Positions 1 through 64,000 of a stretch of DNA of 64,000 nt are shown piece after piece. The notes under the pieces are model-generated. The model had not been told where the DNA came from. It saw only the letters and a list, made by a program, of their open reading frames with translations, and made no database searches. Position numbers and translations under genes: made by a program. Origin of the DNA: an uncultured bacterium (lineage in GTDB: Bacteria > Patescibacteriota > Microgenomatia > UBA1400 > MFAQ01); the NCBI GenBank assembly GCA_963980225.1, contig CAXBYW010000002.1, positions 39,502-103,501 on the forward strand, written 5' to 3'. Numbering within the stretch: the stretch's first letter is position 1; every line of letters starts with the position of its first letter.

Positions 1-23
1 TGGGTAGTTGTTTTGCTGCAAGT

Positions 24-485
24 GTGTTTTTTGAGGATAGGTACAGAGTATTGATGACCTGTAGAGGATTAAGGTCGGCTTTAGATCCGGTTAAAAACAA
101 GTATGTGGCTTGGGTTAAGAAAGGTGAAAACTTAAGAAGATTGGGTGAAATTGTCAATGGTAAGTTGCGTGCAAGTGTTGATGAAGATTTTGAAAAAATA
201 GAGATAACTGCGGAAGCAGATGGCTATCCTAGTAAGCCAGAGGGAGAGGTTTTGCTTTCTGGAAATATGGAAGGTATCGTATTTAACGGAAAAAAGATTG
301 TAGAAGAAGAGGTGATAGTAGTAGTTGATGAGATTGATGATCGGGGAGCGGTTACTCCTGAGGTCACGGAAGATTCAAGTGATGGGAATATCTTTAAGAT
401 TGTAGGTAAGGCATTGCTGACTGGATTCTTGGTCCTTTTAGGGGTGGTTGGAGTACTGTCTTTTGTGTCTAGAAGAAAGAAGTAA
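24..485 (+). CDS. hypothetical protein with C-terminal hydrophobic anchor and basic tail (possibly 5'-truncated by window edge)
   Basis: ORF; acidic body, C-terminal LLTGFLVLLGVVGVLSFV then SRRKK tail. No LPXTG motif. No recognisable catalytic motif. Confidence 0.3.
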   Translation: MFFEDRYRVLMTCRGLRSALDPVKNKYVAWVKKGENLRRLGEIVNGKLRASVDEDFEKIEITAEADGYPSKPEGEVLLSGNMEGIVFNGKKIVEEEVIVVVDEIDDRGAVTPEVTEDSSDGNIFKIVGKALLTGFLVLLGVVGVLSFVSRRKK

Positions 486-503
486 GAGAGAAGAGAGGTT
501 TTT

Positions 504-1115
504 TCAAGTAACTAAGGAGAAGAGAAGGCTGATTAAAGGTGATATGAGAGAGATGATGGGAGAGCTACCAAACACGGGTAGAATCAAGAAGATTAAGATA
601 AGGGTGCCGTAGCGTTGCATGACTGCTTGAAACTCAAAGCTTAGGTTTCTAGGTAGAATGCCCGAGAGGATTTTTTCACCATCGAGGGGGAAGACAGGAA
701 CTAGGTTGAAGATGGCTAAGACAAGGTTGATGTAGATTAAGGGATAGAGGAGTCCAATTAGAAAAGGTGAAGTAAGTACTTTAGTTAGTATTCCTAGAAT
801 GGTGGCTAGAAGGATGTTGCTGGCTGGACCGGCTAGGGAGATGATAGCGGCGTCTTTTCTGGGGTTTCTTAAGTTGTGGGGGTCAAAGTTAACTGGTTTG
901 CCCCAGCCAAATCCGAAGAGTAATAGCATGATGGTGCCAACTGGGTCCAAGTGAGCTAGTGGGTTTAGGGTGATCCTACCTTGTAGTGAAGGAGTGGGGT
1001 CTCCTAACTTGTCGGCCGTGAATGCGTGAGCGAATTCATGGATGGTTATGGCTATCAAAAGGCCGATTATAGAGACAAAAAAAGCGATGGGGGAGCTAAA
1101 AAATGTTTTGATCAT
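504..1115 (-). CDS. site-2 protease family (peptidase M50) membrane metalloprotease
   Basis: HEFAHAF (HExxH) in a TM helix, NLVPVFPLDG (LDG motif), multi-pass membrane profile. Confidence 0.7.
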   Translation of the reverse strand: MIKTFFSSPIAFFVSIIGLLIAITIHEFAHAFTADKLGDPTPSLQGRITLNPLAHLDPVGTIMLLLFGFGWGKPVNFDPHNLRNPRKDAAIISLAGPASNILLATILGILTKVLTSPFLIGLLYPLIYINLVLAIFNLVPVFPLDGEKILSGILPRNLSFEFQAVMQRYGTLILIFLILPVFGSSPIISLISPLISLLFSLVT

Positions 1116-1448
1116 ATTTGCTCTCTAAGTATATCAGTTGAGTAAGTTCTAAAACGAACCAGAACACCTGATATATTCAGGTCATGAAAAAATATACACA
1201 GATTACTACCCACCTATTGACTTATAAATTGGTGGCGTATGGGTAACCACTGTTAAAAGAGGGTATTTTTAGATTCAAAGGACTTAAGAAGTTGAGATTT
1301 GAGTTACAATCTATTACTAATTACACCAAGTGTTCTGGTTGAGACTAGAATTCGCAAGCGTGTTATACTATGAGAGTAAATGAAACAACACGGGACAGTT
1401 AGTTTCGATGGAGGAATTTTTCCCTCTGCAAAAAGAGGTGGGAGATTA

Positions 1449-1474
1449 GGCCGCGTAAAAGGCGGTCTTTTTTT
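1449..1474 (+). terminator. rho-independent terminator-like hairpin plus T7 run
   Basis: aggccgcg-taaaa-ggcggtc stem followed by ttttttt. Confidence 0.4.
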
Positions 1475-1552
1475 GTGTTGGTATAGACTATCCTCTTCCT
1501 ATTATGTCTTATAGCTTGACAAATGGTATTTAGTAATTTAATATAGGTTTAT

Positions 1553-3292
1553 ATGAGTGAAATAGAAAAAAATAGAAGAGAGTTCGAGAATAGAAATAAA
1601 GAGTTTAGCAGACAAGATTTTTTGAATCTGTTGAAGGTTGTTGGTGCGGCTACAGTATTGACAGCTTGTGGTTTAGAGATAGATGGGAATACTCCTCAGG
1701 TTGAGCTTGATGAGTCTTTAAATGAACCGGTAGCTACAGAAGTAGCGCCTAGGGCGTCTTTTTCAGCTGAAATCAAGGAGAATGAAGATTTTGATGTTGC
1801 CCAATTTAGAACTGAGACAGGGGTTGAGTTAACAGATGAACAGATTGTTTCATTTGTGGTTGAAGTTGAGGGGGTAGATTTTGATTTTGTTGCCTTACCG
1901 GTAGTATTAGATGCAGAAGGGAAGATTGCAAGTGAAGAGAAGTTGTTTTTTCAGATGGGATCCTCTTGGGAAAGTTTGTTTAAAGGAGAGGTTGAGTCGG
2001 GAGATTTAGTTGTATGGCAAACACTACCAGATATTAGTGGTGAAGGAGGAGAGCCTGTGTTTTGGTATCCAGCTACAGAAGAAGGTTGGCAGTTACCAGA
2101 ATCAGGTATGGCTGCTTTTTCACCACCAACTAAGATGGAAGAAATGATACCGAACTACACAAGAAATCTTGATGGAGGAATCTATATTGATAGAGAAGCT
2201 TTTCCGGAGGGTATGAGGAGAGCATTGTTTTCTTTAACTCCGGTGGAGTGGGAAGGAATAGCACGCTTGGAAGAGCTTAGGTTGAGATTGGGAAATGTAG
2301 TCAGTGTAAAGATAATTGATGATAAGAATATGTTGATGTACAAGAGTGAGGTTGTGGGTGAGTTAATCGGAGAGAATGAGATAGGTATAGAGAGGGATGG
2401 TGAAATAATAAGCGTGTTTGATAACAGTTTGGAGCTTGGAGAAGATAACAGCCTGTTGTCTATTAATAAGGAAAGAACCGAGGAGATGGGTAAGGATTGG
2501 GTAGAGTGGGTATGGACAAAAGATGGAGAGAGATTGGAGGTACCTGAGCCAGTAGTAGGACTACCTGAGACCTTAGAAGAGGCTCGAGTGATTAATGAAA
2601 ATATCCTTGATTTTTATATGCCCAAGCTTACGGCTGCGGAGAAGGCGTATCTAGATGAGGTTGGGTGGGGAAGTAATAATATCTTTTTATCTAAGCCTGA
2701 TTATTATATTCCCGGTATTCCTTTTTATACCAGGGATATCCGTATAAGTACCAATGAGGACTCGGTACTTGAAGGTCAAGAAGATTTGCTGATTGTGGGA
2801 TTAACGAAGGTGCTCTTAAGTGAAGGGACGGAGCTATTGATGTACAGCGTTCCTGGTAAGGCAAGAGAAAGTAGCTTTGCTCAGTATGGTGGGGAAAATC
2901 TGGTTTTACATTTTGCATATAGTTTTGATGCATTTATAGAAAATTCAAGAAAAATGCATTCTGGAGTGATAAATGAAGGTTATTACAATGATCATTATGA
3001 ACCTGCATCTGTTTTAGCTCAGATGAATGATGGTTTGAAGTTTTCTACTATTAGGACGTTTTTTTCTACTAACCAAGAAGGTGTTAGAGGAGCAAGTCCG
3101 GAAGATAGGGATTCTTCTCAGTGGAACTACATTACCAGGTTCCTTGATGAGATGAATGAGGAGATAAATTTTAGTTACATATATGATAAGGAGATATATT
3201 ATCCACAAGGAGATATAGACGTTACAAGAGAGCAGATAGAAGGAATGCAGGAGATGATGTGGCCTGTAGTTTTTGTGAAGGCGGGTAAGTAG
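1553..3292 (+). CDS. acidic secreted lipoprotein, hypothetical
   Basis: N-terminal signal with lipobox LTAC (VLTACGL). Upstream TTGACA-N17-TAATAT promoter-like sequence. Highly acidic (D/E-rich) body. No enzyme motif recognised. Confidence 0.5.
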   Translation: MSEIEKNRREFENRNKEFSRQDFLNLLKVVGAATVLTACGLEIDGNTPQVELDESLNEPVATEVAPRASFSAEIKENEDFDVAQFRTETGVELTDEQIVSFVVEVEGVDFDFVALPVVLDAEGKIASEEKLFFQMGSSWESLFKGEVESGDLVVWQTLPDISGEGGEPVFWYPATEEGWQLPESGMAAFSPPTKMEEMIPNYTRNLDGGIYIDREAFPEGMRRALFSLTPVEWEGIARLEELRLRLGNVVSVKIIDDKNMLMYKSEVVGELIGENEIGIERDGEIISVFDNSLELGEDNSLLSINKERTEEMGKDWVEWVWTKDGERLEVPEPVVGLPETLEEARVINENILDFYMPKLTAAEKAYLDEVGWGSNNIFLSKPDYYIPGIPFYTRDIRISTNEDSVLEGQEDLLIVGLTKVLLSEGTELLMYSVPGKARESSFAQYGGENLVLHFAYSFDAFIENSRKMHSGVINEGYYNDHYEPASVLAQMNDGLKFSTIRTFFSTNQEGVRGASPEDRDSSQWNYITRFLDEMNEEINFSYIYDKEIYYPQGDIDVTREQIEGMQEMMWPVVFVKAGK

Positions 3293-3347
3293 GGGGAAGC
3301 ATATTTTTGGTGTTGCTGTATGGTGGGGATTTGTATAACATGGTGTT

Positions 3348-3824
3348 ATGACTGGTATGAAGAAGTATTGGTGGATTTTACTTGTGATTTTGGTGGTGTC
3401 TTTCTTGGTGGTTGGCTGGTCTTATTATATGAAGAAGAATAAATGGAAAACAGATGAGGGGTTGGTAAGGAGGATTCAGAACTTAACACCAGGGGAGATG
3501 TGGGTAAGGGTGCGTGAGTGGAATGACAAAGACCTGATACTTTCTTTCTGGGATGAGGTTAGTGGTGATACGGGTGAAATGAGAATAGACTTTCAAAAAA
3601 CTGTGGTTGTGGTGGGGGTGGTAGATAATGAGCGTGGTGAAATCCGCCAGGAACTATTGGTGAGTATGGCATCTCCATATTGGGAAAAAGCTTTTTGTCC
3701 AGAAGATTTTGTGACTTTTGAACTTAAGGGTTCTACTTATGTTTCAAAGAAGAGTGTTGCAGAGTTTACTAGTGAAGACGTAGAGAAAATTACAAACTTT
3801 GGCCCATCTAGATGCAGAAATTAA
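3348..3824 (+). CDS. hypothetical membrane-anchored protein
   Basis: Single N-terminal TM helix (WWILLVILVVSFLVVGW). Overlaps start of the downstream cysteine-rich gene by 13 nt, suggesting co-transcription. Confidence 0.4.
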   Translation: MTGMKKYWWILLVILVVSFLVVGWSYYMKKNKWKTDEGLVRRIQNLTPGEMWVRVREWNDKDLILSFWDEVSGDTGEMRIDFQKTVVVVGVVDNERGEIRQELLVSMASPYWEKAFCPEDFVTFELKGSTYVSKKSVAEFTSEDVEKITNFGPSRCRN

Positions 3825-6103
3825 AATTTATTATTGTCATTTTGGTGGTTGGTGTTCTTGGAAGCCTGATACGTCCCACTCCAGTGGAAGGGGCATTTCC
3901 TTGTGAAGACGTAGGTTATCAGTGTGGTGTGAATTCCCCCAATTGTTGGGATGAGTATTGTTCTTCTAGTTGTGGTGATGGTTGTTCCTTTGATTCTTGT
4001 TCTGGGGGGACGTGTAATTCATATTGTGACTGGAATAATTGCCCCGATGGTTGTAGATATCCGACAACTTCAGGTGGGGTGTGTAATGAGTGTACGGCGT
4101 ATTGTGATTCTAGTTGTGCTTATGGTTGTTCTTCTGAGTCTTGCTCTGGGGGTACATGCAACACACCTTCTTCTTGTGATGATTATTGCTGGAGTGGTTG
4201 TGCTTATGGTTGTTCTTCTGAAGACTGTGATGGTGGAGTGTGTAATTCGTCACCCACACCCACATCCACACCTACACCTACAAATGCTCCTGAGATTTGT
4301 AGTATCGACGAACTTACTTGTATTGATGGATATGAATATATATGTAGTGCGGATAGGACAGACTGGGATTATTTGAGAGCTTGTGCTTACGGTTGTGATA
4401 CTGCTGCCGACGTATGTAGTGTTTCGTCGTATTGTGAGGATGTGAGTTGTGGTGATTGTACTGCGGGTGGTGAGACTGGTTATAGGGTCATGTGTTGGTC
4501 TGATGAGACTCAAGAAGAGTTTCTTTGGGAGTCTTGCATAGCTTTTGATTCTGGCTATACACAGGATCAGTGTGAAACTCGTTTGGCGTCTAATGACCCT
4601 TGTCATGCTGTGAATGATACTTGTGGAGGACTGGCTTCTTGTGTGTTACCTTTGGTTTCACGTATAGATAGTTGTGGTTGGCAGGCGTGTGGTGTTGCTT
4701 GTGAACCACCACCAGTTGATGGAGGTGGTGATCCGGTCTGTGTTGCTAGTTATCCAGTGAAGGCGGTGTTGAGCTTGCCCGTTAGTGGAGGATCTACTGA
4801 TACTTTGAGTGTGAATCTTTCCTGGAGTCCGTCTACCGATTATGGGAATGGTTGTCCACAGAATAACGGTCAGACGGTGTTCTTGGAAGCGGGAGATAGT
4901 AGTCCGGATATTTGGGTGGCTTCTTTGTTTGCTAATGAAGGTTCGTATACAGCAAGTGGATTAGAGGGGAATAAGCAGTATTACTGGAGGGTGATGTCTA
5001 GTAATGGGTCTTTAGACATGTATTCGGATGTATATTCATTTATTACTCCAGGTATAGTTACGGGAACTTTATTTGATGCCTCTGATATTGACAGTTGTGC
5101 TTTAATGGGATCGGCACCAAAAATTTCTGGGTCTCTAGTTAATATTGTGGGAGGGGTAAGTTATGCACCAGTGACGGATGTCTTGGGTGTGTACTCACAG
5201 ATAGTGGGAGCACCAGATAGTTATGTGGTGACGCCGGTGGTGAGTGATCCATACAGTTCTACTCCTAAATTAACTTGCCAGGGAGCATCAGCTGATTTTG
5301 TGGTGGGTGGTCCGGAGACGGTAACCTTAGACTTTGGTTTTTGGAGGATTTATGGTGGTTGGTGGCAGGCCATTGGAGGGGATGTTTATGGTGGTGGGGG
5401 AATAGAGAGTGTTGTTCCGGTCGATGTGCCTGCAAATGAGAGATACTTAATTAAAAATGATGCTAACGGTAATGGAGGACTAGCGCAGTATGGTACTGGA
5501 GGAGTAATTGAGTTGGGTGATGGTGACGGAGTATACGTAAGTGAGAGTGGTTGGGAGGCAGAGAGTGGTTATGGTGGTCAGGATGTTAACTACGAGTACT
5601 ACACGGCCAAGATGAAGGTGTTGGAGAAGACGGTCTGGAGTGGTGTTGGTAAGCCAGTCTACAGTCCTGGTGTTGATGGATATGAGATTTATACATACAC
5701 AGGTGATGCAACGGTTAACTTTGATGTAAGTGGTGGGGAGAGAATGGTGTTTATGATTGACGGAAACGTAACGGTAAGTAGTGATGTGACGGTGGCTTTG
5801 GGGAGTCATTTAACGGTTATCTCTTCTGGAAATATTACCTTTGACAGTAACGTGGGAGAAGTACATGGATGGTGGGTAGCAGACAGGATAGTGATTGAGT
5901 CGACTGGGGACACGGCCACGGAGTTGCAGTTTAAAGGGGAAGGTAGTTTTGTTGGGTGGGATGCTGTCGAGCTTAATAGAGACAGAGGGGTGACTAACAA
6001 TACGGAGCCAGCCGAGGAGTTTACTTACAGGTCTGATTTGATGGTGAATGCTCCAAGAGCACTAAAGTTTTCTAGATACAAGTGGTTGGAGCAAGCGCCG
6101 TAG
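3812..6103 (+). CDS. large cysteine-rich repeat surface protein with PT linker, FN3-like and parallel beta-helix-like C-terminal region
   Basis: Signal/TM at N-terminus. About 300 aa with very high Cys content in repeated CxxxCxYGCSSExCxGGxCN units. PTPTSTPTPT linker. W...YYWRV FN3-like segment. C-terminal GNVTVSSDVTVALGSHLTVISSGNITFDSNVG beta-helix-like repeats. Confidence 0.6.
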   Translation: MQKLKFIIVILVVGVLGSLIRPTPVEGAFPCEDVGYQCGVNSPNCWDEYCSSSCGDGCSFDSCSGGTCNSYCDWNNCPDGCRYPTTSGGVCNECTAYCDSSCAYGCSSESCSGGTCNTPSSCDDYCWSGCAYGCSSEDCDGGVCNSSPTPTSTPTPTNAPEICSIDELTCIDGYEYICSADRTDWDYLRACAYGCDTAADVCSVSSYCEDVSCGDCTAGGETGYRVMCWSDETQEEFLWESCIAFDSGYTQDQCETRLASNDPCHAVNDTCGGLASCVLPLVSRIDSCGWQACGVACEPPPVDGGGDPVCVASYPVKAVLSLPVSGGSTDTLSVNLSWSPSTDYGNGCPQNNGQTVFLEAGDSSPDIWVASLFANEGSYTASGLEGNKQYYWRVMSSNGSLDMYSDVYSFITPGIVTGTLFDASDIDSCALMGSAPKISGSLVNIVGGVSYAPVTDVLGVYSQIVGAPDSYVVTPVVSDPYSSTPKLTCQGASADFVVGGPETVTLDFGFWRIYGGWWQAIGGDVYGGGGIESVVPVDVPANERYLIKNDANGNGGLAQYGTGGVIELGDGDGVYVSESGWEAESGYGGQDVNYEYYTAKMKVLEKTVWSGVGKPVYSPGVDGYEIYTYTGDATVNFDVSGGERMVFMIDGNVTVSSDVTVALGSHLTVISSGNITFDSNVGEVHGWWVADRIVIESTGDTATELQFKGEGSFVGWDAVELNRDRGVTNNTEPAEEFTYRSDLMVNAPRALKFSRYKWLEQAP

Positions 6104-6190
6104 GAGAGGGTTTGTGGTTGGTTCTGAGACTGATTCCGGTACCAAAAGGTGTTAAGATTGTTTTCATAGTAAGGAAGGTTTAAAAAAAGA

Positions 6191-7486
6191 ATGAGAGATA
6201 AAATATTTGATCTAATTGATAGAGAAGGAAAAAGACAGAAGAATGAGTTGAATCTTATTCCTTCAGAAAATCGTGTTAGTAAAGAGGTGTCCTTGGCCTT
6301 GGGAAGTTGTTTGGTGAATAAGTACGCAGAAGGAGTGGTGGGCAAGAGATTCTATCAAGGCAACCGAGAGATTGACAAGATCGAAAAGACAGCTGTAGAT
6401 AGAGCCAAGAAACTGTTTGGTGTGCCCCATGCTAATGTCCAGCCGTACTCTGGGTCCCCGGCTAACAGTGCGGTTCAGTTTGGCTTGCTTGATAAGGGAG
6501 ACACGGTAATGGGTCTGTCTTTGTCTTCTGGTGGACACTTGACTCATGGTCATCCGGACATCACCTTTTCTGGCAGGTGGTTTAATTCCGTCCAGTACGG
6601 AGTGGGTAAGGATGGCCGATTGGACTACAAGGAGATAATGGTAATGGCTAAGAAAGCATCTCCCAAACTTATTATCGCTGGAACCACAGCTTACTCAAGA
6701 ATAATTGACTGGGAAAAGTTTAGAGAGATTGCTGATGAAGTAGGAGCTTATCTGATGGCGGACATCTCTCATATTGCCGGACTGGTGGTGGCGGGAGAGC
6801 ACCCTTCACCTTCAAGGTGGGTTGATGTTATAACCACAACGACACACAAAACCTTACGAGGACCAAGAGGAGCGATGATAATGGTGACTGATAGAGGCCT
6901 CAAGAAGGACCCTGATATGGCTAGAAGAATCGACAGAGCTGTCTTCCCTGGTCTTCAGGGTGGACCACATATACACACGATTGCTGGAATTGCAGTAGCC
7001 TTAAAGGAAGCAGAGAGTGATAGTTTCAAGGAGTATGCACATCAGGTAGTAAAAAATGCTTCGGTGTTAGCCCAAGAGTTGACTAAGTTAGGTTTTGATT
7101 TGGTATCTGGAGGGACTGACAATCATCTGATGTTGGTGGATTTAAGAAACAAAGAAGTGTCTGGTTGGGTGGCAGCTTGGGCACTGGAAGTTGCAGGAAT
7201 AGTGGTGAATTACAATTCTGTTCCACACGATACGTCCTCACCTTTGTATCCGGCTGGAATTAGACTGGGGACGCCGTTTTTAACTACTAGGGGGATGAAA
7301 GAGACAGAGATGGTAAGAATCGCTGAGTGGATAAAGTTGGTGGTTGATCATATTAAGGGTGAGAAACTACCTACGGACAAGGTCAAACGAAGAGAGTTAG
7401 TTAAGAGCTTTAAAAAGAGAGTGTTTGATGATAAGTATTTGGTGGAGTTACGTAAAGAGGTGGTGGCTTTTTCGAGAAAGTACTGA
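6191..7486 (+). CDS. glyA: serine hydroxymethyltransferase
   Basis: GGHLTHGHP, TTTTHKTLRGPRGAMI PLP-lysine region. Length 431 aa. Confidence 0.95.
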   Translation: MRDKIFDLIDREGKRQKNELNLIPSENRVSKEVSLALGSCLVNKYAEGVVGKRFYQGNREIDKIEKTAVDRAKKLFGVPHANVQPYSGSPANSAVQFGLLDKGDTVMGLSLSSGGHLTHGHPDITFSGRWFNSVQYGVGKDGRLDYKEIMVMAKKASPKLIIAGTTAYSRIIDWEKFREIADEVGAYLMADISHIAGLVVAGEHPSPSRWVDVITTTTHKTLRGPRGAMIMVTDRGLKKDPDMARRIDRAVFPGLQGGPHIHTIAGIAVALKEAESDSFKEYAHQVVKNASVLAQELTKLGFDLVSGGTDNHLMLVDLRNKEVSGWVAAWALEVAGIVVNYNSVPHDTSSPLYPAGIRLGTPFLTTRGMKETEMVRIAEWIKLVVDHIKGEKLPTDKVKRRELVKSFKKRVFDDKYLVELRKEVVAFSRKY

Positions 7487-7517
7487 AAGTGAGGGTGTTT
7501 TGTAGTGTGGGGAGTGG

Positions 7518-7736
7518 TTGTGTGGTAGAATACTAAAAGTTATGAGAAGAAGAAAATTTGGTTGTGCAACATGCGGTAAAGGAGTTCAGTACGCTCAGAA
7601 TGTGAGTCACGCCAAGAATAGATCCAAGAAAATCAGACGACCTAACTTACACACACATAAGATATTGGTGAATGGGATTAAGACAAAACTAAAACTTTGT
7701 ACTAAGTGTAAGAGAGCTGCCAGGAAAGAAAAATGA
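7518..7736 (+). CDS. rpmB: 50S ribosomal protein L28 (true start probably the internal Met at 7542)
   Basis: CGKGVQYAQNVSHAKNRSKKIRRPNLHTHK matches the L28 GNxVSHAxNxTKRxxxPNL pattern. Small basic protein. Confidence 0.7.
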   Translation: MCGRILKVMRRRKFGCATCGKGVQYAQNVSHAKNRSKKIRRPNLHTHKILVNGIKTKLKLCTKCKRAARKEK

Positions 7737-8389
7737 GTCGCCCGGAAGGGATTGAGTTGTGGAATGATGCGGTTTCAATAAAAGAGAATTGGGGAGGGAC
7801 GAGAGATCCATTTGAACGGGTAAGGCAGCTGTGGACTGGAGACGAAAGGTTGAGTTGGGGTTCAGGAATAAATAGAGCCAATGCAATCTTGATTAGTAAT
7901 GAGAAGAAGGGCATAGAAGCAAAGTTGAATTTGGATGATTGGGAGGGAATACATCTTAAGTATGATAAAAAAGGGGAGTTGGCAAGTATTGACATACGCT
8001 CTATGGCATTTTTGTATTTGACCGGAAACAAAAGGATGATACAGGTGGCAGATGGTTTAGATGAACTACACCGAGACACCTTAATATCGATCGATCTTGT
8101 AAGTAAAAAACTGTTTGTTGGTATAGAAGATGAAGGAGAGGACGTATTTACTGATATAGATGAAGAAATAGCGGAAGGAAGGGGTATGTTTTGGGTATTG
8201 GTTTTACCTGATGATCTTAGTCTTGGTATCAGTTTGAAAATCGAAAAAAAAGAGGTGGTGATGATGTTTGAGAACGTAATGGTGGACATAAACCGTCATG
8301 TGGATTTAAGAACAGTTAGAAGTATTAGAGATATAGGAACGGCCAATGATCTTTTGCTTAATAATCTGTTGAAGGTTTGGGAAGTTTGA
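7733..8389 (+). CDS. hypothetical protein
   Basis: ORF with ATGA overlap to rpmB. No motif recognised. Confidence 0.4.
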   Translation: MSRPEGIELWNDAVSIKENWGGTRDPFERVRQLWTGDERLSWGSGINRANAILISNEKKGIEAKLNLDDWEGIHLKYDKKGELASIDIRSMAFLYLTGNKRMIQVADGLDELHRDTLISIDLVSKKLFVGIEDEGEDVFTDIDEEIAEGRGMFWVLVLPDDLSLGISLKIEKKEVVMMFENVMVDINRHVDLRTVRSIRDIGTANDLLLNNLLKVWEV

Positions 8390-8397
8390 TGGTTCGT

Positions 8398-9246
8398 TTA
8401 TAACCTAAGTTGGAACTGTTGCCAGGAGATAGGGTTCTTGCCCGGGATTTGGACGGTTATGATTTCTAGTTTGCCATTGGTTACTTTTGTCTGGAGAAGC
8501 TTTATTTCCTGACCGTTTATCTTTGTCCATGCGCCAGGCTCTGGGTTTAAGGAGCGGATAAGGGCATGAAGTTTTTTTGGGTTACTGGTTTCTAGGGTGG
8601 GGATGAAGGCTGATTGTCTGGTGCGGGTTTTTAGACTGGGGGTATTAATGGCTTTTTTGTGATCCTGATTGGTTTTAGATTTAATGTCTTGTAGAGAGTT
8701 GATGTTGGAGATAAGCAGGATGGCTTTTTGAGTGAGTTTTTTGGTTAGAGTAGCTACGTCGTCGTCATCACTGATAGTTAGTTTTTTTTGAAGGATGATG
8801 GGTCCGTGGTCTAGTTTGGCATCCATTTCCATTAAGGTGACTCCAGTTTCTTGATCTTGGTTTCTTATGCTTTCTGAAACACAGAGAGCGCCGCGGTATT
8901 TAGGGAGTAGAGAAAAGTGGATGTTTAGAGTGGTAGTTTTGGGGGCGTCTAACCAAGATTGGGGGATGATCTGGCCGTAAGCGGCTACTAGAAAGATGTC
9001 TGCTTGTAGTAGTTTGATGTGCTGCAGATTAGATTGATCTAGTTTGGTGGGTTTGAAAATGGGGATGTTGTTTTTTGTCGCCACTTGAGCTACGGGAGAA
9101 GTAGTAAGGGTTCTTTTTCTGCCGACGGGTTTGTCCGGCTGGGTGACGATACCGACAACGTCTATGTTTTTATCTTTGATTAGAGAAGAAAGGATGGTGG
9201 CGGAAAAGTCTGGAGTGCCGAAATAAACAAGCTTGATGGGTTTCAT
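8398..9246 (-). CDS. fmt: methionyl-tRNA formyltransferase
   Basis: N-terminal VYFGTPDFS, NIHFSLLPKYRGA formyltransferase motif. Directly downstream of def. Confidence 0.9.
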   Translation of the reverse strand: MKPIKLVYFGTPDFSATILSSLIKDKNIDVVGIVTQPDKPVGRKRTLTTSPVAQVATKNNIPIFKPTKLDQSNLQHIKLLQADIFLVAAYGQIIPQSWLDAPKTTTLNIHFSLLPKYRGALCVSESIRNQDQETGVTLMEMDAKLDHGPIILQKKLTISDDDDVATLTKKLTQKAILLISNINSLQDIKSKTNQDHKKAINTPSLKTRTRQSAFIPTLETSNPKKLHALIRSLNPEPGAWTKINGQEIKLLQTKVTNGKLEIITVQIPGKNPISWQQFQLRL

Positions 9247-9776
9247 TGGTTTAGTGGAGTAAGGCCATTTTTAGTTTCTTTGAAGATAGTTCCGTTTTGT
9301 TTTAGGATGCGATCGGTAAAGAGGACCCCGTCTAGATGGTCTTGTTCATGTTGTATGCCAATGGCGTCTAGGTTTTTAAAGGTTTTGGTGACGGATTTTA
9401 AGGTTTGGTTTTCAAGAGTGTGATAAGTAAAGACGACCTGGTAGGGGCGATCTACAAAACCCCAGAGTTTGGGAATAGAGAGGCAGCCCTCTAATGGACG
9501 TTTTCTGTCATTTTTATATTTGTCTGAGAGCATTTTAGTGGAGACCTCAAGTATTTTTGGGTTGATGAATACTTTGACGTTATCTTCATCGAGGAGAATA
9601 AAGAAGCGTTTGTCTATACCTACTTGAGTAGCGGCAAGACCAACTCCTTGAGGATCTTTCGATTCTTTAAGAAGAACTGTCATTTCTTCGAGTTGTTTTT
9701 GTAACTTAGGGGTCCAAGAAGTTACTGGCTTAGCCTTTTTTCTTAAAAATGGATCTGGTGTGGTCAGGATCTTCAT
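9243..9776 (-). CDS. def: peptide deformylase
   Basis: GVGLAATQVG, EGCLSIP, HEQDHLDG motifs. Confidence 0.9.
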   Translation of the reverse strand: MKILTTPDPFLRKKAKPVTSWTPKLQKQLEEMTVLLKESKDPQGVGLAATQVGIDKRFFILLDEDNVKVFINPKILEVSTKMLSDKYKNDRKRPLEGCLSIPKLWGFVDRPYQVVFTYHTLENQTLKSVTKTFKNLDAIGIQHEQDHLDGVLFTDRILKQNGTIFKETKNGLTPLNQ

Positions 9777-9821
9777 GGTAGGTATTATACCAATGTAGGG
9801 GGATTTTGGGTAATAAAAAGG

Positions 9822-11717
9822 TTACTGTGAAAGTTGTTCCAAGCGAAAGAGAGCTTCCTGATAGTTTGATTTTAGTTCGAGTGCTTTTTGATAACTTAGA
9901 ATAGCCAGGTCTTTTTGGTTGGTGTTTTGATAGAGAAGAGCGATGTTAAAAAGAAGTTTTGGATCTGTAGGAGCCAAGATTGAAGCTTGAAGAAGAGTGT
10001 TTAAAGCTGATTGTTGGTACTTAGTGTCTACGTTTGCAAGATAGATCTCGACTCTGGCTTTAGACTTTAGTAAGTTTAGGTTATAAGGACTCATGTCTAC
10101 TGCTTGGGTAGCGTGCTCTAGAGCTTGTTCTTGGTACTGTTTTTGTATGTTTTGAGCTGATTCAGGTAGGTTTTCCAGTTGGAGGAATATGGTGGCAGCA
10201 GCCTTGGACTCTTGTTCTGCTAGTTTGGCTAAGAATAGGGGCTGTTTTGGTTGGAGGTTGACGGCAGTCTCTAGTAGTTTTAGAGCAGACTGGTTTTGGC
10301 CGGCGGTGATGTGGGCCTTGCCCGATTGGTAGTTAAGATCGGCTCTAAAAGTGTTTACGAGAGAAGTTAGAAAATAGATGGCGAGGATAATGGTAGTGAT
10401 GTTTAAGACTGATGGGATAATGGGTAACTTGAAGTCTTTTGTTTTTGGTTTGTCGTCGGTTAGGACAAAGTTTAGGGCAGGCAGGAGAAAGAAAAGTAGA
10501 GCTACAGCGACAACAGAGAAGCCAAAGAAGTTGGTAAACAGGATGCTTAACCAGCCAATGAAGAGGGCGGCTGAGATGTTTGAAGTAGGGCCTTTTAACC
10601 ACCATTTTGTGATCCAGATAATGAGTAAAAGATAGGAACCTATACCTAAGAGTCCGGTATTAGCAAAGAAGTTTAGGTACTCATTGTGAGCTTTGTTGTA
10701 GAGAAAGTCCCATTCCGACAACAGGTTGTGTTCTGCTGGTCTTTCCCAGTAATAGGAGTAGGCAAAGGTTTCTGGTCCTGTGCCTAAAATGGGGTGTTTT
10801 TTACCCAAGGTTAGAGCACCTTGCCAGACGACACGGCGAATGGTCATGGAGTCAGAACCACCGTTGCCTCGCGCATCAAGGTCTTTTAGGACTAGTTCTT
10901 TGGTGGTGGAGTGGAAAGGATTGATTTGGTTTAAGGAGTTAAGTGACTGGGGTTTCAAGATTAAAAAAGTTGCTAATAGAATGGCAAGTGAGAGCAGTAG
11001 TTTGCCTTTGGATTTGACTTTGTAGATGGTGATTAATACAAGGACGATGAGAAGTGTAGCGATACCGGACTGAGATTTGGTGAAGATGATACTGGTGATG
11101 ATAAGAAGAGATAGAAGTAAGTGTGCAGGTTTTTTGTTTTTTAAGAACAGGAGTATGGGGAGTGGGAGAATGGCTACTAGGTAAGCAGATAACCAGTTGG
11201 GTTGACCTAACGTAGAGAATACTCTTGACTGAACATCTTGGACCCAGAGGGTCTTGTCTATACCAAAGTGTTCTAGTACTGCATAGGTTGAGATTAAGCC
11301 AGTGGAAAGAAATATGGTGTTTAAGTAGGAGAGAACATAGGTCTTTTTAGATTTGCCGTCTTTAGGTGAGGAAGATATGAATATATAGAAGAGCAGAATA
11401 TAGGAGATAGTAGAGGCTAAGCCACCGTGGAATCTACTATAGTAGCCCCAGAGACTGGTGTGGGGGTCGATAGAGAAGATGGTAGACAGTATTTGGACAA
11501 GTATAAACAAGAGAATGGGGATGTCTAGTGGAGTACGGCGAATGGTGATTTTTTTTGATTTGATCCAGTCTAGAATTTGAACTGTGGTAATCAATATGGT
11601 AACTCCATAAACAAAAAGCATCTTAGGAAACTCGAAGACTTCACTGGTCTGGGGCCAGAGAAGTAGAGGTGTAAAGAAGAATAGGGTACGAAACAAAAAA
11701 GAGATCAGCTGATTCAT
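9822..11717 (-). CDS. O-antigen ligase/polymerase-like polytopic membrane protein with C-terminal TPR repeats (start reassigned to internal Met; long ORF extends to 11882)
   Basis: 10+ TM helices. Periplasmic loop typical of the Wzy_C/O-antigen ligase family. C-terminal 200 aa are TPR-like (LLETAVNLQPKQP..., YQKALELKSNYQEAL). Conventional start MNQLISF at 11717 avoids overlap with divergent mreB. Confidence 0.6.
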   Translation of the reverse strand: MNQLISFLFRTLFFFTPLLLWPQTSEVFEFPKMLFVYGVTILITTVQILDWIKSKKITIRRTPLDIPILLFILVQILSTIFSIDPHTSLWGYYSRFHGGLASTISYILLFYIFISSSPKDGKSKKTYVLSYLNTIFLSTGLISTYAVLEHFGIDKTLWVQDVQSRVFSTLGQPNWLSAYLVAILPLPILLFLKNKKPAHLLLSLLIITSIIFTKSQSGIATLLIVLVLITIYKVKSKGKLLLSLAILLATFLILKPQSLNSLNQINPFHSTTKELVLKDLDARGNGGSDSMTIRRVVWQGALTLGKKHPILGTGPETFAYSYYWERPAEHNLLSEWDFLYNKAHNEYLNFFANTGLLGIGSYLLLIIWITKWWLKGPTSNISAALFIGWLSILFTNFFGFSVVAVALLFFLLPALNFVLTDDKPKTKDFKLPIIPSVLNITTIILAIYFLTSLVNTFRADLNYQSGKAHITAGQNQSALKLLETAVNLQPKQPLFLAKLAEQESKAAATIFLQLENLPESAQNIQKQYQEQALEHATQAVDMSPYNLNLLKSKARVEIYLANVDTKYQQSALNTLLQASILAPTDPKLLFNIALLYQNTNQKDLAILSYQKALELKSNYQEALFRLEQLSQ

Positions 11718-11756
11718 AAGCGTAAGTTTATCATGAACATGGTATGATCTTTTACA

Positions 11757-12821
11757 ATGCTTGAAAAAATTTGGCGGATGACTACTTTGGATGTGGGGAT
11801 TGACCTGGGGACAGCTAATACGGTGGTGCATGTTAGAGGTAAAGGGATCGTGATTAGACAACCATCGGTGGTGGCAAGACATAAAAAAACTGGAGAGATA
11901 CTGGCTATTGGAGAAGAGGCCAGGAAGATGTTGGGCAAGAATCCTGCTAGCATAGAGGTGATAAGGCCTTTAAGGGATGGAGTGATAGCTGACTTTGATG
12001 CAACCGAGGCGATGCTTAAGCATTATATAGTTCAAGTACATGAGACATATAAGGGATTGGGGTTTAAGATGCCAAGGCCTAGGGTGGTAGTGGGGATTCC
12101 ATCTGGAGTAACAGAAGTAGAAAGAAGAGCGGTTTATGAGGCGGCCATAACGGCTGGAGCTAGAAAGGTGTTTTTGATTGAAGAACCTATGGCGGCGGCT
12201 ATCGGAGCAGGCATGCCTGTCAGTAAGGCTCAGGGACAGATGGTTATAGATATTGGAGGAGGAACTACAGAGATTGGGGTTATCTCCTTAGGAGGGTTAG
12301 TGTTGAACAAGTCATTGAGAGTTGCGGGAGACGAGTTGACTGAGGCGGTAATGTCGTTTGTTAGATTGAAACATAGTTTGCTTTTGGGTGAGAGTACAGC
12401 GGAGTCGGTCAAGTTAGCTGTGGGTTCTGCTTTCGAGTTAAAGTCAGAAGCAGATGGTAAACAGTTGCAGGTGGTGGTAAGAGGTAGAAGTTTAAATGAT
12501 GGTCTGCCAAAGTCTTTGAGACTTGGAAGTGTGGAGATTAGAGAAGCATTGATGCCGGTAATTAATACTATTTTGGTAGAGATTGCCCAGATTATTGAGG
12601 AGACACCACCGGATCTAGTAGCGGACATCTTGGAAAAAGGAGCTGTTATGGCTGGTGGAGGATCTTTGATTAGAGGAATTGACAAGTTAATATCTGAACA
12701 AACCGGCATGCCGGTTTGGATAACAGACAATCCGATGGAAGCAGTAGTAAGAGGGTGTGCTAAGGTTTTGGAAAATGATGGATTACTTAAAAAAGTAAGA
12801 GTGGTAGGGGATTTGGGATAG
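11757..12821 (+). CDS. mreB: rod shape-determining protein MreB
   Basis: DLGTANTVV, GGGTTEIGVISLGG actin-fold motifs. Confidence 0.95.
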   Translation: MLEKIWRMTTLDVGIDLGTANTVVHVRGKGIVIRQPSVVARHKKTGEILAIGEEARKMLGKNPASIEVIRPLRDGVIADFDATEAMLKHYIVQVHETYKGLGFKMPRPRVVVGIPSGVTEVERRAVYEAAITAGARKVFLIEEPMAAAIGAGMPVSKAQGQMVIDIGGGTTEIGVISLGGLVLNKSLRVAGDELTEAVMSFVRLKHSLLLGESTAESVKLAVGSAFELKSEADGKQLQVVVRGRSLNDGLPKSLRLGSVEIREALMPVINTILVEIAQIIEETPPDLVADILEKGAVMAGGGSLIRGIDKLISEQTGMPVWITDNPMEAVVRGCAKVLENDGLLKKVRVVGDLG

Positions 12822-12840
12822 TTTGTAGTATATTTAGTGT

Positions 12841-13413
12841 ATGAAGAAGTTGGCTTGGGTGGTATCTAGGCTTTTTGACCCGGTAATCGAGATTCCGATG
12901 ATCCTTTCGGTGGCGGTCTGGTGGGCATTGACCAATGGATTGAGATGGCGTTTTTTGATATTTCTTTTGATAGTGGATGCTTTGCTTCCAGCTTTGTACA
13001 TGTTCTATGGTTTGAAGAAAGGTTTTATTTCTGACTGGGATATAACAAAAAAGAAGGAGAGAAGAAGTTTGTATATTGTTACTTCCTTGACTCACTTAGT
13101 GGGAGTGGTTTATGCATTTTTCTTGGGTAAGACAGAGCTGGCCTCGATTTTGTTGGTATTTTGGAGTTTGGCAGTGGTATTTGCGGTAGTGACTTATTTC
13201 TGGAAGATTTCGGTTCACGCTGGAGTCAATGGCGTCATGTTGGCCTTTTTTAACCATTTCTGGGGCTGGGAAAGCTACTGGTGGTTGACGTTGGTTTTAC
13301 TGTTGGTTTTGTGGTCTAGGGTGGAGATTAAGAAACATAGTTGGTTACAGGTGATGGTGGGAGCAGGTTTGGCGGTTGCCTGGGTGGAGATGGGTTTAAA
13401 TTGGCTGCTTTAG
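12841..13413 (+). CDS. PAP2-superfamily-like membrane phosphatase (possible undecaprenyl-diphosphatase type)
   Basis: Polytopic membrane protein. ISVHAG (PSGH-like) and SRVEIKKH (SRxxxxxH) motifs. Confidence 0.4.
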   Translation: MKKLAWVVSRLFDPVIEIPMILSVAVWWALTNGLRWRFLIFLLIVDALLPALYMFYGLKKGFISDWDITKKKERRSLYIVTSLTHLVGVVYAFFLGKTELASILLVFWSLAVVFAVVTYFWKISVHAGVNGVMLAFFNHFWGWESYWWLTLVLLLVLWSRVEIKKHSWLQVMVGAGLAVAWVEMGLNWLL

Positions 13414-14162
13414 TTAGGATCAGTGATGATGTAGGTATCGGTTATTTGTGAGACGTTTAGAGGGAGATCGATTTCTACTTTTTGAATTGGATTACTTGGT
13501 TTGGTGAGGACCTGCTTTACCTGACCGACGATAAGACCTTCGGGGATTTCCTCCGTTGGTAGGGTGAAGACGGTGTCGTCTTGGTTGGGGGTTTCTTGGT
13601 CAGTAATGTTTGTCATCTGAGAGAGTCGGTTCTGGAAGACGTAGTCACCTTGAGTGTCTTGGTCTGTTTGGACGGGGAAAGAAATATCATCATTTTTTAA
13701 GGGCAAGATGTAGATGATGGAAGAGCTTACCTTTTGGACGATGCCAATAATGTTGGTTGAGTGGACCAAAGGCATGCCTGGTTTTACCTGGTCGGTTTGA
13801 TTGGAGGTAGCGGATATTACTTGGTCGATTTTTATGATTCTTACGGGAACGGTGTTCCAAGATGGAGTCTCGAAGTTTGTTAGATTTAGTTTGTTTTTTA
13901 AGAGTAGATTTTGAGTCTTTAATTGGCTATTTTCTGCCTGTAGATCTAGGTTTTGATAGCGTATTTTAGGTAGCGAGGTAAGAAGTATTTTTTGTTGGTT
14001 TGTCTTGTTTTTTAAACTGGTAATTGGTTGGTGAAGAGAGATAAGGGAGTTGGTAATTTTTTGGTAGCTGGGTTCTAAGGGCTTGAGTTTACTTGTGACA
14101 AGCAGTAGGATGGATATGAGTAAAGGAGTAAGTTGCATAATGAATAAGAACATTATATACAA
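13410..14162 (-). CDS. mreC: rod shape-determining protein MreC-like
   Basis: N-terminal TM. Coiled-coil (LQAENSQLKTQNLLLKNKL). Beta-rich C-terminal domain with GLIVGQV motif typical of MreC. On the opposite strand to mreB/mreD/mrdA. Confidence 0.6.
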   Translation of the reverse strand: MYIMFLFIMQLTPLLISILLLVTSKLKPLEPSYQKITNSLISLHQPITSLKNKTNQQKILLTSLPKIRYQNLDLQAENSQLKTQNLLLKNKLNLTNFETPSWNTVPVRIIKIDQVISATSNQTDQVKPGMPLVHSTNIIGIVQKVSSSIIYILPLKNDDISFPVQTDQDTQGDYVFQNRLSQMTNITDQETPNQDDTVFTLPTEEIPEGLIVGQVKQVLTKPSNPIQKVEIDLPLNVSQITDTYIITDPN

Positions 14163-14544
14163 GCTGGTTGGAGTGGTGGTACTTTTGTTGGTTGGTGAGG
14201 GTGTACTAGGATGGGCAGTGTACTGGCCGGCCTTATGGTTTTTGTTAGACTGGGAGTATGTTTATTGGTTGGCATTTGTTTTGGGGTTTTTACTTACAGG
14301 AGTAGCTGGTATTGCCATTGGTTGGTCTAGTTTAGTATTGGTAGTAGGGGTGTGGTTAATGAGTCTTTTAAGGAGTTTTGTGGGTAAGGATAGTTGGATG
14401 GATGTTTTGGTAGTGACGGGGATGGCTTGGTTGGTTGCAATGGTAACTCGAGTTCAGTTCTCGTTAGTAGAGGCAGGAATTCTTGTTTTAATGATGGTGT
14501 TTTTGAAGATGAGAGATAGTTGGGGAGGAGAGATAAGGGTATGA
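14140..14544 (+). CDS. MreD-like small polytopic membrane protein (start at internal Met; ORF extends to 14083)
   Basis: About 135 aa, 4-5 TM helices, immediately upstream of and overlapping PBP2. Position and size fit mreD. No sequence motif to confirm. Confidence 0.35.
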   Translation: MNKNIIYKLVGVVVLLLVGEGVLGWAVYWPALWFLLDWEYVYWLAFVLGFLLTGVAGIAIGWSSLVLVVGVWLMSLLRSFVGKDSWMDVLVVTGMAWLVAMVTRVQFSLVEAGILVLMMVFLKMRDSWGGEIRV

Positions 14545-16085
14545 AAAAAGAAGTGTTGAGTTGGTTTAGGTTAGGAATCTACTTAGTAATAGGGGTGTTT
14601 CTTTCAAGGTTGGTATTTTTGACTCTTTTTTTGGGTGAGTATCATCAGGAACAAGCTAGTGGTAACAGGATCAGGAAAGAAAGAGTCGACCCAATGAGAG
14701 GAGCGATACTAGATAGGAATGGAGAGTATTTGGTGGTGAATAAAAAGGTGGGAGAAAAAATAATTAGACACTATCCTTTGGGTGAGGTGGGAGCTGGAGT
14801 TACCGGTTTTGTAGGTGAGATCTCAAAGGAGAAGTTGGAAGCGTGTGGTGATAGTTGTTTTTTGGGACAGATGGTCGGTAAGGCGGGTTTGGAGAGTTGG
14901 TATGATAAGAGGTTAAGAGGTGAGTGGGGTTTGAAGTTGATTGAGGAAAATGCTTTAGGGGAGACGATAAGAGAGTTAGACAGAGAAGAAGCTGTTGGTG
15001 GTAAGGATCTTAAGTTGAGCTTGGATGTAGGTTTACAAAGACAGGTTTACTGGGTAGTAAAAGAGACGATGGAAGAACACGGCTTAAGTGGAGCTGGAGT
15101 GGTGGTCAGTAAGGTGAATGGGGAGATTCTCTCCATGGTTAGCTTGCCTAGTTTTGATCCCAACTTATTTGTTAAGGAAGGGATAAGGGGAGAAGAAGGT
15201 GGAACATATACTAACTCCTTGGCGGTGGTTGAAGACAAGGAGAACAAGCCAATGTTTAATAGAGTTATTTCTGGAACATATCCTCCGGGATCGGTATATA
15301 AATTGGTGGTGGCCATAGCTGGTTTGGAAGAAGAAGTGGTTGATGGAAACAAGACTGTGGAAGATGCAGGTGAGATAAAGGTGGGTGAGTTTAGGTTTGG
15401 TAACTGGTACTTTGATCAGTACGGTAGGACTGAAGGGTTGGTAAATATTGAGAAGGCTTTGTCTAGAAGTAATGATATCTATTTTTACAAACTAGGGGAG
15501 TGGTTGGGGGTAGACAACATGGTCGAGTGGTCTGATAGAATGGGAGTAGGTAGGCAGACGGGGATCGATTTGCCCGGTGAGGCAACTGGTTTTTTGCCGA
15601 CTCCACTATGGAGAGAGAAGACAACGGGAGGAAGATGGTTTTTGGGTAATACCTATCACTTAGCTATTGGTCAGGGAGACTTACTGGTAACGCCTTTGCA
15701 GGTTAACAGTTGGACGGCCAGTGTGTTTAGCGGTAAGGTGTGTGAGCCAAGACTGGTAAGTGGAGAGTCGGACTGTAGAGACTTGAAGATAAGTGAGACG
15801 ACCAAGCGTTTAATTGCGTCTGGTATGAAAGGAGCATGTGCTAGTGGGGGAACGGCATTTCCATTTTTTGATTTAGAGAGTGATGTGTATTGTAAGACCG
15901 GGACGGCCCAACATGGTGGTGAGGAAGCCAAGCCGCATGCATGGATTACTGTGGTGGTACCGACCAGTAAAGATGAAAGTGAGTGGACGGTGGTAACAGT
16001 ATTGCTGCCGGAAGCGGGAGAGGGAAGTGAGATGGCCGGACCGGTTGCTCGAAAGATTGTGGACTACATTTTGCGGGGAAAATAA
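14520..16085 (+). CDS. mrdA: penicillin-binding protein 2 (peptidoglycan D,D-transpeptidase)
   Basis: PGSVYK (SxxK), SRSND (SxN), KTGTA (KTG) motifs. N-terminal TM. Confidence 0.85.
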   Translation: MGRRDKGMKKEVLSWFRLGIYLVIGVFLSRLVFLTLFLGEYHQEQASGNRIRKERVDPMRGAILDRNGEYLVVNKKVGEKIIRHYPLGEVGAGVTGFVGEISKEKLEACGDSCFLGQMVGKAGLESWYDKRLRGEWGLKLIEENALGETIRELDREEAVGGKDLKLSLDVGLQRQVYWVVKETMEEHGLSGAGVVVSKVNGEILSMVSLPSFDPNLFVKEGIRGEEGGTYTNSLAVVEDKENKPMFNRVISGTYPPGSVYKLVVAIAGLEEEVVDGNKTVEDAGEIKVGEFRFGNWYFDQYGRTEGLVNIEKALSRSNDIYFYKLGEWLGVDNMVEWSDRMGVGRQTGIDLPGEATGFLPTPLWREKTTGGRWFLGNTYHLAIGQGDLLVTPLQVNSWTASVFSGKVCEPRLVSGESDCRDLKISETTKRLIASGMKGACASGGTAFPFFDLESDVYCKTGTAQHGGEEAKPHAWITVVVPTSKDESEWTVVTVLLPEAGEGSEMAGPVARKIVDYILRGK

Positions 16086-16331
16086 TTGATTCCTAGTCTT
16101 TCTAAATGTCTGGATATAGCAGTATAAGTTTACTGATCGACCATAGAGAGTACGGAAATTACGTTAGGAGTTGCTTCGGGTTTTACGTTTGAGAAAATGG
16201 TGTGAAAATATTGAGTAATTAAAGTAGTCGATTGATGACAGGTCTTGAGTTTTTAAAGATGCGCTGGAGAAATAAAAAGAGATGTGTTTTACTGTCGTTG
16301 TTTAAAGATCTCTTTTTTACAAACTTGCAAG

Positions 16332-18392
16332 ATGATGTATAGTAAAGAGTTAATGAATCTTTTGATCGTTGAGTCACCAACTAAAACAAAAAACCTGTCA
16401 AAGTACTTGGGTAAAGGTTTTGAAGTGGTGGCAACGATGGGACATTTAAGGGATTTGCCTAAGTCCAAAATGGGTGTTGAGATCACAGAGAAGGACGGGA
16501 AGTATAAATTCGAACCGCAGTACATCCAGGTTAGAGGTAAGGCGAAACAAGTAAACGAGATAAAGGCGATGGTTGCTAAGGCAGATAAAGTGATACTGGC
16601 AACTGACCCAGACAGAGAAGGAGAGGCAATTGCTTGGCATGTACTGGAACTTTTAAAGGAAAAAGGTGAGGATGAGAAGAAGTTTTCTAGAGTGGTGTTT
16701 CATTCCATTACTAAGGAGGCGGTGCTTGCGGCAATGGAGAAAAAAGGGGAGATAAATATGGAGTTGGTTGAGGCCCAACAAGCTAGAAGGATTTTGGACA
16801 AGATTGTGGGATTTAGACTGTCACCTGTGTTGTGGCATAAGGTTAGAAGAGGCTTGTCTGGTGGTAGAGTGCAGAGTGTCGCAGTGAGATTGGTTTGGGA
16901 GCGTGAGAATGAGATCGAGAAGTTTAAGGCGGATGAGTACTGGGTAATTGGAGCTGATCTTTTAACTAAGGATAAGGAGGTGGTGTTGGTGTCGGCAGAG
17001 CTTTCTAAAATCGACGGTAAGAAACAGGAAGTAGGAAATGAGGTAGAGGCAAGTAAGATAAAAAAGGATCTTGAGGGAGCAGAGTACGAGGTGACTAAGG
17101 TAGTCAAGAAAGCCAGGAAGGCTTATCCTAGACCACCATTCAAGACTTCTACGATGCAACAGTCGGCAGCAAATAGATTGGGTTGGTCGGCTAGGAAAAC
17201 CATGAGTGTGGCCCAGAGTCTTTATGAACATGGAAATATTACCTACCACAGGACTGACTCGTTAAACTTAGTTTCTTCTGTGGTTAGTGACGTTAGAGTT
17301 TTAGTTAAGAAGCAGTTTGGTGTTAGTTATGTGCCGGCTAAACTCAAAACCTACAAGTCTGGTGGTAAGGTACTGGCTCAGGAAGCCCATGAAGCGGTTA
17401 GGCCAACTAAGATTGGTAAGTTGCCGGAAGAGTTTAAAGGTAGGGGTAAGATGGCTACGGATGAAGCAAAGCTTTATAGACTAATTTGGCAGAGAACAGT
17501 TGCTAGCCAGATGGCGGAGGCCTTGTATGACCAGACAAGGGTGGAGATTGGGGCAGGTAAGTATCAGTTGGTTGCTAGGGGTGAGATAGAGAAGTTTGAT
17601 GGCTGGAAGAAGGTGTTTGGTAAGGGAGTAGGAGAGGATAAATTATTGCCTGACATTAGCGAGAAAGAAAAACTGGATCTTGATAAAGTACTGGCTGAAC
17701 AGAAGTTTACCCAACCACCAGCAAGATTTAACGATGCTTCTCTGATTAGAGAGCTCGAAAAGAGAGGGATTGGTAGGCCGTCTACTTATGCACCGACGAT
17801 TACGAAGATAATCTACAGACGATATGTGGAACGAAAAGAAAAAAGATTTTTCTTGACGGATATTGGTAGAACGGTAACTGAGTTTTTGGTCAAGAACTTC
17901 CCGGATCAGCTGGAGTATGAGTTTACGGCAGAGATGGAGAAGAAGCTGGACGGGGTAGTGACAAAGGAAGAGAGCTGGCAGGAGATGTTGTCTGAGTTTT
18001 ATGGTCCGTTCGACAAAAAGGTACTGGAGGTAGAGGAAAAGGTGAAGGCAATTGTGATTCCGGTAGTAAAGACTGGGAGAAATTGTCCGGAGTGTAAAAA
18101 GGGAGAAATAATCGTAAAGAGCGGTAGGTTTGGAGAGTTCTTTGCTTGTGATCAGTTCCCAGCGTGTAGGCATATCGAGAACATGACGAAGTACTTAGAA
18201 GGAGTTAAGTGTGAGAAATGTGGATCAAAGGTGGTTATAAAAAAGACGAGAAAAGGTAGAGAGTTTTATGGTTGTGAGAAGTATCCTAAGTGTGACTGGG
18301 CTAGTTGGAAGAAACCGGTGGTAAAAGGAGAAGAAGTGAAAAAAGAAGTAGTGGAAGATAAAAAACCGACTCTGGTTAAGGAGTCGGGTTAG
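16332..18392 (+). CDS. topA: DNA topoisomerase I (start set at MMYSK; ORF begins 16284)
   Basis: LIVESPTKTKNL Toprim start. Type IA core. C-terminal Cys4 zinc ribbons (CPECK...C, CEKCG...C). Confidence 0.95.
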   Translation: MMYSKELMNLLIVESPTKTKNLSKYLGKGFEVVATMGHLRDLPKSKMGVEITEKDGKYKFEPQYIQVRGKAKQVNEIKAMVAKADKVILATDPDREGEAIAWHVLELLKEKGEDEKKFSRVVFHSITKEAVLAAMEKKGEINMELVEAQQARRILDKIVGFRLSPVLWHKVRRGLSGGRVQSVAVRLVWERENEIEKFKADEYWVIGADLLTKDKEVVLVSAELSKIDGKKQEVGNEVEASKIKKDLEGAEYEVTKVVKKARKAYPRPPFKTSTMQQSAANRLGWSARKTMSVAQSLYEHGNITYHRTDSLNLVSSVVSDVRVLVKKQFGVSYVPAKLKTYKSGGKVLAQEAHEAVRPTKIGKLPEEFKGRGKMATDEAKLYRLIWQRTVASQMAEALYDQTRVEIGAGKYQLVARGEIEKFDGWKKVFGKGVGEDKLLPDISEKEKLDLDKVLAEQKFTQPPARFNDASLIRELEKRGIGRPSTYAPTITKIIYRRYVERKEKRFFLTDIGRTVTEFLVKNFPDQLEYEFTAEMEKKLDGVVTKEESWQEMLSEFYGPFDKKVLEVEEKVKAIVIPVVKTGRNCPECKKGEIIVKSGRFGEFFACDQFPACRHIENMTKYLEGVKCEKCGSKVVIKKTRKGREFYGCEKYPKCDWASWKKPVVKGEEVKKEVVEDKKPTLVKESG

Positions 18393-18406
18393 ATGATGAA
18401 ATATTT

Positions 18407-19201
18407 TCAGACAGAGATTGGAGCCTTTATGTGTGGATGAGCCTGGTAATCGACTAGTTGAAAGTCTTCGAAAATGAAACGGTCGATGTTTTTGACCTCG
18501 GGAGCGATGAGCATTTTGGGCAATAGGTAGGGGTTTCTTGATAATTGCTCCCTGGCTTGGTTGAAGTGATTGCTGTAAAGGTGAGTATCTCCTAGACTCA
18601 AGATTAAGTCTCCTGGTTCAAGATCAGTGACCTGAGCGACCATCATGGTTAACAAGGCGTAGGAAGCGATGTTAAACGGTAAGCCTAAGAAGACATCTAC
18701 TGACCGTTGAGTCATAAGACAAGAGAGCTTGCCTTCCGCTACATAAAACTGGAACATTAAGTGACATGGAGGCAAGGCCATGTCTTTTAGACTAGAGACG
18801 TTCCAGGCATTGACGATCATGCGAGTGGAGCTTGGCTCGGTCTTGATCAAATGTATAGCGTCGCGAAGTTGGTCATAGGTTTCACCGTGTGGACCTAGCC
18901 AGTTACGCCATTGGCTACCATAGGTAGGACCTAGCTCACCTTGTTCATCTGCCCATTCATTCCATATCCTGACATTGTGCTGGTTTAAGTAGTTGATGTT
19001 GGTGCTGCCTTGGATGAACCAAAGTAGTTCATAAATGACTGATTTTAGATGGACTTTTTTGGTGGTGATCAAGGGAAACCCTTTTTGTAGGTTGAAGCGC
19101 ATCTGATGCCCGAAGATGGAACGTCTACCTGTTCCAGTACGGTCTGGTCTGTCGACTCCGTCCTTTAAGATTTTGTCAATCAATTCTAGATACTGTTTCA
19201 T
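18407..19201 (-). CDS. thyA: thymidylate synthase
   Basis: [15 protein letters not shown]...DRTGTG...RSIFG N-terminus and active-site Cys region ([11 protein letters not shown]). Confidence 0.95.
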
Positions 19202-19278
19202 TAGTATTACTCCTTTTTTGAGATTTTAAAGAACTGGTGGTTTTTAAGTTGGTTGATTTTATCAGATGAAGTGCTATA

Positions 19279-19971
19279 TTGAATGAAATGAATAAAGGAC
19301 AGTACATGGTTTTTGAGGGTCCGGGGTTTGCAGGTAAATCTACGATAATGAGGGAAGTAAAAGAAGAATTGGAAAAAGAAGGGTTTGAGGTGGTGATGAC
19401 GAGAGAGCCTGGGGGATGTCCTGAAGCGGAAAAGATTAGAAGTAAGATTTTTTTGGAGAAAAAATTGGGTAATTTGACACCAAGACAAGAAACCTATCTT
19501 TTCTATATGGCTAGAGAGATTAATATGAACCAAGTAGTTCTTCCGAACATAGAGAGGGGAGTAATAGTCTTAAAAGACAGGGACTATATGTCCACATTTA
19601 AGTATCAAGAGTTAAGTGGAATGAGTAGAGATGAGTTGGTAAAGATACATAATGATCTGTATGTAGATTACGGTTTTTCGGAACCAGACTTGCGACTGGT
19701 GCTCTCGATTAATGAGGAAAGTTTGCGAGAGAGGGCAAGTCGAGGTGCAGAAGGAGATCCTTTTGATGATATGGCTTTAGATATGGTTAAAGCATATGGT
19801 GCGGAGGCGCTGGACATTACTAGGGGTAGAGGTATGTTTGCTAAGAATACGGTGGTGGTTGACGCTAACTATGCGTTTGAAGTGGTAAAGAACAACTGCT
19901 TAAGATTAATAAAAGAGAGGTCAGGATTAAATGAAGATATGGAAGGTAAGAGGAGAGGTGTAGAATACTAG
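19279..19971 (+). CDS. tmk: thymidylate kinase
   Basis: FEGPGFAGKST P-loop. Size and position next to thyA. Confidence 0.8.
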   Translation: MNEMNKGQYMVFEGPGFAGKSTIMREVKEELEKEGFEVVMTREPGGCPEAEKIRSKIFLEKKLGNLTPRQETYLFYMAREINMNQVVLPNIERGVIVLKDRDYMSTFKYQELSGMSRDELVKIHNDLYVDYGFSEPDLRLVLSINEESLRERASRGAEGDPFDDMALDMVKAYGAEALDITRGRGMFAKNTVVVDANYAFEVVKNNCLRLIKERSGLNEDMEGKRRGVEY

Positions 19972-19973
19972 TT

Positions 19974-20690
19974 ATGGTATTTGATGGAAATCGTTTGGCA
20001 AAAGAGATAAAGGAAGAGTTAGCAGCAAGTGGAGTGTTAGTGGGTAAAAGACTGATTATTTTCCAGACAGGGGATAAGGAGAGTACGTATGTTAGGTTAA
20101 AAAGAGAGATGGGAGAGAGTTTAGGAGTTAAAGTAAGGGTGGTATTTTCCGAGGGAGCACCAGACCTTACTCGTTTGAATGAAAACGTAGATGGAGTACT
20201 GGTTCAGCTACCGATTGTTGGAGTAGATGAGAAGGGAAGAGATGATATCTTAAGGCAGATACCAAAAGAAAAGGATGTTGATGGGCTGAACCCCGACAGT
20301 AATGTATTTTTACCGGCGGTGGTAGTGGCTGTCGAGAAGATACTTGTTAAAGTAGGGGTTGATAAGGATAAGATGACGGTAGCTGTGGTTGGAAGCAAGG
20401 GAATGATTGGAAAGGCTTTGGTAAAGCGGTTTAGCGCAAAAGGGTTTGATATGGGAGATGACTTAGCTCGGTTAAAAGATTTTGACGTAGTGATTAGTGC
20501 CACGGGTCAACCAGGCCTAGTGAAGGCTAGTATGGTTAAAGAGGGAGTAGTGGCTGTCGATTTGGGTTATCCTAAGGCTGATTTTGATGATGGAGTAAAA
20601 GAAAAGGCAAGTGTGATTACTCCTGTGCCTGGTGGTGTGGGTCCGGTAACGGTGTTGAGTCTATTTGAAAATTTAAGTAAAACAGGTTAG
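19974..20690 (+). CDS. folD: bifunctional methylenetetrahydrofolate dehydrogenase/cyclohydrolase (short form)
   Basis: VVGSKGMIGKA, DVVISATGQPG, TPVPGGVGPVT motifs. N-terminal half shortened (238 aa). Confidence 0.85.
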   Translation: MVFDGNRLAKEIKEELAASGVLVGKRLIIFQTGDKESTYVRLKREMGESLGVKVRVVFSEGAPDLTRLNENVDGVLVQLPIVGVDEKGRDDILRQIPKEKDVDGLNPDSNVFLPAVVVAVEKILVKVGVDKDKMTVAVVGSKGMIGKALVKRFSAKGFDMGDDLARLKDFDVVISATGQPGLVKASMVKEGVVAVDLGYPKADFDDGVKEKASVITPVPGGVGPVTVLSLFENLSKTG

Positions 20691-20767
20691 AATAGAGAAG
20701 TTAATAAAACGCATCTTTGGGGAGTTTCCTTATAAAGGTCCCAGAGAGAGGTAATAAGGAAACTAAT

Positions 20768-21568
20768 ATGGCAACTAAAAAGATAGAAAAAGAAGTTAAA
20801 AAGACCGTAAAGTCAACAAAAAAAATTGTAAAGACCGTAAAAAAAGAGGTCAAGGAAGAAGTAAAAGTTTTGAAGGGAAGTAAAGAGGAGATGGTAAAGA
20901 TCCTTTTTGAGGCAGGAGCCCACTTTGGTCATGTAGCTAGGCGCTGGAATCCTAAGATGGACAAGTTTTTGCATGGCAAAAGAGGAGGAGTACATATATT
21001 TGACTTAGAAAAGACTGTAGACGCTATAGAGGCGGCTAGTGAAGCCTTGACTAAGTGGATGAGCGAGGGTAAGACTATCGCCTTAGTAGGAACAAAGAGA
21101 CAGGCAAAAGAGATCGTTAGAAGTGAGGCTGATAGAGTTAAACTACCTTTCGTGGTAGAGAGATGGCTTGGAGGCACGATTACTAACTGGCAACAGATGA
21201 AGACTAGGATTGATAGATTGAAGAAACTAAAGGAAGAGAGAGATAGTGGTGCCTTAAAGAGTTTTACTAAGAAAGAGAGACTGTTGATAGATAGGGAGAT
21301 TGCTAAGCTGGAGAGACAGTTTGGAGGCTTGGCTGACTTAAACTCAGCACCTAATATAATCTTGGTGGTTGATATCCGTAAGGAAAGAACGGCTATTAAA
21401 GAGGCTAAGATAAGAGGGACAAAAGTTGTAGCTTTGGTAGACTCTAATACTGACCCTGAACCAATAGACTATCCGATTCCTATGAATGATGATGCTACAG
21501 CGGCTGTGGAGCTGGTAGTTAGAAAACTAGTTGGAGCAATTGAACTAGGATTAAAGAAAAAGAAGTAA
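20768..21568 (+). CDS. rpsB: 30S ribosomal protein S2 with Lys-rich N-terminal extension (start at MATKK with AGGAA RBS; ORF begins 20717)
   Basis: MVKILFEAGAHFGH..RRWNPKM S2 signature. Confidence 0.9.
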   Translation: MATKKIEKEVKKTVKSTKKIVKTVKKEVKEEVKVLKGSKEEMVKILFEAGAHFGHVARRWNPKMDKFLHGKRGGVHIFDLEKTVDAIEAASEALTKWMSEGKTIALVGTKRQAKEIVRSEADRVKLPFVVERWLGGTITNWQQMKTRIDRLKKLKEERDSGALKSFTKKERLLIDREIAKLERQFGGLADLNSAPNIILVVDIRKERTAIKEAKIRGTKVVALVDSNTDPEPIDYPIPMNDDATAAVELVVRKLVGAIELGLKKKK

Positions 21569-21574
21569 AAGACT

Positions 21575-22024
21575 ATGATGGATAAGATCAAGAAATTACG
21601 AGACAAGACTGGTGCCGGAGTAATGGGAGTTAAGAAAGCCTTGGAAGAGGCTAAAGGGGATATGAAAAAGGCAGAGGCGATAATAAGAAAGAAAGGGCTA
21701 GCTAAGGCTACCAAAAAGTCTGATAGGGAAGTAAAGAGTGGGTTGATTCATTCTTACATTCACCAGACTGGCGGCGTAGGAGCCATGGTGGAGATAGCTT
21801 GTGAGACCGATTTTGTGGCTAAAAACGAGGAGTTTGTTAATCTTTGTAAAGAAGTAGCCATGCAGGTTGCGAGCATGAATCCAAAAGACGTTAAAGAGTT
21901 AGAGAAGCAGGCCTACATTAGAGACTCTAGTAAGAAAGTAGGAGATCTGGTGAAGGAGTTGGTGGGGAAGATTGGAGAGAACATGAGAATAGTTCGTTTT
22001 GTTCGCTTTGAACTGGGCGAGTAA
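21575..22024 (+). CDS. tsf: elongation factor Ts (short 149-aa form)
   Basis: IKKLRDKTGAGVMGVKKALEEAKGD UBA-like N-terminus. Immediately after rpsB. Confidence 0.85.
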   Translation: MMDKIKKLRDKTGAGVMGVKKALEEAKGDMKKAEAIIRKKGLAKATKKSDREVKSGLIHSYIHQTGGVGAMVEIACETDFVAKNEEFVNLCKEVAMQVASMNPKDVKELEKQAYIRDSSKKVGDLVKELVGKIGENMRIVRFVRFELGE

Positions 22025-22039
22025 TGATAGAATTAGTTT

Positions 22040-22645
22040 ATGGAAGATGAAAATGTTCCCTTTATAGATAGTGTAAAAAGACAGAATAAAGCCAGGGAGT
22101 TAGTGAAAAGAAAATATAAGTCGAAGGAAGATGGTAGTTTTGGTTTGCTTAAAGACTACGATAATGATCCAAGCTTAGCTGAAGAGGTTGAGGTTAAGAA
22201 GCCCTGGAAAATCTATGTAGTGTGTTTGGCTGGGGAAAATAGAAGTCGCCTGATTGCAGGTGTTTTGGAAGATGAAGATGTGGGAGAAAAAAAGAAACTT
22301 AATTATTTAGCCGGTTATGGTGGGACTAATTTTTCGTTTCCGGTAATGGAAAAAGAAATAGATGAGTTTGGTCCAGACGCAATTATTTTTGCTACCAGGA
22401 CGACCAGAAAAACTTTTGAAGAGAAGTTTCCAAGAATAGCTGAAAAGATGAAGGAGAAAAAGATTCTGGGGAGAAGTATTGGCCTAAGCGACAGTAGGGT
22501 GTCCTTGACCTTAGATAAAGGAGATGAAAAAATTGGTAAACTAAAGGATAAGATAAGAGGAAGATTGTTGGAAATGGGTTTTCAGGGGTTGACCACAGAA
22601 GATTTAGAAAAAAAATGGGCAGACGTTATTAAAAAAGGAAAGTAA
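22040..22645 (+). CDS. hypothetical protein with CX5R(S) P-loop resembling low-molecular-weight phosphotyrosine phosphatase / ArsC-type phosphatases
   Basis: VVCLAGENRSRL fits the C-x5-R-S phosphatase P-loop. Occupies the slot between tsf and frr where pyrH normally lies. No UMP-kinase motifs. Confidence 0.3.
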   Translation: MEDENVPFIDSVKRQNKARELVKRKYKSKEDGSFGLLKDYDNDPSLAEEVEVKKPWKIYVVCLAGENRSRLIAGVLEDEDVGEKKKLNYLAGYGGTNFSFPVMEKEIDEFGPDAIIFATRTTRKTFEEKFPRIAEKMKEKKILGRSIGLSDSRVSLTLDKGDEKIGKLKDKIRGRLLEMGFQGLTTEDLEKKWADVIKKGK

Positions 22646-23205
22646 TGGATCAAGAGATAATGAAGCTACTAAAAGAGAAGTTGGATAAAGTTCTAGAGAT
22701 AGTAAAAGGTGACATGGATACGGTGCGAACAGGGAAGGCTAAGCCAGACATGGTAGGAAATATCATGGTTAATGCTTATGGTGGTCAGAAGATGAGATTG
22801 CAGGAGCTAGCGAGTATTTCGGCACCAGATCACTCCTTGATCATTATCGAACCTTGGGACAAGAGTGTGGTCCAGGATATAGAAAAGGCAATTGTGGCCA
22901 GTGAACTACAGTTGTCTCCAGCCGTGAGTGAGGGTCTGATCAGACTGCCGGTCCCACCGCTAACCGAAGAGAGAAGACAGGATTTTGTGAAACTATTGGC
23001 TCAGAAAATCGAGAGTGGTAAGGTAATGCTTAGGCAGGCCAGGGGAGATGTCAAAGAGAGAATAGATAGCCTGGAAGGCGAGTCTGGTGTGAGTGAGGAT
23101 GATATAAAGAGAATGTTGGAGGAGATGCAGAAAATATTTGAGAAGTATCAAGAAAGACTGGACGAGATGAGTAAGATTAAGGAGCTTGAGATCATGGAAA
23201 TTTAA
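22645..23205 (+). CDS. frr: ribosome recycling factor
   Basis: DMDTVRTGKAKPDMVGNIMVNAYG RRF signature. 186 aa. Confidence 0.9.
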   Translation: MDQEIMKLLKEKLDKVLEIVKGDMDTVRTGKAKPDMVGNIMVNAYGGQKMRLQELASISAPDHSLIIIEPWDKSVVQDIEKAIVASELQLSPAVSEGLIRLPVPPLTEERRQDFVKLLAQKIESGKVMLRQARGDVKERIDSLEGESGVSEDDIKRMLEEMQKIFEKYQERLDEMSKIKELEIMEI

Positions 23206-24868
23206 GATGGAGATAAGAAAGATAATAGAACAGGCAATCGGGAAGGCGATTAAGACTCTCGATGTTTCGTCTTTGGGAAAAGTTGGAGTAGAACATCCAG
23301 CAGATGAATTAATGGGGGATTACTCTAGTAACGTAGCCTTGAAAACGGGTGTTAAGGCCAAGGTAATAAAGGAGAAGTTGGAGAAAGATAAGGATTTGAT
23401 GAAGGTAGTAGAGAAAGTTGAGATTGCCGGTCCTGGGTTTATAAACTTCTGGTTAAAGAAGGAATGGTTGGTAGCTGAGATGCTTAAGGTAGTTAAACAA
23501 AATAAAGATTACGGTAAGGGAAGTTGGGGTAAGGATAAGCGGATGGTGATTGATTACTCTGCGCCTAATATTGCCAAGCAGTTTAGTGTGGGCCACTTGC
23601 GATCCACCATTATTGGCCAGGCGATATATAACTTACATAAGTTTTCCGGTTGGAAGTGTGTTGGAGATAATCACTTGGGTGATTGGGGCACACAGTTTGG
23701 GATGATAGTGGCGGCGGTAGAAAAGTGGGACTTAGACTTATCAAAGATGAGTGTTAACGAGATAGAGGAAATTTATGTAAAATACAACAAATTGGTAAAG
23801 GAAGATGAGAAGTATCTAAAGAAAGCGCAAGAAGCCTTTGCAAGATTAGAGAAAGGGGAGCCAAAGGCAAAAAAGGTTTGGCAGACGGCTATCAAGATGA
23901 GTTTGAAGGATTTTGACAAGGTATATGATTTACTTGGAGTAAAGATAGATGAGGCGTACGGGGAGAGTTTCTATCAAGACGAGATGGAAAAGGTGATTAA
24001 AGAGATGAAGAAAAAGAAGGTTGCTGTCAAAGGAGAGGGTGGAGCTTTGATTGTGGAACTAGACGGTTTACCACCAGCAATGCTTGTCAAAAGCGATGGA
24101 TCGAGTACATATTTTACCCGAGATATGGCTACGGTAAAGTGGCGAAGAGAAAACCCGAATATGGCCTCAGATTTGTATATTTATGAGGTAGGTGCTGAAC
24201 AGAGTTTGCATTTTAAACAGGTATTTGCTGCGGCCGAAAAGACTGGTTGGGGCAAGAAAGAAGATTTTGTTCATGTTGCTCACGGACTGGTATTGGGGAC
24301 GGATGGTAAGAAGATGAGTACTAGAAAAGGCACCACTGAAAGTATGGAAGAGCTTTTGAAGAAGATGATTAATAAGGCGGCGGAGATAAATGAGACGTCA
24401 GCTAGACAAGTAGGTGTAGGAGCCACTATTTTTAATGATCTTAAACATTCACCTCAGACAAGCTACAAGTTTGACTGGGAGAAAGCCTTGTCGATGGAGG
24501 GTGATTCCGGCCCGTATGTGCAGTACAGCGCAGTAAGAGCGTTAAGTGTCTTGAAAAAATCTATGCCTCGTACAGGTGGGAAAGACTTGAAACTTGATAT
24601 GGCTAGTTTGAGTGAGGGAGAGTTAGAGGTGTTGAGGAAGTTGTACAGGTTTGGAGAAGTGGTAGAGAGAGCTACTAGAGAACTTTCACCCAACTTACTT
24701 TGTGAGTACTTACTTGATTTATCTAGAAGCTTTAATGGTTTTTACGGTAATAATCAGGTAATTGGTGGTGAAAACGAGGATTTTAGATTAGGATTGACCG
24801 CGGCTGTAGCCCAGATTTTGAAGACTGGATTGGGACTGCTTAACATAGAGGTGCCAGAAAAGATGTAG
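23186..24868 (+). CDS. argS: arginyl-tRNA synthetase
   Basis: SAPNIAKQFSVGHLRS (HIGH-class motif). C-terminal DALR-type anticodon-binding domain. Confidence 0.9.
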   Translation: MRSWKFKMEIRKIIEQAIGKAIKTLDVSSLGKVGVEHPADELMGDYSSNVALKTGVKAKVIKEKLEKDKDLMKVVEKVEIAGPGFINFWLKKEWLVAEMLKVVKQNKDYGKGSWGKDKRMVIDYSAPNIAKQFSVGHLRSTIIGQAIYNLHKFSGWKCVGDNHLGDWGTQFGMIVAAVEKWDLDLSKMSVNEIEEIYVKYNKLVKEDEKYLKKAQEAFARLEKGEPKAKKVWQTAIKMSLKDFDKVYDLLGVKIDEAYGESFYQDEMEKVIKEMKKKKVAVKGEGGALIVELDGLPPAMLVKSDGSSTYFTRDMATVKWRRENPNMASDLYIYEVGAEQSLHFKQVFAAAEKTGWGKKEDFVHVAHGLVLGTDGKKMSTRKGTTESMEELLKKMINKAAEINETSARQVGVGATIFNDLKHSPQTSYKFDWEKALSMEGDSGPYVQYSAVRALSVLKKSMPRTGGKDLKLDMASLSEGELEVLRKLYRFGEVVERATRELSPNLLCEYLLDLSRSFNGFYGNNQVIGGENEDFRLGLTAAVAQILKTGLGLLNIEVPEKM

Positions 24869-24888
24869 CTTGTGTTAACATAATTGGT

Positions 24889-25929
24889 ATGCAGGTTCTG
24901 ATATTTTTACTTACCCTATCTTTATTGATCTTGATTCACGAGCTGGGTCATTTTTTTGCTGCCAAGGCTTTTGGTATGGAAGTGGAAGAGTTTGGGATAG
25001 GCTTCCCTCCTAGGGTGAAGAAGCTTTTTCGTTGGAAAGGAACCTTGTTTTCCTTGAATTTGCTACCCATTGGAGGTTTTGTGAGTATCAAGGGAGAGAA
25101 CTTTGGACACAGAGAAAAGGCAAGTGATGATATGTTTTGGGATAGGCCAATATGGCAGAGAGCGGTTGTTTTACTTTCAGGTGTGTTTGGCAACTTTGTT
25201 TTAGGAGTGGTTCTTTTTGGGATAGTTTACTCTGTAATGGGAGTGCCGACACAGGTAGGTAAGGTCAAGGTGGTGGGAGTGTCGGAGGGAAGCCCGGCGG
25301 CAAAGGTAGGTATAAAAGAGGGAGAGATCATAAAGGGATTTACCAAGACAGAGGATGTAATATCTTTGATAGGAGAACATAAAGGTGAAGAGATAGTTTT
25401 GGTACTTGAAGGAGAGACAGAAGACAGGGAAGTAAAGGTAGTGCCTCGAGTGAGCCCACCAGAAGGCGAAGGTTCACTAGGTGTATTACTGTCTGACACC
25501 GAGCTAGTTAAGCTGCCTTGGTGGCAGATGCCTTTTAAGGGAGCTGTAGTAGGTACAAAAGAAGCCTACGCTTGGGGTAAGGAGATAGTTAAGGGGTTGG
25601 GAGGTATGTTGTCAGGATTAGTGAGTGGTGAAGGAGTGCCGGAAGATGTGTCTGGACCGGTAGGAATCTACAAGGTGTCTGCACGAGTGAACGAGATGGG
25701 TTGGCTAGCTAGTTTACAGTTTATGGCCATTTTATCTATGAATTTAGCTGTCTTAAACATATTGCCGATACCAGCATTGGATGGTGGAAGACTGGTGTTT
25801 TTAGGGCTTGAGATGGTGATTGGTAAAAAGATAAAAAACAGGATAGAAGGTTGGGTCCATGGGGTGGGAATGATATTCCTTTTGGGGTTGATGGTGCTTA
25901 TTACCATTAGGGATATAATAAAGTTATGA
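24889..25929 (+). CDS. rseP: RIP zinc metalloprotease RseP-like (M50 with PDZ)
   Basis: LIHELGHFFAAK HExxH in TM1. Central PDZ-like segment. C-terminal LPIPALDGG motif. Confidence 0.8.
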   Translation: MQVLIFLLTLSLLILIHELGHFFAAKAFGMEVEEFGIGFPPRVKKLFRWKGTLFSLNLLPIGGFVSIKGENFGHREKASDDMFWDRPIWQRAVVLLSGVFGNFVLGVVLFGIVYSVMGVPTQVGKVKVVGVSEGSPAAKVGIKEGEIIKGFTKTEDVISLIGEHKGEEIVLVLEGETEDREVKVVPRVSPPEGEGSLGVLLSDTELVKLPWWQMPFKGAVVGTKEAYAWGKEIVKGLGGMLSGLVSGEGVPEDVSGPVGIYKVSARVNEMGWLASLQFMAILSMNLAVLNILPIPALDGGRLVFLGLEMVIGKKIKNRIEGWVHGVGMIFLLGLMVLITIRDIIKL

Positions 25930-26282
25930 GTGGTGATGTTTGTTTGTTTTGCGAGATAGTAGCCGGTAGAGAACCTGGGAAAAAAGTGTGGGAAAATGAT
26001 GAGTTTTTAGCGATTGAAAACAAGTATCCCAAGGCTCCAGTGCACGTTTTGGTTATGCCTAAGGATCATATAAAGAAAAAGGACGCGGGAGATATAGGGG
26101 CTAGTAATTTGTCTGTATTCTGGGGTAAAATGATGGGAGCTGTTTTTAGTGTAGTTCATAAGCTGAATTTATCTAAAACTGGCTACAAGTTGGTAAGTAA
26201 CGGGGCAGGATACAACCACTTTGAACATGAACATATTCATGTTTTGGGTGGAAGTAAAAGCGAACCAGCAGGACAGACATAG
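25926..26282 (+). CDS. HIT family (histidine triad) protein
   Basis: C-terminal HEHIHVLGG histidine triad. N-terminal CLFCEI. Confidence 0.8.
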   Translation: MSGDVCLFCEIVAGREPGKKVWENDEFLAIENKYPKAPVHVLVMPKDHIKKKDAGDIGASNLSVFWGKMMGAVFSVVHKLNLSKTGYKLVSNGAGYNHFEHEHIHVLGGSKSEPAGQT

Positions 26283-26318
26283 TAATTAAATAAAATTAGA
26301 AACGAGGTGTTTTTATAA

Positions 26319-26543
26319 ATGGCTTTAGTAGCTAAAAAGAAAGAAGGTCAAAGTCAGCAACAACTCATAAATGAGTTCAAGCGAATGACCTTTAACGATC
26401 CAGGTTTGGAGAAAGTCAAGGAAGTGGCTTTTGGAGGTCATCAAAGTGATTCTAAAAAACGATACGAACAAAGAAAACTTTTGAAAAAAGAGTTCGCCAA
26501 GATTAGGCGAAGAAACAAAAGACAGTCAGGTAGAACTAAATAA
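26319..26543 (+). CDS. rpsU: 30S ribosomal protein S21 (probable)
   Basis: 74-aa basic protein. INEFKRMTFNDPGLEKVKE resembles the S21 LRRFKR..EKAGIL..V core. Followed by yqeY as in many bacteria. Confidence 0.5.
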   Translation: MALVAKKKEGQSQQQLINEFKRMTFNDPGLEKVKEVAFGGHQSDSKKRYEQRKLLKKEFAKIRRRNKRQSGRTK

Positions 26544-26544
26544 G

Positions 26545-26964
26545 ATGAACCTAAAAGAAAGAATCAAAAGTGATTTACTTACTGCTCAGAAAGAGGCAGA
26601 TAGGCTTTTGGTAGCTATTTTGAAGCTTTTATGGAGTGAGATAGGTTACTTGACTGTAGACAAAAAAGATGACGATGAGTCTGTTATAGCCATGCTTAAA
26701 AAAGAGGCTAGAAAGAGAAAGGACGCGATTGAGGTTTACAAACAAGCTGGTGACAAACAAAGACAGGAAAGTGAGGCGTACGAACTTAAGGTAATCGGAG
26801 GCTATTTGCCTGACGAAATGGGTGAGGAAGAAGTGAGAAAGATAGTTATGGAAGTAAGTAAAGGGAGTGATCTATCAGGAGGTAGATTGATTGGAGAGAT
26901 AATGAAGAAACTATCGGGAAAAGCAGATGGAAATCTAGTGGCCAAGATTGTAGGCGAGCTATGA
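26545..26964 (+). CDS. GatB/YqeY domain protein
   Basis: YqeY-like helical protein (LKKEARKRKDAIEVYKQAGDKQRQESEAYE...GKADGNLVAKIV). Confidence 0.75.
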   Translation: MNLKERIKSDLLTAQKEADRLLVAILKLLWSEIGYLTVDKKDDDESVIAMLKKEARKRKDAIEVYKQAGDKQRQESEAYELKVIGGYLPDEMGEEEVRKIVMEVSKGSDLSGGRLIGEIMKKLSGKADGNLVAKIVGEL

Positions 26965-27353
26965 AAGAGAAGTTAAGAGTAAAAGTAGCTATTGGGGCGG
27001 ATGGTAGGTATGTGTTTGACAGAAAAAGAATTAGAAAAGCAGTTGAGGAGTTACTACAAGACAAGGGTTTAACAGGTAAGGTGGTTTTAAGTGTATCCGT
27101 AGTGGGAGAGCGAAAGATTAAAGAACTAAACAAAAAGTATTTGGGTAAAGACGAGGTGACAGACGTTCTGTCTTTTAGCCAGATGGAAGGAACGTTAGTA
27201 CCCGAGGATGACCAGATGCTACTGGGAGACGTGATTGTTTGTTACAACGTCGCTAAGAAACAAGCAGTAAAGTTAAACAAAATTTTAGATGAGGAGATTG
27301 AGTTTTTAGTACTTCATGGGGTGTTGCATTTATTGGGTGTACATCACGATTAA
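26961..27353 (+). CDS. ybeY: rRNA maturation endoribonuclease YbeY
   Basis: HGVLHLLGVHHD H-x3-H-x5-H zinc motif. 130 aa. Confidence 0.85.
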   Translation: MKEKLRVKVAIGADGRYVFDRKRIRKAVEELLQDKGLTGKVVLSVSVVGERKIKELNKKYLGKDEVTDVLSFSQMEGTLVPEDDQMLLGDVIVCYNVAKKQAVKLNKILDEEIEFLVLHGVLHLLGVHHD

Positions 27354-27384
27354 GAGTTAGACGTTTTAAGAGATTTCTTAAGTC

Positions 27385-27996
27385 TTGACGAGATATGGTA
27401 TAGTAATTTTTATGGTATTGCCAAAAGAAAGAAGAAACCCAATAGTAAGAGAGATACAAGAAGAGCATGAAATAGCAGGGCTTAATAAGGCTTTTGTGGA
27501 GGCTCAGAAGTATTTAACCGATCTTGTACTGGAAGACTTAAACGTATCTGAGCCGTATAGAAGTAGTGTAATGAAAACGGAAAAAGAGTTAGTAATTGCT
27601 TTAGGTTCAGATGATAACTCGGATTTGAAAATTTTCTTTTTTGTTTTTAACCACGCAGATGGAAAAGGAGTTTTGCAGATTTGTACTAATGAGGGAGATG
27701 CAACGTTGTCTTCCAGGTTTGTGAAGATGAAAGAGGTGGCGGGTGGAGATGATGTTATCTTGGCGGAGGTAATAGATGATTATGAAGAGTTGGACGGTCA
27801 TGTGTTTGAGGTTGATATAGCAAGTCTGACGTCTCAAGGTGACGGTGTAACCCTCTCTTTGAGAGATGAAAATTTTGGTTGGACCGTGGCGTGGAACAAA
27901 AATAGAAAAGATGAAGAAGAAAGAAACGTAGGGTTTAAAAGAAACTTTGTGCAAGATGTGGCTTTGGTAAAAAAAAGCGAAGAAGAAAAATCATAA
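27385..27996 (+). CDS. hypothetical protein
   Basis: ORF only. Acidic, no motif recognised. Confidence 0.35.
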   Translation: MTRYGIVIFMVLPKERRNPIVREIQEEHEIAGLNKAFVEAQKYLTDLVLEDLNVSEPYRSSVMKTEKELVIALGSDDNSDLKIFFFVFNHADGKGVLQICTNEGDATLSSRFVKMKEVAGGDDVILAEVIDDYEELDGHVFEVDIASLTSQGDGVTLSLRDENFGWTVAWNKNRKDEEERNVGFKRNFVQDVALVKKSEEEKS

Positions 27997-28072
27997 AAAC
28001 AATAATTGTTTCATTTGTTGAGTCGGTTGAGTAAATAATTTCCACCTTGACAGGGGAGGAGTTGAGGGGTTA

Positions 28073-29566
28073 GTGTTAGATGTGAGCTATTACCTGAAGT
28101 ACCGACCACAGAAGATTGAAGAACTGGATTTAACGGATGTAAGGGATAATTTACTTAGTGCTTTAAAAGGAGGGAGTCTACCACATGCATATCTTTTCGT
28201 TGGACCAAGAGGATCCGGGAAGACTAGTGCAGCTAGAATCTTAGCGATGGCGGTCAACTGCGAAGAGAAAAAGGGAAAGGGAGAACCTTGCGGAAAGTGC
28301 AGAAGTTGTAAGGGAATCAAATCGGGAAATGAAGTAGATGTTTTAGAGATGGACGCGGCGTCACATCGAGGAATTGACGACATCAGAAGTTTGAAAGAGA
28401 GAATCAAATTATCACCGGTTAGTTTGACAAAGAAGATCTACATCATAGATGAGGTACACATGTTGACCAAGGAAGCCTTTAACGCCTTATTGAAGGTCTT
28501 GGAAGAGCCACCAGTACATGTGATGTTCTTTCTTTGTACTACCGAGCTACACAAGGTACCAGAGACGATTATAAGCAGGTGTGCCAAAGTAGCTTTTACG
28601 AAAGCAACTGAAAAGGAAGTGTTGGGTTCTTTGATGAAGGTGGTTAAGGGAGAAAAACTCAAGATGGACAAGGAAGCAGTGGAGATGTTGGCCGGGTCGG
28701 TTGATGGAAGCTTCAGGGAAGGACATAAACTTTTACAGCAACTGGGAAATTCCGGTAAGAAGATTACCAAAGAGACGGTAGAGAAGATACTGGGGTTAGC
28801 GGGAGGAGATGATGTTAGTGATCTAATTTTGACAAGTCTTGAAGGTAAGTCTGGTGATATAGGCAAGAAGCTAGAGAATCTAGAAAAAAAGGGAGTTAAT
28901 GCCGGTAGTTTACTGGAAGATTTGTTAAAAACCTTACAGGGAATGATCAGGCAGGCAGTAGAAAAGAAAGGTGACGTTGGCAAGATGGTGGTACTAGCAG
29001 GTCTTTTGGTTGAGTCGGCCGAGAAGCTTAAGGTGTCACCGTTACCATTTTTACCGATTGAGTTATCTCTTTTGGAAGTGGCTTTGGGGACAACAGGAGG
29101 AGGAAACCAAGAAGGTAAGTTAAAGGCTGAAGAAGTCGTTGAGGAAAAAGTGGAGATGAGAGTGCAGCAAAGGGTTGAGGTAAAACAAGCCCCGCCAGTA
29201 GAGAAGATTAAGGTAAAGAGAGGTAACAACAGCTTGTCTATCGTTAAAATTGAGGAAGAGTGGGGTAAGTTGTTGGACAAACTGTCTTCTAAGAACAGGT
29301 CGATAGCTGGGCTACTTAGAGCGTCAAAACCAAAGGTGGCTGATGGCAACAGTTTGACGGTGGAAGTGTTTTACGAGTTTCACAAAAGTCAGTTAGAACA
29401 AGATTCCAAGAGAGTATTGGTGGAGCAAGCTGCAGAGGAGCTTTGGGGTCCAACGGTTTTAAGATGTGTGTTGGGCGAGAAACAAGCAAAAAAGGTAGTG
29501 AAGGTAGATAGAGTGGTGAAGGTTGATGAGTATATAGAGGCAGCAGAAGATGTTTTTGGAAATTAG
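28073..29566 (+). CDS. dnaX: DNA polymerase III subunit gamma/tau
   Basis: HAYLFVGPRGSGKTS Walker A. Cys4 zinc module (CEEKKGKGEPCGKCRSC). AAA+ clamp-loader sensor motifs. Confidence 0.9.
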   Translation: MLDVSYYLKYRPQKIEELDLTDVRDNLLSALKGGSLPHAYLFVGPRGSGKTSAARILAMAVNCEEKKGKGEPCGKCRSCKGIKSGNEVDVLEMDAASHRGIDDIRSLKERIKLSPVSLTKKIYIIDEVHMLTKEAFNALLKVLEEPPVHVMFFLCTTELHKVPETIISRCAKVAFTKATEKEVLGSLMKVVKGEKLKMDKEAVEMLAGSVDGSFREGHKLLQQLGNSGKKITKETVEKILGLAGGDDVSDLILTSLEGKSGDIGKKLENLEKKGVNAGSLLEDLLKTLQGMIRQAVEKKGDVGKMVVLAGLLVESAEKLKVSPLPFLPIELSLLEVALGTTGGGNQEGKLKAEEVVEEKVEMRVQQRVEVKQAPPVEKIKVKRGNNSLSIVKIEEEWGKLLDKLSSKNRSIAGLLRASKPKVADGNSLTVEVFYEFHKSQLEQDSKRVLVEQAAEELWGPTVLRCVLGEKQAKKVVKVDRVVKVDEYIEAAEDVFGN

Positions 29567-29584
29567 TTGTGGTATATTTTTAAT

Positions 29585-29854
29585 ATGGGTATAGGAAACT
29601 TTGGATCAAAAGGAGCAGCAGCAGCAAAACTAGCAATATTGCAGCGACGCATCTCTAAGAAAAAGATGGAAGTACAAGATGATGGGATTAAGGTGGTGGT
29701 AACAGGAGCTGGAAAGCTAAAGGCAATGGAGATAGATGGTGAGGATGCAAAAAGAGTACTGAAGGTAGTAAATGAGGCAATTGATAAAGCACAAAAATGG
29801 TCGGCGGGTGAGATGCAAGGTATGATGGGTGAGTTAGGAAAGATTTTTAAGTAA
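29585..29854 (+). CDS. ybaB: nucleoid-associated protein YbaB/EbfC (start at MGIGNF; ORF begins 29567)
   Basis: VVVTGAGKLKAMEIDGE core. dnaX-ybaB-recR order. Confidence 0.8.
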   Translation: MGIGNFGSKGAAAAKLAILQRRISKKKMEVQDDGIKVVVTGAGKLKAMEIDGEDAKRVLKVVNEAIDKAQKWSAGEMQGMMGELGKIFK

Positions 29855-29882
29855 GGATTTTTGGTGTACACTGGATCGTGTT

Positions 29883-30488
29883 ATGAAAAGTATTAGACCA
29901 ATACAAAAGGTGATTGATGCGTTTGAGAGTTTACCTGGCATTGGACCAAAGTCTGCAGCTAGATTGGCTTACTATTTACTACATGTTCCACAAGAGAGAC
30001 TGGAAAAGTTTGGTGAAGGCTTGAGTCGTTTAAAAAAAGACACAAAAAGGTGTGAGATTTGCTTTAATATTGGCGAGGATAGCTTATGTCCGGTGTGTAA
30101 AGACAATGGGAGGGACAAGAAAATAGTCTGTGTGGTAGAAACACCACTGGACTTACTGGCTTTTGAGAGAGCTGATGGCTTTAATGGGGTTTATCATGTT
30201 TTGGGAGGGGCTATCAATCCATTAGGAGGAGTAGGACCAGAAGAGTTGACGATAGATGAGCTTTTGGGAAGAATAAAAAAGGGAGGGGTAGAGGAGCTTA
30301 TTTTGGCCACCAACCCAACTATGGAGGGTGAGGCTACTGCAATGTATATCACTCATAAGATAAAAGAAGGTAAAGCAAAGGACTTGAAGATAACTAGAAT
30401 AGGTAGGGGGCTGCCAACTGGAGCAGATGTGGAGTATGCCGACGGGCAGACCTTAAGTAGGGCTTTAGAAGGAAGGAGAGAGGTATGA
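29883..30488 (+). CDS. recR: recombination protein RecR
   Basis: SLPGIGPKSAARLAYYLL HhH. C4 zinc finger (CEICFNIGEDSLCPVC). Toprim domain. Confidence 0.9.
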   Translation: MKSIRPIQKVIDAFESLPGIGPKSAARLAYYLLHVPQERLEKFGEGLSRLKKDTKRCEICFNIGEDSLCPVCKDNGRDKKIVCVVETPLDLLAFERADGFNGVYHVLGGAINPLGGVGPEELTIDELLGRIKKGGVEELILATNPTMEGEATAMYITHKIKEGKAKDLKITRIGRGLPTGADVEYADGQTLSRALEGRREV

Positions 30489-30928
30489 ATTCTGCTGGAA
30501 TAGGAAAGAAAGTTCTGGGAGAGTTGGGAGATGTGGTAAAGAAGACAGCGGAAGATACTGTTAAAGCAGGAACTGATATTGTAAAAGGCACGGTTGAGAC
30601 AGTGGTTGGTGGAACTACACCCGTAACACAATCTGGTGAGAGACTAGTGGAGCAGGAAGGATCGAGCCAGAGTGACCCCGCGGAGACGCTAAAACGACAA
30701 GGAATGGTTAAAAAACAAAGAGGTCTACAAAGAGTGCGGGCAGAGTTAGCAGGATATGTAAGAGAGAAGCAACAAAAGGATACTCAAAAGGATAGGGTAG
30801 AAGAGAGACAAGGAGAGATCAAAAAAGAGCAAGAAAAAGAGATAAAGGAGAGTGAGAGAGACGCAATGATTAGGCAGGCCCAGAGGAGCGGTGGAGGTAC
30901 GGGTGAGATGTCTAGAAAGAAATACTAG
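30485..30928 (+). CDS. hypothetical low-complexity K/E/Q-rich protein
   Basis: ORF only, start overlaps recR stop. Confidence 0.3.
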   Translation: MNSAGIGKKVLGELGDVVKKTAEDTVKAGTDIVKGTVETVVGGTTPVTQSGERLVEQEGSSQSDPAETLKRQGMVKKQRGLQRVRAELAGYVREKQQKDTQKDRVEERQGEIKKEQEKEIKESERDAMIRQAQRSGGGTGEMSRKKY

Positions 30929-30958
30929 AATTATGGGACTTGAGTGGTAAGATAAGAC

Positions 30959-31393
30959 ATGCCAGAAATTCCAACATTAACTCCTAAAAACATAGAAGAT
31001 GAGGTTGCCTCTCAGGTAATAAGTGCTTGGAGAGATCAGTTGAAAGAGGAGTTGGGAAGAGATGAGTTTCGCAAGTTAATAAGACAGATATCGGCAAGTG
31101 GGGTGGTTTTTCAGGTTCAAGATGATGGTGTGGTGAATTTTTATGTTTTGGATGAGGTTGATGAAGAGACGTTGTTGGGCATGCGAGGTAAAGGTTGGTT
31201 GGTATATAAAGGGATAGACAATACTGGCAATATCTCGATGTCCGGAGACATATACGCCACTAGTCCAGATGACGTAGATGTACAAAAAAAGAAAGGGTAT
31301 AGTAAGAAATATAGACATGGTAAACACAGACAAGATGTAAGTGCGCGAAACAAACGAACTGTGCAAGCCATGAACAATAGAGGTAAAAAGTAG
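30959..31393 (+). CDS. hypothetical protein with basic C-terminal tail
   Basis: ORF only. Confidence 0.3.
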   Translation: MPEIPTLTPKNIEDEVASQVISAWRDQLKEELGRDEFRKLIRQISASGVVFQVQDDGVVNFYVLDEVDEETLLGMRGKGWLVYKGIDNTGNISMSGDIYATSPDDVDVQKKKGYSKKYRHGKHRQDVSARNKRTVQAMNNRGKK

Positions 31394-31411
31394 ATATAAT
31401 GATGTTTAGGT

Positions 31412-32824
31412 ATGAAGTTGTATAACAGTTTAACGCGCAAGATAGAGAAATTTAAACCAATTAAAAAAGGTGAGATTGGAATATATACCTGTGGACCAAC
31501 AGTGTATGATTTTGTGCAGATTGGTAACTGGAGAACGTATGTTTTAGGAGACTTGCTGGTAAGGACATTTAAGTACTTAGGACTTAAAACAACGTATGTA
31601 ATGAATATTACCGATGTGGGTCATTTGACGGGAGACAATGAAGGGGATTCTAGTACCGGAGAAGATAGACTAGAAAAAGGAGCTAAAAGAGAAGGTATAA
31701 CAGCTTGGGATGTGGCTGATAAGTACAGTAAGGACTTTAAGCAGGGTATGCATAGATTAAAGCTTTTGAAGCCAGATGTACTAGCTAAAGCTACAGATCA
31801 TATAAGAGAGCAAGTAAGTTTGGTAGAGAAATTAGAAAAAAAAGGTCTGACCTACAAAACTAGTGATGGGATATATTTTAGTACTAAGGCATTTGAAGAA
31901 AAAGGATTTAAGTATGGAGAGCTATCGACACTGGATGAGATAAAGGAAGGAGCTAGGGTGGCGGTAAATAAAGAAAAAAAGGATAAGCGAGACTTTGCTT
32001 TATGGAAGTTTTCACCTAAAGACAAGAAGCGAGATATGGAGTGGGAGAGCCCTTGGGGTAAGGGTTTCCCTGGCTGGCATGTTGAGTGTTCGGCTATGAG
32101 CATTAAGTACTTAGGTGAACAGTTTGATCTGCATATTGGAGGAGAGGACTTAAGAAGTACCCATCACCCAAACGAGATTGCTCAGAGTGAGGGGTCAACT
32201 GGTAAGAAGCCATTTGTAAAGTACTGGGTGCATGGTTCGTTTCTTCTGGTTGATGGAGGTAGGATGGGTAAAAGTTTGGGGAATGCATATTCCTTACAAG
32301 ATTTAGAAGAAAAAGGGTTCTTACCGTCTGACTTAAAGTATCTTTATTTAACGGGACATTACAGAAAGCAGTTAAACTTTACTTTTGAAGCCTTGGAGGC
32401 AGCACAGACAGCTTTAGGGAGACTTAAAAAGAAGGTTGATGAGATAAGAGGTGGGGATATAGAAGTAACGGATGTTTACGCCGAGTGGGAGGATAAGTTC
32501 AAAGAAAGACTGGAAGACGATCTAGATATGCCTGGAGCCTTGGCTTTGGTCTGGGAGATGATGAAGGATAAAAAATTATCAAACGGAGAGAAAGAAGGGT
32601 TGGTGACCGAATTTGACAAGGTACTGGGGTTAGATATTTTAGGTGTTGATGATGTTGAAAAAAAGGTAATTGATGATAGTGAAGTTAAAGCATTAGTGAA
32701 GGAGAGGGTTAGATTAAGAGAAGAAAAGAAGTGGGAAGAAGCAGACAAGATACGAGAAGAAATTGAGGAAATGGGATATGTGGTGGAAGACAAGGGTGGA
32801 GAAACTCAAGTAATGAAGAAGTAA
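31412..32824 (+). CDS. cysS: cysteinyl-tRNA synthetase
   Basis: IYTCGPTVYDFVQIGN (HIGH region equivalent), KMGKSLGN (KMSKS), zinc-binding Cys. Confidence 0.9.
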   Translation: MKLYNSLTRKIEKFKPIKKGEIGIYTCGPTVYDFVQIGNWRTYVLGDLLVRTFKYLGLKTTYVMNITDVGHLTGDNEGDSSTGEDRLEKGAKREGITAWDVADKYSKDFKQGMHRLKLLKPDVLAKATDHIREQVSLVEKLEKKGLTYKTSDGIYFSTKAFEEKGFKYGELSTLDEIKEGARVAVNKEKKDKRDFALWKFSPKDKKRDMEWESPWGKGFPGWHVECSAMSIKYLGEQFDLHIGGEDLRSTHHPNEIAQSEGSTGKKPFVKYWVHGSFLLVDGGRMGKSLGNAYSLQDLEEKGFLPSDLKYLYLTGHYRKQLNFTFEALEAAQTALGRLKKKVDEIRGGDIEVTDVYAEWEDKFKERLEDDLDMPGALALVWEMMKDKKLSNGEKEGLVTEFDKVLGLDILGVDDVEKKVIDDSEVKALVKERVRLREEKKWEEADKIREEIEEMGYVVEDKGGETQVMKK

Positions 32825-32826
32825 GG

Positions 32827-33456
32827 TCAGCCTATCTTTGGAGGTAGAGGTTTTTGAGTGAGGAAGTTTTCGATAAACTGGGGGGTGATTTCGGCTGGAG
32901 TGTTTGAAAAAGACGTTGGGAAACATTCTATCCAGAGTTCAAGGTGTTGTTGGAGTTTTTCTTGTAGGTTTTTTTGGGCACCAGATAGGTTTTGAACCTG
33001 GGATCTTTCTTTTTTGTACTTAACGGTGAGTTGAGTAGGAAGGTGAGTTAGACGGATGGCTGTTGCAAGTTTGTTTATATTTTGTCCACCTGGGCCTTGT
33101 TTACTAGCAAACCTTTTTGTTTCAACATTTTTTTGCATCTCTTTTGTGATGTCTATCTGTCCTCGTATTACGTTTTCTTGTAGCCATTGAGCGTAATTTA
33201 GGATACTGAGCTGTCTTTGATGAGGATGTTTGAAGCTTTCGTTGGAAAAGTTAAGTTGTAGTTGTTTGTATAGGATGAGTTTAGCCTTGTAGTGTCTGAG
33301 CTTTTGTTGATGTTGGTCTGTTTTCTTATGGCTGGTAAGAGTAGATCTGCCTGGTTTCTTGTTACCGCCAGTTTTATTTCTTCCCGCTTCTTGGTCCAGT
33401 TTGTCCTCATAATCGTCGGCAATCTTGGCTAGAGATGGGGGAAGCTCGTCTTTCAT
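32827..33456 (-). CDS. truncated class-I release-factor paralog (GGQ domain only)
   Basis: GPGGQNINKLATAIRLTHLPTQLTV...ERSQVQN is near-identical in pattern to the RF1 GGQ domain at 39756-40649. Lacks the codon-recognition (PxT/SPF) domain and the C-terminal RTYNFPQ segment. N-terminal 100 aa are low-complexity. Confidence 0.5.
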   Translation of the reverse strand: MKDELPPSLAKIADDYEDKLDQEAGRNKTGGNKKPGRSTLTSHKKTDQHQQKLRHYKAKLILYKQLQLNFSNESFKHPHQRQLSILNYAQWLQENVIRGQIDITKEMQKNVETKRFASKQGPGGQNINKLATAIRLTHLPTQLTVKYKKERSQVQNLSGAQKNLQEKLQQHLELWIECFPTSFSNTPAEITPQFIENFLTQKPLPPKIG

Positions 33457-33513
33457 AAGTTTAAGTATATATTATGCCGTTTTTAGTAAAAGGGTTTATG
33501 GTAAAGTGGATTC

Positions 33514-34170
33514 ATGAGTAAAGGGGGATGGATTGTAGTTGGTTTTATAGCTTTGAATCTGATTATCTTGAATGTATGGGTATTTGGAAACTTAGGCAAG
33601 ACGGATGCTGTTTTGGGAGATAGTGTAGAGAAGGTAATAGAAAAAGAGATTGTAGAAGTTAAGGGTGAAGATGATGGATGTGATCAGGAGTGCGTAATGG
33701 CAATAGTAGAAGAAAAAATAGATGAGTTAGTGAGTAAGTACGGTTTAGTGATAAAAAAAGAGACAAAGACGGTGTCTAAGACGGTAAGTACGATTAAACC
33801 AACAAGTGAGAAGTTTGTGAGAATAAGCGGGGGTGATGGTCAGGGAGCTGGTTGGATACGATTAGGAAGTAGTGTGTTTTGGTTGGATGCAGGCTTGTAT
33901 GGAGAGCTGGTGGAGGCTAGTTGGCAGGGTTGGTTGGAAACTTCTGGTGGGAGCTTGGATGGTTGGGTAAGGCTTTATGATGCAAGTAATGGTCGGGTGG
34001 TGGATGGAAGTGAGGTTCGAATAACAACTGATTTGTCTAAAACGAGTTTTTATTCAAGTAATATTGCCATCTGGCGAGGTCAGAACCAGTACTATATAGA
34101 AGTAAAGGATTTTGGAGGAGGAGATAGATTAACTGTGTCTGAACCTAGATTAAGGTTGGTGGTTAGGTAG
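33514..34170 (+). CDS. hypothetical membrane-anchored/secreted protein
   Basis: N-terminal TM. Beta-rich C-terminal region. No motif. Confidence 0.35.
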   Translation: MSKGGWIVVGFIALNLIILNVWVFGNLGKTDAVLGDSVEKVIEKEIVEVKGEDDGCDQECVMAIVEEKIDELVSKYGLVIKKETKTVSKTVSTIKPTSEKFVRISGGDGQGAGWIRLGSSVFWLDAGLYGELVEASWQGWLETSGGSLDGWVRLYDASNGRVVDGSEVRITTDLSKTSFYSSNIAIWRGQNQYYIEVKDFGGGDRLTVSEPRLRLVVR

Positions 34171-35134
34171 TCGGTTGATTCTTTTTGTACCAGTTGTAGG
34201 TTTTTTTGAGGCCTTGCTCTAGGGAAACTTTAGGTTCCCATTTAAGAAGTTTTTTGGCTAAAGAGACATCTGGTCGTCTCTTTTCAGGGTCTTCTGGGGG
34301 GCGAGAGATATAGACCTTTTCCAGTTTTACTTTTAAGGCCTTTTCAAAGTTTTTAGCAAGTTGATTGACGGTGATTTCGTGAGTATTACCTATGTTTACT
34401 GGACCTTCGATGTCGGAATCGATCATTTTAAGCCAAGCAGAAACCTGATCATCTATATAACAAAAAGAGCGTGTTTGTTTACCATCACCGTGGATGGTGA
34501 GTGGTTTTTTGTTTAGTATTTGATTGATGAAGTTAGTAATGACTCGACCATCGTCTAACTGCATGAAAGGACCATAAGTATTAAAGATTCTGATGATGCC
34601 GGTGTTTAGTTTAAATTTGTCTCGGTACGCTTTAATGAGGCTTTCTGCGTAACGCTTGCCCTCGTCGTACATAGAACGAGGTCCGTATGAGTTAACGTTA
34701 CCGAAATATGTTTCCTTTTGAGGAGATTTTTCAGGATTTCCGTAGATTTCAGAGGTAGAAGCTTGGACAAAACGACAGTTATGTTTTTTGGCAAGTTTAA
34801 GTAGATTTTCGGTTCCTAAACTATTGGTTCTTAGGGTGAAGATGGGGATTTTTTGGTATCTAGGTGGGGAAGCGGGGGAGGCTAGATTAGCGATGGCGTC
34901 GATTTTTGTATTGATTTTTGGAAGAGGCTTGGTAATGTCGTGTTCTATGAGAGTGAGATTGGGGTGTTTTTTCAGGTGATCTAAGTTCTTTTTATCACTA
35001 GTAACAAAGTTGTCTAGGATTATAACTTGATGACCTTTCTTTAGGAGTGTGGTAGTTAAGTTGGTACCAATAAAACCACCACCACCGGCGATGAGAATGG
35101 TCCTTTTTTTGCTAAGAAGTTTCTTTGATGGCAT
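34163..35134 (-). CDS. NAD-dependent epimerase/dehydratase, UDP-glucuronate decarboxylase (UDP-xylose synthase)-like
   Basis: GGGGFIGTNL Rossmann motif, YDEGKRYAE (YxxxK). Overall SDR-extended pattern closest to the UXS/ArnA-decarboxylase type. Confidence 0.75.
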   Translation of the reverse strand: MPSKKLLSKKRTILIAGGGGFIGTNLTTTLLKKGHQVIILDNFVTSDKKNLDHLKKHPNLTLIEHDITKPLPKINTKIDAIANLASPASPPRYQKIPIFTLRTNSLGTENLLKLAKKHNCRFVQASTSEIYGNPEKSPQKETYFGNVNSYGPRSMYDEGKRYAESLIKAYRDKFKLNTGIIRIFNTYGPFMQLDDGRVITNFINQILNKKPLTIHGDGKQTRSFCYIDDQVSAWLKMIDSDIEGPVNIGNTHEITVNQLAKNFEKALKVKLEKVYISRPPEDPEKRRPDVSLAKKLLKWEPKVSLEQGLKKTYNWYKKNQPTT

Positions 35135-35209
35135 TTAGACTAAATGTTAACACACCCTGTCCTTTTAAAAGTTATGTTTTCAGTGTAGAAGTGAGGTAAA
35201 ATAGCCAGG

Positions 35210-36250
35210 ATGAGTTTAAAAGTAGGAATAGTAGGATTAGCTAATGTGGGTAAATCAACCTTGTTTAACGCGCTTTTAAAGAAGCAGCAGGCTTTGGCGG
35301 CTAACTATCCCTTTGCTACCATCGAACCTAATGTGGGTATTGTGGGCGTGCCAGATGACCGATTAGAGAAACTGGCTAAGGTGGTAAAGACAGAGAATGT
35401 AATTCCGGCAACGGTGGAGTTTGTAGATATTGCGGGTTTGGTTAAAGGTGCTTCTAAAGGTGAAGGGTTGGGGAATAAGTTTCTGGCACATATTAGAGAA
35501 GTGGATTTAATGTGCTTAGTCTTGAGAGGTTTTTCTGACAAAGATGTGGTGGAGACCGGCAGTGGTGATCCAAAAGAAGACTTGGAAACACTGAAGATGG
35601 AACTTGTCTTGGCTGATCTTACTAGTTTAGAAAGACAGAATGAGCCTAAGATGAGCGCTAGTAAGGAAGAGAAGATTAGATGGGGTGGGGTAGAGAAGTT
35701 AAAAACTGGCTTGGGAGATGGGAAGATGGCAAGAGATGTTGAATTAACCGATGAAGAAAAGGTCTTGACTAAGGATCTGTCTCTTTTGACGATGAAACCT
35801 GCGATCGAGGTTTTGAACGTAGATGAGTCTCAAGTTAAAGAAGGAGAAGGCACGACAGTGAAGATTTGTGCGAAGATGGAGGCTGATCTTTCGGGATTTA
35901 GTGATAAGGAGAAGAAGGAGTACTTGGAACAGTTGGGAATAAAGGAGACAGGACTTGATAAATTGATCAGGTTGGCTTACGAAAAACTAGGGCTTTTGTC
36001 ATTTTTGACGGCTGGCGAGAAGGAAGTAAGGGCTTGGACTACTAAAAATGGGAGTACTGCACCGGTAGCAGCAGGAGTGATACATACGGATTTTGAGAAG
36101 AATTTTATCAAAGCTAAAGTAACCAGTTTTTCTGATTTTTTAAAGTTTAAAGGCTGGAAAGGTGTAAGTGAGGCTGGTAAGTTGAGACTAGAAGGAAAAG
36201 AATATGTGATGGAGGAAGGGGATGTGGTTGAGTTTATGGTGGGTAAGTAG
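35210..36250 (+). CDS. ychF: ribosome-binding ATPase YchF
   Basis: VGIVGLANVGKSTLFNAL G1 motif. C-terminal TGS domain. Confidence 0.9.
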   Translation: MSLKVGIVGLANVGKSTLFNALLKKQQALAANYPFATIEPNVGIVGVPDDRLEKLAKVVKTENVIPATVEFVDIAGLVKGASKGEGLGNKFLAHIREVDLMCLVLRGFSDKDVVETGSGDPKEDLETLKMELVLADLTSLERQNEPKMSASKEEKIRWGGVEKLKTGLGDGKMARDVELTDEEKVLTKDLSLLTMKPAIEVLNVDESQVKEGEGTTVKICAKMEADLSGFSDKEKKEYLEQLGIKETGLDKLIRLAYEKLGLLSFLTAGEKEVRAWTTKNGSTAPVAAGVIHTDFEKNFIKAKVTSFSDFLKFKGWKGVSEAGKLRLEGKEYVMEEGDVVEFMVGK

Positions 36251-36266
36251 TAAAATCTCTTAAGTT

Positions 36267-36590
36267 ATGGCAAGTAAGAAAGTAATCAAAAAGGTAGCAG
36301 ACAAAAAAGTAGCGGCTGGTGATGTCAGAAAGTACGAGATGTTGGCGATTTATCCTTTGAGTGTAAATGAGATAGCTGCAGAAAAAAGCTTGGCTGATAT
36401 GGCCAAAAAGAATGGCTTTTCTATTAGTGAAGTAGACAAATGGGGAGTTAAGAACTTGGCCTACGCCATTAAAAAAGAAACTAAGGGATATTACCTAAGG
36501 TTTATGATTGAGAATGGTGAGACTAATGGCTTAGAAAAGGACTTGAGTTTTGATGATAAAATACTAAGGTACATAATAGTTAGAATTTAG
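36267..36590 (+). CDS. rpsF: 30S ribosomal protein S6
   Basis: Size, RKYEMLAIYPL N-terminal pattern. rpsF-ssb-rpsR synteny. Confidence 0.7.
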   Translation: MASKKVIKKVADKKVAAGDVRKYEMLAIYPLSVNEIAAEKSLADMAKKNGFSISEVDKWGVKNLAYAIKKETKGYYLRFMIENGETNGLEKDLSFDDKILRYIIVRI

Positions 36591-36606
36591 TAGAAAAAGG
36601 AGTAGT

Positions 36607-37131
36607 ATGAGCACAAAAAGTTTAAATAAAGTAATGTTAATTGGAAACTTAACCCGAGACCCGGAGTTAAGATACACACCTTCTGGTGCTGCAGTTTGTA
36701 CTTTCAGTTTGGCAACAAATAGAAATTGGAATGATGCTAGTGGCCAGAAACAAGAAGACACTCAGTTTCATAGGGCAGTAGCTTGGGGTAAGTTAGGAGA
36801 GATTTGTGCAGAGCTTTTACATAAAGGGAGAAAAGTATATATCCAGGGCAGGCTTCAGACCAGAAATTGGGAGACCAAAGAAGGTCAAGAAAGACAGACT
36901 ACTGAAGTTGTGGTAGACGAAATGATTGCTTTAGGAGCACCTAAGGGTGGATTTGCCGGGAACGAAGGTGAGTACGATCAAGAAGTAAAAACTGAAAAAC
37001 CTGCTCAAAATGAAGCGCAAGAAGTTTTTAATCCAGATGGTGATGTGGTTAAGACAAAATCAAAACCAACTGTTAATAAGCCAAGTAAAGATACAACAGT
37101 TGATGATATTAATGATGACATACCTTTTTAA
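36607..37131 (+). CDS. ssb: single-stranded DNA-binding protein
   Basis: LNKVMLIGNLTRDPELRYTPSG OB-fold start. Acidic C-terminal tail ending DDIPF. Confidence 0.9.
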   Translation: MSTKSLNKVMLIGNLTRDPELRYTPSGAAVCTFSLATNRNWNDASGQKQEDTQFHRAVAWGKLGEICAELLHKGRKVYIQGRLQTRNWETKEGQERQTTEVVVDEMIALGAPKGGFAGNEGEYDQEVKTEKPAQNEAQEVFNPDGDVVKTKSKPTVNKPSKDTTVDDINDDIPF

Positions 37132-37146
37132 TAAATAAGTAAAAAC

Positions 37147-37386
37147 ATGGGAAAGCCAGTAAAGAAAAAGAAAATCAGAAAGTCTCATAAGCCCTGCGAG
37201 TTTTGCAAAGGTAAGGTTGAGCCTAACTACAAAGACCTTGATAGTTTGAAGGTGGGGTTGTCTAACAAGTTAAGGATTGTTGCTAGAATATATACTGGAG
37301 TATGCTTGAAACATCAAAGAAGGTTGACCAGAGAAATAAAGAAAGCCAGACACATGGCTTTGATTCCTTTCGTCCAGAAAGTATAA
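37147..37386 (+). CDS. rpsR: 30S ribosomal protein S18
   Basis: YKDLDSLK...ITG...KHQRRLTREIKKARHMALIP S18 signature. Confidence 0.9.
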   Translation: MGKPVKKKKIRKSHKPCEFCKGKVEPNYKDLDSLKVGLSNKLRIVARIYTGVCLKHQRRLTREIKKARHMALIPFVQKV

Positions 37387-37399
37387 GTTTGAAAAAAAG

Positions 37400-38596
37400 A
37401 TGAATTTGAAAAAAATTAGGACAGCATTGTTGGTGTCTTGTTTGATGCTTGGGTCTTTGTTTTTAGGAATGGGTTTGGGAGAAAAACGAGTTTTAAAAAG
37501 ATTGATGAATGGAAATGGAGTAAGAGATGTAGATTTATCGCTGATGTGGCAGACGTGGGATAGGTTGGAAGATAAATATCTTTTCTTGGACAAACTAGAT
37601 GAAAAAAAGATGATTAATGGAGCTGTTGCAGGAATGACGGCAGCTTTGGATGATCCTTATACTTCTTTTTTGGCACCTGATGATAACAAAAGATCAAGAG
37701 AAGATCTGTCTGGATCCTTTGGTGGAGTAGGTATTCAGCTTGGATTTATTGGTAAGACGTTAGCGGTAATGGCCCCTTTACCTGATAACCCAGCTATAAA
37801 GGTGGGAATTAAGGCTGGTGATCTTATCTTACACATAAAAGATGAAAATACAGGTGTTGATAAAGACACTGTTGGTATGGGGCTGATGGAAGCGGTGAAT
37901 GATATTAGGGGTAAGAAAGGTACACCGATAATTTTGACAATCTTGCATGAAGGAGCAAAAGCTTCAGAGGAGATAACCATAGTAAGAGATACGGTGTTGG
38001 TAGCCTCTGTGGAGCTAGAGTGGGTGGGGAGTGATGGGAAGACTGCTCTAATTAAACTGATGAAATTTGGGGAGAGAACCTTGCCGGAGTGGCAGGCAGC
38101 GGTTGATGAGGTTTTGGAAAAAGAAGCTACTGGAGTAATAGTGGACTTTAGGAACAATCCAGGAGGATACTTACAGAGAGCGATTGATTTGGTGAGTGAG
38201 TTTATTCCCGATGGAATAGTAGTACAACAAAGAGGTAAGGAAAGAACAGAGACGTTTAGAGTAAATAGGAATGGAAGACTGCTTGATATGCCGGTAGTAG
38301 CCTTGGTGAATAGAGGTTCGGCTAGTGCTTCTGAGATCATGGCAGGAGCTTTAAGAGACAGGTTAGGAGTAAAACTGGTAGGAGAGAAGACGTTTGGAAA
38401 AGGTACCGTTCAGGAAGTCCAAGACCTAAAAGGTGGAGCAGGACTACACATAACCATCGCTGAGTGGTTGTTGCCTAGTGGGGACAATATTCATGGGGAT
38501 GGGCTGATGGCTGACGTTGAGGTAAAAGATGACCCAGGAACACCAGAAGATGAACAGATTCTAAAAGCGATTGAGGTGTTGGATGAGATTAGGTAA
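37400..38596 (+). CDS. ctpA: carboxyl-terminal processing protease (S41)
   Basis: PDZ segment. RGSASASEIMAGAL (catalytic Ser region) and KTFGKGTVQ (catalytic Lys). Confidence 0.85.
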   Translation: MNLKKIRTALLVSCLMLGSLFLGMGLGEKRVLKRLMNGNGVRDVDLSLMWQTWDRLEDKYLFLDKLDEKKMINGAVAGMTAALDDPYTSFLAPDDNKRSREDLSGSFGGVGIQLGFIGKTLAVMAPLPDNPAIKVGIKAGDLILHIKDENTGVDKDTVGMGLMEAVNDIRGKKGTPIILTILHEGAKASEEITIVRDTVLVASVELEWVGSDGKTALIKLMKFGERTLPEWQAAVDEVLEKEATGVIVDFRNNPGGYLQRAIDLVSEFIPDGIVVQQRGKERTETFRVNRNGRLLDMPVVALVNRGSASASEIMAGALRDRLGVKLVGEKTFGKGTVQEVQDLKGGAGLHITIAEWLLPSGDNIHGDGLMADVEVKDDPGTPEDEQILKAIEVLDEIR

Positions 38597-38638
38597 TTTT
38601 AGCTTGAAAAAGTAGGCTCAAAGAGGTTTAATAAGACT

Positions 38639-39766
38639 ATGAAGAATTTCTTGATAGGACTAATGGTTTCGGTGATTGTACTTTTTTCTGCATTTGGAGG
38701 AGCCTTAGCAGACAGACTGTTTGTTATTAAGCCTTTGGATAAAATTTTTAAAAGAAGTGAGGTTGTGGTGGAAGAAAAGGTAAAAATACTAAGTGAGGAT
38801 GGTGGAGTAGTTGAAGTGGTAGAGAGAGTAAGTCCAGCGGTAGTGACGGTAGCGGTCATAGGCCAGACCCAAGGAAGAATAGTATTTGATGCTTTTGAGT
38901 TTTTTGGATTTAGACAAGAAGAACCGGAGATCGTACAACAAGATATTGGTTCTGGGTTTGTAGTCGATGGCCAAGAAGGGGTGGTGGTAACTAACAAGCA
39001 TGTAGTAGCTAGAGATGGAGTGAAGTATGTGGTGATTGATAAAGAAGGAGAGGAGTATGAGGTCAAGGATTTGTATAGGGACCCAGTGAATGACTTAGCG
39101 ATACTAAAGATTGAGGCTGAAAAGAGTTTGGAGGCAATTACGCTGGGTGATTCTGACCTTTTAAAGGTGGGCCAGAGAGTAATAGCTATTGGTACAGCTT
39201 TGGGAGAGTTTAGACACACAGTGACTACAGGGGTGATTTCTGGTTTGGGTAGGGGAATAAGTGCGGGTAATGGTTCCTTAGGGAGTCTTGAGAAAATTGA
39301 TGATGTCATCCAGACAGATGCCGCTATTAACCCTGGAAATTCTGGAGGACCTTTGCTTGATATAAATGGTCGGGTAATAGGAGTAAATGTAGCTGTGGCT
39401 GGTGGGGGAGAAAATATTGGTTTTGCTATTCCAATTAATGTAGTTAGGGAATCACTTGATAACTTTAAGGAGACAGGAAGCTTTGATAGGGTACAGTTGG
39501 GGGTGAAGTACAGGATGATAGATAAAGATGTGGCTTTACTGAATGATGTGCCTGCAGGAGCTTACATTGTGGAGGTGATGGAGGATTCAGTAGCAGCAAA
39601 AAATGGAGTTTTGGTAGGAGATATCATTATCAAACTTGAAAATGAAGGAGTAGTTGAAGTAGATGGTGGCCTGGCTGGTTTAATAGGTAAGTTGAAGGTG
39701 GGAGAAAATATTAAGATTGAATTATGGAGAAATGGTCAAATTTTGGTCCTAAATATTAAGCTTTAA
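38639..39766 (+). CDS. htrA: HtrA/DegP-family trypsin-like serine protease with PDZ domain
   Basis: N-terminal TM. TNKHVV (His), DLAILK (Asp), GNSGGPLLDINGRVIGVN (Ser) catalytic triad motifs. C-terminal PDZ. Confidence 0.85.
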   Translation: MKNFLIGLMVSVIVLFSAFGGALADRLFVIKPLDKIFKRSEVVVEEKVKILSEDGGVVEVVERVSPAVVTVAVIGQTQGRIVFDAFEFFGFRQEEPEIVQQDIGSGFVVDGQEGVVVTNKHVVARDGVKYVVIDKEGEEYEVKDLYRDPVNDLAILKIEAEKSLEAITLGDSDLLKVGQRVIAIGTALGEFRHTVTTGVISGLGRGISAGNGSLGSLEKIDDVIQTDAAINPGNSGGPLLDINGRVIGVNVAVAGGGENIGFAIPINVVRESLDNFKETGSFDRVQLGVKYRMIDKDVALLNDVPAGAYIVEVMEDSVAAKNGVLVGDIIIKLENEGVVEVDGGLAGLIGKLKVGENIKIELWRNGQILVLNIKL

Positions 39767-40649
39767 GGACTTTTTCTAGTTGACCTTCCATGACTTCTTT
39801 TAGGTTGTGCCAGCTTTTGTTTAGCCTGTGGTCGGTGAGTCTATTCTGGGGAAAGTTGTAGGTTTTTATCTTTTCTGATCTCATACCTCTACCTACGGCT
39901 TCTGATCTGGTGGCTTCGATTTCTTTTAGCTTTTCTTCTTCTTGCTGTTGCCAGAGTTTTGATCGCAGCATGTCTAAGGCTATTTCTTTGTTTTGAACTT
40001 GAGACCTTTCTTGACGAACAGATACAGTCATCTGGGTAGGTTTGTGGGTAAGACGAACAGCAGTGTTGACCTTGTTTACATTTTGTCCACCTGGTCCACC
40101 GGCTGTAGTGAAAGCCCATTCTAAGTCTGATAACTTGAGTTGGACTAAGTCCTTTTTAATTTCTGGTAAAACGGTTACTGTGGCAGTAGAGGTGTGGATT
40201 CTACCTTGTGACTCTGTGGCGGGGACTCTTTGGACTCTATGGACCCCAGCTTCATTTTTGAAGGTTTCAAAGCAACCTAGGGGCCAGTCAGAGCTGTTGG
40301 CTTTTTTGAGCTTGATTGTACTAGTGTCGATTTCTTCTATTTTGAAGTTATGGTTATTAGCAAATCTTACATACATTCGTAGTAGGTCTTGCGCAAAGAT
40401 TTTGGCTTCATCACCACCAGCAGCAGCTCTTATCTCTATGACGACTGGGGCATTTTTGGGAACTTGTGAAACTTTTTCTTTCTGTTTTTCTACCTGTTGG
40501 CCAGCTTTTTCTAGTTGTTTTATCTGATCTTGAAGTTTTTTGATTTCTTCTTTGGCTAGGGGACCGAGTTCAGGATCATTTACCAGGTCCTGGTGAGATT
40601 TGACTTTGTTTTGGAGGCGATCTATTTCTGGTTTAAGAGAGTTGTTCAT
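39756..40649 (-). CDS. prfA: peptide chain release factor 1 (N-terminally short, 297 aa)
   Basis: RVPATE (PxT tripeptide anticodon motif, RF1-type). GGQ ([12 protein letters not shown]). C-terminal [14 protein letters not shown]. Confidence 0.85.
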
Positions 40650-40939
40650 TTTCCGACTGGGGTGACGATAAGCATGTCTTTTAAAGACTTAGCTGGTCCC
40701 TGATCGTCACTTTTAGCCTTAGTTTTCTTTTTATACTTACCAGCAGCTTTTCTCTTGGCTAAGAATTTATCTACTCTACCTAGGGTATCTATATATTTCA
40801 TCTCTCCTGTGTAGAAAGGGTGGCATTTTGAGCAGATTTCAACTTGGATCTCTTTAGCGGTAGAACCTGTTTCTATTGTGGCTCCACAGGCACAGTTAAT
40901 GGTCATTTTATGGTATTCAGGATGTATTTTGGCTTTCAT
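40646..40939 (-). CDS. rpmE: 50S ribosomal protein L31 with long basic C-terminal extension
   Basis: [19 protein letters not shown]...[10 protein letters not shown] zinc-ribbon L31 signature. Confidence 0.85.
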
Positions 40940-41003
40940 ACAGAGGCTATTTTAACATAAAGATGATTTACACACTAGTAGTTTGTCGATTTTGAAGGTA
41001 AGT

Positions 41004-41032
41004 TTGACAGAAATACGGTCTTGTAGTATATT
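41004..41032 (+). promoter_or_regulatory. sigma70-type promoter of tRNA-like/ncRNA unit 1
   Basis: TTGACA (41004-41009), 17-nt spacer, TATATT (41027-41032). The CTTGTAGTATATTGAT block is repeated at unit 2. Confidence 0.6.
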
Positions 41033-41166
41033 GATGGAGTCATGTGTGAATTGGCAAACCTCCTTTTATTGAAGCCGTGTTGACACTTAGCTTCCAAGCT
41101 AGATAAATTTATTTGCCTCAATTTATCTAGCCGCACTTATTGCACATTTATTTGTATTTGGTTGAT

Positions 41167-41239
41167 GCGGGATTAGCTTAGTTGGCAGAGCACTTTCCTG
41201 CTCGGGAAGAGGTCACAGGTTCGAGTCCTGTATCCTGCT
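41167..41239 (+). tRNA. tRNA-like element 1 (class I cloverleaf; anticodon loop CUGCUCG lacks purine-37; identity unclear)
   Basis: 7-bp acceptor GCGGGAT/ATCCTGC. D-arm TAGCTTAGTTGGCAGAGC. Canonical T-arm ACAGG-TTCGAGT-CCTGT. Anticodon stem CTTTC/GGAAG with loop CTGCTCG (anticodon would be GCU, but the short variable arm is incompatible with tRNA-Ser). Confidence 0.5.
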
Positions 41240-41577
41240 TTTTAAAGGAGGCATAATCTCCTTTAAAAAATGATATAGGTAAGTGTCTAAGGTTTGATTT
41301 GAGATGAGTCAGATTTTGGCCTCCAACTTACCTAACCCTGATCTTGTCGTCTGAGGATAGATGTAGATACTGTCAATAGACAGTAATTTGCAGATGGGAT
41401 GTCCCACCGAAGACGACAAAACAACCAACAAGGAATGAAAACATATAACGCCGTAGTTTTCACTCCTTGATCGATCAAGGAAGTTCCTCGGTAGGATGAA
41501 ACCTTGTTGGTTGTTAAAAACTTATCCGTGTAGGATTAAGACTCGATTCTGAGTTTTGAGCTTACACGGTTTTTTTT
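41240..41577 (+). ncRNA. structured noncoding RNA co-transcribed downstream of tRNA-like element 1, ending in intrinsic terminator (41526-41577)
   Basis: No ORF. Nested stems (ggtaagt/acttacc; ttgtcgtct/agacgacaa; aaccaacaagg/ccttgttggtt; tccttgatc/gatcaagga). Terminator ccgtgtag...cttacacgg plus T8. Confidence 0.45.
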
Positions 41578-41597
41578 ATGGCAAGAAAGTAAACATA

Positions 41598-41626
41598 TTG
41601 ACAGAGATAAAAGCTTGTAGTATATT
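41598..41626 (+). promoter_or_regulatory. sigma70-type promoter of tRNA-like/ncRNA unit 2
   Basis: TTGACA (41598-41603), 17-nt spacer, TATATT (41621-41626). Same CTTGTAGTATATTGAT block as unit 1. Confidence 0.6.
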
Positions 41627-41769
41627 GATCAAACTGACAGATGTCAGTTATAGGAGGAGATCGGTACCTCCCGAATTTGGTGGAAGAGTCACCGTAAACT
41701 TCTAAGTTGGATAACTATCCATGGAAGGTTATCCAACCGCACTTATTGCACATTTTTATTTTTTTAAAC

Positions 41770-41848
41770 GCGGGCTTAGCTCAGCTGGTAGAGCATTCCG
41801 GACATCACTGAAAGGAAAAGGTCACAGGTTCGAATCCTGTAGTCCGCT
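41770..41848 (+). tRNA. tRNA-like element 2 with enlarged, non-canonical anticodon arm (23 nt instead of 17)
   Basis: Acceptor GCGGGCT/AGTCCGC. D-arm TAGCTCAGCTGGTAGAGC. T-arm ACAGG-TTCGAAT-CCTGT. Region between D and variable arms is ttccggacatcactgaaaggaaa, which cannot form a 5-bp stem plus 7-nt loop. Confidence 0.4.
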
Positions 41849-42144
41849 TTAAAGAGGGTGGTTAATCTCTCTTTATAAGAGGTTGAATAGGTTGCTACAA
41901 CCTGATCACAAAACCTCGTCGTCTAAGAACGGTTTAAGTATGCTGCTTTACAAAGATTTACCAGCCTAAACCGCTAATGAGACAGTAGCTCTCAGCGAAG
42001 ACGACAACGACTAACGAGGAAGTGAGGCATCCACTTCATTGGATCAAGGAGTTTTCCGTTTGGGAATGAACCTTGTTAGTCGTTAAAAAATCATCTGGAT
42101 AAAAGTAAGGCTCGATTCTGAGTTCTGAAATTATCCAGTTTTTT
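41849..42144 (+). ncRNA. structured noncoding RNA paralog downstream of tRNA-like element 2, ending in intrinsic terminator (42095-42144)
   Basis: Paralogous to 41240-41577. Conserved blocks: tcgtcgtct...gaagacgacaa, ggatcaagga, gaaccttgtt. Compensatory stem changes (gactaacgagg/ccttgttagtc). Terminator ctggataa...ttatccag plus T6 with the same loop gctcgattctgagttctga. Confidence 0.45.
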
Positions 42145-42155
42145 ATGGGAAAAAA

Positions 42156-43058
42156 CTAACGTTTTTCTGCTATGTAAACACCGAAAATGATGATGGCAAT
42201 GGAGAATATGTTTAGTAAAGAGATTGATTCTGAGAGTAATAGTATGGCTGTTGGTACGGAGAAGATCGGTTGGAGGTAGGTGAAAAGAGAGGCTTCTGAT
42301 GCTTCGATTTTGTCTTGACCAATAAGATAGAGGGTAAGTCCTATGATAGAGCCAAAGACACCCATATAGACGATTGCGGCTGCAGGCCAGAAACCAGTTG
42401 CTAATTGAAAAGGCTGGCCAGATATTAGGGCGATAGCTCCAAAAGAAATTAAACCAACCCAGAAGCTTATGTGGGTGACCAACCATTTATTTATACCAAC
42501 GTAGTGCTTTTTAGCTAAAAGAAAGTAGGCGGCCATACATACGTTTTGGCCTAAGACTAATAGATTTCCGGTAACAGTGCCAGTAAAACCACTGTTTCTC
42601 ACTAATGGTTCACCAACTAAGAATAGAGTTCCAATTAAGGCTAATATAGTACCTTTAAGCTCATGCTTTTGTTCCTTTTCCTTGAAAAATAGGATGCCAC
42701 CCAAGATAACTAGGATAGGCCAGGTGATGGCGATAAGGGAGGACTCAATAGCTGAAGTTCGGTTTAATCCTTGATAGAGCAGGAAGAGAGCAAGGAAGGT
42801 GCCGAGAGCTTCTAAAGGAACTATTTTAAGTATGTTTTTTAGGTGAATCTGTTTTTTAAACTTAGAATCCTTAAGGAATAGATAAATGATGATCGGAAAA
42901 GAAAAGAGAGTGGCCAAAAAGAACCTACCAATCAAGAAACTGTTGGGAGTTAGACCTGCGTCGAAACCTTTCTTGACGATGGGCAGAGCTAAACCCCAGA
43001 CGAATGTGTTACCTAAAAGTGCTAGATAAGCAATCAGGCGGGTTTTTGTGAGTTTCAT
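42156..43058 (-). CDS. EamA/DMT-family transporter
   Basis: 10 TM helices in two repeated halves typical of drug/metabolite transporter (EamA) proteins. Confidence 0.7.
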   Translation of the reverse strand: MKLTKTRLIAYLALLGNTFVWGLALPIVKKGFDAGLTPNSFLIGRFFLATLFSFPIIIYLFLKDSKFKKQIHLKNILKIVPLEALGTFLALFLLYQGLNRTSAIESSLIAITWPILVILGGILFFKEKEQKHELKGTILALIGTLFLVGEPLVRNSGFTGTVTGNLLVLGQNVCMAAYFLLAKKHYVGINKWLVTHISFWVGLISFGAIALISGQPFQLATGFWPAAAIVYMGVFGSIIGLTLYLIGQDKIEASEASLFTYLQPIFSVPTAILLLSESISLLNIFSIAIIIFGVYIAEKR

Positions 43059-44299
43059 TACTTTAGCTTGGAGAGGAGTTGTTTTAGAGTTAATGTTTCT
43101 TGTTTACCACTGATCATGTCTTTAAGAGTGACTTTACCGACTTTTTTCTCTTCCTCGCCTAAAATAATAATGAAGGGAACATTCATTTGATTGGCGTACT
43201 TTAGTTGTTTGCCGATATTGTCGTTTGCAGGATAGACCTCGGTATTTATCCCGGCCTTACGAAGGCTGTTGGCTACCTTTAAAGACTCGGTCTTAAATTC
43301 AGGAGAAAAGATGGAAACCAGTACTTTAGCGGTAGTTTTTGAACTTTCAAGTAACTCTAAGTTTTTGACGGCTTCTACTATGCGATCGAAACCAAAGGCT
43401 ATACCTACGGCTGGTACTTTAGGGCCACCTAGATCGCTTATTAAGTTATCGTAACGGCCACCGCCACCAAATGAACCAATAGGAATTTCTGGGATGATGA
43501 CTTCAAAGATCATGCCGGTGTAGTAGTCTAGACCACGAGCTAGGGTAGGTTCAAAGACTAGACTGTCTTTGGGAACACCAAGGGCTGTGGTTAAGGAGAT
43601 TATCTCTTTAAGGTTGGGAGTGGGGGAGGCTGATTTTATTTGTTTTAGAGCTTTTTTAGCCGTTTCTTTAGTGAGGCCTTTTTTTACTAGTTCGGCTTCA
43701 ACTTCAGCAACTGTTTTTTTATCAAGCTTGTCTACTGTCTGGATGATGGACATGATGTCTAACTTAGGGGTAGTGAAGGGTTTTAGTTGGTCAAAAAGTA
43801 TCTGGCGGTCGTTTATTTTGATCTTTATAGTAGGGAAGTTTAGGTTTTTGAAGGAAAAGTAGGTGCAAGCAACGGTTTCGGCATCTGATGTGGCGTCATT
43901 GGTGCCAAAGATGTCGATATCACACTGAGTAAACTCTCTGTATCTGCCTTTTTGAGGTTTGTCAGCCCTGAAAACACTTTGGATCTGGTATCGTCTGAAG
44001 AACTTAGGTAGTTTTGAGCCATACTGGGCTAGTAATCTAGCTGTGGGTACGGTTTGATCGTAACGTAAACCAATTTTTCTACTGCCTCGGTCCTTGAAGG
44101 TGTATACAAGTTTATCTGCCTCTTCACCGTACTTACCTAAAAGTAGAGATGCGTACTCTAAAGTGGGTGTTTCTACTGGTTCAAAACCAAAAGTTTCAAA
44201 GGTTTTGATGATGTTTTCCAAGACATTGTCTCTTATCTTTTTTTCTTCTGGAAGGAAGTCTCTAAACCCTTTAAGGTTTTGGGGTGTGTCTTTACTCAT
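43058..44299 (-). CDS. hisS: histidyl-tRNA synthetase
   Basis: LKGFRDFLPEE motif 1 region, FERIVE/GGGRYDNL class II motifs. C-terminal anticodon-binding domain. Confidence 0.9.
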   Translation of the reverse strand: MSKDTPQNLKGFRDFLPEEKKIRDNVLENIIKTFETFGFEPVETPTLEYASLLLGKYGEEADKLVYTFKDRGSRKIGLRYDQTVPTARLLAQYGSKLPKFFRRYQIQSVFRADKPQKGRYREFTQCDIDIFGTNDATSDAETVACTYFSFKNLNFPTIKIKINDRQILFDQLKPFTTPKLDIMSIIQTVDKLDKKTVAEVEAELVKKGLTKETAKKALKQIKSASPTPNLKEIISLTTALGVPKDSLVFEPTLARGLDYYTGMIFEVIIPEIPIGSFGGGGRYDNLISDLGGPKVPAVGIAFGFDRIVEAVKNLELLESSKTTAKVLVSIFSPEFKTESLKVANSLRKAGINTEVYPANDNIGKQLKYANQMNVPFIIILGEEEKKVGKVTLKDMISGKQETLTLKQLLSKLK

Positions 44300-44304
44300 G
44301 CTTT

Positions 44305-44946
44305 TTATTGTAGCAAAAGTTGAAGAGAGAGAAGGGTGTGCGTTTGATCCTCTATGTCGGTTTCGATGATGGCCATGATTGTTTGACCTATTTCTATTTC
44401 TTCTGTATCTAAGTCAAGGTTTTTGGGTATGTCTATGGTTAAGTCACCAATAGTTAGCTCAAGAGTGTCTAGGTCAAGGTTTTGGATAGGGCCAACAACT
44501 GTTTGGCGTGTGGAGTCGGGTGTAGTGGTTTTTATGGCTACAATGCGCTTAGCCGAGAGAATGTCTTCTGTATCTAGTTGGCCAATGGTGATGATCTTTT
44601 CTTCTATCGAAAGACTGGTGAGTTTAACTACTTGTCCGTTTCGCACTACGTCTGTATTCTCATTGGTAGTGATTTGGATTTCGGTGTTTTGAGAGGTGTT
44701 TATGATAATAACGGAACTCATTATCTTGGTAATGATGCCGGAATAGCCTACGAGAGCGCCTCTTTCCTGCTTGTCTTTAATGTTCTCTTCTGCGGTGTCT
44801 AGTTTATCCTTAACCACATCCTGGATTCTTTGTTTTAGGTTTTCGTTGATTTCCTCAGCACTTTGGGTGGCTACCATCTCTTCAGCAAAGACAGGTCGGG
44901 AGATGATTAAGGCGAGAGCAATGAGAAGGATGCTTAGTTTTTTCAT
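44305..44946 (-). CDS. hypothetical secreted protein
   Basis: N-terminal signal peptide (LLIALALIISRPVFA). No motif. Confidence 0.35.
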   Translation of the reverse strand: MKKLSILLIALALIISRPVFAEEMVATQSAEEINENLKQRIQDVVKDKLDTAEENIKDKQERGALVGYSGIITKIMSSVIIINTSQNTEIQITTNENTDVVRNGQVVKLTSLSIEEKIITIGQLDTEDILSAKRIVAIKTTTPDSTRQTVVGPIQNLDLDTLELTIGDLTIDIPKNLDLDTEEIEIGQTIMAIIETDIEDQTHTLLSLQLLLQ

Positions 44947-45413
44947 TCTATTTCAGCGGTAGTGTATATAACAATGATCTCTGTTTCCTCTTGGTATGAA
45001 AGCCCGTCACTGGCGGTGACCTTGATTATGTTTTCGCCTCCGACCAAGTTGATTTCCTGTTCAAAAATACCTGTTTCGTCTGATTTTATGATTGTTTCAT
45101 CGTCTTCCCAGATAAGAGCTACCCAAGCGTTTTGCATAGTTTTGCCGGTTAGGGTAATTGTTTCTTCAAAAGAAACACTATTGTTTAAAGGAGAAGTAAT
45201 TTGCAGGGTTGGAGTTGGGGTGGGGGTTAGTTGAGTAGTTGGAGATGTTGTTTGGTTGGGTAGATCAGTGTTATTAGCACTTTGATTGGCCAAATTTATA
45301 CCAAAAATTATGACTACACCTAGGATGACTCCCAAAACTATGGCTAAAATGATTTCTTTACGCATAAGTTTGCTTGTAATTAGTACGATAACAGGTGTAG
45401 CAAGTGAAGTCAA
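44943..45413 (-). CDS. hypothetical membrane-anchored protein with PT-rich linker and Ig-like C-terminal domain
   Basis: TM helix, TTQLTPTPTPT linker, beta-rich C-terminus. Overlaps downstream gene start (operon with 44305-44946). Confidence 0.35.
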   Translation of the reverse strand: MTSLATPVIVLITSKLMRKEIILAIVLGVILGVVIIFGINLANQSANNTDLPNQTTSPTTQLTPTPTPTLQITSPLNNSVSFEETITLTGKTMQNAWVALIWEDDETIIKSDETGIFEQEINLVGGENIIKVTASDGLSYQEETEIIVIYTTAEIE

Positions 45414-45436
45414 CTTTGTGTTAATATGTCTCTACT

Positions 45437-46081
45437 ATGGAATTAATGTACTTAGGCCACTCAAGTTTTAGAATGAAATTTAAAAGCGGCATGGTTTTGG
45501 TGACAGACCCATTTGATTCAGGATATGTTGGCCTGGCTTTCCCTAAACAAAAAGCAGATATCGTAACAGTGTCCCATGATTATAAGGACCACAATTTTGT
45601 TGAAGGTGTAACTGATCCAGTAAAAAGAGAAGATATTTTTGTTATAAACGAGGAAGGGGAGTATGAGGTAGGAGGAGTTGAGGTAACGGCAATGAAGGAT
45701 GGGGAAGAAAATCTAATTATGGTGATTAGACAGAATGGAATAAGTTTGTGTCACTTAGGAGATTTGAACCATAACTTAACTGAAAAAGAGATAGATCAGA
45801 TAGGGGCAATAGATGTTTTGTTAGTACCTGTTGGTGGAGAAAAGACTGTTAGTGATAAGAATATAGAAGAGATCATCTCTAACATGAGTCCTTCTATCGT
45901 GGTGCCGATGCATTACAAAGCTAAGGGAATGAAAGATGAATTTAAAACATTAAGAGAAGTAGATGAGTTTACAAAAAGTAGTAGTTTAGAGGTAATGATT
46001 GAAGGAGAAAATAGAATTAAGATTGATGTTAACAGCTTACCTGAGAATACTAAGATAGCGGTCTTGAGTCCTAAAAATTGA
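45437..46081 (+). CDS. MBL-fold metal-dependent hydrolase (UPF0173-like)
   Basis: MELMYLGHSSF...LVTDPF start and TVSHDYKDH motif characteristic of the small MBL-fold hydrolase family. Confidence 0.65.
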   Translation: MELMYLGHSSFRMKFKSGMVLVTDPFDSGYVGLAFPKQKADIVTVSHDYKDHNFVEGVTDPVKREDIFVINEEGEYEVGGVEVTAMKDGEENLIMVIRQNGISLCHLGDLNHNLTEKEIDQIGAIDVLLVPVGGEKTVSDKNIEEIISNMSPSIVVPMHYKAKGMKDEFKTLREVDEFTKSSSLEVMIEGENRIKIDVNSLPENTKIAVLSPKN

Positions 46082-46092
46082 GGTCTTGATGT

Positions 46093-47418
46093 ATGACCAA
46101 TCCTAAGATCCCACCACACTCAACAGATGCAGAGAAGTCGGTTTTGGGTGCTTTGCTAATTGATAAGGATGCAGTAACGGAGGTAGCAGAGTTTTTAAGA
46201 CCAGACATGTTTTACAGTAATGCTAATGGATTGATATTTGAGGCAATGTCAAACCTTTATGAGGATAGAGATCCAATCGATGTTTTAACGGTTTCCGAAA
46301 AACTAAAAGCTTCTAAGAATCTGACTAAGGTGGGTGGAAGAGCTTACCTTTCCTCTCTGTCTAACGAAGTTCCGGTAGCATCACATATCTTAAAGTATGC
46401 TCAGATTTTAAAAGAAACCTTTATTAAACGACAGATGATTGGTTTGGGGGCAAGATTGGGTGAGTGGGCGTTTGATGAAGGTATGGGACTTGATGATGTT
46501 TTGGACAAAGCAGAGCAAGCGGTTTTTTCTTTGTCTCAGAAAAACGTTAAGAAATCCTTTATTCCAGTAAAAGATGCTTTGGCAGAGAGTTTTGACAGGT
46601 TAGATGAGATTCATAAGGATTCTGGGGGACTAAGAGGTGTGCCAACGGGCTTTGAAGACTTAGATACTGCCTTGGCTGGTATGCAGGACAGTAACATGTT
46701 GGTGTTGGCTGCTAGACCAGGTATGGGTAAGACTTCCCTGGCTACGAATATAGCTCAGTACGTGGCGGTAGAGAAGAGATGGCCGGTAGGTTACTTCTCA
46801 CTAGAAATGAGTAACTTGGAAATGGTTGATAGGATGTTGGTGGCCCAGGCTGATATCGATGCCTGGAAGATGAAAACAGGAAACTTAAGTGGAGACGACT
46901 TTACCAAGCTATCCGAGGCCATGGGTGTCTTGGCCGAAGCCCCACTACATATTGATGACACTCCTGGCCAGACCATCTTGGAGATGAGAACTAAAGCTAG
47001 AAGGTTACATGCACAAGTAGGTTTGAAACTACTTGTGGTTGACTACTTACAGTTAGTGGTTGGTGGTGGAAAGTATGATAATAGGGTGGCAGAGGTGGGT
47101 ATTATCTCTCAAGGGCTGAAGAACCTGGCCCGTGAGCTGAAGATCCCTGTTTTGGCTTTAAGTCAGCTAAACCGAGCAGTGGAGACAAGAGGTGAGAAGA
47201 TTCCACAACTGGCTGATCTAAGGGAATCTGGTTCGATCGAACAGGATTCTGACGTAGTTATGTTCTTGTACAAACAAGATGATGAAAATATGGAGAATTT
47301 TAAGTTATCTATTAGTAAGCATAGGAATGGTCCAATGAGAACAGGGGATATGGCTATTAACCTAAGGTTTGAAGGAAATAGGATTAGGTTCCATAGTATG
47401 TCTAAGAGGAAGGAATAG
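46093..47418 (+). CDS. dnaB: replicative DNA helicase DnaB
   Basis: N-terminal DnaB domain (PPHSTDAEKSVLGALL), Walker A ARPGMGKTSLATNIA, RecA-fold motifs H2-H4. Confidence 0.9.
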   Translation: MTNPKIPPHSTDAEKSVLGALLIDKDAVTEVAEFLRPDMFYSNANGLIFEAMSNLYEDRDPIDVLTVSEKLKASKNLTKVGGRAYLSSLSNEVPVASHILKYAQILKETFIKRQMIGLGARLGEWAFDEGMGLDDVLDKAEQAVFSLSQKNVKKSFIPVKDALAESFDRLDEIHKDSGGLRGVPTGFEDLDTALAGMQDSNMLVLAARPGMGKTSLATNIAQYVAVEKRWPVGYFSLEMSNLEMVDRMLVAQADIDAWKMKTGNLSGDDFTKLSEAMGVLAEAPLHIDDTPGQTILEMRTKARRLHAQVGLKLLVVDYLQLVVGGGKYDNRVAEVGIISQGLKNLARELKIPVLALSQLNRAVETRGEKIPQLADLRESGSIEQDSDVVMFLYKQDDENMENFKLSISKHRNGPMRTGDMAINLRFEGNRIRFHSMSKRKE

Positions 47419-47497
47419 GAATTTTGTGTGAGTTTCTTTATATAAAAAAAGAACCTAACTTTTTATTAGTTAGGTTCTAAAAGTAAATCGTGGATAA

Positions 47498-47950
47498 TTA
47501 TGATGGTTTAATCTCCACTCTTGCTACCGCTTTGCGAGCCATATCATTCAAATCTATTGATTTAGGTTTGGAATCAGAAAAAATGATACTGAGGACATTC
47601 TGACCATCTATCATATAGAATAGTGCGTCTCTTGCGTTCATGATTTTTGGATCGGCTGCGGACAAGGTAATCTTGGTGGTAATCGTTTTATCGATGTTGT
47701 TGAGTCCATTTTCGATTTCCATTGAATTAATATACATACTAGATGTATCACCCTTTGCTTTGCCGATACCAAGAGTGATCTCATCTCCTCCAACAAATAC
47801 AGAGATGTAGTTTTTGTCGCATTTTAAGTTCCATATACCGTTGGAGAGTAGTGTTGAAGAGACAGTGCAAAAATCTATGTCTTGTTTACCTATTTTAATT
47901 TCAGATATTGCGACGACAGCATAAAAACCTTTTTCAGACCCTTTAGTCAT
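47498..47950 (-). CDS. hypothetical protein
   Basis: ORF only. Beta-rich, no motif. Followed by hairpin terminator shared with dnaB at 47440-47480. Confidence 0.3.
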   Translation of the reverse strand: MTKGSEKGFYAVVAISEIKIGKQDIDFCTVSSTLLSNGIWNLKCDKNYISVFVGGDEITLGIGKAKGDTSSMYINSMEIENGLNNIDKTITTKITLSAADPKIMNARDALFYMIDGQNVLSIIFSDSKPKSIDLNDMARKAVARVEIKPS

Positions 47951-48104
47951 TTCTTTTTGCTCCCTTTCTTTTGTTGAAGAACTAGTTTTTTTGATATAGA
48001 GTGTCTATATCATTCAAGTTGGGAGATTATAGCATTATGAGATAAATATCACAAATTATGGGGCTCTTTAGATACACAAGACTAAGGTTTTTAAGCAGTA
48101 ATTG

Positions 48105-48188
48105 TGCCGCGGGAGGGGATCGAACCCTCATGGTGAAATCACCATTGGTTTTTGAGACCAACCTGTATACCAGTTCCAGCACCGCGGC
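48105..48188 (-). tRNA. tRNA-Leu (anticodon CAA), class II
   Basis: Reverse complement gives GCCGCGG acceptor, anticodon stem TTGGT/ACCAA with loop CTCAAAA, long variable arm TGGTGATTTCACCAT, T-arm GAGGG-TTCGATC-CCCTC. No encoded CCA. Confidence 0.8.
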
Positions 48189-48208
48189 TTGGTATATAAT
48201 TATAGCCT

Positions 48209-48769
48209 ATGATTGATGTAAACAAGTTAAAAGAAGGAGTAACTTACCTAGACGGTGGTCAGCCATTTAGGGTGATCAAGTACAACTTTAGCAAGATGGG
48301 TAGAGGTAAAGCTAATATAAAGGTGAAAGTAAAGAACCTTTTGACTGGAGCTTTGGTAATGAAATCTTACCTGTCTGGTAACTCTATGGAACCGATTCAG
48401 ATAGACAAAAAACACCTACAGTATCTGTATGCAGACGGAGACTCACTACATTTAATGGACCCAATTAGCTTCGAACAGATAGAGATAGCCAAAGCTTTGG
48501 TGGGGGACGATATAAACTACTTAGTAGAAGGTGAGAAGGTTTGGGTGCAATTTTGGGATGATAGGATAATAGGGGTGGAGTTACCACCATCGGTGGTGTT
48601 GAAAGTGGTAGAGACCGGCCCAGGAGAAAAAGGAAACAGTAGTACTAGTGTATTGAAACCAGCTACTTTAGAGAGTGGAGTGGTTGTCCAGGTACCGGCT
48701 TTCATCAAAGAAGGGGATAAGTGCAAGATAAACACACAGTCTGGAGAGTATGTGAGTAGAATAAGTTAA
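48209..48769 (+). CDS. efp: elongation factor P
   Basis: Three OB/KOW-like segments. MGRGKANIKVKVKNLLTG loop region. 186 aa. Confidence 0.9.
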   Translation: MIDVNKLKEGVTYLDGGQPFRVIKYNFSKMGRGKANIKVKVKNLLTGALVMKSYLSGNSMEPIQIDKKHLQYLYADGDSLHLMDPISFEQIEIAKALVGDDINYLVEGEKVWVQFWDDRIIGVELPPSVVLKVVETGPGEKGNSSTSVLKPATLESGVVVQVPAFIKEGDKCKINTQSGEYVSRIS

Positions 48770-48819
48770 AGAAATAAGAGGTTTGACTATTAGTATGATA
48801 TAGAATATTATCTGTTTAT

Positions 48820-49305
48820 ATGAAATCAGGTGTTGAGTATAAAGACAGACTAATAAATGAAATTTCAGAGGCCGGATTAGAGCTATTTTTTAAGGAGATG
48901 CTAAGAGATTCTGGTGAAAGGATTGAGTTTACTTTAGGTGAAAGACCCGCAGGAAACTTCTTTAAAGGAAAGGGTATGGTTAGAGCCGTGGAACCAATTA
49001 ACGATAAGATGTTATTGGTGGTGGATACTGATAGGTCAAATAAAGACCCGTTTGATATTAATGGTGATTTGTTTGTGTGGAGAAAGACTCTTGTCAGTGA
49101 AGGAAGTGAGTTATCTCGAACGGATTATCCAGAGCTACATGAGCTGTATATAGTGGTGTCTCCAAGAGGTGATAACTATCACCTGGGCGTAAAACAGCGT
49201 TTGGCGTATGGGGGTGAGAGAACGATAGGATATTTACCAGAAGTCAAAGAGTTGTTGTCAGCTTGGATTGATGGACGCAAACTACCTTCTGGCTGGAGAT
49301 TTTAA
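48820..49305 (+). CDS. hypothetical protein
   Basis: ORF only. Confidence 0.3.
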   Translation: MKSGVEYKDRLINEISEAGLELFFKEMLRDSGERIEFTLGERPAGNFFKGKGMVRAVEPINDKMLLVVDTDRSNKDPFDINGDLFVWRKTLVSEGSELSRTDYPELHELYIVVSPRGDNYHLGVKQRLAYGGERTIGYLPEVKELLSAWIDGRKLPSGWRF

Positions 49306-49431
49306 GAGGTTGTGGACTGGTTTTTTTAAAGAATTAGGAACGAGATAGCTGATTTTTAGCTAAAGATATGATACTATCGGTCTTAGTACATTGATAAATT
49401 TAATAAAATATATTTTTAAAGGAGATTTGGA

Positions 49432-49620
49432 ATGGAAAAAGGTAGGAAACTCATGTCTTATACCGTTGAGGAAGAAAGTGTGAATGATTTAACTAGTGAA
49501 TTTAATAATTTTTTTAAGAGATTAGAGGGTAGAAATCCCGAGGTGAAGGGCTTCAGTGTAAGTCATGGTGATGGGCCAAGATTGGTACAGGCAGTGATTG
49601 TCGAAGTAGACGAACCTTAA
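49432..49620 (+). CDS. hypothetical small protein (62 aa)
   Basis: ORF with AAAGGAG RBS and upstream TTGATA..TATATT promoter-like sequence. Confidence 0.25.
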   Translation: MEKGRKLMSYTVEEESVNDLTSEFNNFFKRLEGRNPEVKGFSVSHGDGPRLVQAVIVEVDEP

Positions 49621-49668
49621 ACCTTATTTTTATTTAATTTTTTTAACATTGATTTAGGAGGACTAAAA

Positions 49669-50433
49669 ATGGCTAATGAATACGCAGGGTTTGATAATCA
49701 TGGATTTACTGAGTGGCTTAAGGATTTTTTACCTACTGGAGTGCTTGGGGCTTTTGTTAATGATAAAAATGGACGAATTCTTGTTCTTGGGGAGTTTGCT
49801 AACAAAGGCGCTGATAATGAGAAACATCTTTATAATCAATTGTTTATCTCAAATGATGGGCGAACTTTTCGTCAGATGTCGAGTGGTAGGCATGTAGTAC
49901 CTGGTGGCAGGCAAGTATCTTCATACAAAGATCCCGCATCAGAGAAAATGTATCGAATACATTTAAATGATGATGTGTGTCTTCGCTGCGAGGATACAAG
50001 TGAGTTGGTTACCAGGGCGTCTGCTCTTTATGATGTCGATATGTTGGTTAAGTATAAGCCTAACAATCTTCACCAAGCTCAATTTATACCCGTACCTGAG
50101 ATCCGCAAACCCGAATTTCTGTTTGAGTTTGATGATGAGCAGTATGTATATATCGATGCCTTGAAGTATTACGGATATACATCTAAACAGCTGCGCCTGT
50201 TTGTGGGCACACCTGATTCTATGCAACAGCAAGAAATCAAAAAATATCTCCGCGTCCCTGATACTAACGATATAGAAATCACTACAGATGCGGGTTTGCT
50301 GTACATACCGATTAATATCCGTGAAGGACATGCTCCACATTGGATGGATAAACCGATTGAAGGATTGGATTTAAGTAAAGACAAGTTCCTTGCTTTGATC
50401 ACCTCTTTTAACCTTATCCCACTTAACATCTAG
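49669..50433 (+). CDS. hypothetical protein, compositionally atypical (candidate horizontally acquired)
   Basis: AGGAGG RBS. Codon usage (CGC/CGT/CGA Arg, CTT/CTG Leu, GCG Ala) differs from neighbouring genes (AGA/AGG, TTG). No motif recognised. Confidence 0.35.
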   Translation: MANEYAGFDNHGFTEWLKDFLPTGVLGAFVNDKNGRILVLGEFANKGADNEKHLYNQLFISNDGRTFRQMSSGRHVVPGGRQVSSYKDPASEKMYRIHLNDDVCLRCEDTSELVTRASALYDVDMLVKYKPNNLHQAQFIPVPEIRKPEFLFEFDDEQYVYIDALKYYGYTSKQLRLFVGTPDSMQQQEIKKYLRVPDTNDIEITTDAGLLYIPINIREGHAPHWMDKPIEGLDLSKDKFLALITSFNLIPLNI

Positions 50434-50512
50434 TGTGTTTTTCTAAGAAACTATTATTTAACATTAAGAGCTGGCATATTGCTAGCTCTTTTTTTATGTC
50501 TTTTGCTTGGGG

Positions 50513-50971
50513 CTATTTAAGTAGGTAGACAAGAAGTAGGGTAACGGCTTGGGGCCAGAGACCTTTGAATTTTTTAGGAGTAGACTCATGGGCGCTATTG
50601 TGAAAGTTAACAAAGCGTTTTAGAAACTTGGGTTTCCAGTTTAGAAATAGGTATGGAAACTCTAAAAAGTCTGGTAGTAGGGCAATAAACCAACCATAGA
50701 AAGCTAGTAAGTTTATCTCTCCCGAGCCGCTTGGAAACCAGAGATAGACCAAGAGAATGGATGCTGGAAAGTCTATTAATAACTCTTGAAAGAAGGCGGT
50801 TTTTTTGCTCTTTTTCTTTTTGGTCAAGCCTTGGCCGAAATCCCAGTGGGGAATGTAGTCTTGTAGGAAATGAGAGGCAAGGATAAGGGGGGTTGATATG
50901 AGGGGGTTGGGTATGGCGGTGGCGATTAAAGCTCCTGTAGTTCCGTGGGCAATTGAAAGCATATGGTGCAA
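50513..50971 (-). CDS. YdjM-like membrane-bound metal-dependent hydrolase family (DUF457-like), putative
   Basis: MLSIAHGTTGALIATAI N-terminus and C-terminal FHNSAH. Polytopic membrane protein. Confidence 0.3.
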   Translation of the reverse strand: MHHMLSIAHGTTGALIATAIPNPLISTPLILASHFLQDYIPHWDFGQGLTKKKKSKKTAFFQELLIDFPASILLVYLWFPSGSGEINLLAFYGWFIALLPDFLEFPYLFLNWKPKFLKRFVNFHNSAHESTPKKFKGLWPQAVTLLLVYLLK

Positions 50972-50999
50972 TTATATAACAATGATATACAATTGCTAT

Positions 51000-51782
51000 A
51001 TGCAAGATGTATTATTAACAGTAGAGGGAGTCAGTCTTTATACCCTGAGTGCCTTTGTCTTCTTAGCTTTTTTGTGGGCTGGGTTTGTTTTCTATAAAAA
51101 AGCGACGGAATATCACGAGAGTGAGGATGTAGTGTTTAATGCGATCTTACTCATGGGTATTTTATCCTTTGTTTTCTCTAGGTTGGCTTTTGTTGTAACT
51201 AAGCTTGATTGGTTTGTCGGTCACTGGATTAGAATCCTTTTTATCAGGGAGTATCCAGGAATGAGTGCCTGGGGTGTGTTTTTGGGAGTTCTGGTCGGTG
51301 TTTTTATGATAGTAAACAAGACGAAGAAGGATCTGTTTAACTGGTTGGACTTGACGGCTTTGGGTCTGTCTGCTGGGGTACCAATTGTGTATGCTGCAAA
51401 AGGAGTCTTGTCTACAGAGCCGGTAATTGGTAGTTTTATATCAATTGGAATTATAAAGGGACTGCTTTTAACCTTATGGTTCTTCTTGTTGTGGTGGGCG
51501 GAAGGGGAATATAGAACGTTTGAGTGGTATAGGTTTAGGAAAACCCAAGCTAGGACAGGTTTTGTTACTGGGGTGTTTGTTTTTGGTTTTGGACTGGTAA
51601 ACCTAATCGTAGGGATATTAACAAAAGATACCGCCTGGTGGCAGATGTATTCGCTTCTGGTTGTTGCGGGAGGACTGGTGGTGTATATTAGATCTGAGCG
51701 AAGGATTAAAAAAGACCTAGAGTTATTACAAAAGAATTTAAAAAAAATCAAATGGCCAAAAATAAAAAAGAAAAGAAAGTAA
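51000..51782 (+). CDS. prolipoprotein diacylglyceryl transferase (Lgt)-like membrane protein (start at internal Met; ORF begins 50898)
   Basis: ILFIREYPGMSAWGVFLGVLVGVF...DLTALGLSAGVPIV resembles the Lgt I..IW.GGMS.HGG...D..AP segment. The GRxGNF motif is not conserved. Confidence 0.4.
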   Translation: MQDVLLTVEGVSLYTLSAFVFLAFLWAGFVFYKKATEYHESEDVVFNAILLMGILSFVFSRLAFVVTKLDWFVGHWIRILFIREYPGMSAWGVFLGVLVGVFMIVNKTKKDLFNWLDLTALGLSAGVPIVYAAKGVLSTEPVIGSFISIGIIKGLLLTLWFFLLWWAEGEYRTFEWYRFRKTQARTGFVTGVFVFGFGLVNLIVGILTKDTAWWQMYSLLVVAGGLVVYIRSERRIKKDLELLQKNLKKIKWPKIKKKRK

Positions 51783-52204
51783 AGTTGAAAAAGGTAAGGG
51801 TAAATAAAAAAGGTTCTAAAATGAATATGAGCCAGGTAATTAGTTTTCCTTTAAAGATATTACAACCTTTAATAAAGTTCTTGAAACAAGAAGAGAAGAG
51901 ATTAAAAAAGGCTAAAAAAAACTTAAACAAAGAAGATCCGTTTAGTGATCCAACCAGAGTAGATGATAATGCGGTAGATACTGATGTTACAGAACAAGTG
52001 GAACACGAGCGAGTATCGGCCCTGAAGATGAACTTAAATAGGTCTTTGGTAGGAGTAAGAAAAACCTTGACCAGGATTAAGCTAGGAAGGTACGGAATTT
52101 GTGAAGAATGTAATAAGATGATTGATACTGATAGGTTGTCTATTAAGCCTACGGCAGATTACTGTATCAGTTGTGCGAATAAACTTGAAGGTAAGAAAAA
52201 GTAG
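51752..52204 (+). CDS. DksA/TraR-family C4 zinc-finger protein with Lys-rich N-terminal extension
   Basis: C-terminal CEECNKMIDTDRLSIKPTADYCISC. Preceding coiled-coil. Confidence 0.6.
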   Translation: MAKNKKEKKVKLKKVRVNKKGSKMNMSQVISFPLKILQPLIKFLKQEEKRLKKAKKNLNKEDPFSDPTRVDDNAVDTDVTEQVEHERVSALKMNLNRSLVGVRKTLTRIKLGRYGICEECNKMIDTDRLSIKPTADYCISCANKLEGKKK

Positions 52205-52230
52205 AAGGCAAATAGTTTAGAATTGAGAGT

Positions 52231-52857
52231 GTGAAGATGGAGATAGTTTGGCAAAACAATGATATTATGGTGGTTAATAAACCTAGTGGAATGCTCTGCT
52301 TCAGAGAAGAGACTCCCACAGAGTGGCCGGTGATGGCGCATAGGTTGGATAAAGAGACTAGTGGAGCTCTGCTTATGGCTAAGAACCCAGAAAGTTTGAA
52401 GTTTTTGATGGATTTGTTTAAAAGACGCAAGATGGACAAGGAATATCTAGCCTTAGTGCATGGGTGGATTGAGCCTAGTGAAGGTAGGATAAAACTACCT
52501 CTAGCAAACAAAGGTGCTGGAGATGTACGCAGGTCTGTTAGGTATGATGGCAAGATGGCCGATACCTCTTGGGAGGTGGTTGAAAGACTGAAGAAATATG
52601 GTGAGAAGCTTAGTTTGCTTAAGATTAAGATATATACGGGTAGAACTCATCAAATTAGAGTACATATGGCTCATTTGGGGTATCCGGTGTTCTCTGATAG
52701 TCAGTATTTACACAAAAATTTAATGCGAGCAGATAGAGAGATACTAAAAAGACATTTTTTACATGCCCACAAGATTGCCTTTGATCTACCAAATGGAGGT
52801 AGAAAAGAAGTAGTAGTTGATTTACCTAAAGAACTAAAGGAGGTTTTAAAAAAATGA
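52231..52857 (+). CDS. RluA-family pseudouridine synthase
   Basis: HRLDKETSGALLMAKN catalytic-Asp motif, YLALVHG, HQIRVHMAHLGYPV. Confidence 0.85.
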   Translation: MKMEIVWQNNDIMVVNKPSGMLCFREETPTEWPVMAHRLDKETSGALLMAKNPESLKFLMDLFKRRKMDKEYLALVHGWIEPSEGRIKLPLANKGAGDVRRSVRYDGKMADTSWEVVERLKKYGEKLSLLKIKIYTGRTHQIRVHMAHLGYPVFSDSQYLHKNLMRADREILKRHFLHAHKIAFDLPNGGRKEVVVDLPKELKEVLKK

Positions 52858-53699
52858 GACGTTTAGCCTTAGTTTTTATAGCATTTTTAAGTTTGGCAGT
52901 TTTCTGGAGGATTGTTAATACTAGAGCTTACCAGCCGGACATGGGTATAAATTTGGTGGTAGTAGGGGAGGACAAGGTCTCTGTTGTGGGTATATCAAAA
53001 AATAAAGAAGGTGTGGTGTGGGTAGATTTACCAAGCAACTTGAAAGTTGATGGTTATCCAGCAGTATCTATCTGGGGACTAGGAGAGATAGAAGGGAGGA
53101 GCGAGGAGTTGGTGGTGAGTAGTTTAGGTGAAGGTCTAGGTTTGTGGTTGGGAGCAGCCTTAAAAGTAGAAGGTAATGCTTCTGTAGACGGTTTACTTAA
53201 AAGGCTTTTAAGCGTTAGGGGTATTAAAGGTTTAAGTTGGTTAGATAGATATACTTTGTATAAAGACGTGTCTTCTTTGGCAACTAAGGGAGTTGTTCTA
53301 GAGATGAGTTTGCCTAATCAAGTGAGAGATAGTGTTCAGGATGTTGATGGATATGAGTGGCAAGAGTTAAATGAAGCTGTGTTTGTTTGGTCCAGGGAGT
53401 TGTGGCCAAAAGAAGAGATAGTCAACTTAGGAATAACTGCAGAGGTGGTAAATGTGTCTGGTGATCCAGGAAAGGCTAGGATAAGAGCTAGGCAGTTAGA
53501 GTCGATAGGATTTAGAGTAGTTAAGGTAGATACAGGTAGTGAAGAAATTAGTAAGAAGTGCTTAGTAAAGATCAATCCGGAGATGGTGGAGAAAAATGAG
53601 TTCTTGAAGCAGTTATTAAAGATTTATTTAAGGTGTGAGGTGCAAATGGAGGATGAGATGGATGATGTTTTTGGTGATTTAGTCTTCCTTGTGGGTTAG
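52854..53699 (+). CDS. hypothetical membrane-anchored extracytoplasmic protein (weak LytR/LCP-like features)
   Basis: N-terminal TM. INLVVVGEDK weakly resembles the LCP start. Not confirmed. Confidence 0.3.
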   Translation: MRRLALVFIAFLSLAVFWRIVNTRAYQPDMGINLVVVGEDKVSVVGISKNKEGVVWVDLPSNLKVDGYPAVSIWGLGEIEGRSEELVVSSLGEGLGLWLGAALKVEGNASVDGLLKRLLSVRGIKGLSWLDRYTLYKDVSSLATKGVVLEMSLPNQVRDSVQDVDGYEWQELNEAVFVWSRELWPKEEIVNLGITAEVVNVSGDPGKARIRARQLESIGFRVVKVDTGSEEISKKCLVKINPEMVEKNEFLKQLLKIYLRCEVQMEDEMDDVFGDLVFLVG

Positions 53700-54427
53700 T
53701 TTGGTTGAGTTAATGGGTCAAATATTTCTAGAGGATGGCTGACTGGTGTGCCAGGAAGAATTTCTACCAGTCTTTTCCCGTCTCTCATCGGAAAACTAGG
53801 AGTGTCTTTTAGTCTCTTGGATCTCTTTATCTCTTGGATGAAGATTTGAGGAAACTGGGGGTTGATAGATTTAATGACAACTTGATACTTGTAACCTGAT
53901 TTTATGAACTTACTTAGTGAGAGAGATAGGTCATCTGGTAGTCGACCTATGTATTCCTTGGTGTCTTCAGAGAAAGCTTTTATTCTTCTTGCTGAGGGTT
54001 TTAAGGTAACAGCATCCCCAATGGTTAGGTTGGCAATCATTGTGGGACTGCCTGGTTTTATCAAAGGTACAATTTTGGAAATCCCCGGTTCTTCTATGAA
54101 GTTGACAAGGGTGGTTTTGGGTTGATCTTTTTCTATTGAATTTGTGTCTTTAGGTTGGAGTTTTAATTTAGAGAGATTCTTCAAGGCAATGGTGTTTTGA
54201 GGATTTAGCTTTAAGACTTTGTTGAATGTCTTTCTGGCTAATTGAGCTTGAGAGGTTTTTAAGTAAGCTACTCCCAACCTATTTAAAGAAGCGAGGTTTT
54301 TGGGGAAGATCCTGATTATTTCTAGATTTAATTCAATTGCCTGTTTCCAGTCGTTGTTGAGATTAGCATGAATAGCCTTGTTTTCTAGTGGAGTGATATC
54401 TTGTTGTTGATCCATACTGGTAGTCAA
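53696..54427 (-). CDS. TPR-repeat protein
   Basis: Three N-terminal TPR-like repeats (WKQAIELNLEII..., LNRLGVAYLKTSQAQLARKTFNKVLKLNPQN). Confidence 0.45.
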   Translation of the reverse strand: MTTSMDQQQDITPLENKAIHANLNNDWKQAIELNLEIIRIFPKNLASLNRLGVAYLKTSQAQLARKTFNKVLKLNPQNTIALKNLSKLKLQPKDTNSIEKDQPKTTLVNFIEEPGISKIVPLIKPGSPTMIANLTIGDAVTLKPSARRIKAFSEDTKEYIGRLPDDLSLSLSKFIKSGYKYQVVIKSINPQFPQIFIQEIKRSKRLKDTPSFPMRDGKRLVEILPGTPVSHPLEIFDPLTQPN

Positions 54428-54479
54428 TATATGTTTTAAATACTGTTAAGTCAAGGGGGTAGATGATAGAATTTAGATT

Positions 54480-55007
54480 ATGTCCGGACATTCTAAGTGG
54501 TCTACCATAAAACATAAAAAAGCGGCGACGGATGCTAAGAGGGGAGTAGTGTTTGGTAGAATAGCAAAGCAAATTTACTTGGCGGTAAAGGAAGGTGGCT
54601 CCGGTGATCCAGATAAAAACCCCATCTTAAGAAAATCACTGGATGATGCTAGAGGCGCAAATATGCCTGCTGATAATGTGCGACGCGCAATTGATAAGGC
54701 TTTAGGTATGAGCGGAGGTCAAGTTATGGAAGAAACTGATTATGAAGGCTATGGCCCAGGCGGCGTAGGAATAATCATTAAGTGTGTAACTGATAATAAG
54801 AACAGAACTGGTGGGGAAGTTAGGTTCCTATTTGAGAAAAGCGAAGGAAGTTTGGGTGAACCAGGATCGGTATCCTATATGAAGAAGATTGACCCTGTAC
54901 CGATGATTGAGCTGACCGGGGATGATTTGGTAAAGGTAAAGAAATTGATAGCTGTTTTAGATGAACATGAAGATGTGGTGTCTGTATGGTCTAACTTAAA
55001 ATCATAA
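54480..55007 (+). CDS. YebC/PmpR-family transcriptional regulator (short form)
   Basis: MSGHSKWSTIKHKKAATDAKRG N-terminus diagnostic of YebC. Confidence 0.85.
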   Translation: MSGHSKWSTIKHKKAATDAKRGVVFGRIAKQIYLAVKEGGSGDPDKNPILRKSLDDARGANMPADNVRRAIDKALGMSGGQVMEETDYEGYGPGGVGIIIKCVTDNKNRTGGEVRFLFEKSEGSLGEPGSVSYMKKIDPVPMIELTGDDLVKVKKLIAVLDEHEDVVSVWSNLKS

Positions 55008-55832
55008 ATGTCAAAAAGACTAAAATTTATATCGGTAGCTGGTGTGTTGGGGGTGTTTTTGTGGCTATCTAGTTTTGTGGTGGTTGAGAATCGGTTTACG
55101 ATGATACTTGCTGCTACCGCAGTTTCTTATGTCTTGTCTGTGTGGGTTTTGTTTGAGGATTTAAAGGGTATGGAATGGATTACTTTGATGATTTTGCCTG
55201 TCATGTTTACTTTGGGATTTGGCCTGTTTACTAACCTGTTGCCTGATGCGGTACCTAACTTATTAGGATTGAGATTTGAGATAGAAACGGCAATTGTGAT
55301 GGCTAAGGTGGTTAAGGGGATATTTGTTTTACTCTACATCTTGGGTCTATACGCAATATATCTTCTGGAAAATATTATCTCTGTGGCATCTATTAGAACA
55401 ATACAGCTTTTGAGGGCAGCTAGGTCCATGGGTTTTGTGATGAGTCTGGTGGTGTCTCTGTTCTTCTTTGCGGTGACTCTAAGCTTAAAACTACCGTTCT
55501 ATTGGATTGGTTTAAATTTAGCAGTAGTAAGTTATTTGTTATCTTATGGTCATTTGTGGAGTATTGACATTAAGGATGAAAGTAGGCGAGTGGTTAAGTT
55601 GTATAGTTTGACGATCGCTTTTTTAATGGGACTTTTGGGGGTAGTGATGGCCTTTTGGCCGGTGACGGCCTTTATGGGCGGTTTAATGATGACGGTATTC
55701 TTTTATACTCATCTGGGGATCTTAGAAAACTATTTGAAGCATCGCTCTCATGGAGAGTCCCTGGTTGAGTACTTGGTGTTTGGATTAATTATCTTTATTA
55801 TTGGATTTGCGACAACCTCCTGGCGAGGTTAA
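55008..55832 (+). CDS. hypothetical polytopic membrane protein
   Basis: 7-8 TM helices. Followed by palindromic hairpin gaatagattatctattc. Confidence 0.35.
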   Translation: MSKRLKFISVAGVLGVFLWLSSFVVVENRFTMILAATAVSYVLSVWVLFEDLKGMEWITLMILPVMFTLGFGLFTNLLPDAVPNLLGLRFEIETAIVMAKVVKGIFVLLYILGLYAIYLLENIISVASIRTIQLLRAARSMGFVMSLVVSLFFFAVTLSLKLPFYWIGLNLAVVSYLLSYGHLWSIDIKDESRRVVKLYSLTIAFLMGLLGVVMAFWPVTAFMGGLMMTVFFYTHLGILENYLKHRSHGESLVEYLVFGLIIFIIGFATTSWRG

Positions 55833-56687
55833 TGAATAGATTATCTATTCAACTTCAAAAAAAGTTTTTGATACGTCAACCCAAAGGGGGGGAGTGCTAT
55901 AGGGTCTTTAGGCCTATAATTATATATCCTATAAAACTGGGCTGTGTTTTCACGAAATATAGGTCTTTTCACGGCTAGCAGTCTATGTGGATAACTGCTG
56001 ATATAGAATGATATAGTTATGCGGCATAGGCAGAGGAGGGAGGATGACAGTGCTTGGAGAGGTAATTAAATGTAATTGGTGGTCGCCACTCCCTAGTAGA
56101 GGTCCCTGAAGTATTTTCTTTAATAATTTTTTTTTGGTGGTTGACACTTCCCTTTTGCAATAGAGGAGAGCTAAACCAGAATGATATATAGAGTGTCGTA
56201 CAATGTTACTTATGCGACGTCACCTTGGAGCGATTGTGGAACAGTAGTGGTTGTCCTCGACTTTGGTAATCTGTATAAAATCCCGAAGAGATTTGTTACT
56301 TGACTGTTTACGCTTACTATCCCCTTGATTGTTGGTGCATGAAGTTACTTAAGGGCTTGATTGGTTGATTTATAGATTAACCCGAATGTTTTAATCCAAA
56401 AAATATCAAACTAGTCATTGGGATGCGGTGATCGAGATGTACTTAATCATAAAGAAAGTCAGGGGCCGTTTTAGGGGCATTAGAAGGGCTTGTAGCCTCG
56501 AAATACTGTGTTTTAAGGCATGATTTTAACGTTTGCCATGTGTTCTTGTGCTTGACATGTAAACTTTAAGATTAACAATGAATTAAAGATTGAGTATCAT
56601 AACTTGGTACTTGTTTCACTGTGGCGGTGAACAGATTCTTGTCTCCCTTTGGGAACAGGACGTGGACAACATTTTGTTGTTCTGCAT

Positions 56688-56762
56688 TAAAGGTGAATAA
56701 TTTTTCTAGAGAGCTTTTTTCTCAAGCAAACTTTATTCACCTTTTTTATTTTTTGTATTTCA
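56688..56762 (+). terminator. putative intrinsic terminator (long stem-loop plus T-rich run)
   Basis: aggtgaataa...ttattcacct inverted repeat followed by ttttttattttttg. Confidence 0.3.
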
Positions 56763-56848
56763 GTCGATATTTAGCATATAAAAATATATAGGATATTATC
56801 TCTAAAAAAAAGGTTACCCCCCTACCCCACTGGTGGTATCGAAAAATA

Positions 56849-56877
56849 TTGACAGATGAATACTTGTTCAATATAAT
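56849..56877 (+). promoter_or_regulatory. perfect-consensus sigma70 promoter in noncoding region
   Basis: TTGACA (56849-56854), 17-nt spacer, TATAAT (56872-56877). Confidence 0.5.
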
Positions 56878-57409
56878 TCTTTCTTACACAACCTTGGAGG
56901 TAACTACCGATGCGTAAGAGCCTACCAAAAGCCGTTGTGAAGAGATCTGTAGAAGGTGATTATCGACAATCATCGAGCAGGCCAGGATTCGGACCTGGTA
57001 CCTCATCCAATGGCGTAAAAAGTTGACTTGTCCAACCCCTAATCCTTTATATTTAGGGCAAGTCAACCGCAAATTAATAATCTCAGACAATGTTTGTAAT
57101 GTGGACAAAAAAAGTCTGAGAATATATAACTTGGAGGAACCACAATGCGTAGACCTCCCCCCTTTAGGGTACGACCAAGAAGTCGGACTTCTTCACGAAG
57201 GAGCCGAACTTTTTCGAGTCGACCCTCACTGTCGCAATCGCGACGTAGCGGTCGAAGCTGCGGGCCAGATGAAGGATCTGGTATCCGTATTTAGCTTCTG
57301 ACTGTAACAACTATACGGCCAATCATTCTTATTTAAAAGATTTTCAAGAATGGTTGGCCAGTTTTTTGTTCTTTGCATGTCGCACATTGGAATGTGCTAG
57401 TATTGAGTT

Positions 57410-58354
57410 ATGGCGAAAGAAAAAAAAGAAGAACAAGTTTTAAGCAAGCTAATATCAAAATATTTAAGACATATTGAGCTAGAGAAGAATTACTCACCCT
57501 ATACCTTAAGGAACTATAAATATTATTTAAACTTTTTTAAAAATTGGTTTGAGAAGAAATATGAACAGGAGTATATCCAGAGGTTGACGAGTGAGATGGT
57601 AAGTAGTTATCGGTTGCACTTATCTAGACACGAGGATGAAAAAGGTAAGGGTTTGTCTGCGGCCACCCAAAGCTATTACATCATTTCCTTGAGGGCATTT
57701 TTAAAGTTTTTAGCAAAGAAAGGAATTAAAAGTTTGAGTGCAGAGAAAATAGATTTACCAAAAGTGGGTAGTAGGCAGATTAAGTTTCTAACTAGAGACC
57801 AAGTAGAGAGGCTACTAACGACTCCAGACTTGACAACAGTAAATGGCTTAAGAGATAGAACGATTTTGGAGGTATTATTCAGTACAGGTTTAAGGGTAAG
57901 TGAGATGGCTAAGCTCAATAGAGACAAGATTGATTTGAAAGCCAAGGAGTTTGGGATTATTGGAAAAGGTCGACGATCTAGAGTTGTGTTTTTAACGGAG
58001 AGATCTTGTGATTGGCTCAAAAGATACTTAAGTACAAGAGACGATCAATATAAACCATTGTGGATTAGATATTCTGGTAAGGCGGCTGATATCACCTCTT
58101 CTGGCGATAGTATGAGACTGTCTGTAAGAAGTATTCAAAGATTGGTCGAGAAATATAGAAGATTGGCGGGACTACCAATGAAGGTTAGCCCACACACCTT
58201 GAGACATTCTACTGCCACTACCCTACTCTCTTCCGGAGCAAATTTGAGATCTGTCCAAGAAATTTTGGGACATAAAAATGTAGCCACTACTCAGATATAT
58301 ACTCATATCACTAACCCCCAGTTAAAGAAAATCCACGAGAAATACTTGAAGTAA
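57410..58354 (+). CDS. tyrosine site-specific recombinase XerC/XerD-like
   Basis: N-terminal SAM-like core-binding domain. C-terminal HTLRHSTATTLLSSGANLRSVQEILGHKNVATTQIYTHI (HxxR...Y catalytic motifs). R in LRVSE box. Confidence 0.85.
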   Translation: MAKEKKEEQVLSKLISKYLRHIELEKNYSPYTLRNYKYYLNFFKNWFEKKYEQEYIQRLTSEMVSSYRLHLSRHEDEKGKGLSAATQSYYIISLRAFLKFLAKKGIKSLSAEKIDLPKVGSRQIKFLTRDQVERLLTTPDLTTVNGLRDRTILEVLFSTGLRVSEMAKLNRDKIDLKAKEFGIIGKGRRSRVVFLTERSCDWLKRYLSTRDDQYKPLWIRYSGKAADITSSGDSMRLSVRSIQRLVEKYRRLAGLPMKVSPHTLRHSTATTLLSSGANLRSVQEILGHKNVATTQIYTHITNPQLKKIHEKYLK

Positions 58355-58359
58355 TTTTG

Positions 58360-60993
58360 TTACTTTTTATTGATGGCAGTGATAGCGGCTACTGAATCCC
58401 CCGCTTTATTGAAACGCATGAGTATTACTCCTTGGGTTGGTCTTTTTAAAACAGTAATGTTCTTTATTGGTAGTTTGATTGCCTGAGCTTTGGTGGTAGT
58501 GATGATTAGTTCATCTGAATTTTGATCTACCATAACAGCACCGGCTATTTTTCCTGTTTTTTCGGTTACATCAGAAACTTTTAGACCTTGTCCACCCCTC
58601 TTTTGAGCAGGATATTGATTGAGAGGAGTTCTTTTACCTAGGCCATTTTTTGTGACGATTAGTAGATCCCTAAAAGCTTTCTTTCTCTTGTCTTTAAACT
58701 TTACTTGATTGGACGTGAAACACTCTAGAGACACACAGAAGTCATCTTTCTTTAGACTAATACCTCTAACTCCCATGGTGTCTCTTTTGGTAGCTCTGAC
58801 ATCTGATTCTTTAAATCTGATTGACTTACCATCCCTGGTAACTAAAAGAATATGATGGTCTCCAGATGTTTGATTAACCCAAACCAATTGATCCTTTTTA
58901 GTTAGATTGATGGCGATTAGACCATTGCTTTTAATGTTGGCGTATTGAGACAAAAGAGTTTTCTTAACAGTTCCTTGTCTGGTGGTGAAGAAAAGATAGG
59001 TATCTTTTTTGTCTAGGTCTTCTTTACCCAAAGGAAGTATGGCTTGAACCCTCTCTTCACCTTCGATGTTTATTAGATTAATGATGGCTTGACCCTTACT
59101 GGTTCTTGAGCCTTCTGGGAGTTCCCAAACTTTTAAAGAAAACACGCGACCCTTGTTGGTGAACACTAAAAGCTCATCATGAGTGTTGGCATTAGTCAGT
59201 AAACGGATGTTATCTGTTTCTCTTACAGACATTCCAGTCACTCCTTTACCACCTCTTCTTTGGCTTTTAAATATTCCTCGAGGCATGCGTTTTATGTAAC
59301 CAGACTTAGTAAGAGCAACGATGGTTTCTTCTTGAGGTACTAAATCTTCTTCTGAAAAATTTTCTATTGATGAAGCTACAACTTTTGTTTTTCTTTTGTC
59401 TCCGTAAATTTTGGTCAGCTCTACTAGCTCCTCTTTAATTATTTGAAGTACTTTTTCAGGTGATTTTAGTGTTATTACTATCTCTTTAATTATTCGAAGT
59501 AATTCATCATATTCATCTTGGATTTTTTCTCTTTCTAAGGCTGCTAAGCGACGCAACTGCATTTCTAAAATGGCTTCTGCTTGAAGTTCTGATAGTTTGA
59601 ATTTGGTCGTTAAATTCTTTTTAGCATCTACCTGATCTTTACTTTTCTTGATGGTTTCTATTATTTTGTCGATGTTGGCAAGGGCGATGAGTAGTCCCTC
59701 GAGTATGTGGGCTCTCTTTTTGGCGTTTGTGAGGTCGAATTGATTTCTTCTAACGATTACTCCTTGACGATGAATAACAAACTCTACAAGAATACTTTTA
59801 AGATTTAGTAGGCTGGGAACTCCTTTGGAAGTAAGGGCCACGACGTTGGCAGGATAGTTTATTTGTAGATCAGTATGTTTGTATAGTTGGTTAAGAATAC
59901 TTTTGGGCTTGGCGTCTTTTTTGAGATCTACTGCGATAGTTAGACCTTTTCTGTCTGATTCGTCTCTCAGGTCTTTGATACCGGTTATCTTTTTTTGTTT
60001 TACCAAGTCGGCAATTTTGGTAATTAATTTTGCTTTATTTACTTGATATGGAAGTTCGGAGATCAATATTTGCAACCTACCGTTCTTGTTTTCTATTATT
60101 TCAGCTACTCCCCTAACTTTAATACTGGCTTTACCAGTGTGGTAGAGTTTTTCTATTTCTTTTTTATCGTAGATGATGCCAGCGGTAGGGAAATCTGGTC
60201 CCTTAATGTGTTTTACTAGATGCTCCACCTGAGCTTTGGATGTTAGTTCACCGGTAATTTTTGAATAATGGGTGGTTTCAAGATCTTTATCTTCTATTTT
60301 ATTTGTAACGCTGACACTACTCTGGTCAATCAGTTCTTTTATGGCTTCAGTTATTTCACCTAAGTTGTGAGGTGGAATCTTGGTAGCCATACCTACGGCA
60401 ATGCCGTCCCCGCCCATTAGAAGTAGATTGGGAAGTCTGGCTGGCAAAACGTCAGGTTCTTGTTGGCTGCCATCAAAATTGTCACTGAAGTTTACAGTAT
60501 CCTTTTCGATGTCTTTGGTGAGCTCTTGAGCAATCTTAGTTAGCCTGGCTTCTGTGTAACGCATGGCAGCAGCGGAATCACCGTCGATAGAACCAAAGTT
60601 ACCTTGACCGTCCACTAACGGATAACGCATAGAGAATTCTTGAGCCAAGCGAACCATTGTTTGGTAGACAGCCTGGTCTCCATGAGGGTGGTATTTACCT
60701 AGAACCTCACCAACTACACGAGCTGATTTTTTATATGAACTTTTATGAGTGAGGCCCATTTCTTTCATGGCGAAAAGAATACGCCTATGAACTGGTTTTA
60801 GCCCATCTCTTACGTCTGGTAAGGCACGGGACACAATAACACTCATGGCGTAGTCTACATATGACTTCTCCATTTCATCAATGATTCCGGTTGCTTGAAT
60901 TAGTCCAAACTTGGTTGATTTGGGCTCACTACTACCATTAGAATCATCATTTTCTTGATCGACGATGGTTGGTATTTTTGTGTCTTTATCCAT
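58360..60993 (-). CDS. gyrA: DNA gyrase subunit A
   Basis: AMRYTEARL active-site Tyr region. C-terminal beta-pinwheel repeats. 877 aa. Confidence 0.95.
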
Positions 60994-61933
60994 TTTGAAT
61001 TATTTTTTCTATTGCGGGGGCGATTTCCTTTTTTCTTGATAACTTAGGACCGATATCTAAGATACCATCCACAGCTTGAGTTTTAAATGCTTTCTCTCCA
61101 ATTTGTATTGAAGAATCGATGGTGATTAGCTTGGTGTTTACATTTAATATGTCTGAGACAGCCAGGAAAATAATGTCTAGTTGTAGTTCTTTTTGTAGGT
61201 CAAGCATAGCTTTTTTTAACCCTGGCCCCCTACTTGATATGACTTCCTTTTGCTCTACTGTTTCGATTTGACCAATAAAAGTCTTTTTGCCGGCAAAATC
61301 AAATACTTTATAGTCGTTTTTAAGAAGTTCGGTGTCTGATAGTTTTGAAGTATTGGATTTAGCTTTGAAGATCTCTAGAGCCAACTTGTCGATATTTTGT
61401 ACTTTGGCTATTTTTGCCAGAGCTATGACCGCCTTTTTGTCTACATTAGTGGTGGTAGATGATTTAAGGTTAACTGTGTCGGATATAACTGCGGAAAGCA
61501 TGAGAGCGGCTAGTTTTTCTGGGATGTCTATTTTATAAAGATCCATGATGTTCCAGGCAATGGTGCAGGTTGATCCCCAGGCTTTGATGGTGGCATATAT
61601 TGGTTGGGGTAAATTCAGTGATAATTTGTGGTGGTCAAAAATATCGGAGATAAGTTCCGGATTTAGGCCATCTAGTCTTTGTGATTCTTCGTTATGGTCT
61701 ACCAAAACGACCTTGTCTTTTTGATTGATGTCTGATGCTGAAATGATTTCTGGTGTTGATTCCCCAAACTTATCGAACAAGAAAGCTGTTTCTGGATTTA
61801 AGGGATGAGCGATACAAGCTTTTGATGTTGGGTGACCCCAGCAGTCTTGGGTATCAAAAATATGTTTGAAAGCCAAAGCGGCTACAACGGAGTCTGTATC
61901 TGGTTTTTGGTGGCCTATTATAAAAGTTGTCAT
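60986..61933 (-). CDS. ppaC: manganese-dependent inorganic pyrophosphatase (family II, DHH/DHHA2)
   Basis: [38 protein letters not shown] motifs closely match family II PPase. 8-nt overlap with gyrA start. Confidence 0.8.
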
Positions 61934-61938
61934 TTTGT

Positions 61939-63999
<2,061 letters not shown>

Positions 64000-64000
64000 T

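Follow-up and report, generated by a model that had tools for sequence, protein, structure and literature searches.

What do two adjacent small open reading frames (ORFs), each behind a Shine-Dalgarno (SD) sequence and starting in much the same context, do in the genome of an uncultured member of the Patescibacteriota? An initial annotation had read them as small ORFs, the second of which might instead be a structured RNA read fortuitously as coding. We considered these readings within a window of 64,000 nucleotides, which is the whole stretch of DNA analysed and to which all coordinates refer. The elements at issue are the following:

56893-56916, + strand: context 1, CTTGGAGGTAACTACCGATGCGTA, read from sequence
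56887-56939, + strand: stem-loop H1, the first SD/AUG hairpin copy, enclosing GGAGG (56896-56900) and AUG (56910-56912)
56910-57026, + strand: ORF1, 38 codons
57130-57151, + strand: context 2, CTTGGAGGAACCACAATGCGTA, read from sequence
57133-57158, + strand: the second SD/AUG hairpin copy, GGAGG (57133-57137) pairing with CCUCC (57154-57158), AUG 57145 in the loop
57145-57294, + strand: ORF2, 49 codons, Arg/Ser-rich

The two SD-preceded ORFs and their matching contexts are as first described, except that the first ATG lies at 56910 rather than 56909; the start and length given for ORF2 are correct. A gap of 7–8 nt between GGAGG and ATG had been quoted for both, which is true of ORF2 (7 nt) but not of ORF1 (9 nt). 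A pattern common to both contexts matches the window at these two places only. This pattern was built from the contexts themselves, however, making its shuffle expectation of 0 circular. The looser motif GGAGG-N5-10-ATG occurs 15 times on the two strands of the window, twice at real gene starts (49669 and 52854) and twice here; most window genes look leaderless.

The second GGAGG can pair with CCTCC, as proposed, placing the ATG inside a 16-nt loop (local hairpin predicted at –6.8 kcal/mol), although one such GGAGG..ATG..CCTCC arrangement, taken alone, is no rarity (0.12 expected per window). Occlusion had been attributed to the second ribosome-binding site alone, but the first GGAGG is sequestered as well, within H1. 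The predicted energy of H1 is –14.1 kcal/mol in the window and –17.0 kcal/mol in a relative, L019, where UUUGGAGG pairs with CUCCAAA. In the full-length predicted ensemble, the probability of being unpaired is below 0.01 for both GGAGG sequences, and the minimum-energy fold exchanges arms between the two hairpins. The likeness of the contexts also takes in the loop and the 3′ arm, GA(G)CCU(A)CC, and hence they are copies of one stem-loop. Judged by their sequences, the contexts are the 5′ arms and loops of paralogous stem-loops of the form GGAGG / AUGCGUA loop / CCU(A)CC. Each of these stem-loops begins one module, A or B, of a single predicted transcript.

The putative limits of that transcript are set by two further elements:

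56849-56877, + strand: sigma-70 promoter TTGACA-17-TATAAT, perfect consensus, with a predicted transcription start near 56884
57317-57367, + strand: intrinsic terminator, a 14-bp stem (57317-57330 / 57346-57359) with a 15-nt loop and a U-run at 57362-57367 (U6)

The promoter, already noted in the initial annotation, is the sole perfect match in the window, where 0.01 would be expected. At the same position, L019 carries TTGACA-17-TATAAT and a second relative, L014, carries TTTACA-17-TATAAT. The terminator hairpin has an energy of –20.3 kcal/mol and was missed by the consensus terminator scan because its loop exceeds 8 nt. The module A copy of L019 closes with a different hairpin and a U7 terminator. 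A transcript of ∼490 nt, from 56884 to about 57367, bounded by its own promoter and its own intrinsic terminator, is thus predicted. The pair of signals by which an sRNA gene may be recognized is present at the sequence level, and L019 has the same promoter with a terminator of its own.

Comparison with relatives shows that A and B are separable. L019 has module A without B, L014 and L015 have module B without A, and five other close relatives have neither, with Xer proteins 82–92% identical among the carriers of both, one or neither. The RNA was found in a few closely related Patescibacteria only and is dispensable in sister lineages. We found no second copy of the unit within the window. Aligned identity of the modules is 0.62–0.67, compared to 0.44–0.50 at fourfold sites, and the alignments include exact runs of 21 and 14 nt. 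By this measure, A and B alike surpass neutral sites in conservation and appear to be under selection. One caveat here is that each module is represented by two distinct sequences only and that the pairs are not independent, and hence all statistics are weak. Within the population of the window itself, >20 contigs are 100% identical, and so is the intergenic region at ten further loci on contigs with the window's own Xer protein, leaving no polymorphism to analyse.

We folded the whole unit and the separate modules, whose parts are:

56884-57128, + strand: module A, structured RNA domain, fold z-score –5.8
56946-56981 and 56981-56999, + strand: helices H2 and H3, forming the three-way junction of module A
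57022-57067, + strand: helix H4 of module A
57081-57121, + strand: helix H5 of module A (which also includes H1, above)
57129-57312, + strand: module B, GC-rich (55%) structured domain, fold z-score –5.2
57262-57288, + strand: conserved 27-nt block of module B, 96% identical to L014, its first 21 nt identical (neutral identity 0.50)
57265-57281, + strand: hairpin CCAGAU-GAAGG-AUCUGG inside the 27-nt block

The unit folds far better than shuffled sequence does, its z-score being –8.55 on the + strand and –5.7 on the – strand. Module A of L019 folds about as well as that of the window (z-score –5.6). Across these two sequences, 98.4% of the named pairs (n = 32) are paired, compared to 23–42% for slid partners. 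Four pair changes are compensatory and five one-sided (G.U), a count that comes from two sequences only. Six G.U pairs in these helices would become A.C mismatches on the minus strand. Module A is therefore modelled as keeping four helices through compensatory changes that work on the + strand only. Module B presents a different picture. Its aligned columns are 67% identical to L014 (neutral level 50%), in a domain whose GC content contrasts with 41% for the genome; the fold z-score of the L014 copy is only –1.4, which is not significant, and the structure common to the two copies consists of the invariant hairpin and a non-homologous SD hairpin only.

The four copies available (those of module A in the window and L019, and those of module B in the window and L014) each retain SD and AUG, and prediction places every SD in the stem of a local hairpin; in L014 B it pairs with a different partner, with SD and AUG still in place. 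The ORFs that follow have 38, 38, 49 and 63 codons, lengths reached in shuffled sequences with probabilities of 0.09, 0.12, 0.13 and 0.006, respectively. Outside A and B, the variable regions of nine lineages contain only a single further SD-ATG ORF that reaches 25 codons, on the minus strand at a contig end in L021. ORF1 is open in both the window and L019, even though its middle part is thrown out of frame by two indels, of 7 and 14 nt. The ORF2 frame is retained in L014 as the 63-codon ORF, and the length differences between anchors in module B (3, 9, 6 and 3 nt) are all multiples of three (chance ∼0.012). The stop position of ORF2 is not conserved, the L014 ORF extending 38 nt into the xer gene. 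Frames +0, –1 and –2 of module B are all open in the window and in L014 alike; in a stretch so rich in GC, an open frame is therefore a poor discriminator. A 92-aa ORF at 57023-57301, called as a gene in public assemblies, was rejected, as it contains three stops in L014.

The encoded peptides are not conserved. Arg codons in the window genes are 77% AGA/AGG and 23% CGN, whereas 10 of the 14 in ORF2 are CGN, bearing out the claim that these codons are rare elsewhere. The codon score of ORF2 (–0.415 per codon) is below that of every in-frame 45-codon chunk from 56 window genes, and even among off-frame chunks of real genes 98.8% have better codon usage. For ORF1, the score of 0.125 corresponds to the 17th percentile. 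Mismatches between ORF2 and its L014 version are distributed over the codon positions as 14:16:14, whereas four flanking genes of equal divergence give 19:8:74% (chi-square P = 2e-14); the pattern of the flanking genes was likewise rejected for the other two phases. The ORF2 peptides of the window and L014 are 43% identical, chiefly through a block in which the nucleotides themselves are the same. Both are Arg-rich and share GPDEGSG(I/L)R(I/V), of which GPDEGSG is encoded by 21 identical nucleotides that show no synonymous change and form a hairpin, and the constraint is thus on nucleotides. Between the window and L019, the ORF1 peptides show no relationship (BLASTP aligned only 10 residues, E 0.024).

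Database searches gave little. An exhaustive search of 1.84 billion cluster representatives with the ORF1 peptide returned a single match, to a repeat protein, which is spurious; a word-index search of 5.8 billion proteins with ORF2 and its L014 version gave no candidate; and six candidate peptides had no match in Pfam or NCBIfam at E ≤ 1. At the RNA level, 4227 Rfam models had no match at E ≤ 1 between 54000 and 59000, and only three tRNAs reached the gathering score in the whole window. ARAGORN called no tmRNA, and no tRNA near the unit. RNase P, tmRNA and 6S RNA were rejected as identities of the module RNA or of the conserved block, Rfam being silent and their conserved motifs absent by eye. 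An sRNA that titrates CsrA/RsmA was also rejected: there are 9 GGA trinucleotides, compared to 8.5 ± 2.0 in dinucleotide shuffles, and hence no enrichment, and conserved loop GGAs number only two, in the H3 loop and in the loop of the 3′ hairpin of B. No similarity to the unit was found in phage and plasmid collections, and viral contigs searched with the shared motif, an A motif and a B motif contained no match. A metagenome scan with a 20-mer from B recovered one contig identical to the window and five chance matches in nuoF-like genes. In the literature on CPR sRNAs and leaderless translation we found nothing directly relevant.

The unit occupies the hypervariable spacer that separates a dif-like site from an Xer recombinase gene, and dif-like sequence lies on both sides of the unit:

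56193-56220: full dif-like site
57378-57387: left-arm-only dif-like copy

Between the dif-like site and the variable part lie ∼300 nt of universally conserved sequence. A shift in GC skew, together with convergent genes, suggests a chromosome terminus. Integrated elements can be flanked by dif and a degenerate dif (PMC5357621), and the flanking of the unit by a full site and a left arm resembles this arrangement (PMC5357621). No dif-like half-sites occur at the module junctions, on which ground we rejected the idea that the modules are IMEX. In every relative, with or without the modules, a conserved extended –10 element (TGnTAGTAT) lies 6 nt ahead of the xer ATG, so that xer has a leaderless promoter of its own throughout. 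Given such a promoter, a cis effect of the unit on xer is not required.

How, then, should the unit be read? The RNA is under selection, its ORFs are kept open and their peptides are not conserved. We therefore read the unit as a lineage-specific, regulatory-type RNA and not as a pair of ordinary protein genes. Codon substitutions and base pairing in homologues, the comparison proposed in the initial annotation, gave a divided outcome, with flat substitution in ORF2, pairing kept in A, and frames that remain open even where the middle of ORF1 is shifted. Accordingly, neither of the original readings survives whole. The small-ORF reading is right about SD, AUG and open frame, kept in four of four copies, but not about small-protein genes of the ordinary kind, the peptides being unconserved. 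The structured-RNA alternative finds support in module A, with its four compensated helices, while B of L014 is not significantly structured and still keeps its start site and frame. Since both are correct in part, what emerges is a conserved structured RNA carrying hairpin-gated start sites.

In its specific form, the explanation we prefer, tentatively and at slightly less than an even chance, is that A and B, paralogous and arranged in tandem, make up one structured RNA whose small ORFs are gated by hairpins, probably translated, and unconstrained in sequence. The SD/AUG hairpins would be real start sites, held mostly closed by structure; on opening of a hairpin, ribosomes would translate the short ORFs. 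It would matter that the ORFs are open and translated, and not what they encode, so that translation would act in cis on the RNA itself. The effect could be unfolding of the RNA, altered stability, or altered termination ahead of xer, while the ORFs would yield at most fast-evolving basic peptides. No convincing antiterminator alternative to the terminator was seen in the predicted folds.

Much of the same evidence would fit a purely non-coding sRNA, in which GGAGG is a mere helix arm, AUGCGUA a loop motif and the ORFs fortuitous, and which would act in trans through exposed conserved loops or protein binding. The compensated helices of module A, the flat substitution pattern and aberrant codon usage of ORF2, the frame-shifting indels of ORF1, the lack of peptide homologues in protein searches, the practically constant pairing of both SDs and a GC content typical of structured RNAs all point that way. 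We regard it as possible but unlikely, because SD and AUG keep start-site spacing in every copy, even in L014 with its other helix partner, all four ORFs have at least 38 codons, the indels in B are all in frame, L014 B retains SD, AUG and ORF while not significantly structured, and Rfam is silent. Those same start sites, frames and in-frame indels, together with the shared Arg-rich character and GPDEGSG(I/L)R(I/V) motif of ORF2, could instead mark two genuine small proteins that evolve fast, may be basic and disordered, and whose translation is limited by hairpins as in dual-function sRNAs and toxin mRNAs. This is distinctly doubtful: the third-position excess of the flanking genes is absent, the shared motif is encoded by an invariant hairpin sequence, the two versions of the ORF1 peptide have nothing in common, searches of proteins and families gave no homologue, and the ORF2 stop moves.

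The setting of the unit raises other explanations. Its patchy distribution among relatives with very similar Xer proteins, its position between a full dif-like site and a left arm, as at element flanks (PMC5357621), and the hints of a terminus would suit a non-functional relic, that is, DNA inserted near the terminus or dif, such as a decayed integrative element, and lost piecemeal across lineages. We consider such a relic very unlikely: the modules are clearly more conserved than fourfold sites, the promoter is at or near perfect consensus in three lineages and the helices are kept through compensatory changes; moreover, the module junctions lack dif-like half-sites, no similarity was found to phages, plasmids or viral contigs, and the dif-like site is set off from the variable part by the ∼300 nt that are conserved universally. 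More speculatively, and with a very small probability in our estimate, the spacer may be a cassette-like platform on which structured-RNA/small-ORF modules are gained, lost and recombined, perhaps by Xer in an IMEX-like manner, A and B being exchangeable hairpin-gated translation units that act on functions of the chromosome terminus. Its promoter-equipped modules would comprise unit 1, A and B, together with unrelated modules of sister lineages. To a product of the minus strand, either an antisense RNA or a 48-aa ORF (57310-57164) across module B, we assign only a minimal probability. There is a weak promoter-like site at 57337-57310 (9/12 positions), H4 read in antisense is followed by UUUUU, and the frame is open in the window and in L014, with QILHLA common to both and a codon score (0.11) better than that of ORF2. 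But the + strand folds better, the G.U pairs of module A are lost on the minus strand, the U-run after antisense H4 is not kept in L019, and the minus ORF lacks an SD and a conserved start, with a TTG that overlaps the putative –10 box; the flat substitutions over codon phases disfavour this frame too.

To our knowledge, regulatory RNAs and small ORFs are virtually uncharted in the Patescibacteria/CPR. These bacteria have tiny genomes with little non-coding DNA, which makes a 1.6-kb gene-free region with a strongly promoted, selected, structured RNA unusual among them. If the ORFs are translated and unconstrained in sequence, the unit would be a clean natural case of selection on translation itself. 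Its general importance is modest, given the few near relatives that carry it and its dispensability in sister lineages. The more promising lead may be its context, in which a candidate dif site lies next to an Xer gene and the spacer is hypervariable.

Among known systems, type I toxin mRNAs (hok/Sok, tisB/IstR-1, zorO/OrzO) resemble the unit in having a small ORF on a stable folded mRNA with the SD sequestered by 5′ structure, a strong promoter, tandem paralogues, patchy occurrence among close relatives and blank sequence searches. Type I toxins are small hydrophobic membrane-spanning peptides, however, whereas ORF1 and ORF2 are hydrophilic and basic, lack a hydrophobic stretch, and show no selection at the protein level. 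As candidates for a cognate antisense or overlapping antitoxin RNA gene, the unit offers only the 9/12 promoter-like site and the minus-strand hairpin with U5 at H4, the latter not conserved in L019. Dual-function sRNAs (SgrS/SgrT, RNAIII/hld, SR1/SR1P) are likewise separately transcribed and terminated, highly structured, a few hundred nucleotides long and equipped with SD, AUG and a short ORF. Such sRNAs encode a conserved, functional peptide and have known base-pairing targets; the unit differs in its unconserved peptides and in having two paralogous modules that carry ORFs. SD-sequestering riboregulators and RNA thermometers share the GGAGG:CCUCC-like tract with the AUG in or near the loop, as seen in four of four copies, but the pairing partner differs between the window and L014 and Rfam has no match. 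The unit departs from leader-peptide attenuators and regulatory uORFs (trpL, ermCL) in that its predicted folds showed no convincing antiterminator pairing, in lacking a run of regulatory codons, in that its ORFs of 38–63 codons are long for leader peptides, and in that xer, with its own conserved leaderless promoter, would not depend on read-through. It resembles them in that ORF2 stops 22 nt before the terminator stem, upstream of xer in the same orientation, in that the L014 ORF enters the start of xer, and in that translation, rather than its product, would be what matters.

The two start-site contexts, CTTGGAGGTAACTACCGATGCGTA at 56893–56916 and CTTGGAGGAACCACAATGCGTA at 57130–57151, are present as the initial annotation read them. 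The second opens ORF2 (57145–57294, 49 codons), as described; ORF1 has the 38 codons reported (56910–57026), with its ATG at 56910, one base later than had been placed. The spacing between GGAGG and ATG, given initially as 7–8 nt for both, is 9 nt for ORF1 and 7 nt for ORF2. The GGAGG at 57133–57137 can indeed pair with CCTCC at 57154–57158, enclosing the ATG in a 16-nt loop. Sequestration of the ribosome binding site had been assigned to the second ORF only, and it applies to the first as well: both GGAGG motifs are helix arms. Likeness between modules A and B, the paralogous halves of the element, extends past ATGCGTA into the 3' arm (CUUGGAGGUAACUACCGAUGCGUAAGAGCCUACC in copy A; CUUGGAGG-AACCACA-AUGCGUA-GA-CCUCC in copy B), and by this comparison each context is a copy of the same stem-loop. 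Predicted energies are –14.1 kcal/mol for the module A hairpin (H1, 56887–56939) and –6.8 kcal/mol for its module B counterpart. In the full-length ensemble, the probability of being unpaired is <0.01 for both GGAGG motifs; in the minimum-energy fold, the two paralogous hairpins exchange arms.

Both contexts lie in a gene-free gap of 1,577 nt (55833–57409), whose surroundings and contents are as follows.

55008–55832, + strand: gene for a DUF5656 membrane protein, left of the gap
56523–56816: variable stretch, part 1, a small promoter-plus-terminator unit unrelated to the modules
56849–56877, + strand: perfect sigma-70 promoter, TTGACA-17-TATAAT
56884–57128: variable stretch, part 2, module A
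57129–57367: variable stretch, part 3, module B with the terminator
57317–57330 with 57346–57359, + strand: terminator, a 14-bp hairpin with a 15-nt loop, then a U-run at 57362–57367
57410–58354, + strand: xer, gene for a XerC/XerD-like tyrosine recombinase (314 aa), right of the gap
Beyond xer, – strand: gyrA

The consensus promoter noted initially is present, and it is the sole perfect sigma-70 match within the window. The terminator was overlooked by a consensus scan because of its 15-nt loop. Given the promoter upstream and the hairpin and U-run downstream, both contexts fall within a single predicted transcript some 490 nt long. This RNA folds with an energy of –175.5 kcal/mol (z = –8.55, compared to –5.7 for the – strand), and GC content is 55% at 57150–57300 versus 41% across the window. 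No Rfam family matches the RNA at E ≤ 1, and tRNA and tmRNA are also absent here.

Most genes of the window carry a –10-like box (gNTATAAT-like) that ends 6–10 nt before the ATG and lack a Shine-Dalgarno (SD) sequence, a pattern which suggests that their mRNAs are mainly leaderless. Clear SDs (GGAGG, AGGAG) are seen at a minority of gene starts (e.g. 49669, 52854), and GGAGG-N5–10-ATG occurs only 15 times on the two strands of the window. For xer, a conserved extended –10 element, TGCTAGTAT (window 57378–57412), ends 6 nt before the ATG and there is no SD, which makes a leaderless mRNA the probable template for its translation. Relatives with 76–77% Xer identity have TTGACA-18-TATGAT at this position. 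The YebC/PmpR-family protein encoded nearby (54480–55007) has just 175 aa, covering positions 1–133 of profiles ~240 positions long, and this short form is kept in relatives (152–185 aa).

Relatives with the same gene order were located via gyrA and the Xer protein. Between a conserved block in the gap and xer they have 50–936 nt, with contents that vary by lineage.

Modules in relatives, with Xer identity to the window
L019 (87%): same perfect promoter, module A homologue, own terminator; B absent
L014/L015 (92%): TTTACA-17-TATAAT, remnant of hairpin H5, module B homologue; A absent
L016–L018, L002, L020, L021, L022 (82–90%; for L002, gyrA 85% instead): neither A nor B
L029, L043, L044 (76–77%): neither A nor B

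In L014/L015, the module B homologue runs into the xer promoter with no terminator. The window holds no second copy, and nothing similar turned up in collections of phage, plasmid and viral sequences; a metagenome scan returned one identical contig, chance matches and nothing else. Within the window's own population, the region is 100% identical across many samples.

The conserved block itself (~620 nt, window 55909–56528) is free of ORFs and present in all relatives, 73–78% identical among the closer ones and more diverged in the others. Several motifs in it are invariant: CCTATAAT; two TTTTCACG repeats (55947–55974); a perfect DnaA-box-like TGTGGATAA (55986); and the promoter-like TGCTGATATAGAATGATATAG. 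It matches nothing in Rfam, and its possible roles are those of a large non-coding RNA, of a region controlling replication or segregation, or both. A motif at its 3' end, GCCGTTTTAGGGGCATTAGAAGGGCTTGTAGCC (window 56464–56520), is found twice in the 76–77% clade (L044, about 330–420 and 470–520); it may represent a structured repeat. Abutting this end is a second variable slot (window 56523–56816, L019 3262–3500, L014 3510–3640), filled with small units of promoter, hairpin and U-run terminator that are mutually unrelated across lineages and look like lineage-specific sRNA genes; the window's unit has promoters at 56552 and 56572 and a terminator at 56689–56750. The motifs TATATAGGRTATTWAT and CTCCCCTAC(C) (window 56779–56830) are kept in most relatives directly upstream of the module slot, whatever it contains, and may be a promoter or operator.

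Also inside the block is a 28-bp imperfect palindrome, GTGTCGTACAA-TGTTAC-TTATGCGACGT (56193–56220), invariant in all nine relatives, which resembles dif sites in its 11-6-11 arrangement and its inner TTATG. For comparison, dif reads GGTGCGCATAATGTATATTATGTTAAAT in E. coli, and the XerD arm of Xanthomonas reads TTATGCGAAAT (PMC2731167). The palindrome lies about 1.2 kb upstream of xer in the window, a distance that shrinks to some 300 nt in L022, the minimal relative. All relatives also carry a copy of the left arm alone, TGTCGCACAT (57378–57387 in the window), shortly before the start codon of xer. GC skew drops from ~+0.35 to ~0 around 57–58 kb, and genes converge on the gap at 55.8–57.4 kb, which together suggest a replication terminus nearby, with a candidate dif beside its own recombinase gene. 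On the + strand, skew is +0.35 to +0.48 over 1–56000, regardless of gene strand, and ~0 to +0.1 past ~58 kb. Linkage of a dif site to a recombinase gene is known from xerS/difSL, and an element that has integrated at dif lies between dif and a degenerate copy of it (PMC5357621). No dif-like half-sites were found at the module junctions, and hence an integrative origin of the modules is only a lead.

To gauge constraint on the modules, we compared them with fourfold-degenerate sites of four flanking genes, where the window matches L014 at 50% of positions and L019 at 44%. In aligned columns, module B is 67% identical (versus L014) and module A 62% (versus L019), with exact runs of 21 nt and 14 nt, and the promoter is also retained. 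These alignments argue against neutral drift and show the modules to be under selection, conserved beyond the neutral level. That the unit is a non-functional relic is thus improbable.

Four helices of module A, named from the window sequence and scored on the window/L019 alignment, have 98.4% of cells paired, versus 23–42% with partners slid; 4 pairs changed on both sides and 5 on one side, to or from G.U. One caveat is that all module statistics come from two sequences per module and non-independent pairs. A three-way junction enclosing H2 and H3 forms in both A copies from differing sequences (fold z = –5.8 in the window, –5.6 in L019). On the minus strand these G.U pairs would become A.C mismatches, which makes the plus strand the structured one. 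Module B folds strongly in the window (z = –5.2) and not in L014 (z = –1.4), and just two structures are common to these copies: an invariant 3' hairpin, CCAGAU-GAAGG-AUCUGG (57265–57281), and the SD-covering hairpin, whose pairing partner differs between them.

Evolution of the ORFs is not protein-like. The ORF1 peptides of the window and L019 are unrelated, with indels of 7 and 14 nt that shift the frame. ORF2 mismatches fall by codon position as 14:16:14, versus 19:8:74% in flanking genes of equal divergence (p = 2e-14); both remaining phases are likewise rejected, which disfavours a minus-strand ORF too, and a product on that strand is very improbable. The ORF2 codon score is lower than that of every in-frame chunk from 56 window genes and of 98.8% of off-frame chunks. 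GPDEGSG, common to the ORF2 versions, reflects a run of 21 nt that is identical in both and folds into a hairpin, and searches of protein databases, Pfam and NCBIfam found no homologue or family for the peptides. A 92-aa TTG-start ORF across module B (57023–57301, +), annotated as a gene in several public assemblies (L033, L034, L038, L039), is probably spurious, as the L014 homologue has three stop codons in its frame.

The start sites themselves persist. A purine-rich SD lies 5–9 nt before the AUG in all four module copies (GGAGG in three, AGAGG in one), and in L014 the SD and AUG are kept despite the changed pairing partner. From the conserved AUGs, frames stay open for 38, 38, 49 and 63 codons (chance in shuffled sequence 0.09, 0.12, 0.13 and 0.006, respectively), and length differences between anchors in B are 3, 9, 6 and 3 nt (chance about 0.012). 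Evidence from open frames is tempered by the GC-rich stretch of B, where three frames are open in both species. Apart from the modules, only a single further SD-ATG ORF reaching 25 codons is present across the variable regions of the nine lineages; it is a minus-strand frame at the end of a contig in L021. These features would suit genuine, fast-evolving small proteins, which the mismatch pattern and codon scores make quite unlikely. A pure non-coding sRNA would account for the covarying helices and unconstrained peptides, leaving the retained SDs, AUGs and frames aside; we consider it rather unlikely.

Our tentative preference is for a structured RNA that is under selection, restricted to this lineage and made of two paralogous modules. 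Each would begin with a hairpin-gated start site, and the ORFs are probably translated into peptides free of sequence constraint. Under this reading, selection would maintain the RNA fold and the openness of the frames. We infer that the unit is transcribed and translated, and that it may act in cis on RNA stability or on termination ahead of xer. The initial interpretation is partly supported, and the observation behind it is confirmed.

The feature is real, and the element is new and narrowly distributed, belonging to none of the tested Rfam, Pfam or NCBIfam families; its kind is already known. Type I toxin mRNAs have a similar geometry, but here the peptides are hydrophilic and an antitoxin RNA is not evident. 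As in leader-peptide attenuators, translation itself would count and not its product; unlike them, the element has no antiterminator that we could find, and a conserved leaderless promoter of its own precedes xer. In its working the element comes closest to dual-function sRNAs or to structured small-ORF mRNAs in which the SD is sequestered.
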